Source of the DNA: Klebsormidium nitens
Lineage: Eukaryota; Plantae; Klebsormidiophyceae
NCBI GenBank assembly: GCA_000708835.1
Contig: DF237014.1
Span: 124,001-188,000, forward strand
Direction of reading: 5' to 3'
Length of the DNA: 64,000 nucleotides
The number at the start of each line of letters is the position of its first letter. The first letter of the stretch is position 1. Positions 1-64,000 of this stretch are shown piece by piece. The notes below the pieces were generated by a model that saw only the letters and a list, made by a program, of their open reading frames with translations, was not told the origin of the DNA and did not search any database. A program made the translations under genes and the position numbers.

Positions 1-7
1 TGGATAC

Positions 8-3000
8 CTGGTAGGTGGAGGTGATGATGAAGTCGGCGTGGTTCATGGCGATGAGGTCGGCGGTGAACTGCGCCGAGAAGTGGTACTTGTCGTCGAACGT
101 CTGCCAGTAAATGTCGCTGTCCGGGTACTTGGTCTTCTCCAGCGCGTGCGCGATGTTGCACTGCGTCACCTGAAAAATGGCACGACACAAACACGCGATG
201 TCAAGAAACCAGATTGCCGTAATAGGCATCAAGTCCAAGAACAGGGCGACTCTGGATCCCGTTGAAAAGGGATTTCAGAAGACACGCACGTTCACATCTG
301 TGACTAACAAACGCGTTCCAGGCCGCGCCATAATTTGCAGGCTGTCCTGACGTAGAGACCGCAACCAAGGTCCCACGGCAGATCAAGCAAGAGGAGCGAT
401 GCCAGTCAAATTTGGCATTACGAAAATCGGCGGGTGAGATTCAAGAGTGCGCACGGGCACGGGGGTGCCTCACGTGCATGCGGTGCGACAGAAGGGACGC
501 CACGAGGTTGCCGTCGCTGTAGTTGCCGATGATGAGGTCCGGCTGGCCGCCCAGCTCCGCCTTGATCTCGAACGCGGACTCGCTGCACGCAGCAACACAA
601 AGCTGTGAGCGGAAGCTTCGCAAGCTCTCTGTAACCTTCCTTCTGGCCGCAAACCGGCGACCAGGAAGGCAAAACGACAAGGCGCGCGTTTGAGCATCTA
701 AGAGGGTTCTATTTGATTAATGGCAGCTACTGAAGCCTTTTCAGAGCGATCCGCGGCGGAGTAAGGCATCCAGCCAGCCTAATAATCCTACTCACGCCCT
801 AAGCTCTCAGTTTGTGCCAATATACCTTGAATGCACAAGGTAGCGAGCCGAAGCCCTGATTTCTGCGCAAAAATCCGTCGAGCTTCAAAGCATGCGCCCG
901 CCCATAAACCCGTATCGAGATACTCCTTCGCAATGTCGACTTTGTCCCGGCCGTTTCGAGACTGCACTTCGTTTCACGATCTCCGCCTCTGCAGGCGCAC
1001 CGCCCTCACCGTGTAAACTCCTCAAGATAGGGCCAGACCTCGAAGCGCGAGATCCACTGCGGCAGGATTCCGCGCGCGTCGCGGAAGGGCACGCGCAGGA
1101 TGCGCGCGTGCTCGGTGCCGCTGATGCGCTCGATGCGCTGGTTGCACGTGGTGCCCTTGGCGTCGGGGATGAGGCGCGTCAGCACCACGATCTGCGGCGT
1201 GATGAAGTCCAGCCCCTGCTGCTTGTTGCGCGCGAGCATCTCCTGCTCCATCGCGCGCACCTGGTCCAATATGTACACCACCTGCGGACGCGGACTTCAA
1301 AGGGTGAGGCGGACAAACGAGAAAAATCGTCAGTACACCAGGAAGGGTGAACCGGATGCACGTCCGTTCCAAGCCTCGTTAGCGACGAGGGGGTTCATTT
1401 TTCCAAACGGGTCACGCTCGAGACAAATTCGTTTCTTGGCAAATAGTTCCTCGCTCTGAGCCCTCTGGTCTAGCAGACTAAAAACTACAAGTATGTCATT
1501 TGCACTTCAAGCTCAATCTTTGCCATGCTGTGCACGGAAGGATTCGAAGCACGTGACCGACTCCTCGAAGTTTTGACGCGGAAGTAACGGCGCCAATTTG
1601 GGCGGAACTTGTCAAGCAGCTTCGAAGTTGCTTCTCGTCGCAGTAGCACTTCGGGGCCAGCTTTGATCGGGGCAAGCAGCGCGCTTACCTGTCCGCCGGT
1701 GTCCGGCATCCCTAGGACATTGGCTTGGCCAAAATAGCCGTGGGGGGAGACGATGACCACGTTGAACACCATGGGTACTCGCGCCAGAAACTTTTCCAGG
1801 GTGTCGGGGTCCGGGGCCTGCAAACACGGACACGTGTCACGTACCAGCACCGTTTGGCATAGCAGCAGTGGAAGCAGGCAAAATATGTTGACTGGATCAT
1901 CTACCATCCGATTCTTACGGCGATGCCTGGAAAGAGCCCTGGCTGCGGTCTGCACAGCAAGTGCGAATCGCACCACACGCATCTGGCCCAGAAACGCTCT
2001 ACCATTCAATGCAAGAGTCCGATACAATCGAGTGACTCTCTCAAAATAACCGTTCGAAGGGTCTGTAACGTTTGTAACGTTGTAACGTTTCAAGTGCTTT
2101 CTCTGCACTGGGCCTCACGGTAAGCTCTCCCGTTTCAAACGTGCAAGAGCTCACCTGGCCTTAGGAGGCCGGTCACTTCATGCAACGCACAAAGGAAAGC
2201 GATTTGGGAAAATCGATGAGCAGACCCCCGGAAAACGCAAAACCAAAGTGTCGTGTTAGTGCTGGTTGACGTGAACACTCTCTCAGCCCCTCTCCGTAAC
2301 GGAACCCGACGCGAGATGCTTCCTCCTACTACGAGCTCCCTCACCTGGATGAGGTCTTGCAGGAGGCGCATGCTGGCGAGAATGGTGGCGGCGTCGCAGC
2401 CCCAGCCCTTCTCAAACCCACAATGCAGCAGCCTGCTACTCAGCTCTGCCACGGGTGTCGTAGGCTCTTCCTTTGACACCAACTCCTCAGCCGATGCTAG
2501 CGCGGACCTGACAGCGACGACGTGGGGCGAGTCGCTCAGCATGACGTCGACTAGTAACTTCGAACCGTTTCGAGGATGAACCTACCTGTGCTGACTTCAT
2601 GTTGACCCCCTGCAGTTCTTTCCACAGGAAAAGTGCATAAAAAGTTGGAAAACCAAAGGAAGCTTCCAATGTAGTCCAGAATAAGGTTGTTACATAATTT
2701 CCCTCCGAAAGTGTTCTCCTCGAGCAACAGCCGTTACCTGCAGCAGGTCTAACAGCAATTGGAGGCTCTGCTGGATGACCTCAGCGTTGGCCCCCCAGCC
2801 TCGCTGGAGGCCAAGGTCATCCAGCTTTTGCTCCAGCGCAGAGAAAGGGGCGTCCCTGGGGACCGTTTCCAAGTATTCCTCAGCGGCCGTCAGAGAGCGC
2901 CTGGGGGCATACGAAGTAGAATTAGCAGGGGAGGAGCCCCGTCGAAGCCCTATCTGAAACATTTCTTTGTAGGAGGGTCGTCAACGGGATTGAAAGTCAA

Positions 3001-5125
3001 TCTGTCAGTCAAATTCCATCCTCCTTGTCGGGTTTCACGAGTTCACTTGAAGTTTAAGCCGATTGTACATGGACTCCCTCGCCAGCCAAGACATGCCCCG
3101 CTTTCCCCTGCAGCAAATTTCCTGCCCGACACGTACAAGGTGGTTCTCCCAACCTGGCAGTACACCAACGTGATCACTTGGCGGCTACGGCCTGGTTCGT
3201 CTCTGAAAAAGACTTATCTCGGCATCCGCCTGCTCAAGCAAAGAAGCTGTCGCACGATAACAGGAGGGCAGCCTTCGCTTGCCCCCGGATCCAGGTTGAG
3301 GCGACTCACTTGAGGTCGTCCAGGCTCTGGATGCGTCCGTTGTTGATCATGAGCGACTCCCCCCGGTACTTGTGCATGCGCAGGAACTCAAACAGGGGCG
3401 CCATGCCCACCTTGCGCTCCGACATGATCTGGGACGACAGGTGCTTGTTCATGAACTGCACGCCCTGCCCAATCGAGGCCGCCCTGAAGACGGAGAGCAG
3501 TGTCAGAGGACAAAGACAGGATGTACGACCGCAGAACGACGTATAGACATAATCCATCACTTATGAATCAAGGTATTGTTTCAATTGCGTTCTCGAAGGA
3601 GGTTTGTAAGGACGGTCGGCCCTGACCCCCAGGCCTGGAACTTGAGTCGGGCATTCCACCGTATGTTAAAATCCATAAACGAAAAGGTCAGCCTTGGATG
3701 GTCTCTGCATTCAACGAATAACGGATGGACATCTGCAAAATGAGGACCTTGCTGGACCCAAGATACGTTCGATGTTTGTAAGTTAAACTAGGATCTTTGA
3801 CGACTTACTTCAATATCGCACCTAAACAAGGGAGTCGGTAGACAAGATACTGATTTTCACTGCTGCTGATGCCACAGTCGTTCATAGAAGGCCACTTTTG
3901 GACACTCCTGCCTCAAGCCCGTTGACGACAAACGCCCCCCAAGCCTACGCGGCTGAGCATATCATTGGACACAGTGGATAGTACATTCTTTTGGGGCGTC
4001 AGGTTTGCACCTGTTCATCTTGGGAAAGGCCCTGTTGAACGGCTCGAAATCCAGTTCCAGGACTGCATACGGCTCCATGAGCTGGTCGATGGTGCTGTGC
4101 TCGCCACTAGAGCCCCCCATGACCAGGCGCTCCTTGAATGTCAGATACTCAGTACCGGACATCTCCTCAAGGGACAGCTCGTCCATGTTCACCCTGGCAC
4201 AAGTTCGAAGAACAGCATTCGGTCAAAAGTCGATCAGCGCAACAAGCGACTGGACTGGTTATACGAATACCGCTCAGATGTTGCCAATTCAACAGGATCA
4301 GACTAAGCTTCCAACCAGGCTGACTGTCTGATACTTCAGAATTGATGGACAGACCAACCTTTTTGTACATGTTTAGTAACGCCCAAAGATTGTGCGAAGG
4401 AGCATACTCAAGCGAAGCACGTCACTTTGTCGAGAAAAGTAGGCCAGCCTTTCAGCTTTGCACATCTGCAAAGGCTCGCAAAATCTTCAAGGGCAGGGGT
4501 TTACTCACTTAATATATTGCCACTCTGCAACCCTGGGGCGCAGGGCGAGGGCAATGATAGGGTCCACTACCACCCCCTCTTGCGCTACTGCCAGCATTTT
4601 GGCAAAGTGGGACTCTGCAGATAATACACCCAGCAGTCAGAGCACGATTCACCGGGAGTATCCCTTAGACAGGGGATGTAAGAGAAACAATACCGTGAGT
4701 TAGCCCACGCAAGCCTGATCTGTCAGGCTTAAAACTCACCTCTCCCTGTCTTTGCTTGGTCTCAAAGATTGGTTGCCCTGGCATTCTCATCTGGATCTTG
4801 CAACCACGCAGATGTTTGCCAAAAAGGCAGTGCACTCCTACTATCCAGCGGGCCCATATTCTCTCGCAACTTCCACAGGCCAAAACTCAGGCAGACTCCA
4901 ATCATTTGCAGTGGTGCACGGTGACTTGCCTAGCACCTCTGGGGTGAATTCAGAGGCCTTCTTTAGGGCTTCCTGGAAATCATGCTGCAACAGGACCGGC
5001 GTCTTGATTCCTTTGAGGCGGTGCAGAACCAGTAGGATGTCGTTGCGGTGGCTGGACACCGAATCCCGCATCCGGCTTGACCAGGAGCGCTCGAACCTTG
5101 GCCTGGCCGCTAAGGAGGGCGCCAT
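8..5125 (-). CDS. SUS: Sucrose synthase (GT-B), 5' part; gene continues beyond the left edge
   Basis: Hand-spliced exons: 4930-5125 ([29 protein letters not shown]), 4509-4614 ([26 protein letters not shown]), 4011-4193 ([14 protein letters not shown]), 3310-3483 ([15 protein letters not shown]), 2738-2900 OR 2345-2507, 1689-1817 ([43 protein letters not shown]), 1010-1281 ([10 protein letters not shown]), 474-582 ([18 protein letters not shown]) and 8-169 ([21 protein letters not shown]). All intron phases are compatible and the motifs are diagnostic of SUS. Confidence 0.98.
2345..2507 (-). other. SUS: SUS alternative exon B (163 nt), paralog of exon A
   Basis: tgtcag|G acceptor and CAG|gtgagg donor; encodes [54 protein letters not shown]; same length and phases as exon A. 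Confidence 0.85.
2738..2900 (-). other. SUS: SUS alternative exon A (163 nt)
   Basis: ccccag|G acceptor and CAG|gtaac donor; encodes [54 protein letters not shown]. Confidence 0.9.
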
Positions 5126-5172
5126 CCCTATGCGTCCAGGCGGCAGTTTGAAGCTCGGAGAGAGGTGAGGAC

Positions 5173-5785
5173 CTGCGAAGGGGCAAAGTGCATTGCTACA
5201 ACCAGCAACTCTACATGAGCTGTGAATACGCAACCGCCCTTGATATGGCCTGGTGGAAGTTTGACATCACAACAAAGGCAAGCAGATTCTAAAGCGAAAT
5301 TCTACAAACTGATGCCGCAAACCTGCTGGAATGCTTGCAACAGATGTGCCAAAGATGGGCAGCTCTGAGAGCTTTAGACTTATGCTTGAGAGGCAGCTGG
5401 TGATTGCTGGCAGCTCACCACCAACGGAACAAGCTTCCAGCTCACTGCGGGCGTAGAAAATACAACATGCCAGAGTACAGACTGGGAAAAACACAGGAAC
5501 TGAGAAAGGCCAATCTGCCCGCACCAGTATTCCCAGCCCCTTGCGAGGCTTGAAAAACGACCCTGTCATCCTGCTTCATAGCATGCACGTTGTCTACCTT
5601 GTCCTCGTCCACAACCATTTCAATACACTTCCAGACCCAGGTTCCAATGGACTTGCAGCCTTTGGGAGTCTGCCTTCAAATAACGAAAAACTTCACAAAT
5701 GCTGTAGAACATGTTTTGTCTAAGTGTCACGGTCCTGCAGGGGCTCCACATCGCGGTTCCAGAGTTGTGCAGCTCAGGCACTCAC
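5173..5785 (-). other. SUS: Probable 5'UTR (leader) intron of SUS, 613 nt
   Basis: Consensus donor AG|GTGAGT at 5785; acceptor cttcgcag| at 5173, 47 nt upstream of the ATG at 5125. Confidence 0.55.
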
Positions 5786-6495
5786 CTAGTCAGCAATTCG
5801 TCGGACCTCTGCCGTCTCTGGTTTGCTGCATGCGAAGGAAGAGCCTGTTCGGCGGTTTTCAGCTTTTGGCAGGTGTCCTGAGAATGTGAAGGCTTCCAAA
5901 CAGCTTTTAGGCACCCGACGCACTGAAACTCAAGCTCTCTTTCGATCGTCTCTCCCTGAGCGTTCAGAAAACTCTAGCCTTTCAAGAGACCGAGTGCCAC
6001 CGCCAGCATTCCTTCACAGCTTGTGCAGTCTGCTGGAAGGTTGACCATGACTCGACTCGTCTTCCACAGCAGCGGCCATGGCAAGCGAACTCGAAAGGGC
6101 CCATGTTCCAGCATGGCGGCGACTCGCTCGCTGCGCTGAACTCTGCCAAGTGGCAGCCTAAGATCACGCTGAAAATTACAAGAGCATATCGAACCGTCCA
6201 ATCTGGATGGTATTGAAGTTGGACGGCTCCTGCTGCTCGTTGTTTCCAACTGCTGATGTCACCCTTGCCGACCAATTGTGTCTCGAACTCGTGTATGACA
6301 ATTGTCCTCGCACATGGACGGTCCAGACTCGCAGCGGCTGCAGGGGTCATTCTTTCCAGTCTTTCAATTTCCTTCTCTGAAGAGGGAAAGCTTGGAAACT
6401 TGAAAGTAGGAAACACCTCCTTCCCTCTGCTTCGCCAACGCGGAGCGCTTAGTACTGCAATCTGGGGGCGTTTGACTCTCGTTTGGTAGGACGCC

Positions 6496-9441
6496 ATGAT
6501 GACCTCTGCAATGTCTGCCCTGACTCACACCGGTACGCATCCTGTTTGCTCTTTTCTGAATGCATGCAGCAGTAAAGAGGGTATGCAAAGCATGCAGCCG
6601 TGCTCCAGCCTCTTCTTGAGGAGTAGAGGGGTCGTTCAGAAGGTCGTCAGAACACAGCGCCCTGTCTCCGCTGCATCGGCGTCCCCTGCTGCTCCTCTGG
6701 TTGGAAGGAGAACGGGGAGTTGGTTGCAGCTGGCTTCAGCGACAGCGCTTGTGGAAGAGCTCAGGGGGGAACAGTCAGGCAGGGCAGGTGAGCCCCCTGC
6801 AGGCCCCATTCTTGGCATTGGCCCCATCCCCACTGAGTTTCCTCAACCTGATGTGCAACCATTCCCCAACCCGGAGCCAAGTGTGCCTGGTGCACCAGAA
6901 GTTAGTCCCAGCACGCCCCCAAACCCTGCCCCCAGCACACCTCCGGAAGTGCCCCCTCTGATTAGCCCTCCTGAGCCGGACACAACAGAGGTGCCTGGAC
7001 AGCCCAGTGGTCCGGAGGTTCCTAGCACACCAGTGCCAGAAATACTGCCTGATCCAGGCCGTGGTGAGGCTCAGTGGTCCTTGCCTTCAAATACTGCGAG
7101 CCTGTGACTTCTTTCCTTTGTCTTTGCATAGATTCCCACGCAAGCCAAGGGAAGGTGCTTCTTGAGCTGAAATTTAGAACCAACTATTCTGGAATGAGTT
7201 GGAAGCATGGACGCTTCTTCATATCTGCTTCTATCTTGTCAGCATTGTTCTTCCCTACTTGTTGATAAGAGTTCCAGGACAATGTATGACACATTGAACT
7301 GCAAGTCAGGATCATGACGCGCTGAGTTCCAAGATGGACCAGCGCAGTAGCGTTTCTTCTGGTTCTCTGCTTTTGCAAGCCATATGCACCCTTGACATTG
7401 TGAGGCAACACCCTCGATACATTTCGTCAGAGAAATGCTCAGAAGCAGAGTCTTGATTGATGAGTCCTTCCTTTTGCAGGACCGGAGACGCCTGTCATCT
7501 CGCCTCCTGACTTTCCGGAGAGACCCTCAGGGCCGGAGGTTCCCATCCCCACGCGCAGGCAGCCAGACACTCCCACCACCACTCCTCCTGAGTTCCCGGG
7601 AGGGCTTCCTGGAATTGAGGTCCCCGGCCCGACCATCCCTGGCCCCAGCCCATCCCCTGGAACTTCACCTGGCCCCATCATTGGTGAGTGGCGTGCTGGC
7701 CAGGGTGCAGTGGAGGGATTTGGGCAGGTTGAGCCCTTTCATCAGGCTCTTAGGATGCGGAAGGTGCCCAGGGTCCTAGAAGGGGTTACAGGGAGGGTAG
7801 AGCAGCATCGTGACAGCCGGGTGATGTTGTCTTTGGGCTTTCCGTATGGTGTCAAGCCTCCAGTTCCGCCCGCTGAAGTGCGCCCAGCTCCGCCAAGCAG
7901 TCCCCAAACCCCTGGAGTCCTGCCCGATGCCCCCTCTATGGCACCCCCTCTGATTCAGCCCCCTCAAGCAAACCCGAGTCTGCCGCCAGGGGCAACACCA
8001 AATGATCCGGGGATTGCCATCACCCCACCTTCTGACACACCTAGCGACGACAACATTGCCGTTGTGCCACCCCCAACACGGCCCCCTGTCCCGGAAAAGG
8101 CCCCATTCCAAGCACCTGAGAGCCCCTTCCCTGGCGATGTTGAAAAGCTACCCCCGCCAGAGTTGCGGCCTCCTGGACCTTCAAAGCCAGACCCTGACTC
8201 CCCTGCTCCTGGCGCACCCATCCCTAGTCCAAACCCCCAACAACCAAAGCCCTCTCCTCCCCCAGGAGCTGAGCCACTACCCCCTTCTGGCAAACCGCCA
8301 GCCACCCCGCCCCCCCAAGCAAAACCCCTGCGGCCACCCGGCTCTCCCCCAATCACACCGATGCCGAACGTGACCCCATCACCTCAATTGAAGGGTGCTA
8401 GTGCCTCCGCTGATCGTTCTGGACGGACAGGTTCACCTGTTAGCCTTCTCTCTGTGTCCACCATTCAGGTTCCAAATACGCCCTTGCTTAGGCATTCACG
8501 CCCTGTCTCTGCGAATGCAGGAGGCCTAGGTATTTCAGCAATCGTCACCCCACCCCAGCCTGTCCCTCCGGTTGGGCCGGGCACAGGGTCCCCTCCTCCA
8601 TTTCCCGGAAACCCCGGCAATCCGACCCCTCCCCCTCAGACCCCTCCCCAAACTCCCCCCCCGCAAGCACCGCCGGGTGGTCCTGCTNNNNNNNNNNNNN
8701 NNNNNNNNNNNNNNNNNNNNNNNNNNNNNNNNNNNNNNNNNNNNNNNNNNNNNNNNNNNNNNNNNNNNNNNNNNNNNNNNNNNNNNNNNNNNNNNNNNNN
8801 NNNNNNNNNNNNNNNNNNNNNNNNNNNNNNNNNNNNNNNNNNNNNNNNNNNNNNNNNNNNNNNNNNNNNNNNNNNNNNNNNNNNNNNNNNNNNNNNNNNN
8901 NNNNNNNNNNNNNNNNNNNNNNNNNNNNNNNNNNNNNNNNNNNNNNNNNNNNNNNNNNNNNNNNNNNNNNNNNNNNNNNNNNNNNNNNNNNNNNNNNNNN
9001 NNNNNNNNNNNNNNNNNNNNNNNNNNNNNNNNNNNNNNNNNNNNNNNNNNNNNNNNNNNNNNNNNNNNNNNNNNNNNNNNNNNNNNNNNNNNNNNNNNNN
9101 NNNNNNNNNNNNNNNNNNNNNNNNNNNNNNNNNNNNNNNNNNNNNNNNNNNNNNNNNNNNNNNNNNNNNNNNNNNNNNNNNNNNNNNNNNNNNNNNNNNN
9201 NNNNNNNNNNNNNNNNNNNNNNNNNNNNNNNNNNNNNNNNNNNNNNNNNNNNNNNNNNNNNNNNNNNNNNNNTCGGCAACTCCCGACCCCTCCCCCTCAA
9301 ACCCCTCCCCAAACTCCCCCCCCGCAAGCACCGCCCGGCGGTCCTGCTCCCCCCCCGTTCCCGAAGAATCCAGGCCTGCCTCCGACTGGTCCGTCTCCGC
9401 CGCCTATGCCCGGGCCAGGAACAGGGCCTGGGACTGCCTGA
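6496..9441 (+). CDS. Proline-rich repeat protein (PEVP/PPEV and PPPQTPP modules) with Ser/Arg/Ala-rich N-terminus; interrupted by an assembly gap
   Basis: ORFs 6496-7063 and 7480-9441 are joined by a phase-1 GT-AG intron (7064-7479). Low-complexity Pro-rich modules; C-terminus ...GPGTGPGTA*. Exact start and internal splicing are unresolved. Confidence 0.7.
8595..9348 (+). repeat. Coding tandem repeat, unit about 96 nt (PPPFPGNPGNPTPPPQTPPQTPPPQAPPGGPA), collapsed into the gap
   Basis: Near-identical sequence (ccgacccctccccctca...ccgcaagcaccgcc.gg.ggtcctgct) lies immediately before and after the N run. Confidence 0.75.
8688..9272. other. Assembly gap (585 N)
   Basis: Run of N. Confidence 1.
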
Positions 9442-10710
9442 GCAACTGAGCACAAGCCTTTATTAGTACAAGCTTTATTCGTGATTCTTTGAGTGCAGTA
9501 TGTAGTCGAGGAACGGCCTTTTTGAGAACCTTCTAATGGAGTTTCGTGAGTTTTATAAGAGAGTTTAGTGACCCGTTCTTATGCAGAATCAGGAGATTGA
9601 TTGTACGGTAAATCAAAAGCGCTTTCAACCTTAACGCGATACGCTCTTGACTTTGTAGGCGGAGTCTTTGAGCAACCAGTGGCACGGGTGTATGCTTTGC
9701 GCTGAAACACATGCAGCGTTGATTTTGATCGAGTTCCTTACATGTTTGATGCAACGGTTCATCGTTCAATATGGCCGACTTGAAGTTACGGTGCAGTAAA
9801 TCCATGCACGCTGATCCCCGTGTCCCGTGCCCATCACTTGACATGCCACGATTCTACTGCATCATACCATTGTGTATTTGCATCACGGCGGCCTGCCCAC
9901 GTTGGGAGAGAATCCGATCCTGGTTCCGTTCTAATCAATTACAGATCCGCTATATCTGCCACGGCGCCTGTAAGCTTCCCCCTCATGGTTGCATGAATGA
10001 TTCAAAGGCCACACACTCATAGCTCTAAATGCTCGTGTCATGCACATCATGCCAACTTGTGCTAAGTGTGTCCATAATAGTCGACGTCAAGCTACATGAA
10101 TAGCGCTAAACCGGTGGTTACTCGCAAGATTCTTTCAGCATCACATGCGCCGCGGTGCCTTCAAAGGAGAATACGTTTCTCTTGAAAAAGGCTCTTGTTA
10201 GATGTACAGGCGATCGGATGCAGATCAGGTGACCCAATTTACGCGTGATCGACGCAGTTGCACCTTACTGTAGGTCTTTTTAAGCAGCTGCTGTAGAGGC
10301 CGGCGGCCTAGCACCGCCGAATTACAATACTTGGACGTATTACTACGATTGGTCGATCCTTCGAAAACCCGTTTGATTCTCAGATGCTGCCAGGTGCAGT
10401 GGTCTTAAAACACATAACATAAGATAAATACCGCAAACTTGGCGATGACCAGCCTCAGCTCATGTTAGCTAATGCATGCCGAGTAGACGGGCACAGGGAT
10501 GTACGAGCAAAAGAAGACGGTAAATTGAGAGCTGTTAATTAATTCTCTGAAAACCCACCGAGAGTTCATCCACTCTGTCACTTGTGGCTTAATACAAGCT
10601 ATCAAGGCGCAGTCAGAATGTCAGGGGCACACATTCCATCATTCTAGCAACTACAGAAGCGGTCACCATGTTTCGAAGTCCTGTTGTTTTGTACTGGGAC
10701 GTATCCCCGT

Positions 10711-13700
10711 ATGCTCAAGGCTCCGGCAGAATCTTCGAAGCGGTCGAAGAACGCATCCACTCAGAATGAACTTCGAGATGCACAACAACGCCATCAGGGC
10801 AGGAGCTCTGCTTCGTGCATCACTTCAACAAACCCAACTCGTCGGCCCAAAGGTGAGCCGATGTATCTACCGTATCTTGACAAGCAGCCATGCTTATTAA
10901 AGATACAGTCAAAGCACACGCAAAGAGTTTGCAATAGATTGACTCACTGAATGAGTATCCGGATTCTTGCTGTGATCCTGACAATGGCCAGTCAACTCCA
11001 CAGGAAGGCGCCTCTCAATCAGATCACAGCGGTGCACAAATGCACGGTGAGCAAACTTCCTCTGCTGTCAATCTAGCAACGCTGATCTCGCTCTCAGAAT
11101 GTTTTTCACCTCTGCAATTTGACCACTCCCAACTCATGACCTCATTTTCCTTTATTTATGTCAAAATTACTGCCTTCTGGCATGCAGATTCTGGTCCAGT
11201 CATATCACCTGCAGATGCTCAATTCAAGGAACATACGTCCTGGTCGCCATTCAATCGCAAGCATCTGGAGCCCGTGGATGAGAATCAAGGAGGAAGACCA
11301 TCACAGTTTGTCAGCGACGCTGCTTGGGCGAGGTAAGTCGCATGGTATCTTTGTTTGGAAGCTCTCTCAAATAGGATACATCCATTGATTCCACACAGCA
11401 ATCCCTAACCTAGATCCCAGTACTGCATGCTCTGGTACCTAAAGATATCAAGCAGAAGACGACTCTTCTTTTTACAGGTTAGGGCCAGAATTTCGCCGAC
11501 TGAGCATACCTGAGGCTGGAGCGGTGGATGCAGCTTGGTTGCCGAGGGAGTCTCTGAGTGCTAACCTCGATAGGTGACCATGGAAAAGTGCAGATTGGAT
11601 GAGTAGAACTGCAGCGTCATAGAAAAAGCTGCTTCATTCCAGCAGCTTCATTTTCAGAAACTTGACATGATCATCCTGTCGACTTGAGTGGGGCGGTGCA
11701 TGCTTCGCTTGGTAATTTTCCAACTGAGATGAAAGGTTTTGCAGGACGTCAATCGATGGAACATCACACGCGCACAAAGGTGGCCCTCATGGGCAGGGCT
11801 TTCCTCTGCAAAGAATCTTGTCAGGCGTGCCTTATGATGGCAGTGAAAACCACGACGAAGAGGGAGCAACATTCCAAACGGAAGATGACGCATTTAGGAG
11901 GGTAAGAAGCAAACACTGAAGACTGGCAAACGACTCTGATTCAATGGACTAGGATTGATTCCTTATTTGCAACATATCGGCATGCTCGTGCCCCCAGAAC
12001 TTCATAGATACACCTCCAAGCCGTATTTATTCAGCTGCAGTTTCAATTCAAGGTCTGCCTCTGGTCAACCTTCCTGACAATCCTCCGGAATGCTCGCAGT
12101 CCGCATTTGCAACGGCTGTTACCACGGAGAGACAGCTAAGACCGAGACCTCCACCGCGGCCAAAGCCAGAGCATCCAGCCTCAATCAAAGCTCGGCATGT
12201 GGAGAAGAAGCAGAAGGCTGGCGCAGACCATTGCAAGAGGTCTCAGTCAAAGGGTCATGTGGCTGTGTCAAAAAACATGCTGGACGAAGAAAGTGTTGCC
12301 GTTGTCCTGCCCAGCCATCAGATTGTCGGGGCAACCGCAGAGATCACGACAGTCGAGAAACCCCTTGAAAAGAAAAGAACAAGGCAACCAGCAAACTCCG
12401 CGTCTACACGTATGCCACAAAGTCCCAAGTTAAAGGCAAAACAATCAGCGAAGCCGATCCAATCAGGAGAAAGCACGGATGGAACCTCGAAGAGCAACAA
12501 AACATGTACCAAGGCTTCGCGGAAAGGAGGGATGCCGAAAAGCCCGCCAGAATTCAAAACGCCCCGTTTGCAGAAGGAAAAGGCGGCGAAAGGCCGTAGA
12601 GATCCCTCAAAAAAGCGCAAGCGCGCTACAGGCGATCGTGCTGTCTCGGATTCCGAAGTCGGAGAAAATGGTCGGACACGAAGCAAATCAAAGAAGATGC
12701 GAAATGAAGACGTCAAGAAAACTGCCTTCAAAGGCGGTGGCAAGGTGCTTTCCAGGTAAGCTGCAATGCCTCCAAAATAGAGGTTCATTCAAGGAAACAA
12801 TTTCTTCCAAGTCCGAATTCCGACCCATTACGGAAGTGGAATAATTTATGTGGACCCCAAATTTGAACTGTTGCAAGCCGTTGATGCGTGCCTGTCAGCT
12901 TGTCTGACAAGCAAGTCCAAAAGTGGCGCTTCGAACAACTTTTGAACCCTCTTCTCAGGATGGAAGCTTTGGCGAGCATCGAATCTGGGACCTGGAGAAG
13001 ACGGTGTGAGGAACAGCAGCTTGAGGTACGTTGTAATCTGCAGACCAACTCCAGCAGACCATACGATATATCATGGTGAGACTGATAGATCACAAACTAA
13101 CCAAGTCTTGACAGCAACGATTCGCTGGCCCCAACTTCCTATATTGGGCACGCTCCTTTGTGAACAAATGCACCTACACAGCCCAGTCTTCATCCTTCTG
13201 CAATTCTGACAGATCAGCCGTGCTTTGCAGCTCGTCAAGAAAGAGGACCCTAGGAAAGCGGAACGGATGCTTGCAAACCGACGAGTAAGTTAGTTGGCAT
13301 AAGCACGCGCGTCTCGTTGTCAGAGTTCTTCTTTCGAAGGATCTCTTCCTTTGAGGTCGATCCACTTAGAAGATCGCCATGCACTTCATTGACTTGCTCT
13401 CACTGCCTTGGAATTATCATTGCTGCGCATGTCCGATAGGGGATACTTGTGTGCAGTCCGCCGAGCGCTCTCGTCTCAGACGGCTCGAGCGTATTGCCAC
13501 TCTGGAAGGAGAGGTAAGACGCTTTCTTTTGATGCGTTTCTGGCTCTCGTCCTACTGATGAAGGAGGCCACTCAAAGAATCTGCTTGTCTACTTCACTAG
13601 CACTGTGTACAGGAATCCTACCGCTATCTTATTGTGGGAGCTTCCGCATAGGTCTTGAAAACAACTCTATCCTGAAATCTAATTGATTGTTATGTTGAAG

Positions 13701-14808
13701 GTCGACGAATTGGTAGCAGAAAGAGAGTCCTACAAGAAGAGACTCACAAGCACACAGGTAAATTCGGCCTTACAACCTGTTTTGATTGAGCAGGAGATTG
13801 TAACTGCTTGTGCAAAAACTTGCGGTTTGAGATGAGGTTCAAGCAGTGTGGTTATGTACTTGGGAAGCAGTTGGACGCTGTCCATTAACGGAATCATGAT
13901 CTACATAGAGTTTTGGAGCAACCGACGCCACTAAGCTCTTTCCCGTTTTGCACAGAGCTTGTACAAGAAAAGTCTGGAGGAGATTGAGAGGCTGAAGCTG
14001 GAGAAGCGCAGTAAGTCCGGTGCACGAGGTAGCAAAAAGAATGACGTACAAGCGCTAGAAGAAGCGCTTGCGGCAAAGAATGTCCAGCTCGAAAGAAAAG
14101 ACCAAGAGCTGAGATCGAAAGAGCGGAGGCTCGAAAAGATGGAAGAAGAACGACAAAACAGGGAAGATGAACTCCAGAGGAAAAGTGAGGAGCAGCAAAG
14201 CAAAGACCGTCTCATAGAGGTAAGGCTAGAACGGAGATATAATTTTAAACGGACAAAGTGAGAACAAGTCAATGCGTGTATCCGATTATCGGTGCGACCA
14301 TCCTTTTGCTGCTGTCGGAAAATAAGTGCCTCGCAACTTTAGGAGACTAAAACATTCGCGCAGAACAATCAGCTAATCAACAGCACGAAGACACGTTTTT
14401 CTCCTCCAGGTGTCCTGCTCCTGTCAACGATTTTGAAGCTTTTGATTCTTTGTCATGCAGTGCTTCCACGCCGTACTGATGCAACAACAGCTGGCGGCTT
14501 CGAGTTACGTGCATTCCATGACCGGCGCTCCCTTTGGTCCTGCGCACCAGATGGCGCTACCGCCGTCCATGCTGACCCTGCCAGGCGGCTCCGGCGGCGG
14601 GCTCATGCCGATTGCTATCCCTCCGACACCGGCCGAGTTTCCCTTGATCATCACAGACCCAGGCCCCGGTCTCATTTACGCCACAGCCGGCCCCGCAGCT
14701 GGTTTCGGTCAGGTAGAGGGTTCACAGAATGCCAGGGGCCAATCGCTAGATCCGCTTGTCCCGACCTTGAGAGCTGTGGATAGCGAAGAAAATGATGCTG
14801 GATCATAA
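10711..14808 (+). CDS. bZIP transcription factor with long basic N-terminal region, extended coiled coil and Gln/Pro-rich tail
   Basis: Phase-consistent model from ATG 10711. Exons 13231-13284 and 13457-13513 splice to give DPRKAERMLANRR|SAERSRLRRLERIATLEGE, the N-x7-R bZIP basic region. It is followed by VDELVAERESYKKRL, a charged coiled coil (about 13940-14219) and a last exon from about 14461 to 14808. Confidence 0.85.
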
Positions 14809-15907
14809 AGTTGAGTCAACAAGGCAGAATGGCTGTTGTTTTGCCATCGAATAGGACCGTTACATAGAGCCTTCAGTACGTCGGGCTTGTGGTCAAACTT
14901 CAGTGAACATAGAAGGCATCTATGCAGAGCGCATGAAGTAACTCCATGTTAAGCAGACCCCAACGTACATAGTAGTCTTCTAAGGTGCATTTAACGAAGT
15001 GCATGTGGTTATATTGATTCTGTAGGTGAGCACTGGAATGAGCCTTCAAATTTGCACAAAGCATTTCGAACTTGCAGTCCTTTTGCCGCTCACTGTCAGT
15101 TTCAGGCTTGCGGCAATGATGATTACAATCGAAGTCCTCTTTCCATTCTGCGTCGGTGTTGAGAACGTGTCGTACAGAGGTTCTCCGGATACTTGCGGAC
15201 TCAGCGCACTGTTTATAACGACCGCGCAACGATATGAACTTATGTTCAAATCGCTGTGGGATGTTTTGCATGCCGCCAATCTCACAGTTGAACGTATGCA
15301 AGATTTACGATTCCACGATCGAGGTTTACAACCTTCTGAAATCTCTCGCATCGCAACTTCCAGCTAGGCATATGCAGTCAACGTACATTGAAAAGCGAGG
15401 CAAGGCTGCAGCCTGTGCCGCGCTCCAATACGCCTGCATGCCTTAGCGGCCAACTGCCGTTGCATGAGTCATGGGCGGCATATCTGAATTCACGTACGTG
15501 ACTTATTACTTCGAGATAGGTCGCAGACCGGACACATTCAGATTGATCAGGACATGCACCGTCGCTTCTACAGATCGAAGCGCGCCGGCCCCACTCTTAT
15601 GCTATACGCCTCGGAAACATTGACCCGCCCGCCACGAGTCAATCTGCGCAGACCATGCACGTGACAAACCCCTTACACACGTTCCCTGGCACGATGATCG
15701 CTTACTAGCCCCTTCTCGGTGGCTCGAGAGTGGCGGCCATTCAAAGAGGATGTGCAGTGCCAGTGCCACGAATACAATCGGCAGTCTCATAATACCCCGC
15801 ATGCATGACTGCATACGCGGTTGTCCAAGAATGTGAGCGCAACGATCATGAGACCCAATTGTACCCCGTTACCTGCACGGTCCATCACAATCTGATTCCA
15901 CTTACTC

Positions 15908-18900
15908 TTATTGTTCATTCTCGGCTGTGGAAATTTTCCGCTTCTTCTTCCTTTGTTGCTGCTTTTCTTCTATCGCCCCTGCCCGCCCCTTCGCCAGCTT
16001 TTGCCGGATGCCGAGCACCTTCTGCACTGCGTCTCCGAAGGGCGCTTGTGACTTCGCCGCCAGCATCCGTTGCACGTGCCCCAGCGCAGCAAGGTTGAAT
16101 CCCAGAGCGCTCTTCAGCCCCTGAACCCTAGGGCGCAGCTCGTTCTGTACCGTGAGAAGAGTCGGCCGGGCTGACGTGGTGGCGACCAGCTGCGATTGGT
16201 GCAGCCTCAGCAGCAGAATAGCTGCCCGGCAAGAGAGTTCTATCTGGTCGCCCGCCCTGAGCCACTGGGCGATGTAGTCTAACAGGTGAAGGGCGGAAGA
16301 GAAGGGCAGGACGAGCAGGGCTTGTTCCAGATCGCTGGTCCGGACGGCCGCGACGGCCTTCAGAACAAACGCCGCGGGAGAGAGGCCCAGCATGAGCGGG
16401 TTCGGGGGCAGTGGCTTCGCCTTCGGATCACGCTGCCGCTCCATCTGCGAAGAGACAATCGAAGGACTACATTGAGAGCCAGACGAGAACCGGTTCGTCC
16501 CCCTTGGAGTCGAAATGCAAGGGTTTTCGTACGCTTGCGAGGGATGCAAAGCAGCACTATCCTCCTGAAGTTCCTGGTCACTTTCCTCACACGAGAAGCC
16601 CTGCCCGTTCAAAACAAAACTGAGATCCGGAACCGCACCTGCGTACGACAGGGGCCTCGCGGGGCTACTTCCTGTGATCCTCAAGACCCTAACGGTAAGC
16701 CACCAAAAAACCTTACAATATCTCTTTCGCGCGGCGGGCACTCCTCACCCGGTGGTCAAGCACCCGCTGCGTCTCGAGCTCCGCCATCTCGAGCGCCTCG
16801 ATAATCGAGTCCGCTGCGGAAATGGTTTCCTGGGTGCGCCGCCCCGCCGCGCCCACGGCCCCTTCCGCGTTGTCGTCCCCCGGTTGGCCCCCCCGGTCGT
16901 CGGCCGCGTTTTCAATGCCCGCCTCGAACATGCTCTCCAGCCGCTTCTCCCGCTCCTCCTCCACGAAGAAGGGCTCCTCCGTGCGCTCCCACCGGCGCAG
17001 CGACCGATCGTGCGAGCCGGTCACCACGAAATCGCCGTGGCTGCTCACCGCCAGGCACCAAACCTGCGGAGGGCGGAAAGCAAAGCACAAGCGTCACGTT
17101 GTAGGAACGAAGGAAGGATGCACTCTGAACCAGTGCACCTGAAGAGAGCAGGAGGCTGCGCGACACGACATTAAGCTGATTCAGGCGAGGGGGACAGAAC
17201 TACCTGAGGGCTAGGTACTTGACGATGTTGACACGTGGTGTCGTTCGAAGAACTGTCAAGCGGAAACTTTGTGATGGTTGGTAGCTCATAGTAGCATCGA
17301 GGTCAATGTCATCAGACGCGGTCACCTGCACCATGTCTTCCAAGCAGCACAGCTTGCTTGGTCAAGGGAAGAGCCATGCGACTCTTGATCTAAGCAGCAA
17401 ATGCGCAGCGTGACAAACCAGTTTTGTAACAAGTTGCGCGGGGGCTAGTCTGCAAACTTGGCATGAGGAGGGGTCGCGTCGCACCTCGGCGTGGTGCCCG
17501 TCCAGCGTGAGCAGCAGCTCGAACTTGTCGACGTCCCAGTACTTGACGCTCTTGTCCTTGCCCACCGTGAACAGGTAGTGCGTGTTGCGCACAAACGCCA
17601 CCTGCACTCCCGCAAAGGCGCGTCTCGATACCGCCCTCTTCGCAACCTCTAACAACGGGCGCGGCAATCGTGAATCAAACGAGCTTCGAAGCACAGGAGT
17701 CTGCGCGCCAGCTCTTCTGTTGCACGCAGATGTAACAAGTAGTACATTCAAACGCTTTCCACGGCAGGTTTGAATAAACCCTTGCGAGGTTCTCCTTCTG
17801 ACGTCATGCTTGCGCAATACAGGGTCCCCGCGGGGTGACGTCGTGCGCGCACCTGCATGACGCTGTCCTGGTGCGCGAAGAGCGAGCGGTGGCAGTCGCC
17901 GAAGTCCATTCCCCAGATCTTGAGGTTCTTGTCCGCGGACCCGCTGGCCAGCAGCGCGCCGTCCGACGAGATGTCCAGCGACAGCACCGGCAGCTTGTGC
18001 CCGTACAGCGACAGAAAGAACTTGAGCGTGTCCGCGAAGAACACCTGCGGAAGGGACACGAGGTGTTCGAGCGTAACTCTTTTCCCACAGTGAGTCGACA
18101 GTATAGGCCTTGTGACCGCAAAAAGAGCCGTGCTTGAAGAAGCGAGGGGGATCCTTCCGTACCTGAACGATTCGTACGGAGAAGAAACACGCAGGTGGCA
18201 CCTTGTTGGAAACCGGGTGCAACAATCACTTGTTTCTGATGAACGTCAAATGAAGAAACAGTGACCAAAGCTGGGTGGCGTTTCTGATGTTGACTGCGTT
18301 CGGAAACAACTGAAAGCGTCAAAGACGTCGGATATTCCAATTCAAAAGCCAGACATTACAGCGACGTTCGTCACGAGCACGTTGCCTCGAGAAGAACACC
18401 AACATGCTGCTCTACAGCTACATTGTGAAAAAAGAGCGGCAAAGAAATACGACTGCTTTCCCACCCCCGCCCAGCACTGACCTTGATGGTGGAGTCCAGC
18501 AGTGCGACCGCGATGTACTTGCCGTCCGGGCTGAAGCGCACGCACAGCACGTCGTCCGTCATCTTGAGCGTGCGCGTGTTGCGCACCGCCAGCTGCTGCG
18601 CCGCGTCGCCGTCCTCTCGCACCACCTCGTACTCCCAGAACTGCGCACAGCAGCGCGGCCGCGTCAGCAGGGCCAACACCGGAATGTGGGCCTTTGTGAC
18701 TCAACATATTGCAAGACAGAACAGACATCGGCTCGAGAATACTTTCCGCTAAGTCTCGTACTATCTACTGTCCCTACCAACAAGTATCATGCACATCCTT
18801 TGTGGCTTCCCAATCATAGAGCACCAAATTAAATATAGACTCTGATGGGGTCTCAAGCGGATGGTCTCAGGAGCTATCAGAGGAGACCCGTTCTGCTGCT

Positions 18901-21900
18901 GCCTGTCATCAAGCCCTCTGCCTCATTCCCTTCAGTCTCGCAGCTCAAGATCCAACGAGGGGGAAAAGGCTGCTTGTCTGCTGAACCCAAAGCAGAACGA
19001 ATAAGTTCCTCTTGATCCGCTCACCTTGACGTCATGGTCCGCCGAGGCACTCGCGAAGCCGGTCCCCTTGGGGTCCGCCGCAATGGACCAAACCGCCCCT
19101 GTGTGAGCCTCCACCGACTCAATCAGGCTGGATCCCCCCACATCAAACAGCTCCAGCGCGCCACCCTTGGTTCCTACGACCGCCTGCCGGTTGCCCGGCA
19201 CGAACAGCGCGGACAGCCCGTACCCGGAGTCCATTGTCCGCAGGCATGTGCCGGTGCGGGGGTTCCAGACCTGAATGCAATGAAGGCAGCGAGGAATCAG
19301 GAAATAAATAGAGAAAGACGGATTTGAAGTACCTTCGGGCAAGCGCCTTCCATCGGATCCATTACAGTGCGCGAATAGGCAGCGAGCTCATGTTGCCTAA
19401 GGTGCGAGCCAACAAGTTCTGGGCCTGCGGTTCACAAGCACATCTGAAGGCAAAATGACTACAACTCCGGTTCGCTGAAGACTGTCTACAAATGGAAACG
19501 CAAACGGATAGGAGTGAAGTTAAGGCGCCGCTTCTGCTGATGCCGAGATCAGTTTGTCCCACTGACCTTGACGGCGTTGTGGCTGGTGGAGAGGAGGAGG
19601 GAGTCGTCAGAGCTGAGCGCCACAGCGCGCACGTCGCTGCGGTGGCCCGGCAGCTCCAGGCCGTACGTCCTCTCGTAGCTGTCAGCAGTGACGTCATACA
19701 CCTGCAGCAGGGCCCGCTCGATATTCTCAAGCCCAGCTAAAATGTTAAAGCCGCAGAACAGAAATATTTTCGTTGGCAATGCCACTATCTCCATTTGGAA
19801 TATCCATGTCCTCTCGTTTTCGCCTCCAACAATCGCTGCCATTCAGTAGCAAGAACTGAGCAACGATTCGGGGGAAGACTTCGGAATTTCACGATTGTCG
19901 CTGAACGAAAGCGCCGAAGGATCTGGAAGGATTCTGCAAACAGCCCTAGAAATTTCAATTATCGTTCACTCGCACTGAACTACTTCAGTTATAGTTCACT
20001 TTGAGATTTCACGCTGACTATGCAATCAGGCTGACGAGCCTGATAAAACACATTTGCTGTGCAAGCGACTGAGAAGGTAACCGGCCCCTCCTTGTCGGTG
20101 GTCAGGAGCGATTCAATCAACCGGGCATTTTCGCTTTTTTGTCCTACACGCGATCAGGATTGGCATTGCCATCTTACTGATTGACAGGTGCCAGCGGAAC
20201 TTGTCATAGACGCCGTACCTCAATGCTGTTGTTGTGTAGCGAGAGGGCCAGCTGGGCCTCGACGCCCTTCTTGAGCGCTCCAGGAGAGAAGGCAAACGAG
20301 CGGATCTTGTGCTTGCTGCGCACCACCTGCAGAGAGAAAAGGTCGGAGGTTCTCCTCCAAGGTCCGAAAAAGAGAGACGCAATAAGACTATCCACAAAGC
20401 GCCATATCAGTCAAACAAGCTGCTGCAGAAGGGGCTAGCCGCAGCATGAGCCTGCCTGCGGCCATTTGAGATCGTCAATGGCAACGCAATCCGGTGAAAT
20501 TTAACAGATCCCCTCAGTCGAATACTGCTCCAAGACATCATGCGGTGCTGCTCATGCGACAACCACAACGCTCGTCGAGGATCCAGCCTCGTAATCGTGG
20601 ACAAGCTCCATGCTGCAGCAAAGCTTCGACAGCTGTTCCTGATGCGTCACCTGGCGGCCTGACACTAACATCAGATGCTGCCGGGACCTCTTGCAGGATT
20701 GCCAAAAGTTGCAAATCTTAGAGTCGACGAAAGCTTTAGCATGGCGCCCGCTTCTGCTGACCTGCATAAGGGACAGCTCGTCTGCTGCCGCAACGGAGGC
20801 GTCCTCCTGCGCCTCCTCAGCAGCTTCTTCTCCCTCCCCCGGGGGGCCCTTCGCCGCCTTGTCCTTCATCTTCTCCTGCTTGCGCTTCTTCCGCCGCTTG
20901 GCGCGCCGAGCAGCCTCTGCGGCGTCGCGCACCCTGCACTCGTGATCGAAAGGTTTCAGGATTCATGCCAGCGAAACAGCTGTACTGGATATGTTTTTTT
21001 TGGTCCACGTCCTGTGCTTGGTATGAATTTCGTTTGTCGACGTCCTGGAAGAGTCTCAAGAACGTTTTAAGACACCTACCAACCCTCCTCGTTTCAGCGC
21101 TGCCACCCTCTCATAAGACTGTTGGGAAGGACAATAGCCACAAGTCACTCTCTCGCCCCAAACTCGCACTCACACAGGCTTCTCACGAACTTCACCACTG
21201 TCAAGTCAGTTGGCAGACTCACACACATCAAACAGCATCCTTTTGAACAATAAACTCAAGTGAGCCCAATAATTTCATAATCCGGTGCACCAGACCTTCT
21301 CCAGCCTGCCTTATCTGTACCCGCCCTCACCTGTAGAGCTCGAGAGCCTTCCCTGGACCCTGGCATCCCAGAAGTGTGCCGCTCGGGTTGAAGCGCAGAG
21401 TGGCCACCCGCTCAGTACTCTGCCGCCGGATGCTTCCCAGGGGGGTCAGAAGGTCCCAGCTGGCGCCCCCTCCTGCAGAGGGCTCCCTTCCCGAAGTTTC
21501 CGCTTCGTCAGCGATGGCATACCAGCGGATCTCGACATCGGCACTCCCAGTGGCCAGGCGCTGCTCCGAGGGGTCGACGTCCAGGGACCACACCTGAAAA
21601 AGAAACGTAGAGCGATTGGACTCATTTGTTGCTCGGCAGGAGTTATGCGCTTGATAAGTTGACTGAGGTTGTCGTACGTACTGTATCTGGCATAGCACTG
21701 AGTTGGACAGACATTTAGTGTGGCACGCGAAGGCTGGGCTCGGATCTGACACCATCTGCAATCTGGTAGAAAGCTTCATGGAAAACTAGTCGAACCTCAA
21801 GGAATTGTGAAGGCAAGTTTAGAACAGTGAGGACAACAAGGAAAAGCTCGAAGACACAAACGGAGGCAATCTGGCTCACCTCCCCCCTGTGCCCGACCAC

Positions 21901-23542
21901 TGTCTGCGTGCAGTGCTGAGTATCCAGATCCCACACCCGGACAAAGGTGTCTTTGGAGCAGCTAACGAGCTTGCGACGGCTTTCTAAGAACACCTGCACA
22001 GGAAGCGAACCCAGTCACACCTGCCGCCAACGAGGTTTAGCATAGACTGCGAAGCTGGCAAGGAGTCACGCTGCCTTCAGGGGCCCAGCAAAGGGCAAAT
22101 TGCAGGACCTTAAGGCCCTCGCTACGAATGACTGATAATTGGAGCAGACAAGTGCATGAGTCATCAAGAGCAACAGATTCCGGGCACTCAGGCACAGCCC
22201 GAAGGTTAGATGTAAAAAACCAGAGGTAAACCAATCTGTGTACCACTGCAAAGTCAAAGTACCAGGATTTCTTCTTTGTATCTTTAACGTGGCCCAAGAC
22301 CGATTAACGTGGCCCAAGACCGACATTGAACCACATTGGAAAGTCGTAAGCTCGATTGTGAGAAGTGTATATCAATGAGACGCAAGGGGATAGAATGGAG
22401 AATAACAAAGATGTTTTCAGCTTTGGAGCGCAGACAAAGTATCTGAGATCAGAGCCCGTTCCGTTTTCAGTGAGGGGCCAAAGAAAAGTACGTGATCCTC
22501 ACTAGGCTGCCACCAAAGATAGTTTCCCTCAAGAAACTTGCCCAGGTGGACACAGCATGAAAGTGTTCTTATGCAGAAGCTCATGGCAGTTTACTGCGCG
22601 TCCAAGCAGGGATGTACCAGGTCTGTGACTTGATCGCGGTGGCCTTTGAGGCGGTACAGCCCTGCTTCTCCCACCACATCCCAGACTATGACATCTGTGT
22701 CTTTCGCCCCTGACGCCAGAAGGGCCCCGCTCTTGCTGTACCGCAGGGCAGTCACTGCGGACTTGTGCCCGCTCAGGACCACCTCACAGGTGCCCTTGAC
22801 AAAATCCCATATTCGTATCTGCAGAGGAATTAGTTGCTGTCTTTCTAGAGCCAAGGCAGAGAAAGCTGTTGCACAAGCATAGAAAGTAGTTTGCGAAAGG
22901 TGGTGGCACCAGGCACCAGTTATTGATGTGCTGCTGACGCTGATGCAGTGGTATGATGCGTTATGCGCAGATATATGCAGAGGGAGTAGTGCGCTCGTTT
23001 TCAAGAAACCTCACCGATCCATCAGAATAGCCCACCGATATTCTGGACACCTCAGTGGGAGCGAAAGCGATTGCAGTGACCTCTGGGTGGGGCCCGCTGT
23101 CATGTGACGTGCCTGGTGCAGCTAAGGTCTGGATCTGAAAGATACAAACATAGATGAAAATGGTTAGTACACACCACTCAAAGCCTTTGAGAAGCCTCTG
23201 CACCTGCCGGCAATTGATGTTCAATTGGACCGCTTCACTCAAATTCGTCAGGTCAATTGCTTACCACTGTGATTCGACGTTAGTTGTAATTTAGATGCTG
23301 GTTAAGAAGAAAAATGTCCATATCTCTTGATAGGAAGGGTTACTAAAGATTGAAATATCAAAGTTCGGGTATTGGTGCAAAGAACTTACTGCGGCTCCTT
23401 GTTTGAGATTCCACACAAGCACGTTTTCCAGGGCTGCAGATACTAGGAGCTTGCCCGAAGCGTCGAACGCAACATTGGCTGCTGTTGATGCCACCACCCC
23501 AAAGGTAGCGGCAGCCTCATACCGCAAGTATGCCTTCACCAT
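15908..23542 (-). CDS. WDR3: WD40-repeat SSU processome subunit WDR3/Utp12/Dip2
   Basis: N-terminus [19 protein letters not shown]...[14 protein letters not shown]; repeats such as [48 protein letters not shown] and [18 protein letters not shown]; C-terminal Dip2/Utp12 domain ([17 protein letters not shown]); about 14 exons. Confidence 0.97.
22284..22323. repeat. Perfect 20-bp tandem duplication in a WDR3 intron
   Basis: ttaacgtggcccaagaccga x2. Confidence 0.95.
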
Positions 23543-24411
23543 TGCCTCTGCTTTCTCCCTCTGTCAAAAATTACAAATGTCCGCGTAAGGACTGCACAAG
23601 CCACACCATCACCTGAAAACCAATCACCACCAATGACCAACAAGCCCGTGTATCCTAGGTACAGGCCAGGCCACACCACCACCCATCAAGAATCTGGACA
23701 GGCCAAAGTACCACCAATGCCATGACCACGGGATGACCACCTGGAGGCTGGCACCAGCTCGTCTCCACTTCAAACTTATTCAATGAGCTGCCAGCTTTGA
23801 ACGTACAGCTTTGCCTAGTAAAATTGGCACTTCTCCCGCTACTCTCGTTGTCAATGGAGCCTCTACACCGTTCGATCCGAAAAGGGGTCAATGGACGGCT
23901 CGCAGTCCGTGCATCCGTGGGCCGCTGGCTCAAGGTAGGTACGTACTGTAACGGTACCCTGTTCTCGGTACAGGTATACCGTCGGAAGCAGAGATGTGTG
24001 CTGCTCAGAAGTCGTAGGTACCCGGCATGCTTTGTCGATACCTGTCGGCCATCGACGGCAAAGGCTTCACATTGGAACCATATCAAGGGCGCCTGCTGAG
24101 CATCTGACAAGGTGAAAGCTGGGTTCTGGAAGGGAGAGGTATAGCGTATTGGTCGAACGAAGCACTCAACACTCGAGACTCGAGAGCCTAATATTCAAGT
24201 CGTTGAGAGCCCATGACTCTGACGTCTAGTAGTAGTAGTACCTACCTAGGTAGTAGGATAAAGGAAAGTGGACTTCAAAGCATGCAGCAAGGTTCTCTTC
24301 GGGCGCTGCTGTGGATTTCTGTCGTGCGAGGGCAGTAATAGGAGTCAAGACAAAGCGAGTTGCATTACCAAGATTGTTCACCAGCATCGGCCTCTTGAGT
24401 GATGCGCAGAG

Positions 24412-26283
24412 ATGTCTGTAACCATGGCTATGCAGGCTGTACCTTTTCCACATAGTTCAACACATTTTCCCTTTGGCGGACCGTCGTTTCAGATTCTTCC
24501 GGCCTCGCTGCCGGCCTCCTCCCAACATGCCCAACAACCAAATAGGGATGCCTCCAAGCAGACAGATGCTACAGGCCAGGGTCCGAGAGAGCAAGCACCT
24601 GTTCCTCAACCGCTGCCATGGAAGGGGAAGAGGCCCGGCAGCACAGCCATGGGCAGGCCACCCCTGGCAGCACCGCCGCAGCATGCGAAGAAGCAGAGCA
24701 ATTGGTCAGGGTGGAAGGCAAAGAGGAGGCGGCTAGATGCGTCTGGACAGCAGGGAGGGCCTTTCAAAGCAGCAGTGAGTGCAGCAGACTTTCAGCAGAG
24801 GGGCAGACCTGTCGCATCCGGCCCTACACCAGGTGCTCCACAGTATTACAGGCAATGGTCTGTTCGTTCTGACAGGGCGCCAGCACAGATGGCAGCTGTC
24901 CAACCAGGCCAGAGAGTGGCGAGTGATATTGACCCCCCGCGACTTGTAGACCTGGCCAAGAAGAACAAGCAGAGAGCCAGGCGGTACTACAAGAAGAGCA
25001 GCAGGAATCGAAACAAAGCCTCCCATGAAGGAATGCCGGATGCTCCCAGGAACACCAATTCATTCCTCATGCGGTCGCGGCTCAGAGGCCCCGTGACAGT
25101 AGACTCGCCTGTTGCTCCTGCAGTTTTGCAAGTCCCTCCTATGCCCTCTGAGGACTGGCCTCAAGAGAGGCCCAAGGAGGCCTGGGCTGCTGATGCTGAG
25201 GCTTTGGACGTCAACCCGTATGGGAGCATGAGTGGGGTCATCCGCATGAAGTTGACTGAGACCAGCGAGGCAACAGGCGTGGAGGATGAGGCGGTTGACA
25301 AGGAGGAAGGGGGGGACTCTGAGGACTCTGAGGAAGGGAGCAGTGGGAGCGAGGAGTCTGATGCGGAAGCAGACAGTGTGCAGAGGTTTGAGCAGAGGAT
25401 GGATCAAGGTCTCTCACGCTTTGAGTTGAACTACACAGGAACAGATGGCCAAACTGGAGAAGGAGCATGGGAAGCCGGTATGCTGCGACACCGGCTCTCT
25501 GAAGTTGAGGAGGACAACATGAAGCTGGAGGAGGACAACATGAATCTGCGAGAGGTATGGTGATGCTTTAAGCACTCTGGTAGGATTGTCACTGCAGGGT
25601 ACTAGCAAGGGAGTCTGTTCGGAGCTTAAGAGCTTAAGAAAGCTACCGTATGTCGGCCAGAAAATAGAGCTTGTTTGAATGCAATTGGAAAGGGCATTTT
25701 TCACCTTCGAATAACGGCACTAAAAAGAAAGGCTGCTGCCATTGTTGACAGTGTTGCTTGGCAGGGGAGTAAATGTGTGGTTCTTTGTCAATCATCTATC
25801 TATGCTAGACTGCGATCAAGTGCCACGTTTACCTGGCAACATTTAGACAACTTTCGCTTTTCTCTTTCGCAGAAACTGTTTCTGGCAGAGAACCTGATCA
25901 GGGAGCTGCAGAGGAGGTTGTCGCGGACAAGTGCAGGAGCAAGCGTAGTTCCTTCAGTGGACTCTCGAGGCAGCGGCGGTGCTTCCTATGCCATGGGGGC
26001 GCTGGCGTACCCTCAGGCCTCATCGTCTGCATCGGAGGAGGGGGCGTCATCCGGCGGCGACCTCCTGGGCATCCTATTCGGGGAGGGAGATGCTCAGATG
26101 TGCACACCTGCTGATGCTTTGTGTGCACCCGGCGACATTGATGAAGATGCTGACTCGCGGCAACCGCTGCCTGTGCAGAAGGCTCACCCCGAGATGCCTG
26201 CCTCAGTTGTTCATGCAAGTGTCAGCGGTGATACAGATCTCACCAGAAGTACAGGTACAGAGATAGGCATTATGCAGAAGTAG
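24412..26283 (+). CDS. PRL1-interacting-factor-A-like protein with HEXIM-like architecture
   Basis: Exons 24412-25554 and 25873-26283 (phase-0 intron). Motifs KKNKQRARRYYKK, APRNTNSFLM, NPYGSMSGVIRM, an acidic tract, EQRMDQGLSRFELNY, and coiled coil LEEDNMNLRE|KLFLAENLIRELQRRL. Matches my memory of the land-plant PRL1-interacting factor family; not database-checked. Confidence 0.8.
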
Positions 26284-28317
26284 GATAATTGGAGCAAGTG
26301 GCAGACTGAAATTTGAGTTCCTGTCGAGCCTTGTCACAGATTGGGCGCGTCTCTGCTCTCTGGGCTGCAATTGCGGCCTGGACCTTGGGCAACCTCGGAC
26401 GCGCCTGGTAAGCCAGCAAGTGGACGCTGCTCACCTTTGCAACTGCTTGTTGAGCATTGTTGACAGCTTTGTTGTGAAGCATGTCGAGACCATGGTTTTT
26501 TTTTGCAGATCAGCTGCTGCTGTTCTTGTCTACCGTATCTTCTCTGCGTTTCTTGCATGTTAGCTCATCTCACAGTAGTGCCACGAGCTGATGCCACGCT
26601 TGCTCATGACAGAGTCCGGCTCTGTCGCTCCGAACCAGAGTGGGCCACTCGTTGTGGTAAGGTGCTTTCCCTGCGTCCTCTGTTATCAGCCGTTACCACT
26701 GCTGTTAGCCCAGCCGCAGAGTGTGTACAAAAGTAGGGCAAGCGGAAGTGTTACAGTAAGATTACGTGACTTGTAAATATGGTGGCCATGTGTATGGTGC
26801 AATTTTGACAGGAATTCCAGCTGGTGATCAGCTGGTGAGGTCTTACGGTCTCAGCAGCGTGTGCAGTCACTGGAGTGCTTGACTGGTACCAACGCGCGCG
26901 GCACAAAACTTGCACGCAACTCTACAAAGCTAAGTGCGCTGTGAGATTATGCACTTCTCAATCCTGTAGCTCCTGCTTGCATCATGATTGTCAGTGCTCT
27001 CAAGAGGAATTGAATATGTATGGCGTTTGCTTTAAAGCTCAAGGGCGCCCTGGAAGGGGTATATTGTACTGGTTATGAAGTTGACCAGACTTGGGGTCTG
27101 CTATCCCTGCACAAGGTGCTCACTCAAAAGTAAGAACAGTCCAGAATTTGCTGGTCTTTTGTCTGTAAGCAACTAAAGCAGGGGCTTGCGGCTGCTAAAT
27201 CCTATCCTATTAGGTCATCGACACCCTTTGCCAGTTTGGCTATCTCCTTTATGTATCCTCTTAGAAGGGCAGGGGAGTGCTATAGGCATGCCGGGCTTCC
27301 TTCCTTGTTGGCAGTTTGTGTCCAACACAGATTTGCAGCAAGGACCCAGGAGCAGCTGGTCGCAACCCCTCGAAGACAGCGAGCGTGAAGCAACAAGGCT
27401 GGCTGCAAATGCCCCCTTCCCCTCGAAATTGGTTGACAGATACCTTACTTCCAATTCTCCTCTTCTAAGAGGAGGTTGGGAACCACCTTAATATCAATGC
27501 TATAAGTATCATGTAAGAAAGTGTCCCCTTAAAGGCAACCACTTCGCATTGAAGTGGGAGGTCCTCTAGTAATTGGTGTGACTACGTTTGGACCACGCCA
27601 GAAGCTAGATGTTGCTACCAATAATAGTGTGTGGCATGGAGGGGTCATGGGAGTTGGTACCACCTACATGCTAAAAATAAATGGTCATCATTTCATGAAT
27701 TTGCATGGCGATTTCGGATATGTGAAACGAGTCCTTGCAATGTTGAATGGTCAATCCTTGACTCAATGTAGTGACTCGCGCTGACGAACATGTTGACGAG
27801 TGTTGCTTTTATTTATACACCTTTAGAGGCCTCGAAACACCCCCTTGGGACGTGGACAGGTCCAGTACTTCCACTTTGCGTGAGTGTGCGGGTACACAGT
27901 ATTATTTGTTACATTAATTATGCGCAGTTGTAAGGTTCATCGCGGCCACAATGTACTGCGGGTTTTCAGATAGACCATGCAGCAAGTACAATCCCGGCAT
28001 GGGGCATGGGGCCCGACCATGGGCTCATGAAACAATTTGCATGGGCCCATTGGGATCATGTGATGGTTCTTAGCGTATTAGGACACTCCACGACGGAACC
28101 CAATCTCCTCATTGCATGAAGATGCAAAGAAATGGATGGATGCTGTTATTTCGCAACGAGAATGCTTTGCAAATACAAAATACTCCATGATACCTTTTAC
28201 CAGGGCGGCTGCGATAAATTCACCCTGATGTTGTGCCAAAACTTAAGCCGGATCAGCGCACATACGCATAGTGGGTTGCGATGTGCTGTAGAAGTGAATC
28301 AAACACAAGGGAACGAA

Positions 28318-30546
28318 TCATTTCGATAGTTCTTTCGAGCGTTGAGCCGCTGCTAGGACTGCGTTTATCAACGTTGATCGTACCCCTCCTTTTTCGAGTT
28401 CGTGTAACCCTGCTATTGTTGTCCCTGTACACATAAACAAAACATCTGAGATCTTCACCACAGGAACCTCGTTTGACAATGAACTCGAGGTGAATAAACA
28501 TTGAGTGGAACGAATTTGAATTTGATTCACCTCCCTGACTTACCTCCTGGCGAAGCGACCGAGTCTTTCAACACCCCCGGATGCTTCCCCGTCTGCAAAA
28601 CCATCTCTGCTGCCCCCTTCACAGTCTGGGCTGCTAAGGACAGTGCAATGTCTCGTGGCAGTCCTGCCGCAACTCCCCCGTCTGCCAGGGCTTCGATGGC
28701 GATGAATATGTAGGCTGGTCCGCTTCCACTGCAAACAGTTATCCACCAACTACGCTTTGCCACTCAGGAAAACAAGTCGACATTCTTCTGCTCACATGGA
28801 ACGAAGTCGAGGAGATTTCATCAGCAACGTCCAAAATTAAGGAATAAGAGATCGTCACTGGAACGAGCACACTTGGTCGCAGTCGAAAACAAGTTGCGTG
28901 ACTGCTAGAAGGGAGACAGAGCCAACCGAAGAGTAGATTCGAAGATTTGGCCTTGCAATACTGCCTACGAAAGACTCAGTTGTCATTCAGTCTGCACGTT
29001 AGCAGGGGTTGGCTTTCACCTGAGGCCTGTGACTGCATCTAGCAGGTTCTCGGGCACAACGTGCACAAGCCCCACGGCACTGAACAGCTTCTGCACCAGT
29101 TCTCCGTCAGCCTCAGTTGCGTGCTTCCCCAGGGACAGAGCTGCGAGGCCCGCTGGTCAGGTTAGATCGCTCACTTGGCACGAACTTCTAAAGCCATGTA
29201 CGAATTCAGCATTGAGAAACAGCTTTGTTTTTGACACGATTGACCACACAACCAGAGTTGTTCTCCTTCACCGATGCCACCTTTCAAAAGGGTTTCTTGG
29301 GGAAAAAGACGGAGAGACTAAGTTCCTTATATGACGGGATTCCAAGGTCACAACTTTGGACAAACTCACCTGCAGCGGTCTCCCCAACGAGGCACGGGGT
29401 ATTTGGCATCACTCGTACAATCCTTGCTCCTTTCCCAGCGGCCGCCTGCAGAGCGGGTGCATGGAGTTTGCAAACTGCATCCCACACATACCATCCGAGA
29501 ACCAGCACTAGCCAACCCATGGAAGCAATCCTGACAATCATAGAAGGAGCACATTTTCCAAATCCTGAACCGAGATTCAGAAATTAGACGCTAATGGTGT
29601 GCGTCTGACAAGCCCATGGTGATCTGGGCTGATTGCGTAAGATACAGAAGGCTGCAAACATCTGCCAGGAAGACAATTGATGGTTGGTAAGTGGTGGTTC
29701 TCACCTGCAGTTGTTCCAGTGTGACGCCCGCGGCGATAGACACAATCAAGTGCCTCTCCGTCAACGTGGTCTGCAGCTCTTCAAGGACCTTCTTAACTGA
29801 GAAACAGCAGAGACTTGGGCAACTTGTGAGGTCTAATCAAGCATGAAAAGGTCAAACAGGTAGTGTGAGGTTTGATTAGATGCAGATGTGCGGGGAGCTT
29901 TTGATCCAGCCGACTTTGCATCACAAGATTTTGGTGTCAAAACACTAGGCTTACCGACATAGGGCTTGACCGCCAAAAAGATCACGTCACTCTTCTCCGC
30001 CACCTGCACAGTGGAATGTCGTCGCTCAGGTTCATCTACAGCAAAAGCCAAGACCCACTTTGTTGCCTGCCTTCTTACTGCCATCTAAGCAGACAAGCAA
30101 TCTGAGCGCACCCCCAAAACCGTAGCTCCAAATCGCAAACAACACCCATTGTGATTGAAACACCAATTATGATTATGGGGGGGGCTTAGCCATGCAATAC
30201 GCTTTCTAAGGCTGACCAGCCATACCACCCTTCTTTAGACCATGGCGAAAGACTGTGCCCCTGTTACATTGGAGCTGGTATCATTGTTTGCAGCCCAATG
30301 GAGGCCATGAAAAGACTGAACACATGCGTGACGGCCGTATGAGCAGTAGATGCTGACCTCCACATTGCTCTGCAGAGCGGTCACACCAAAACTGCTAAAC
30401 ACCTCTCTCCTTGCCTCCGATGGGTCGGTGGCAAATTGCTGGCTAGCCGGCACGACACCAGCTTTGCTGAACCCGCGCGCCATGGCTTCGGCCATCTGGC
30501 CAGCTCCAATGAAGCCAACATTGACGTCTAAGCTTGATTCTGCCAT
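28318..30546 (-). CDS. P5CR: Pyrroline-5-carboxylate reductase; in-frame extension possible to ATG 30885
   Basis: Exons 30358-30546 ([11 protein letters not shown]), 29955-30003, 29705-29796 ([11 protein letters not shown]), 29370-29445 ([11 protein letters not shown]), about 29020-29140 (LLDAVTGLS), about 28544-28729 (GSGPAY...[14 protein letters not shown]) and a last exon [14 protein letters not shown]...ELSK*. Confidence 0.97.
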
Positions 30547-31821
30547 TGTCTCCTCTTCGGAATTCGCTTCTGGACTTGCCTTTGCAATCAGATTGTTGAT
30601 GATCTTTGATGAGATGGACAGCTTCCTGACACTGGTCCGCTTTGCAGCCAGAGGTGCGAATTGCCCCTGCCAAAGCCCGGAACGAAATGCAAGAAACGAA
30701 TAGGAGCTGTTCTTTGAACACTCTGCAGACAAAATGGTGGTGTTCGCCTTAAAAGAATCTGCAATCTGCAGGGCACCACCGTTGATAAGGGTGTGGCGAG
30801 AATGCGGGCCAAGAGTCGCAGGGGAGACAATGGCAATTCCTTGGAAAAGAGTGGACACTTTCCTGCAAGCTTGAGCGAAGGACATCGTCAAACTGTCGCA
30901 TTGCCCCTGTGAGAAATGCAGCTGATGACGGCGACAGGGCGAGCTTGCGCGAGCTGGGCCCGGCCGTGTTCCCATGTTCCGGCGGATACCGCTTTCCGTC
31001 GGAGCAGGCTGTCTGGAATCTGGATGGCAGATAGCCCCGGAAAGAATTCAGAGCCCTCACAGCCGCAGACCGTATGCGGCCTGCTGCATGGCCCTCCACC
31101 AAGTGCGGGCCCACTGTGAAGCTGATCCGGCACTTCCAAAGCCTAAGGGCACCGCGGATGCGAGATCAGCAAACTTGAAACACGGAGCAAGTACAGATGC
31201 CGCATGTGGACGGAGGTCGACTCTTTTTGGTCACCAAGGGCACGTACAAAGCGGCCGCGAGAGGCACATTTGTACTTATGGACTTGCATTGGATGACCAA
31301 GAGCCGCCGGTCAAAATACGTCCTCAAGGAATCCAGTTAGCTCAGCTTCAAACTTGGTGTCTTGATGCGTATTTCTTCCGCTTCTTTTGACCCATAGGGA
31401 TATCCTGACTGATAGAACCCGAGTCATTGGCTTCGTAATCTTGCATTCCATGACGGTCTACAAACAGCAATAGAAATGATCATGGCGCACAACATGAGTG
31501 CATAATATCAAGAAGCACCACAAAAACCTCCGCACAATAAAGTTGGTTCGGCTTTGAATACAGTGTAAGACTCTAGGGTCTCAGGTACGGGAGCCCTAGC
31601 ACCTGCCAAACTTGGCATCATTGCACTAGCCAGATGAAATACTTTTACAACTCGCTTGCGGTCTTCAATGTTGGCACTCGATCTGTATTGCAACCTTTTA
31701 TTGCTAAGCAGCGAATGTCGAATTGATGCCACAATGGCGTGGCTACCTTTGGAAACGCTGTACCTGGATACCTTCTATCAGTGTCTATATGAAAAAGGGC
31801 GCATAGCCGCCTATACTATTT

Positions 31822-34800
31822 CTAATTCTTCCGCTTTGTGTTCATCCTCTCATTCTTGCACATGCGTACACTCTTGGGGGTGACCTCTACAAGTTCGTCT
31901 TCCTGGATGTACTCCACACAGTCGTCGAGGGACATGTCGATGGGGGCGTCCAACGGAACTGCAGAAAACACAAGTCATCGAGAGTCAGTTGCTAGCTCAA
32001 CAATTCCCGACACGCTCCCACATCAACCTCCCAGGAATCGAAAACTGCCGACTTCCACAAGCAGGATACTCATGCCGACTTCCACAAGCAGGATACTCAA
32101 CCCCACTGAATATTGTCCTACGTGCCCCCTTTGTTGATTCCAAGAAGCAAAGCGTCGCTCACCTTTGACGTCAGCGTTGGAGCGCACGTTGGTTGCGGCC
32201 TTCTTCTTGCAGACGTTGAGCTGGAGGTCCCCCGGCCTTTGGTGGATGCCCACAATCTGGTTCCGGTACACATCGAGGCCCGGCTTCACGAACAGCTTGC
32301 CGCGCTCCTGGCAACTCACCAGCGCATACGATGTTACTCCGCCCGTCTCGAAAGCCACCTGCGCAAGCATACAACACGTCAGGACAGCTAATCGACTCTA
32401 AATCATCAGGGTCGGAACAATGATAAGGGATTGACTGATACAGAAACGAGGATCCTTCTTCTCCAGACTCCCTTACTCCAGGAGACCCGCTTTCAACTCG
32501 GCGTTTGGATACGTAGCCGCCAATCAAGAGACGCTTCACAAAGACCATGTACGACACTGAGGATCGCAGCAACTACAGCTTTGAAAAAGTGCAAACGCTT
32601 CAAATACGACGTTTCACGCCTGCAGAAAAACACATGCTTTGTGAACGCCACTTGACCCCGCGGTTGACCCGCAGCTTACCAGCGAGCCGTTGTCCCTGGT
32701 GGCCAGGTCCCCCGCGAGGTCGCCGTACTCCATAAAGATGGTGTTGATGACGGCCGTGCCGCGCGTGGCCGTCAGCAGCGCATTCCGGATGCCGAGCAGG
32801 CCGCGCGTCGGGATGCGGTACTTGACCACGGTCATGCTCTCCATCCTGGAATACCGACAATCGAGTCAGGATCTGCCGAGCAGGCCCGCTTGCATCGATC
32901 ATATCCAGACCTGCCTTGCATGAACTCAAGGTAGCAAAGAGGAGTGATACCCTCACGCCCCAAGAGGCAGGAAAGAGCATGCCGGTGCAACACTCGGGGT
33001 GCTTGCTCCACAGGAGGAACACAACCAGAACGTGGTGCGCGTGTAGCAGACGTGCTCGAAGCACTTTCAACGGTCACGTTGAAAGCTTTTCTTATTCTCG
33101 CCGTCTTGCTTACCCTGTGCTGAGGTCCATCATAACCCCTTTCCTCTTGCCCAAAAGGTCCACGACGGACCCCACGTACTCCTCCGGCACCTCCACTGTG
33201 CACTCCTGCATAAGAAAGGGGGGGCGTCAGAAACGGGAGCGAAAGGAGAAACCAGTATGAGGCTCCCTCCGCCAACCTTCGGTTCCAGCCAACTAGTACG
33301 GCTGGCTACTCACCGCCAGTCCTTGCTTGCCAAGCGCATTTTAGAGATAACAAGTTGGAGGTGCAAAATTACCCGACACGTCTCCAGCGATTGTTCAGTA
33401 CCTGGACCGAAGCCTCGCACCTCTTGCAGAGAGAGGCGCTGAAGAGGCATGTGACCGAGACATTGCGCAGCGGCAGCCGCAGCCTACCTCATAAGGTTCC
33501 CGTTTCTGGCCGTCAACCTCCTTGAAAATGACCTTGGGGGGCCCAATCATGAACTCGTAGCCTTCTCTCCGCCTGCAACCAGCCGCAGATTGAGTCCACT
33601 TAGTTCCTTCTCGAAAGGCCCGGCTCCGACCAGCTCCTGATGGTCATGCAAAACCTAGCACTGAATGCAAAAAGGAGAGTCACAGGTAGCTGGCCTTCCG
33701 CAGCAAAGCTCGTCATCTTGATCTCGAGCGCCCTTGGTTGAACCTTTCGAATCCTAGCTTCTCAAGAGCACAACAAACAGTTGGTTTGACCAGACTTCAT
33801 TCACCAGCCTTCTTTGAGCCCTCACATGTTTTCGATCAAGATGGTGATGTGCAGCGTTCCCCGCCCGCTGACGATGAACGAGTCTGCCGTCTCCCCATCC
33901 TCTACGGTCATGGCCAGATTCCTTTCGATCTCACGATACAGCCGGTCACGCAGGTTGCGGCTCGTCACGAACTTGCCCTGCACATTGAAACAGGTACGGC
34001 GTCAAAAAGCGACCTCAAGGCCAGTACCGCTTGTTGAACACAGAATTTGCACAGTTAGGCCTTGTTGTCTGCTCTCAAACGGTTCTCCAATCCCATCTAT
34101 CTGATTCTGACTCTAATTTCGGGAAGAAAAAAAAAGGCAATTGAAACCCTCAAGGAGCCGTATGACTGGACCCCTCGAGGAGCCGAATGACAGGACCAGT
34201 TCTCAAGGCGGCTACGCTTTTCAAAAAGCCACTGCCGGACCACTTTGCCCAAATGGTCCCAGGAGCGGTCTGCGACCAAAACCCCTGCTCTTTGTACAAA
34301 AACCAGTCGTCGGCAGTCACTTGGTGATGAAAAGCAAGAGTTAGGGTCTTGATTTTCAGCTGACCTCCTGACCAGCGAAGGGGCTGGTGTTGATGTTGAA
34401 GGACATGCGCACGGTCGGCTCCTCCACAGTGATGGTGGGCAATGCCACCCCGTTCGCCCGGTCTGCAATCGTCTGCCCAATCATGACGTCACCCAGCCCC
34501 GTGATGGCGCAGATGTCGCCCGCTTCGACCAGGTCCTTCGACACCTTCCCAAAGTTTTCGTACACAAACACCTCCGAGATGGCCGCAATCCGGCACACGT
34601 CGTCAGGCGTGCAAATCTGCATGTGGTGGACATATGATTGAGGAATAATAGGAGTTTGACACAGCCCGATCGAAAAAAGGCATCCCGCTGCCCCGACACA
34701 AAGCTGGCAAGGGTCAAAGATCAAGCTGGGGGACAAGCCTACGCCTCCGAGTTGCCACATGTTTCCTTGTCGAGGTTGCTCAACGAGCAGATTTCTGCCT

Positions 34801-37692
34801 GCTTATACAAAATGCCCATGATCTGCAGCGTACTCAAAGGAAAATCATGCAGAAAAGTGGCAAGGAAACGGAATGAGGAATGGCTGGCTCTCTATCAGTG
34901 GACGGGTACAACAGCCCTGTACTGCGACCCTGAACATGCCCCATAAGCACTTCGCCGACAATATTCGTATCCTGAGGAGCTTCAGGTAACACCCTGGCTG
35001 CAGGGCATCAGGCAGGCGCACCTTGACCATGTCACCCTTCCTGACGCTCCCCGCTGCCACTCGCCCAATGCAAATCCGGCCCTTGTGCTCGTCATAGTCA
35101 AGGTTGGTGACCTGCACAAACTGACACCGAGTAAGGATCTTGGAGACATGATGGCAGGCGACCAAAATGAGCAAACCAGAGGTCCGCTCTCAATCACTCT
35201 CATGAGTTTTCTTGACAATCTCTGTACTTGGAACTGCGCTCCAAGCACAAAGCTGCTTATGACTGTTTGCGGGTTTGACCAACGCTGAGAGGCGCCTAGT
35301 CCAGTTCTGACAGCCAAGCGCTGGTGCCAGGTTGCCGGTGCGCTCACCAGCATCTGGAGGGGTGCATTGTGGTTGACCTTGGGGGGGTCCACGCAGCGCA
35401 GGATGGTCTCAAACAGGGGCTCCAGGTTGTCCGCCATGTCGCTGGGGTCCAGGCCCGCAATGCCCTGGAACCCACTGGCGTACACCACTGGGAAATCGCA
35501 CTGTAAGCAGATCATGGACAACATCAAAAGCTGCCCATGCTGACCGCTGACCTGGAAGGGCATATCCAGACTGGGGTCTACTTGGCCAAATATTATGCCC
35601 CATCATGCGACCGAGCGATGCACATTGATGCTTGATGAGACAGTTGTTGAGCCTTGGCTTAAAGCCTTACTTTTCGGTGGACTTGAAGCTTGACTGGACA
35701 AGGGGCCACAATGAGCGTAGGCCCCCTTATGGAACCCTAAAACCTCAAGATCCTGATTGAGCCCTCACCTGCTCGTCTGTTGCCTTGAGGTCACAGAAGA
35801 GCTCGAATGTGGTGTCCACCACGTAGGCAGGCCGTGCGGACGTCCTGTCAATCTTATTGACCACCACCACCACACGCTTACCCAGCTCCAGCGCCTTCTT
35901 CAGCACAAACCGGGTCTGGGGCATGGGGCCCTCCACAGAATCAACCTATAATCAGAAGCAGTAGAGTTCAGCGACTGCTGGGCGCCAGGAGCATTATTTA
36001 TGGAGGGGTTTATTTCTGCTAACATTTCTGGACCTGCACTTAAGCTGCATTAGACTCGACTGTGTCTGCCTTGGGAACTTCTTGTGGTCGAGTGCGTATA
36101 GCTGTACAATGGCTGCCGCATCTGTTCCCGTCTCAGGGTGGAGAATTGAAAGGCAGACCATCAGGACAACACCGATGATGCCTGCACCACTTAGCTATCG
36201 AAGGGGTTTTGGTTGCACGTAACAGGAGAACCAAACGAGCCCTTCATGAAGAGGGTAACCCTATAAAGCCAGGGATTCAAACTTTTTTGTGCCAAGAGGG
36301 CTTGTCAAATGCAATGCCACTCCTAACAACAGTTCCACTTGATGCCCCTGCTAGAAGCATCCACGAAAGCCTCAATCAATCAATAGCCACTCGATACATA
36401 CATGTGCAACTCTTTGCGAAACTAATGAGAGCCAACGACTTTCTTACCAGGAGGAGCACCCCGTCAACCATGTTGAGCACGCGCTCGACCTCCCCGCCGA
36501 AGTCTGCGTGACCGGGTGTGTCGATGATATTGATCTTGGTGTCCTTGTAAGTGATGGCGGTATTCTTGCTCAGAATAGTAATCCCCCGCTCACGTTCCAG
36601 GTCGTTGCTGTCCATGATGCGCTCCTGCACCACCTGGTTGGTGCGGAACACCTTGGCCTGCCGCAGCATGCTGTCCACTAGCGTCGTCTTGCCGTGGTCG
36701 ACGTGCGCGATAATTGCAATGTTGCGGATGTCGTCCCGGAACTTCTCCTTGGCCGACGCTGCTGCAAAAGACAGCCTCGCACAGGTCAGCACGCGCAGCT
36801 TGGGCAGGGCAGAAGCAGGGGGTCTGCGCTCCTCAGTAAAGGGATAAGTGTTGTATTTGAAAAGCGGGGTTGCTGGAGGGAGATGCTGTATGGGGGCTCA
36901 GAGGAAAGGCACTGCCAAGCTCAGAAAGCACAAAGCAATGCTGCCGAGGCTGAGCGGACGAGGCAGGTATAAGGATCTAGGAGCGTAACTCATGATGTGA
37001 GGCTGGCCGGCATTGAGAGTGCTAGTGATCGCCAAGTGGCACTGACTATACAGGCTCACTCAGCAACCCAAGTAGAGTGGCAGAAAGGGTCTCATAGCAG
37101 AAGAGCTGTCAGACTGAAGCTGCTATCCACAAGGCTTATGAGGTTGCAAACACCATTACCTGATACCTACAAACTAAGAAAACCCTAAGAACATTACAGA
37201 CTTTCTTGGACAGCTTGTCTCCCGACCGTCGCTCCTAGCTCACGGAATCAATAAACTCAAGAAGCAGACGAAGAGAAAGCACGGAGCTCTTCTTCTATAG
37301 ATCTCTGAACAGTGGAGCCCCACAAGATCTGTGAGCAGCCATACAAGCGAAAGCCACAGAGGCAATGTTGACAGTCAGCGTCGCGCACCATCTTTCTCAA
37401 GATCCGCTGGGGGTGCAGCCAATGTTGCACGAGCAACTCCGGCCGCCCTTGTGGCACGCACAAACTGCCTCTCTGACCTCGCACCACTGTCCAGGGCCTG
37501 TCCCATGAAGCCGCCCCTTAGCTCTGCTTTTTCCATCCTGGGGGCTGCACCACTTTGCCCCTCCCTCCATGACAGGCCAGCACTAGCGGGGCACACAGCA
37601 GTCTGCCGTGCCAAAGAGGCTGCCGACGATGCCCCTGCCAACGCTTGTCCAGCAGAAGCCCTCGCTGCGAGGGATGCGGTACTGGCAGCCAT
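31822..37692 (-). CDS. TYPA: Plastid TypA/BipA translational GTPase (SVR3-like) with N-terminal transit peptide
   Basis: Ala/Ser/Arg-rich first exon from 37692, then [93 protein letters not shown] and [14 protein letters not shown]. Confidence 0.97.
32046..32099. repeat. 27-bp tandem duplication in the last TypA intron
   Basis: tgccgacttccacaagcaggatactca x2. Confidence 0.95.
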
Positions 37693-38585
37693 TGCTTACG
37701 GTATGGGTCTCTGGCGCTGGATCTGAACGCCGCAGAATGGCGTCGCTTTTGTACGGGCCGTGAGGAAGGCTCGCTAAAAATCTTGGAAGTTGTAGTGTGC
37801 CGTCGCACTCCTTTGAGGGACTCGAGAAGGGAATGTGGGCAAGCGGAGAGATTGTGGCCACAGGTTTGTGCTGAAAGGATCATGCCGCAAAACTTCTGCA
37901 AACGGTAAAGCTGGGTAAAGGTTTGACGAAAAGGAATCCTGGGGGAACAAAATCGCGGTGGATGGATTGGAGCCGCACGGTTGAGCCACGTTGACCTTAT
38001 CGTACGGTTCAAAACCCCGCTTTTTGTCTGACCGGGGAATTGCATTTTCGGGGAGCGGACCAAGAGCTCTTAAGTTGGGCTGGGACCTATCGGGCCCGGG
38101 GCTTTGTCTTCGTCTTCCCGGTAGGCAATCCAGTTTCGACAAAGATCCGAGCTTCCGGGATATGTATGACGTCAGCAAGCCGTGACGCAACTTCGTTCAG
38201 GCGCCAACGCAGACCGTCCATTCTGCCCATGTGGATGAGTTTACGGCTCTCAACTAAACCCCAGTGAGCACTTTTTCGCTTTTTGCATCACGTGACATAC
38301 CCGGCCCTCTGATTGGCTTTCGATAAGAGCCCTTCTCCTTGCACAAGCTAATTGGTTCAACTTCATGCAACCAGCCGCCGCGCTTCTGCCCCTGGAAGAG
38401 GATCACACCTTTAACATCTCACATCACACATCTAGTCCATGTTTGCACGTCTCATTTCTATTTACCTGCTGAAGGTAGAGCGCTGCTTTCGCTTGTACGG
38501 GAAACAATTCATATCACAGGCACATGCTCCAGGACAATCGCTGGAAGTAGGGAGCTGACACGTTGGAATGCAGTGGCTAACGACA

Positions 38586-41044
38586 ATGGAGCATTACAAA
38601 ACGCCCAACCAGGCATCTGGCACACGGCTTGCTGTCGACCTCTACTTGGATGTGGGGTCACCTTACAGCTGGTTCGCCTTGGAAGTGCTTGATAGGTGCG
38701 CCCAGCGAGAATCAAGGGAACATTCGTGATTGTGTACTTGTCTGTTGACGAAGCCCACTCTGCTAAATTCTGAAAGTCGGTTAACACCTGCTTCCAACCA
38801 AAGCTCACCAAGCCAAGTTCAACTTCTCAAATGAGGCTGATGTTCTTTCAAGGCTCACACATCCTCCACCAACATCGAGAACCTGTGGTAAGGCAAGCCA
38901 TGAGGTAGCGTTTTCAACGATTGATCTGCTCTTGCTTTTCCCTTTTGGTTGTAGCTGTGGGAAATCTTTCTTGATTGCAGGTACCGCACAACCTGGGACC
39001 TGGACCTTGTCCTCCGCCCGGTGCTGCTTGGAGCAATTCACCATGCAACAGGCAACGCAATGCCAGCAATTGTAAGAGCAAGAGGTAAGATCACCTCTCT
39101 TCCAAATTGCCCAATCACTGCAATTCAAGGGGTGGCCGGGTAGGAAGAGACCTGAGTAAACATTGTATTGCCAAACGAATAGCCCACTTCAATCAAAAGC
39201 ACTTTCCCTGACAACCTTAGATCAAAGTTTACTTTTTTAGTTCGGATATTCGCGCTCCTTTCGATCCGTCCTTCGTGTCCCCTTGGCCTCCACCTGGTTC
39301 CAGTCAGGTTCGAGTGTTCACTCTTTCATCGGTCTATATGTAGACCGCAATACAACGGCTTCTTAAGAGTTGATGGATTTCCATTTTCATACTTGCTCTG
39401 ATTTGTAAGGATTAGATCTCAACTGATCTTGTTGGTGACTAGACTAACAATTTCTCGTTTTACCTATTTTCCTTATGCACTCCTGGTTGCACTTGCACTT
39501 GGCACTCATAGTTGCTCCATTACGCAGGTGCGCATCTACTGCGGGACTTGCACAGGAGTGCGGTGTTCTTTGACCTGCCTTGGGAGGGAGGTCCCAGTTC
39601 GTTTGGCACACCTGCTTTCAACACCATGAACTGTCAGCGGCTGCTTACAGTGGTCGCCATGGACAAGGTGAGACTGCCTTATGTGCTAATGAGGGTCTGG
39701 AAGCTCTTCAATGAGTCGGCTTTTTGCACTAGGCCACGTGTTAAATTTCGAGTCGGCTGATGGAAACTGCAGGGAGGACATGCTCCAGCCGGCCACTGGA
39801 TCCCACGGCCTGACGTAGTCAAAAAGTTTCCGACTTCTTTTTAAGACTGCTGATTTGTGACTTTTTCCAGAGGTCGGAACCTAGCCTAAGCATTGCTTTT
39901 TGAGAGAACACAAGCATATTTTGTCTTTGGGAGTCATCTTCCGCTGCCCGCGTTTCAATTGTGGCGCAGAGGAGCCTTGCTTCAATAACCATATTTCTCC
40001 TCGTCTTTGGGGGCTTGCCAAGGAAGCCATAGCTCCTTCGTGGGCAAACATTTTCACTGGTCTGTCACATGCATAACTCAGACCGCCTTGTTTCAGGAAG
40101 ACGCCTTTGAAGCAAGAAGAGATGGAAGTCGGAACTTTTGTAGTTGCCCTTTTGTTGAGCCCCGAACTGCCAAGCTTCGACTGACAACAACGAGAAAGGT
40201 GAGAGAAAGGTGGATCAGGACTTTCACCTTCACTTCTCGTCTGGCCTGGGTGCCCTCAAGAACCCATGCCATGGCTTTCCAGTGCACTGACATCACCCGG
40301 AATGGAGAGTGAAAGGCTGTGAATAGTAGACTTCGCTGCTATCTGTGCAGGGCGGGGCATCTGTGGAGTTGTTGGCCTTGGCCCGTGCAATGTTTTCCAC
40401 CATCTGGAGATCCGCAGGGCAGGAGTTAGACGTGCGAGACGCCGAGTTTCTGAAAGGTTGCTGTAGCAAAGCGGGCTTCACACAGGAGGAGACCGACGTG
40501 TACTATAGCAGGCTGCAGCGGGATGACACCAAGGCGAAACTGAAGGTGGGCATCTCAATGCTGATTTGTCCACTACGTTTCTGCTCTTTAAAGGGCCACG
40601 CTGTCGAACGAAGTGCATCGCTCTCTTTCTCTAGTGCAGATTGCGTCCAACCATGCTTCAACGGCGAGGCAGGTTGTTGACCGTTGTAAAGATTGAAAGC
40701 GAACAGTCGAAAGCGAACGGTCGAAAGCGAACGGTCTTGCAATCCCCATTAGTACGAACCGAGACACCCGATGAAGTCGGGTGGATCATCCATTGAGAAG
40801 GGATAGTCACAGATCTATGTCTGCTTCGATCGTACAGGAGACTACTACAGAAGCGATCCAGGCAGGTGCATACGGAACGCCTAGCATAGTAGTAAGGGCC
40901 TGCCAATCTGAAGAACATGCTGACCTACCCAATTCCTGGTCATCAAAGCCACAGCTGTTCTTCGGCTCGGACAGATTTGAGCAGCTCGCGTTTATGTTCA
41001 AGAAGCCATGGCATGGGCCGTGTCCTACTCGAAGTAAACTCTAG
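38586..41044 (+). CDS. GSTK1: Kappa-class glutathione S-transferase / HCCA-isomerase-like (DsbA fold) with C-terminal SKL
   Basis: Exons 38586-38695 (DLYLDVGSPYSWFALEVL), 38981-39084, 39528-39667, 40351-40545 and 40838-41044 (GAYGTPSIVV...LFFGSDRFEQL...KPWHGPCPTRSKL*). Phases are consistent and the kappa catalytic Ser motif SPYSW is present. Confidence 0.92.
40695..40736. repeat. 14-bp tandem repeat x3 in a GSTK intron
   Basis: gaaagcgaac(a/g)gtc x3. Confidence 0.9.
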
Positions 41045-41435
41045 TGGGTGGAACGAAAGCTCAATTGTGACAGCTTTGACGGTGATAAATATATACACTT
41101 CTGTTGTCCGGTTTGCAAAAACTAAAAGTCTGATTCAACGTCCAACGCTTTCTGAATCAGCGATGAAAGCGGTGGGTTACGTAATACTTGCCTGGCAACT
41201 CGACATGGACGAGCATGCATCCAAATTTTGAGTTGGTACGTGGTTCTCTGTACGCACTCCATGCATGTCGCGGATCTTGCAGCCGCGCCGCCATTCTATG
41301 TTGCACGCTGCTGCGGCGAGATGGCTTAGGGCTGCATACATGTCAATGATCGACCGTTTCTTGCTTTGATAGTGGGTTGATATGTAGGAAACTGGCACCA
41401 AGTCAAGCTAGCTGTTATCAGGCAGCCCTTTCGTG

Positions 41436-44400
41436 TCACGACCCAACGACGCACGTTTGAGCCGACAGTCTGTCCCGCGGCCGCAACCTCCCCACACTCA
41501 CTGGCTCGGGTGAGCGCGCTTGTGCTCGGCTCCGGGCCGCCTGTGCCGGTTTGTTGGCGTCCGCTTTCCCTCCGTTTCCACTCGACTTGCTGACGAGCAG
41601 TGGGGTGCGTTGGCTACTGGTCTGCCCGCGCACAGGCCGCGTGTCCTCTTCTGAACCGGACGACATGCGACTCCTAGGTCCGCCAACTTTACCCTGCTCC
41701 CCTCGAGTTGGCAGTTGCGATTTTGTTCGCCCTTCGCCCCTGGTCTTGTTTGGTGGAGCAGCGTGTTCGACTACAAGGACGTCGGCCCTTTGGGCTTCTG
41801 CAGCCACCGAGGGGAAAGTCAGACGATTGTTGATGTGTTTGATGCAGCAGTGATTAGATAAGGAGCAGCTTCCGACTTCATGCCAGCCGATAAGGAACGA
41901 ATTTGTTAAGTCTGTCGAGGAAACTGAAAAAAGTGAAACGATCGTTTTCCAACCCTTGTTGCGCCCACTTACCTTCTTCTCCCCTTCTACTTTCCAGCAG
42001 TGCGTCCCCTTCCTCTGCCGACTTGGCCTGCAAGCAGCGGCGAATGACAAAATCAGTCCGATGGCGCTCACGGGAACGGTAGTCGTTATGGTCGTGGCTA
42101 GGCTCACGCAAATTCCAACATTCACACTTGTCCAAGCACCGTTTGGAATCGTTTGTGGTCCTTCTGACATCCAGACCGGTATGAGCCCGTAGCGGAAGCC
42201 TTAACGCGTAGGCCGCGACTCTTGGAGGCACCAAGAGGCTGTACTAGCCCGTGTTTCACGAGGTTAAAACCCTTTCGTGACATTTGGGCTCATGATCGGC
42301 ACACCTCAAGTCTCGTATTCCGTTTCCAGTTGCAGACCACAGCTCCTGCTGAGCACAAGCATCTTTGCTGAGGCGGACACACAAAACTCTCACCTTGACC
42401 TCCGCCAGCTCCTGCAGCAGCTCTCGGTGGTCGTCCCCAACCGCCCCACTGCCTGGCGCCAAACCCGCGACAGTGGTCGGGGAGTATTCACCGCTCGAGT
42501 CACGCGGAGAGGCGGAGACGCCGTGGGCCGCTTGCCCGCCGCTAGCTTTCCGCCGTCGAAGGGCTTGGACTGTCATGGGGAGCGCACGGAGGCAGGCTTT
42601 AGCAAAGAGCGCTATCAGAACAAGGCGCTTGGGAAGGTGTGACCCATGTTTCAGCCATTAAAAGTAGAAGCGATGCAAATTCTTTTGAGGACCTTGGTAG
42701 CACAATACGGACAGAGAAGTGTCGTCTTTCGTTGTGACAACGTCCATCGTTTCGAGATGGATCCGACATCTACACAATTAGACCACTTGCTTCTTGACAG
42801 CAGCCCATCGAGGATGTGTTGCGGGGTCGTGAAGCCTACCTGGGTTCCCGCAAAAGACCTGGTCAGTCCCGAAGGTCAACTCGCTGGCGTGGTCGGAAGA
42901 AGACCCCTCCTCGGACACCCTGCGCGAGCAAAGTCCGCATGCTCATTGCAACGAGACCGTTACGCATCTGCTTGGGGACTTTGGAGAGTCAGCCGTTGAT
43001 CGAGAAGCAAGGCGTCATCAAAATTCAACGGTTTTAGAAAGTGGAGCTGATTTACTGCTTCCACAGACAATCTGAGAACCGCTGTACGTGTTCCATGGCC
43101 CCTCGGCAAGTTTGCCGCACAGCGTAAGAACAGTGGCAAAGCCCGGAAGCGTTGAAGCCGGCTCACCGCTGAAAACTCGCGGGCCGTTGCCGGGCTGTCC
43201 CAGGCCTTGTCCCGGCTGCGGTGCCCGGCCTTCCTCCTGCGGCCGTGCTGGGGCGGGAGCCAAAAGCGGACATGGGACGCACTCCTGAGGACGGGGTCCA
43301 AGGTCGGGGAAGGCCCGCGCTGTACGAGTGCCGCATGCGTGCGGCCGCGGAGGCGGGCCGGCCCGACGTGCTCTGCAGCCGGGAAAGGGAGGGAGTGGGT
43401 TCTAAAGCACGGCCGTTGGGGGGCGAGCAGCGTTTGCCAAATGTGGGGAACGAATGATGAAACGCAGGCCAGCAATGAGGGGCGTGGAAGCAGAGGGGCA
43501 TGTGCGCGAATTCGAAAAGGAGCTGAGGTTGAGAAGAACCAAACAGATTGTACAACTTTGCACTTCTGCTTCGATTGGGAGTGTAAGAGGACGAGGTGTG
43601 GAAGACTGAGAGTGGCGACGTGTGATTTTCGAGTCAACACCTCTTTTGGAGGCGCGATGTAGATTCTCACCGGCGCTGAGCTGGCTCTTTCTCCGCAGAC
43701 AGGCTGTCGAAGAGTCTCGTCCTGCAAGAAAACCGGCTGTGAGGAACTTCCACCGGTAGAGGAGCGCAGCTAATGCTTGCCTGGCTTCCTAGCTTACGAA
43801 TCGCAAACCACTGTTCAATGATCAGCTGCCCCCAAAGTCCCGTCGCACGGTCGAGTGCTGCGACTTCAAGCATTACGTATGCCCACTTTCCACGAGAGAG
43901 GCCCAGCGGTTTTGTCTCACCGGCGCTGCTGCCACCCTGGCGTATTTGATGCCGTCCCGCACCAGCACCAGCTCTCGCAACTCGTCCGCACTGCGGGGCG
44001 TTTCCGGAGCAGCCTCGACAACCGGAGTTTGACCGGGCACCTGACCTCCTGCCGCTGCAGCGTCTCTGTCACTTGGGCCAACCGGCAGCTCGTCCAACAT
44101 AGTGAGCTGCAACAGGCACGGCACGATACTAACGATGTGTACTCTGCACAAATTGATATCTTTCACCTACTCCAAAAGGTAGCCGGCAACAAGTCATGAA
44201 GGTACAAAAGTCCAAGATTGGTTCGTGAGTAAGTCCTGAGAACAGCGTCATTGTAGCGGTTCTCCTTTATTTCTCGCCGCTCCTTGCTGCAAGCCCTGGC
44301 AAGAGCAGCATCAAGTCTGTGTTCGTGACGTACCGTGGGTATGAGCTCTACCACGCTGCTTCGATAGTTGGGGGCCGCCGCAACATCGTTTCCCTCCAGA

Positions 44401-45897
44401 GTCAATGCTTGTAGCTTGGGGCACATGCCAAGAAACGCCACACCGTCCAGGTCGGCTACCTTGTTGGCCTCTAGGTCCAGGATCTGCCGCAGTCAGAGCA
44501 ATCGCCATGATTCTGTGTGGCTTCTCAGTGCCACACAGGTGGACGTCAACATGAAGAGTCTGTTCGGTACTTCAGTATTGCATTTGAGAGTGGCACGATA
44601 AAAGTTCAGTATGATGTGAAGTCGTATAGTAATGTTACCAACCCCATGGAGGTCGGTCTCCTACTTTTCATACTACTTCTATTACACAAACGAGATATGC
44701 TGAGCATCTTGCGGCAGTAACTCACTTCCAGGTTCTCCAGGCCTGCGATAGGCGCCAGATCCTCAATGTCGTTGAAAGCAGCGTACAGTTCCCGCAGCTT
44801 GGGCAGGCTGCTCAGACCATCAACTTCCTGGAGAGGACAATAGGACCAGTGCTTGACAGGCGGCTTTACCGAACATTTCTGAGAGAGTCTGGAGGTTGTC
44901 AGCATTGATCGACTCGGAGCAGAGAAACTGAACTTGCTCTTGAATAGCCAGGCATTGCTGTAGCCTCTTTATTGACTTATTTACCCCTCTGTCCACCATT
45001 TGCTAGGCACTGTGTTTCAAGTGCTTGCACCCGGTAGCCCACCTGTAGGCCGCAGCGTGGCACCCAGAGGACCTGCAGCTGCATTAGGCCCGTGCCGAGG
45101 TCCCGGATCTGGGGCAGCGTGCTGTCGAGCAACTTGAGTTCCCGCAACTGGGGCACCAACTGCATGGAAAATTGGAGTGAGCAAGTCCACATTTCGAAGG
45201 TGCTCGTCAAACTGGATGGCAAGAACAACATCAGAATGCTACACCTGATGCCGCGAGCGGTAAGCATGGTGGTGGTAGAGCGTGAGTGCGTACCTGGCCC
45301 ACATCGAAGAGGCATGCTTCCGCAGCATTCACGGAGAGCTCCAAGCAGGACACGGTGGACAGGTCCTGCACTTGGAATAAGCTGTCAGTCTGCTGGGGCG
45401 CCTCATAGGGGAAAAAGGGGGCCCTCTGGTCAATCAAAAAGGTCAATCCAGCCAAAGAGTTCTTTAAGCCCCAATTGCAATCCCAGTATTCTGTTGGGTT
45501 GTACCACCTCCTCCATCTTGCTTACATGCTTCTTCACGGCCCTGGATTTGAAGGTCTTCCTTATTAAAGGCAGCTCTAAACTGCAACAATGTCTTTAGAA
45601 GGGGTTGAAGGTTGGTGGCATTGCAAGAGGAGCAAATACCGCACGCTTTACAAGGGGTTTTCCTTTGAGGAACTTGTGAGAGTTTTGGCAGCTGGCAGAG
45701 CCCACCCTGGAGGAAAGAGAGGGTGGCCGCCTGTGTCAGTTTACCACACAATGTCACGCCCTTGCTGCTTCTTCACAGCTACCTCAAAAGTAACAGTCCA
45801 GTTCTGAAGCATTTACCTCAGCTCCCGTCACAGTTCGTAGAAAAGCAGCAGTCAGTCCGCCTTCAAATTCCACTGCTTCCACATCCCCGTCGTCCAT
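41436..45897 (-). CDS. LRRC56: LRRC56 / ODA8-like leucine-rich repeat protein (outer dynein arm maturation or transport factor)
   Basis: LRR block LRELKLLDSTLPQIRDLGTGLMQLQVLWVPRCGL, LRELYAAFNDIEDL, LDLEANKVADL, CPKLQALTLEGN; then ELVLVRDGIKY, RP(S/G)TA repeats, and the spliced motif ELTFGTDQVFCGNP|VQALRRRK, which resembles the LRRC56 LT.G...LCGNP..GLR.RR motif. Confidence 0.85.
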
Positions 45898-45921
45898 TTT
45901 GAGCTCAACAAGCAAGCCGCA

Positions 45922-46081
45922 TTTATGAGTGGGCCACAAATGGAGAACGCTGACCCATGTATTGCTTAAGGCAGGACAGCTTTATTGGATTACACCACAG
46001 CTGTACAATCTTGCTTGAAAGTCTAAAGGATTAATGACCAGGTACGTCTGTGTTTCAGAGGTGGGCCAGAATATATGGGCC
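45922..46081. promoter_or_regulatory. Three TGGGCC site-II-like motifs just upstream of the LRRC56 ATG
   Basis: TGGGCC at about 45932, 46062 and 46076. The motif is short, so function is unproven. Confidence 0.3.
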
Positions 46082-47573
46082 AAAAGCAATCCTGCACAAA
46101 CTAACCAGCCGCCAATCCAAGATGGTGTAACTTGAAAATTGTCTTTGTCACAGCAGATAATTTTGCATCAGCCAGCTTGGCATCAGAGCCGTCTCAGCAA
46201 TCAGCTCTAGCAGGCAAGAGCTACAGCACCGAAAAAACAATGTTCAATAAACTAGCAATAGCTACCTACTCCAGTCTTCAACATCGGATGAAGGCTTGCA
46301 TCATGATGCGCCGCCCAACTGGCCATCCTCCAAAAATTGCATCGCCCTATTTTGGCGCCCTTATGGGGGCCTACAATCTGGTACAAGCATGCGACATGAA
46401 CAGCGTCTCGATCAGACTTCTGACTCTCGGTGTTGTTCGCAGTACCTCCTTGGATACACATTGAAGCTTTGCAAACTCACACCTTGTTACGCGCGCGTAG
46501 ACGCCCATAAAGACATTTTAACCATCCATTTTCTCACTTGTTCAACCCCAGCCGTCGCTTCAGACCGTACTCGATCTGTGCACTGAGTGAACATTAATGC
46601 AAATTCTCGTCGTACATGCAGCAGACACGAGAGCTTCAAGCGTGCTTATGAAAACGCGCCGAGGCTTTCCGAGCACTGTACACAGCAGCGTCCCCAATCA
46701 TCTCAGACCGTGCAGTCCCACTGTCTTTAGTGATTGGCACTCTCAAAAGCGGATTGAAAGTTGCTGAGTACCACCGGCACATTGTGCAGCTGACATGGCT
46801 GCAAGCCTCGCTGTATTAATGATCTAGCAGAAGGAACGCAATGCTGAGTTCCAACTCATCTAAGATGAGGATTTGTACAAGACTGGAGTCACCCGATCGG
46901 GACCCTATACCTTCATTCTGGAGAGCGTGCATTGTTACGTCTGTGAACAGCACCTTGATAGGGACAGCATTACGGCATTGCTCCAGGATGCGCTTTAAGA
47001 GCAGACCCACCGGGACATTCGTCTGGTCGAGCCCCTGCTGGCATGCTGTGCTTGCACTCATCGTGCATGACATTTGCTTCAGGACAGTCCCGATACAACG
47101 TCCTCAGCATTGCAAGCCGATCTGGGACTTGCTTGAGGGGCTAAATCAACAGGAAGGCCGATCACGGGTCCCAGAATCACAAGTGTAAGTGACATGAGCC
47201 TTCTCTCAGTTGCACAAGACAGTGCTGCTAGTTCAGCTTGTCACTGCCTTCCTCGCTCTGGTGGACGACTTTAGTGGGACAGCTTAATAGATCCTGACAC
47301 ATTACGAGTAGGTGTTACACAAACTTGAGACAAATAATCGAAAAGGGGCTGAAATCCTATGACTGCCCCTCCGCTAAGTGCGGCTACTTGGCGCGGTAAC
47401 TGAAGTGGCTCCCTTCATGCTGACACACTAATTACTAATTCTTAGCTTGCTGGCAGCAAGGACTCTCAGTTGCCATTGAATGCCCATAATGCTGATAGAA
47501 AAGCAGGGGACCCCAGCTTTACGATTGCACAGGGGTGCCAGCACAAAAATTGCGTCTCAGATGGGCTTCTCAG

Positions 47574-48219
47574 CAGAGGTTCTAGCAATTTTTTGCCGGC
47601 CGTGCATTCTGCACGCCGGGCTCCGCCCGGGCGTGCAGAGCCGGCTCCCCGGCGTGCACGCTCGGGGCCAAAGCTCCCGACCGGGAGTTTCCGGCCTGCA
47701 TGGCCGGGCATTCATGCCGGCCCCATCATAATCCGCCAACCCCAGATATCATCGATAGCCTGGCCGTAAGCCAATGCATACGGATGGATCGGCCCAAGTC
47801 TTCCCTTCCAGTCCCAATTTTCGATTCATACCGATACGTAGAGCCACAACTCTGACGGCAGGAGCTCAAGTTGCTTTTATCCACGGTTCTTGGTCGTTGA
47901 AATATTTATCGAACGGTCATTCTGGTTGCAAACTGTATGCAAGTTTTTACAGGGGTTGTAAGGTTGCTCGGGGCTAAAGCGAAGAAGGAATTGGCCCGAT
48001 ATTTCGTCAGCTTGAGATATGAACGGAGAGGTCTGTCAAAAGCTTCAATGGTCATTTCTGAGTCACTTGCCGCACCTTATAAGTCATGACTACCGGGCAT
48101 TTGGTTTAGACCCCTGGGAATTCCTGCACGCTGACCTGCACGCCGGGCTGCCGCCCGGGCGTGCAGACAATCACCCGGGCCTGCTATGCACGCCAATCTG
48201 CACGCCGCTAGAACCACTG
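47574..48219. mobile_element. Non-autonomous hAT-type DNA transposon (MITE), 646 bp
   Basis: 13-bp terminal inverted repeats with 12/13 match (CAGAGGTTCTAGC at 47574-47586; GCTAGAACCACTG at 48207-48219); perfect 8-bp TSD CTTCTCAG (47566-47573 and 48220-48227); subterminal TGCACGCC repeats at both ends; no transposase ORF. Confidence 0.9.
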
Positions 48220-48384
48220 CTTCTCAGCAGATCTTAGTAAGTTCGTTTGGCAAAACTGCTCGTCAAACGGTGCCTCCAAATACTGGCCGACTGTCTGGTT
48301 TTTATGTGAATCCACACTGCCCAATTGCAAGAGACATCGTCGATTTGCACAGATTGTTTTCTGCGGCCCACTGTTGCAGGCGGC

Positions 48385-51300
48385 ATGGCGGTGAGTCGGC
48401 GCGAGGCGCCCGAGCCGCAGCCGGTGGTGGTGGTACGCACAAATACGGAGGCCAGCGCAGAGCGCCCCCCGGACGACGACCTGGCATCGTTTGAGGACGT
48501 GAAGGGCGCGCTGTACCGGCGCAAGGATTTTTTGACCACGGACGAGGCGGCCAAGAGCCACCCAAACCGCGCCTACTACTACCGCAAGACGCAGGACGTG
48601 GAGCGCTTGCTGCAGGTCTGCTCCGCCAAACTGGCGCAAGACCCCTCAAACACGCGCGCGCTCTTTATCCGCGCATCGGCATACGCCAAAAAGGGCGACG
48701 TTCAGGCAGCGGCAGCGGACTATACTCGGATCTTGCAAAGAGATGCGACAAACGAGGATGCGCTGTTTCAGAGGGGGACGCTGTATGAGAAGGCGGGGTC
48801 CCTGGATGATGCGATAGCAGACTTTACGCGCGTGCTGGAGCTGAACCGGGGGCATAAGAAGGCGGCGCTGCAGCGCGCGGCATGCCAAAACCTGAAGGGG
48901 AACCTAGGCAACCTGGAGCTGGCCATCACCGACTACGAGCTGGCGCTGCAGGGGGACGACAGCAAGGCGGGGTTTGCGTTGGGCGGCAGAGGTGGGGGGC
49001 GGGACGGCACCGCTCCGGGATGGGCCAGCAGCCAGGGCATCCGTGGCAGCGCAATGGAACCCCAGAGAAGCAGTGCAGTACCGCCCAACGGAGTTGTTCC
49101 AGACCTCTCGAGAAGCGACTCCAAGGCCTCGGACACCTCTCTGCAACAGATCTCGAGAAACGGCTCCGAGTCCTCGGAAACCCCTCTGAGAGAGTCCTCG
49201 AGGAACGGATCTGCGGCATCGGACTCGTCATTTGCAGGAGTGGTGCCGCAGCGTTCCCGGTCGCGCTCACCGTCTCCTCCAATCACAGAGTCGTCAGACG
49301 AGCGGGTCGGACTTCCACGCAGCACGCACGGGCGTCTGGGCGAGGAAGGGCCAGCGTCTCCCTCAAGAGCGGAGCAGTCTTCCCCACAGGTAATCAGCAG
49401 GGGCAAGGAGGCCAAGGAACACAAGGGTACAATCAGGAAAGCGGGGAAGGCCGTCTCTGGGGGAGGCGCCGTTGAGGCTCACGAAGGGGACGGTGCCTCG
49501 ACATCCGAGGCAGGGGCAACGGAGGCGGAGCAGCGCGGCAAAGACGGGGCGGGGCCGTCGGCGCAGCCCAACACGGCAGACTACTACCACGCCCGGGGGT
49601 TTGCGCACCGCAAGTCCGGCAATTTTAAAGCCGCCATCGAAGACTACTCCAAGGCCATCGAGCTGGACCCCCGGCACTTCAAGGCGTTGTTCAACCGGGG
49701 CTTCTCGTATGACAAGGTGAGGCACACCCCGTTGTTATCGTCAGCCAAAATTCGAGAAAGCCGAAGCCTTTGAGACAGCCACAGCGAGGGGCGAACCTTC
49801 GTCAGAATTGCATTTAGGATGCTTTTGATGCTGAGAACACTTCCTGGCCACAACGTGTCTCGTTCTTTCAGATTTCTGGCAGCTTCGTGAGTTAAAGCCT
49901 GCCTTTCATTAGCAGCGGATTGCTGAGCTGACAGCTCCTCTCCGCTTCTCGAGAGGAGACTTGGAAACATCTGACGCTCGCGCCTGACTCGGCTGCCGTC
50001 CTTTCTAGGTGGGCCACTTTGAGGCCGCCATTCGAGATTACACGCGCGCGCTGGAGGTGCTGCCCAACAACGGGTACGCCTACTACAACCGGGGGATCAC
50101 GCTGGACCGACAGGCAAGTCACTCCTGCGAGCTCCCCTCTGCAGAAGCTCTGCCACGGAAGCAGCGAGCAAGATAGCGAAGGCTTGCCTGGAAAGTACAC
50201 CATTCGTGCGCTGAAGGGTGAACGAAAGGAGCCATGTCTGAGGCGTCTGGTTTGACAAAGTGCTGGGTCGCTGTGGCTGCAGGGCAAGTACGCGGAGGCG
50301 ATAGAGGACTTTACCCGGGCCATCAAGCTGGACCCTCAGAACGCGGACTTCTACCACAACAGGTCAGCTGCCGAAAATTTCAACCACTTGTGATACAAGC
50401 CGTCGGGAATGAAGAGTACAAAGCATGGAGTTTTGATATATAGTAGAAGCCTAGTCGCCCTTTTCAGGAGATATGATCGGGGCATGATTCAAACAATCGA
50501 GACAGATTGTGCATGCTGTGCGCAGGGGGTTTTCGTTCCGCAAGCTGGGCCGCTTCCAGGACGCGATCGTGGACTACAGCCGCGCCATCGCGCTGAACCC
50601 GAGCCACTGCCGCGCGTACTACAACCGCGCCTTCAGCCACGACCGCTCCAAGAGCTACGCGGCCGCCATCGCGGACTACACCCAGGTGCGGCCGCGGTGG
50701 GCCGCCGATTGGGGGCCCAGGAACAGAATATGTCAACCGCACCAAATTTTTCACTTCGAGATTCTGGAGATTGAGACATCGTGAATGCAAACGTTACTCG
50801 TATGCGAGGTCAGGGAGCTTGTCTCTTAATCATCCCCCCCTGCCTGACTGCCGCCCGGTGTACGGTGCACAGGCGCTGGCGCTGGAGCCCAACAACGCGA
50901 CGGCGTATCACAACCGGGGCTCGCTGTACGAGCGCGTGGGGCGGCTGCCGGACGCGCTCGCGGACTTCACGCGGGCCATCGAGATCGACCCGTGAGCACA
51001 CGCGCCGCAACCATCAACCATCGGGATAGTCAACTTAGAGCGTCAAAGGAACGGACCAGACACATTTGTCACCATACTTTGTTGAAATTGCCTGCTGCGA
51101 ACTCGTAAACTCGATGTTGCCCGGGTGATTGCCCGGGTTTTTGAGCGAACCCCTTACCCCGCCGGCGGGTTGCGCGCAGGGAGGGCGCGCTGTCGTGGAA
51201 CGCGCGCGGTCTGTTGCAAGAGCGGCTGGGCCGGCCCGAGGACGCGGCCAAGGACTTCGACACCGCCGTCACACTGGTGCGTAGCTTAGACTAACACTAG

Positions 51301-53116
51301 TGCCCTGCTAGACTCTAGCGAACCGCGCACCATTCAGTGCAGACCGTGACTATGCCTTAGGATGGAGTCTAGAGAGACGTAGCTTGATCGCGCTTGACCT
51401 TGATGCAGGCTCGCTGCTCACGCGGTCCGACATACGCTTACGAGTACGCATCGAAGCCTCCAGGCAAGATTGTTGGGCTTCTAACATCAGACAAGGAACA
51501 GTCGGAGCGTACGAAAGAAGGATTGTAGAAATTTGCGTAACATTCGGGCTCCTATTCCTGAGTCGCCAACCGCACTTGTCGCAGGAGCCCGGCAACGCGA
51601 CGTTCCTGAAGAACCGCGGGCTGTGCTTGCGCAACCTGCGGCAGTTCGAGGCGGCGGTGCGCGACTTCGACGCCGTGCTCAAGCAGCTGCCCGCCGACTT
51701 CGTCACGCTCAGCAACCGGTACGCTCCCCCGGGGGCCTGCCCGCACCTCGCCCTTCCTTTTCTCCAAAGTGGTCTTAGAGAAACCCCCGCAGGTTGCTGC
51801 GGCCTTCCTTGACCTTATTTCTCATTGGGTGCGGCCGAATAAGCTGGGGTTGCAGGCTTCGAAGCGACGGCGATGGATCGAAATCAAAGTCGGTTGTGCT
51901 GCGCTTGGACCCCTGTTTCTCGACTGCCGGGCGACCGCTAACGGGTTTTCATGTTTGGCGTACAGGGGCTACACGCACCGCAAGATGGGCAACTTCGGGC
52001 AGGCCATCAAGGTAAGCGAGCCGCGAGTTCGCGCATAAAAGCAACACGCCCATGCCTGGCCGCACACAATCCTTTCCGAAGCCTTCAAATCCAAAGAGGC
52101 AGGTTGTCGTGCTATTCAATTACTCAAGGGTGTGAGGAATTGGCATGAGTGCTTGAATCAAGGATGAATATTCTCCCGAACCATCCCGTGTTCGTTCGCG
52201 AGAGCTGCGCTTCACAAGATGCGAGTCGAGGGAAACGCGGGCAGCAGTTCACGAATCAACGGTTGAAGAAGGAGCGGTGTGTGCGTTGCGCAGGACTACA
52301 CGGCGGCCATCGGCGCGAGCCCTGCCAACGTGCGGCTGTACACCAACCGCGCCTACTGCCTGGCCAAAGTGGCGCTCTACGAGGAGGCCGTCGCGGACTA
52401 CGACCGGGTGGTGCAGCTGGAGCCGGGGAACACGCACGCGCTGCACAACCGGGGCATCAGGTGACTGCCCGGGGCAAAAGTCTCGCTCGCGCGATTATGC
52501 ACGTGCAGCGGAATGGAAGAAGCCGAAGCTTCCGACCCAGGAAAAGAAGCCCTGTTGCGGCGGAAGGCAGGAGCAGCCCCGGACCCGAAATTCCGTAGGG
52601 GTCGGAGAATTGTGAGAGAAAGGCGGCCCAAAAAGAAGCCACAAGGGCGCCGTGCGATCGCTTCCGTTTACGATAGATTTTGGATACGTGTGCTCTGACA
52701 CTCACGGGTGCTCGCTGTTGCAGCTTCGACAAGATGGGCGACTTCGAGCGGGCGATCCAGGATTTCACCGCAGGTGCGCAAGTGCCGCCTGAATGTGGGC
52801 AAAACTGTGCGCGAGCATGTTCGCGTGCGTTCCTGGCTGCCGTCCTGGCTCAGCAGCGGAATGCGAAGGCTTTGTAGATGACCGACTCCCCTGCTTGCTA
52901 AATTCCTGCATATCATTGCTGCATCCGTCCCCCGGCCCCGTTCCTCGGTGCTGACGTGGCCCCATCCGTGCGCTCCCCGCAGTGCTGGCCCTAGACCCCG
53001 GCAACGCCAACGCGTTCTTCAACCGGGGCTCGGCATACGACAGCCTCGGCGACTTCGACCGCGCCATCGCGGACTACACGCGCGCGCTCGAGATGGACAT
53101 GGCGCACAGCGGGTGA
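48385..53116 (+). CDS. Multi-TPR protein: N-terminal TPR cluster, Ser-rich linker, and a long C-terminal TPR array (roughly 15 or more repeats in total)
   Basis: ATG 48385 follows a ttgcag acceptor. Repeated TPR consensus such as ALFQRGTLYEKAGSLDDAIADFTRVLELN, YYHARGFAHRKSGNFKAAIEDYSKAIELDP and AFFNRGSAYDSLGDFDRAIADYTRALE. About 12 phase-consistent exons. Confidence 0.9.
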
Positions 53117-53943
53117 GCGCCGCCGCGCGCGCACTTCTTGCTGAAGAGTTCGAGAGTCTCGGGTCAAAGGCACCCACGAAAGCGGTCAAAGTGGCGACGT
53201 TCTTCCGCCGTTTGGCTTGGCGGCCTCGCAAAGCTTGAACAGCCAAGTGTTTGCTTCACCTGACAAGAGACCGTGGGGAAGTTGCTTCCTCGGCATCCCT
53301 TGCCGCCACCATATGGCAACGGTCTCGCAAACTGCTGTTGTCAGCTTCTGACGGCACGCTCGTGCGTGTCTGCGGAGTCAGACGCTTCTAGACATGCTCG
53401 CACACATCTTGATTACCCCCGTGTCTTGCAGCGATGCCAAGTCAAGTGCAGACATCTCTGCGGCGGCAGCGGCGGCGTTGGAAAGGCAACGGAAGCGGCA
53501 CCAATGACGTCCGAATACTTCCCCCCATTTGTAGCAGAAAGGGCTTTAGCCCGCCGCGTTGACACTCTGCAATTCGGGCAAAGCCAGCTGAAGCACCGGA
53601 GCGTGCCCGAGTGCAGCTAGTGACAGCTGTCGTCTGTGGCGTAGATTCGTCCTGTTGCGCTCTGTTCAAAAGCATACAAGGTCCTTTTAGGGGCCTGGCA
53701 CCGGATACCAATCATTTCGGGAAGGCTGTCGGGCGTGGCCAACAGCTATATATAAATAATTATATGCCGTAACGCCTTAACAGCTATATCGCAGTCCAAG
53801 GTTGCGCGCGGTCTCAAGCGGCCTGCAAAACTTGAATTACACACATGGCATCATCAGCAAGCTTGTGCTTAACCTGCATGCTTTAAGGGGAGACAGCCGC
53901 TGAATAACTCTTAAACGGCAGCTTATAAGACTCAATTAAGGGG

Positions 53944-54003
53944 TGCATACATCGGCTGGGTTATTTGGGGTAGTGCATACATTGGCTGGGTTATCTGGGG
54001 TAG
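53944..54003. repeat. 30-bp tandem duplication, intergenic
   Basis: tgcatacat(c/t)ggctgggttat(t/c)tggggtag x2, 2 mismatches. Confidence 0.9.
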
Positions 54004-54916
54004 TGCCAGTCGATCACGCCAACCTGGAAGCGGTAATGCTCGGTACCTTCAGGCGCCAACAATGAAGGGCTGGCCAGCTAGACATTTATACCAAATTTCC
54101 GCGAGCCTGTGTACAACGAACTGGTCGCCGTTTACTTAGGTCTGAGAACATACAGCTAGGTGCATCGGTCTGCGCCCCACCCATGGTATAGCGTTTTCAT
54201 TCATGTCACACGTGCATGCACGAAAAGACGCAATAGCTGGAGATCACATCAAAGTCCGAATCTCTGTGAGCATACCTGTCTTTCAACGTACAGCTAAGCA
54301 GACATGATCACTCACGTAAACAAAATTAGACGCACTGAGCATGATATTATCGGTGACAGCCGCGCTACTGATTGAAACTATGGCCGAAAAGGCGTCAACC
54401 TTTTAATGATGTTCATGATTCCAGGCTCGGGGAGATTTTCAAGGTACAGCGACTATTGTTGATTCATCCCCAAAAAAAGATTTGTTTTGAGACTGACCTT
54501 CGCAACTGCATGTTGATGGAAAAGCCACTACCTGTGCCCTTACTTAGCGTCCGCAAGTCTTCCTTAAACGTAATCTAGCGCCGTCATCCATGCAAGGCAC
54601 TTAGTCAACTCACCTAGCATTTTGCATCCGCCTCTTGACATCGGCATACAATTGGATACGAGGAAGTGACTGGTCCTCTGTACACCGCAAAGCATCAACT
54701 ACGACTACAAGTCCTGCACGCGCCCTTTCATATAAGTTAACGCGCGAGCGCCTTGCTGAGAATCGCGTGGCGCTTACATACACGGCGCGAGCGTAGCACA
54801 TCTGATTGCGTAGAACATCTGACTGCCCGCAATCCAATCTGGCGCTGCATGGTGCGCCTCTTGCAGCAGCTTTTAAGCAGCATGCGACTGCGCAGCTTCT
54901 ACTCTGCTTCGCACAT

Positions 54917-57900
54917 TCATACCAGGTCGGAGAACGATGTCACCACCTTGTGCGGCTTGCGCTTCTCCGGGGGTCCCACGGAAGTCGGCAGGCCAGGCGC
55001 CGTCTTCCGCTGAAGAGAGCTCGCCCGCCGCTGGACCTGCTCGTCGGTCAGTCCCACCCCCGCGGTCTGAGCCTGGTCGAAGTGGAGGATCTGCTGCAGG
55101 ACCTCCACGCCCGCGGGGGCGTCCTCCAGCCTGGCCCACCAGAGGGAGCACTCACTTCAGGTTTGCTGTGAGCATGGGTATGACATTCTGTACTTCGGAT
55201 GGTGAGGTCGGCTGGGCCATGCACCGTTGAGAAGTGGCCAAGGGCTTGGATGTCAACTCCCGAACAGCTCAAGCAGAACAGTCACCCATTCTCAAGCGAC
55301 CTTGAAGAAGCCAACATATTATCTGCTCGGCAGCATGGACGGTGGCTGTGAATGTCGCGCCTCTCTACAGTCGACACTTCACTCTTGGATTTGTAGCACA
55401 CAGTCAGAATGTACTGCAAACACAGCCGGTCCTGAAAATGCGTGTCACAGGTGTGCGTTTTGGGCGGATGCGATTAAGGGGCCATCGTCCGGTAAAGCAA
55501 CCCAACAGCGGCCAATTCACCTCTGCAGGTGTCTCCTCAGGTCGTCCACTCGCGCCGCCAGCTCCTCATCGTCCGGAGCGTCCTCCTCAGCTCCTCCCAG
55601 CACCGCAGCCTGCGGTACCTCCTTCGACTCCCCCTGCGTTGCGCCCCCCTCGTGAGTGCTCCCCACTTCTTTCGAGCCCGGTTGCTCATCATCTCCTCCA
55701 CGTGGCGCTGCCCACGTGGCAGCTTCCTGGAGGGTGTCTCGGGCTGTAAGGTAGACCGAGTATTCCCGGTCCTGAAGGGAGGCCCCCCCCATGGCCGGCG
55801 AGGGGGGTGCCGGCAGCAGGTGCTGCATGAGCTGGGTCGTCGCGCGCAGCCGGTCCTTAGCGCGGCCCACCGCGCTCTCCTCCGTCGTCACAGCGGAGCC
55901 CTCGTCCTGCACACACATGACTCTAACGACCTGATGAAAGTTATCTTCAACAATACCAAGGTCGAAGTGTAGAAGGGAAGTCGTCGAGGACGGGTGGGTT
56001 TACTATGGGGATAAGGGGTGCATTCGCGTGCGGAGCGAGTCATATTGTGCTTAGGGCTTTGGTGTCAGTTCACGAGGAGATTCCCCTTTGTGAACGCTAT
56101 TAGATCCTTATTACTGTCTAATTGTACGGTTATAAGATGTGACGTCTGATTGGAATAGCGTCTCCATCATCCCCTTGCTTTGCACCATGGCTTGTGTGTG
56201 GCTGTCGAGTCTTCGGAAGGTCGAGTCTTCGAAAGGTTGAGCGGTTCTTAAGCTTGCCCCGTAAAGAACCAGAGTCGCAACAAGCAGGCACAGATGCATG
56301 CATTGCGAGGTGGTTCCAGTCAAAGTCAGATTCGTTCTTTCAGTGCTTGATAGGAGCGAATGAGTGCATAGAAACAGTTACTAGGTGCATTGACACTGTC
56401 AAGCAGTCAGCAAGGGCTGACTCGCAATGTCGGCTCCTTGGAGTCACAGAAGTCAGCTCACTTCACCAACAAGAAGGAGGAACTTCCGGCTACGGCTTGG
56501 CAGGCCACCCTGGACAACTTAGGTGCGTCTTTAGAAACCTACATTACTTCGCTATTCCCATCATGACCTTGTCGAGAAGCGGCATGTTGTCAAAGCCAGG
56601 ACTTTGGCTGTTTGAAAGAAGAACCAGGAGAGATAAACGCCCCTTACCAACTCAGGCTTTCGACCGACGGCGGACGACCACTGCACCTCCGAGTCCCTGC
56701 AGTCGCAGAAGAGGCTCCCCGTTAGAGGGCAGTCCCCTGCTGTTCGGATCCAACAGCACGTGCAGCCACAGACGGGCGGGGCAAGCTACTTCGTTCCACT
56801 AGCTGCGAAATTGCAGACCCTCCTTCATCGCGAGAAGACCAACCTCTGGCGAAAACCGGATGAAGAATAAGACAAGGGCATCCAACCCCCGAGTAACACT
56901 AGACGTAAAAAGGTCGAACCAGACTCACTTTCCTGAGAACGAGCCGCCTGTTCCATGTACGGCGGCCTAGCACAGAAGGGCACCGCAGGAAACTCTTAAA
57001 AGGATCCATATGTTTAAGTGTATACAACCAGGCAGTTAGTCCAGATCCTAGCTAAAAGCCAGCATGAGGTAGTTCAAGTTTTTCGAATCTGTGTATCGGC
57101 TTACCGGACACTGGGCAGACCCTTGAACGCCAGCGCTGGCCCCCCGTCCACCTGGCCCGACTGCCACTCTGCCGCTTCTTCTAAGTCTATGTCCGGCAAG
57201 CTTCTGTTTGCCAGCTTCTCCTTATTTACAGCTAGAGTCTTGATCTCGCTAACTACTGATCCACCTTCAACCTTAACGGCGTCTTTGGCTAGCTCAAAGC
57301 CCTCTGTCACAGGTACCTCGTTCCGAGGGCTGCTGCCTCTATCTAAGCCGCTTTCTATATTCCCTTGAGGCAGCGCAAAAGCTGCCCCCAGCGCACCGGT
57401 CCCATGCCGTAGTGCCAGCTCCCTTTTGCTTTCCGCAGATCCTTGTAGAAGCGCTCCACTCTGCCGGGCCACTTCCCCTGTCTCTGCTCTGACCAGCTTC
57501 CGAAGCTCAGCTGCTGGCGTGCCATCTGAACCTTCCTGTTTCAGCACACGAGGGGGGCCCCCCGGCGCCTCAACCGAGGGCCCCGCCGCCCCCCTATTCT
57601 TCCCCTCGGAATTACGCTTTTCGCGGCCTGAGTTCTTCCCCGGACCCGGAGTCGTCCCTGTGGTCTGTACGCTCCCCTCATTCCCACCTCCGTCAAATTG
57701 CCTTGTCCTGGGTGAGGCCTGCGGGGCGGGATCCCCCTGCCCAGCAGCGCTGCCCTTGCCCCCGTCACTGCCCGCGCCGGCAGTCCCCATCCGGTGCGCT
57801 TCGATAGCGTCTGCCAGGATGCGCAGCGGGCGGTTGCTCGCCAGAACCTGGGCTTGGAGATGGAGCGGGACGGTCTCGTGCAGCGCTTGCAGCTGCATGA

Positions 57901-60900
57901 CCAGGATGGGGATGGACGCGGGGGGCAGGCTCTCCGGTGCCAGGCTGACCAGAACGGGAACGGACGGAATGGATGACGGAACGCGTGGGAGGCCGGACCC
58001 GCCGGAGGAGGGCCATGTGGAGTAGGCGGGAGACATGGGCTCGGGTGCGGGGGGTAGCTCCCAGGTCTTCGGCTTGGGTGGTGACAGGGGCTGGGCGTCA
58101 GCGGGGCGGGTCAGCGGAGCGCTCGAGAGGCGCATCCGTTTGGTGGCAGGTCCAGTCTGTGGGAGGTGACGGGTGGGTAAGAGGACGGCGGGACCTGACA
58201 TCGCATGGAGGCTGCCAAAAAGAACAACACTGTTCCCAGCTCTGAGTTCGTGATGTTACTATTGAACTTCTGGATCTCCCCGTTGCAAACTTCAACTTTT
58301 GGCACGCAAAACACTTTCCTTGCACTGGGCACCTGAGATAAGAGAAGCAGGAAGTTCTCGACCTCGTCCTTACCCGTCAACAGGTACGTGGCTATGCAAT
58401 CATGGAAACCAAATGGTTGTCAGCTTCTTCCCAACGCCTTTTGATGAATGGTTCATGTCGGCGCACTCCCTGCCGTGATCCTGCCAGCAGTAAACTCAAG
58501 CCTCTGCAACAGTGTTGACTTAAGGCGTTAAACTACGAACCAGAATTGGAAAGCATCTCTCACCTGCTCCGTCTTTTCGCTGCCAAACCCTCCGGTCCAC
58601 CCTCTTCCCAGCTGGCCGAATGTTCGACCCAAGGGGTAGGTCAGCGGAGGAGAAGTCGGGAGACCTTCAGAGCGGCCCCCTCGTAGCGGAAACTCTGCAA
58701 ACGACGAGGTTCGGGGGTTCGCCGAGCTGAGCGGACCACTGGGGAGGGGTTGCGGCAGTAGTGCCTCCCCAAGGGGGCTCAGGGGCCACGGGCTGCTCCG
58801 CTCAAGCCCAGGGCTCATGGCTGGGTCAGCGAACCCGGAATTACGGTCCAAGGAGGTGGGGGACGGCTCAGCGGAGCTGGAGCGGAGGGACGAGCTGAGG
58901 CTCAACGAGTCTGGGTTGAGCTGGGGGAAGGCGAAGGCCTGCTTGAGGGGCGCCGACTTCTGGAAGTCGAGATGGTAGCGCTCCAGCAAGCCGCTCGGGG
59001 GGGTGAGCGCCGAGGCTCCCGTTGAAGCCTGGAGGGACGGAGACCGGGTGGTGGGGCCCGCCCAGGGGATCTGCGGACCCTGGGACACACAGATCGAAGA
59101 AAGATCAGGAACGGGCAGGTTTATGTCTTGACAAAAGCTATTTCATTCAGAAGGCACGCTGCGCCGGCTGGCCGATCAGTCTGGCCGTGCTCACGGGTAG
59201 AAGTGATACGGTTGCAAGGAGGAGCATGGACCGAGCCGACTTGGAGCGCCGACGTGCGTCTGATGCTTTTCACATGGTTGGACCCTGTCAGGCAGTCTTC
59301 CTAGCGAAGCAGACCCTGACACGAAGATCAACTGACCATTGAATCCTTGCGCAGTGCTCCGAAAGAACTGCTCAGAACCAAGAGTTGCTGTAGTCCATGC
59401 AAAAGTTTCCTCTCCAGGCCCACTTTCAAAGTCTGACACTGCTTCACCCACTCGTGACCCACTGTTTACCAGGGACCATACGACCGGACCATGCAGCTGT
59501 TAAGAAACCAGGGGAAGCAGCGGCTCTCACCCTGCTAGGGTCCCCTGTTCTTACACCACCAGCACCTCCAATACCACTGGCGAAGGCGGCCGCCCGCCCC
59601 GGCGTCAGCGTCTCCGCCAGCTGGCGGTCGAATTCGGCCCCGCCCCCGGACGTTGGAGGAGGGTTCGTCTGAGGATTTCTGCTCCCCAGCTGTGCGGCAA
59701 AAGCAGCACTCGCCAACTCTGGGGTGAAGCCCGGCCCGTGCGTCTCACGCAAAAGCGCGGAACTCGGCCGTAGGGGTGCTGTAAAAGGGCTGCGCTGGCT
59801 GGATATCCGCTGGAACAGCTCTTGCTCCGCGGCGCTGCTCTGAGGAGACTCCACGTGCCCCACACTACGCCCCTTCTGGCCTCCGAAGAGCGTCCCACTA
59901 AAACCCGGAAGTGGCTCTGGCAGCGGCATCCCCCTGCTCGAAAATGGTTCGCTCTGCAACGAGCTGTCCGGTGTGGCATAGACCCCCTCTCCCCTGTTTT
60001 GCGTCATGAGCGATCCCCCGTCACCCTCGTCCTCGTTCCACAGTGCCTGCATCTCCGCATGGCTGAGGCCCACCTGCTCCAGGGAGTCGTCAGCCGTGTT
60101 GCTGGCCTCCTCCCGCGGGACTGACTGCTTCCCCGGTCCAAACCCCTGCGCATCCGTTGCAAGCGCCACAGGCAAAGCGTCATTGTTTGCACGCTGCCTC
60201 AAGGAAGCGATCCCTAGGAGGCCCATGGGGCCCTTCTCCAGTTCCCCTGCCAGCCCCGCAGTCACAGCCTCTACCTGCATCCGTTCCATCTCGTCACCTT
60301 CCCGTTTCTGGAGTATCTCCGCCTGTTCGCCGCCTCCCCCTTTCACCTTGATCTTTTCTGCTTCTGCACTTGTTGCCCCCGAATATTCAGCATTTCTCAT
60401 CTGGGGCGTCCCCTCCAATCTTGCTCCAGCCCCATGGTCCCCGAGAAAAGCTCTGCCCACATCCCCAGTGTGAACTAGGAGTGCCTTCATGCCAAGTACG
60501 GGTTCCCTCTTGGGTGTTCCAGGGGCCTTTGCGTCAGGAACCCGAAGCGGGCCGAGTCTGCCAACTTCCTCGTGCTCTGGACGGTTTTGCGGCCTGCTGA
60601 GAGTGGACACGTCAAAGGGGCTTCGAAGTAAGAGGCTCTCGGGAGTCTTTGGCTTGGGCGGTGCTCGTACTGCATGCGCCTTGCACTTGTTCCCGGCGGA
60701 CCGGCAGCAGGCACTGCACAGCACGCCCACGCAGCTCTGGTTCGCCTGCAAACAGAGGGCGCAGATGGAAGACACTCTCAGCCAGGGCCACCAAGATATC
60801 ACCAACATGCAGACGGAGAAAAATTGGCATGCTGCAGGTAGTTGTGGGGCTGAGGAACACGGAATCGGCACATATTGCAACTGATACGAAGGCTTCAAAG

Positions 60901-61225
60901 TTGTTTAGAAGTGTTTGTGGACCAGGAGCGCCCCAGGTGCCAGTTTCCGAAGCAGAAGGCTTGCTCCATGTTTGAAGTGTGGCAACAACACATGCAGCCG
61001 CATTGTACACTTCAGCTCATCTTCGTCACAGGGGGTATCCGGCGACTGTTTCCAGTTACCAGCGGCGTCCTAAGGCAATGGAGCCGCCCTCAATACTTTG
61101 GCCCCACATGGCTTATTCACCACACCGCATGCAGAGTATGATCCGTTGCTTACCCTGCCGCCGCAGCCGCTCTTGGAACACGTCACCGGAGGCGGCCTCC
61201 CTCTCCTTCCGTTGTCCCCATCCAT
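54917..61225 (-). CDS. Large, mostly disordered protein with an N-terminal SHI/STY-type (DUF702-like) Cys/His zinc finger
   Basis: Exon 61154-61225 (MDGDNGRRGRPPPVTCSKSGCGGR) splices in phase 0 to the exon starting at 60745 (ANQSCVGVLCSACCRSAGNKCKAH). Further open exons lie at about 59531-60745, 58565-59070, 57110-58195, 56660-56700, 55530-55910 and 54917-55135. The start and the 58565/58195 junction are uncertain. Confidence 0.65.
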
Positions 61226-64000
61226 GTGCGCGCCCGCTGTGAAGGCCCCCACACCAGACCTAAGCCTGCACCTGCTTTGGAAAAGAAATTCATGTTTCAG
61301 GCCACACTTTAGCTAACACAATGCTGGTTACCTGGTCATTGCGTAGAGTCCGCAAAGCACAACCGCAGTATGTGCCAATCTGCTCTATGGCAGCAAAGTG
61401 GCTGGCACTTTGGGGTGTCCCATCACGTGTGCTTCCATACTCAAAGGACCCTGTTTCACTGTGCCAAACAGCTCAACTTGAATCCTCTGATTGCTTAACC
61501 ACTTCCTTAACCTCAGCCATGTGAGGCTAACACTTAGATGCAAAGATAGGACATGCGACTTTGCTTTCCCAGCAGCCAGCACCGACTTTCTTAAGAAGGA
61601 CAACGCAATCGCACTGCCACCTCACCTTGTCTTCCCCGAGCTTCAATGTCATGTTGCTTGCTAAGGAGCGGTTCGTCTGTGGGCCAGCAAGAGACAGCCA
61701 CATTGCGTGATCCCAATGCCATAATGGAATGGGCCCATGTCCCTTTCTGCCCCCCAATTCCTGACCACCCTTTGCGGTACAAGAAGCCCAAAGTAGTCAC
61801 TGCCGCCTGGGTTGCCCCCACCTTTTACCAAACGATACAAAAGACAGACTTTAGAAGTCTGCAGTGCACAACTAGTTTCAAGGAAACACCTCTGAAAGGT
61901 CTGATTGCACGAGAGCCCCACACTCATGATGGAGCTTGACAATGACCCAATCTAACCAGCGCTTTACGAGAATGTGCCAATGGCGTAAGTCGCACCTGCA
62001 CGTCAATGTTCTGTCCCCTCTCCCATCGTGACGTCAAGGGCCTTCAGCAGCAAGCCGTCTGAATGTATTACAATGGCAGATCACCAATGGCTGCGTAGCT
62101 TTCAGCAATTTTGGAAGAATTTGTTGAGCTACCTGTCTGTCCACTAGAGGGGAAGAGACTCTGAAGCATCTTCTGAGGAATAGTAAGCAGAGGCAGAGCT
62201 ACCATAAGGCAACGGCAGTTCTCGGTACCGTGAAAGTATCTATGTGTAAGCACCATCTGTCCCTCTGCGAGAGGCTGCATCAGTTCTTCGGTTTCATAAA
62301 ATTACACTTTATGTGAACAGAGGATGGTGGCATGGAAATGTCCATAAGCGTCAGATATCCTTGCTTTGGAACTTGAGAATTCCCCATCACGAAGGAAGCA
62401 TGCAAACGCTCGTTTTGCTATTGCTTGTTGCAGACAGAATGAAATATACCTTGCACTTTTCCCCTGATCCTTGTATCCACGGCTGCAGAATAGCTGCGTC
62501 CTTCCCGCAGCAGGCAGCCAGCTCATCACAGACTTCCACCAATTGATAATTCACCCCAAGAACGAAGAATGACTGTGGCATGAAGCCGTCTGGGAAGAAG
62601 TAGTGGCCTACACCTGCTTGAATGCATCATGTGGATGGCACCCCGTCAGCGTGAGGCGTTGACCTGTGAGCACCGCCGCCGGGAAGCCTGCTGCAGCCAG
62701 CAGCCTGCATTGCCATGTCTTAAATGCAACGCCATATCAACGTGGGACGTGTCTACATCCTGCCTACGCCACTTCCTACGTAGCGCGCCCCCATCTTTAC
62801 CAGATGTGACGTGAGGGGCCGCGGCCGTCTGGATATACCTACGTATAAGGATACCATAAATCTCAAGAGTCAAGAGAGACAATATTGTGAATAAGCCGAG
62901 ATAACATTAAGGTCCAACTAACTTGAAACCCTAACCCAAAAGGATAGGTACCTGCTCCGCACTCACACCCAGCCTAACCACCCAAACTAACCCCACCCGT
63001 CCCAGTGCGGTTACCTTTTAAAACTATCTCGAGACTCGGATGTTTTTCCTGAGTTCAATCATATATGCCGCCGGCGGCCGTATGCGTTATGCATTATGCG
63101 TTATGCATTATACGAGAAGGGCGGAGGAGCATTTAATGCGCGGATTGAAGGAACCGATGGTGCATTATGCACTTAGCCGGGCCGTCTGTCGATGTTCGAA
63201 TATTAAGGTACCTCACTAGGGCTTCAATGCTGTGCAGCATGTGCTGACTCCTCAGAGCAGTCGCACAAGATAAGTGCTGCCAGGGATGATGGTGCTACAT
63301 GTATGACAAGCTTCTAGACGTTCATGGTTTCCTGCCTGCTTGCATATTTCTCTATCGCTGTAATGACCCAATTATACATTAGTAGTAGTACTCTGCCACT
63401 AAAGAGAGCATGCAACGGAATGTCACAATGTCACTTTGGTGCAAGTCTAAGAATAGTTCAAGGCCTCAAGCTTGATGATCTAGACGGTAGAGTGCATCGG
63501 ATTTCAGAATAGGTATACCCATATTGCCTAGATTGAACATGCACTGACGACCCCAACCCCATGCGCACTCAAAGTAATCCCAATAATGGTCCGCAAGAAA
63601 CATTAAAACGATATGGATATGCATGTTCAGTCGTATCATTATAGGATAGACATTGAAAGTTCAAAAGTTGCTAATGATTGAGGAATCCTTGCCGATGCAT
63701 GTAACACAAGACCAAGAATGCAATCTAATTCAGTAACGACTGGTGGTGGCCATGTACAATGCTCTTTGCATGTTGCCTTCCCACCTGAAGACTACTTCAA
63801 GAATCTTATGGTACATGAACGGGCCACCAAGAATTCAAGTTGTCCAATTAACCCTTCTGTTTCTATCCTGGACTTATCGTCTTCGACTCTGTTGCACCTG
63901 CTCTCTGTTGCACCTGCTCTAAAAATCCAAGTAGTAAAAAGCATTGTCAATCTGTACACATGTCAGCAAGCCAAAAGCAACTAACCACTTCTACGGGACT

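Follow-up and report, generated by a model that had tools for sequence, protein, structure and literature searches.

The window analysed here, a stretch of 64,000 nucleotides from the genome of Klebsormidium nitens, a streptophyte alga near the base of the land-plant lineage, contains on its minus strand exons 1–10 of a 17-exon sucrose synthase (SUS) gene, the remainder of which lies beyond the window start. The gene product, retrieved by profile search, is K. nitens GAQ80888.1 ('sucrose synthase', 938 aa; scaffold DF237014.1, assembly GCA_000708835.1). The annotated gene model was rebuilt exactly, with 17 coding exons and 16 introns, and the corresponding splice form from the window, which carries the exon referred to below as exon B, is 100% identical to GAQ80888.1 over 498 aa. 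A Pfam scan of the full protein returned SUS_N (110.9 bits), SUS_EPBD (95.2 bits), GT-B_Sucrose_synth (536.6 bits), and Glycos_transf_1 (96.5 bits), all over their cut-offs, and the protein is approximately 58% identical to land-plant SUS. From its sequence, the gene is predicted to encode a sucrose synthase (GT4, EC 2.4.1.13), which would interconvert sucrose plus UDP and UDP-glucose plus fructose. When exon 8 (94 aa) was searched against a representative protein library, the best match showed 73% identity, with no close relative.

The introns of this gene are 290–527 nt long except for intron 5, which at 802 nt is the sole length outlier. Within it lies a second, unannotated version of exon 6. 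We refer to this intronic copy as exon A and to the annotated exon 6 as exon B; the features of the locus are collected in Table 1. A tblastn search of GAQ80888.1 against its own locus revealed no further duplicated exons in the SUS gene.

Table 1. Features of the K. nitens SUS locus discussed in the text, with positions numbered from the first nucleotide of the window.
Feature	Position	Strand	Basis
SUS gene, exons 1–10	1..5618	-	Splice-form identity, rebuilt gene model, Pfam
Exon 5, upstream constitutive exon, ending in RIQSLDDL plus the AA of a Lys codon	3310..3483	-	Sequence, splicing in silico, RNA contigs
Exon A, intact 163-nt twin, unannotated	2738..2900	-	Sequence, homology, Pfam; in RNA, unspliced contigs only
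Hairpin within exon A, 12-nt perfect arms at 2770–2781 and 2814–2825 (lead only)	2770..2825	-	Fold compared with shuffles
Spacer between the twins, 230 nt, GC 0.48	2508..2737	-	Sequence
Exon B, copy present in the annotation and in all observed mRNAs	2345..2507	-	RNA joints, GAQ80888.1, K. subtile
Intronic arm, 14/15 complementary to exon A 2833–2847 (lead only)	2097..2111	-	Shuffles
Exon 7, downstream constitutive exon, containing PDTGGQ	1689..1817	-	Sequence, splicing in silico, RNA contigs

An initial annotation of this DNA had pointed out the two exons as a homologous pair, and their positions, lengths, phases, canonical AG/GT boundaries, and spacing were all confirmed on the sequence. The two are equal in length and share the same phases; exon A is flanked by cccccag on its acceptor side and gtaacg on its donor side, and exon B by ctgtcag and gtgagg, respectively. 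The translations were likewise reproduced, and in a gap-free alignment the two peptides share 19 identical residues out of 53–54 (approximately 36%; BLASTP E 1e-11), the nucleotide identity being approximately 50%. TRF reported no tandem repeat in positions 1–6000, the A/B pair being too diverged for this program to register. When the gene was spliced in silico, the coding sequence with A alone or with B alone was open over 500 codons; with A and B together a stop appeared 8 codons past the end of exon A, and omission of both exons also led to a stop. Since 163 cannot be divided by three, productive transcripts are limited to one exon of the pair, in agreement with the earlier statement that either exon alone keeps the frame and both together shift it.

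Unspliced contigs from an independent RNA run cover positions 1791–2373 and 2478–3337 at 100% identity and are collinear with the assembly, and the arrangement of A and B is therefore neither an assembly artefact nor a mixture of paralogs. The same contigs contradict the idea, entertained in the initial annotation as a way in which the pair might be explained away, that exon B belongs to a separate SUS paralog.

The pair lies in the coding sequence of the regulatory EPBD, a domain associated with contacts in the oligomer, with phosphorylation, and with the binding of partners. In plant SUS this domain spans approximately residues 155–274 (PMC6205638). Exons A and B each align to residues 210–261 of AtSUS1 (PDB 3s27), and each matches positions 53–87 of the Pfam family PF24862 (SUS_EPBD), with 34.6 bits for A and 32.9 bits for B against a gathering cut-off of 27.7. 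Given this alignment and the span of the domain, each exon encodes the C-terminal third of the EPBD, that is, its last 35 or so residues, together with the helix leading into GT-B(N). The Pfam matches and the AtSUS1 alignment thus bear out the earlier placement of the segment in the EPBD, ahead of the GT-B domain. The positions at which A and B are identical are spaced every 3–4 residues, as on a buried helix face, and the net charge of the two peptides is similar. Next to the GWG motif, exon B encodes two cysteines, which align with I236 and D244 of AtSUS1; exon A encodes no cysteine.

To place both exons within the SUS family, each was compared with the corresponding 54 columns of 140 further SUS proteins. 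On average, A is 38.7% and B 38.5% identical to these family members, and of the 21 columns with a conservation of 70% or more, A matches 15 and B matches 13. An HMM built from the 140 sequences gave 69.0 bits to A, 65.4 bits to B, and 68.4 bits to the B segment of K. subtile; the A and B scores are near the lower decile of real SUS members, and 400 shuffles reached no more than 6.2 bits. Relative-rate counts against the 140 outgroups were balanced as well, with 7.8 sites changed in A alone and 7.9 in B alone. Between A and B, dS is saturated (1.3 by NG86, >20 by ML) and dN is 0.64–0.73. At third codon positions the GC content (GC3) is 0.76 for A and 0.74 for B, and the flanking intron sequence has a GC content of 0.48–0.54.

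How quickly such features would erode was gauged by neutral simulation on exon A. The AG, the GT, and the open frame were all kept in 38% of cases at 0.1 substitutions per site and in 16% at 0.2, and the SUS profile score dropped to 46 bits and 29 bits, respectively. The possibility that exon A is a decayed pseudo-exon was considered and rejected, as it is free of stops, frameshifts, lost splice sites, lost family residues, and lost coding composition. From these comparisons, exon A has been constrained as coding sequence over almost the whole period that followed the duplication, and any retirement of the exon would therefore have to be recent. The suggestion of an old duplication kept under selection is likewise supported by the saturated dS, the fit to the family profile, and the balanced rates. 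Scans of metagenomes with exon A and exon B gave pattern matches and no relative. Searches with the 54-aa peptides of A and B among proteins of 30–95 aa, a size range that leaves out full-length SUS, yielded no candidates for either exon, the expressed B included, and are therefore uninformative.

RNA data were used to determine which of the two exons is spliced. All sampled exon B words are contained in each of 14 public RNA runs, and contigs from three of these, referred to as X1, X2, and X6 and representing three studies and three organism labels, were mapped to the locus. The joints 3308|2505 and 2344|1816, which splice exon B to exon 5 on one side and to exon 7 on the other, were present in all three. 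In X1 the exon B junction contigs have a depth of 247–310, at an exon depth of 250–350; in X2 both joints fall within one 3323-nt contig of depth 68; and X6 contributed one exon B junction contig, of depth 4. The public annotation, GAQ80888.1, carries exon B exactly, and the 90% cluster of this protein includes two Trinity transcripts (i1 and i2) of the sister species K. subtile, both of the B type, which differ from each other at the 5' end only and whose B segment has 3 of 54 residues changed relative to K. nitens. Exon B is thus the default in every RNA source examined and in the annotation.

No splice joint to exon A was found in the contigs of X1, X2, and X6 or in the K. subtile Trinity transcripts, and no joint of A to B was found among the contigs of the three runs. 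Exon A is covered by unspliced contigs only. In X1, an unspliced contig at 2478–3337 spans the exon at a depth of 57, as compared with 13 for the next intron, both values being contig means from this one run. In X2, an unspliced contig at 2732–3022 lies over exon A at a depth of 5, and the remainder of intron 5 is uncovered. A search of positions 1600–3600 against Rfam (E<=1) found no known intronic RNA, so Rfam offers no explanation for this patchy coverage of exon A. Because contigs and Trinity assemblies lose minor isoforms, what these results show is, roughly, that no A isoform is abundant, and one that is rare or conditional could have escaped notice; with an exon depth of 250–350 in X1, an abundant A isoform should have given junction contigs.

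These observations bear unevenly on what had been proposed for the pair. The central proposal of the initial annotation, that A and B may be used in a mutually exclusive manner, did not find a counterpart in RNA, as B joints alone were recovered from the three runs, the annotation, and K. subtile. Among the four junctions that it had put forward for counting, 3310>2507 and 2345>1817 were seen, and 3310>2900 and 2738>1817 were not found in the contigs. It had also named outcomes that would speak against the proposal. As to routine inclusion of both exons, no A-to-B joint was seen in X1, X2, and X6. The case of one exon that is never used and has decayed agrees with the data in its first part, as no use of A was seen, and disagrees in its second, as exon A shows no decay within the K. 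nitens genome.

The splice sites of exon A look serviceable. Its donor, CAG|GTAACG, scores 7.5 and its acceptor 4.5, both within the range of the 16 real introns of the gene, and the donor has no G at +5. The exon B donor, at 11.5, is the highest in the gene. Counting A as an exon divides intron 5 into introns of 409 and 230 nt, which are normal sizes. A spacer of 230 nt is too long for steric exclusion of splicing between the two exons, and splice-site incompatibility is unlikely as the exclusion mechanism because all of the sites look to be of the U2 type.

The predicted RNA structure of the two exons differs. Exon A folds with an MFE of −83.4 kcal/mol (z −2.66), a value matched by 1 of 200 shuffles, and the fold is centred on, and extends, the arms of the 12-nt perfect inverted repeat, itself matched in 14 of 300 dinucleotide shuffles. 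The fold of exon B is unremarkable (z +0.97). In addition, the complementarity between exon A and the intron downstream of B (14 of 15 positions) was matched in 6 of 300 dinucleotide shuffles, and pairing of these two segments would loop out exon B. We regard this pairing as a lead only, and the same applies to the exon A structures in general, which would fit a silencing of A as well as they would fit a switch.

We suggest that A and B may form a mutually exclusive pair with a strong bias, B being the default and A rare or condition-specific, and we give this interpretation an even chance of being correct. Its starting point is a tandem duplication of exon 6 in the distant past, which the homology of the pair shows. 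As the equal constraint on A and B suggests, both copies would then have been translated over the long term, and only in separate molecules, as the frame demands. In the present-day alga, B is the copy chosen by default, as seen in the RNA. We infer that A may still be chosen, rarely or under unsampled conditions or cell states, that mRNAs with both exons or with neither would presumably be removed by nonsense-mediated decay (NMD), and that RNA structure might contribute to the choice. Against use of A stand the lack of an A joint in RNA, the weaker donor (7.5 vs 11.5), and the stable hairpin.

A more specific form of this idea is that A is the mutually exclusive alternative of particular circumstances, namely desiccation, cold, darkness, or reproductive cells, in which regulation of Klebsormidium SUS is known, so that the gene would provide two SUS enzymes with different EPBD surfaces, the choice between them being gated by the exon A hairpin together with the complementarity to the downstream intron. 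SUS transcripts in Klebsormidium are known to increase on desiccation (PMC4207709, PMC6691101). We nevertheless consider this specific form speculative and, taken as a whole, rather unlikely to be right.

The principal rival to a pair still in biased use is a recent retirement of A: for most of its history the pair would have been in alternative use, or A would have been the original exon, and splicing of A has since been lost with little time for decay. The absence of spliced A from all RNA sources and from the annotation is what this explanation predicts, and a donor that is weaker and has no G at +5, along with the stable internal hairpin, would fit it too. The simulation, moreover, still permits approximately 0.05–0.1 neutral substitutions per site. 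Given the saturated dS of the pair, however, only the last few percent of its history would be left for the retirement, and, measured against the expressed exon B, exon A has lost nothing in profile score, GC3, or matches to conserved columns, and its splice sites are intact. We view retirement as a serious possibility, albeit one that is probably not the answer.

It is considerably less plausible, although conceivable, that A serves as a regulatory element, either as a poison cassette, whose inclusion with B would bring in a stop and NMD, or as a structured block that slows the removal of intron 5 and thereby tunes SUS output. Joint inclusion does give a predicted stop just past A, the A-containing intron is retained at greater depth than the next one, and exon A folds unusually well and takes part in both of the inverted repeats. 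An element of this kind would not need the SUS-like frame, the family residues, or the coding GC3, yet all of these are kept; no A-to-B joint was found in the contigs of X1, X2, and X6, and the depth contrast is one between the contig means of a single run.

Least probable by a wide measure is that A or B was recently copied from a paralogous SUS gene, or is part of an assembly chimera, and that the two were never selected together at this locus: although A and B are not sisters in a tree of the 54 aa, which has little power and a signal too weak for dating the duplication or identifying a donor, and although their 36% identity to each other is no higher than that of either to other SUS (mean 39%, maximum 48%), the unspliced contigs of independent origin follow the assembly collinearly, with 100% identity, over A and B alike, no contig of an expressed paralog (>=92% identity) mapped to exon A, and none of 284 retrieved SUS proteins exceeds 48% identity to A or to B.

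Mutually exclusive exons that arose from tandem exon duplication are known from other systems, for example exons 7a and 7b of mammalian ATE1 (PMC7797038), and a general model has been described (PMC6071210). Like the ATE1-type exons, the K. nitens exons are adjacent, homologous, and equal in length and phase, and exactly one of them gives a productive mRNA. In both cases the number of nucleotides per exon is indivisible by three, which means that a transcript with both exons loses the frame, and candidate complementary RNA segments are found around one exon. Unlike in the ATE1-type systems, only one K. nitens exon has been seen in mRNA, and any conserved docking or selector elements would be putative. 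With no exon A in mRNA, the A/B pair is a candidate, not an established member, of the mutually exclusive exons. No literature linking Klebsormidium to mutually exclusive splicing was found, and to our knowledge such splicing has seldom been documented in streptophyte algae.

In land plants, the SUS I, II, and III isoforms arose by whole-gene or genome duplication, exon lengths are highly conserved, and tandem duplication is rare (PMC6921546, PMC13204778). The K. nitens enzyme shares the SUS_N, EPBD, and GT-B plan with its land-plant relatives, whose isoforms differ in the regulatory N-terminal part. In contrast to the land-plant family, the potential diversity in K. nitens lies within one gene, in a cassette of 54 residues. 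A 2019 evolutionary study of SUS reported conserved exon lengths and expansion through whole-genome duplication, and a 2026 review of the family mentions alternative splicing in the title of a reference only and does not mention exons. We found no published description of mutually exclusive exons in SUS, the literature matches being generic transcriptome surveys, in agreement with the initial annotation.

Further comparisons were made at the SUS loci of other species. The loci of Closterium and Diphasiastrum each have a single copy of the segment, which in Diphasiastrum is split across two exons. At the [Myrmecia] bisecta SUS locus (9070–10070), the segment TPYKDIALKMQDMGFERGWG is tandemly repeated just upstream of the annotated exon. 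This array is young (76–84% nucleotide matches, with a period of 110–236 nt), partial, and frame-broken, and several other exons of that gene are repeated too, whereas in K. nitens both members of the pair are whole exons, with approximately 50% nucleotide identity between them; the two are different phenomena.

Exon A is an exon missing from the public annotation, and its significance does not depend entirely on its being spliced today. Even if A is silent, an old twin that goes unused and yet is as constrained as the copy in use would provide a test of intactness as a predictor of use. If A is the condition-specific, mutually exclusive alternative outlined above, one gene would give rise to isoforms that swap 54 residues of the EPBD, and no earlier isoform switch by exon swap would be on record for SUS. 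If A is indeed used, a streptophyte alga would be reaching within one gene what land plants reach by gene duplication.

The RNA of exon A, the unannotated 163-nt twin of exon B in the sucrose synthase (SUS) gene, is predicted to fold into an unusually stable structure (MFE -83.4 kcal/mol, z -2.66, 1/200 shuffles), with a 12-nt perfect inverted repeat at its core. The donor site of exon A is predicted to pair within this structure too. No comparable stability was found for the fold of exon B (z +0.97), the copy present in all observed mRNAs. A segment in the interior of exon A is also complementary, at 14 of 15 positions, to one in the intron that follows exon B; when the region was dinucleotide-shuffled, just 6 of 300 shuffles contained an equally good complementarity. 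As read from the sequence, this candidate pairing would loop exon B out.

Coordinates of features in and around the SUS gene (window positions unless stated)
Feature	Position	Strand
Exon A RNA, folded region	2728-2910	minus
Exon B	2345-2507	minus
Complementary segment, intron downstream of exon B	2097-2111	
Complementary segment, exon A interior	2833-2847	
X1 unspliced contig, exon-A-containing intron	2478-3337	
X1 unspliced contig, neighbouring intron	1791-2373	
X2 assembled patch	2732-3022	
Upstream exon and putative alternative 5' end	5525-5618 and 5125	minus
GC donor	4929	minus
N run (assembly gap)	about 8690-9000	
[Myrmecia] bisecta tandem array	L004 (SUS locus, JALJOR010000008.1) 9070-10070	

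In the public RNA run X1, the unspliced contig over the exon-A-containing intron has a mean depth of 57 versus 13 for the neighbouring intron, and in run X2 the only part of the exon-A-containing intron to be assembled was a patch comprising exon A and 122 nt upstream. Such coverage could reflect either slower splicing there or local extra transcription.

The segment encoded by exon B contains two cysteines, which align with I236 and D244 of Arabidopsis SUS1 and lie on either side of the GWG motif; the exon A segment has no cysteine. At the site of the plant Cys in APDPCTLE, K. nitens has Asp.

In the annotation, the SUS protein begins in an exon further upstream, which contributes 47 additional residues. 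As this N-terminal extension is present in one SUS transcript of the sister species Klebsormidium subtile and absent from the other, the 5' end or start codon of SUS appears to be alternative. No part of SUS is less conserved between the two species than this extension (12/32 differences). The donor of the intron that follows coding exon 2 is GC (TAG|GCAAGT), the sole non-GT donor in the 16 SUS introns. Upstream of the gene, the assembly is interrupted by a run of N.

Outside K. nitens, the [Myrmecia] bisecta SUS locus contains a young tandem array with a period of 110-236 nt and 76-84% matches, which includes partial copies of the A/B-homologous exon (TPYKDIALKMQDMGFERGWG...) immediately upstream of the annotated exon, and nearby partial copies exist for several other exons of that gene too. 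Six further RNA runs (X15-X20) contain 25-42% of the exon B words that were sampled. They come under four other organism labels, plus one unlabelled, and their sources may be related species that retain exon B at the nucleotide level.
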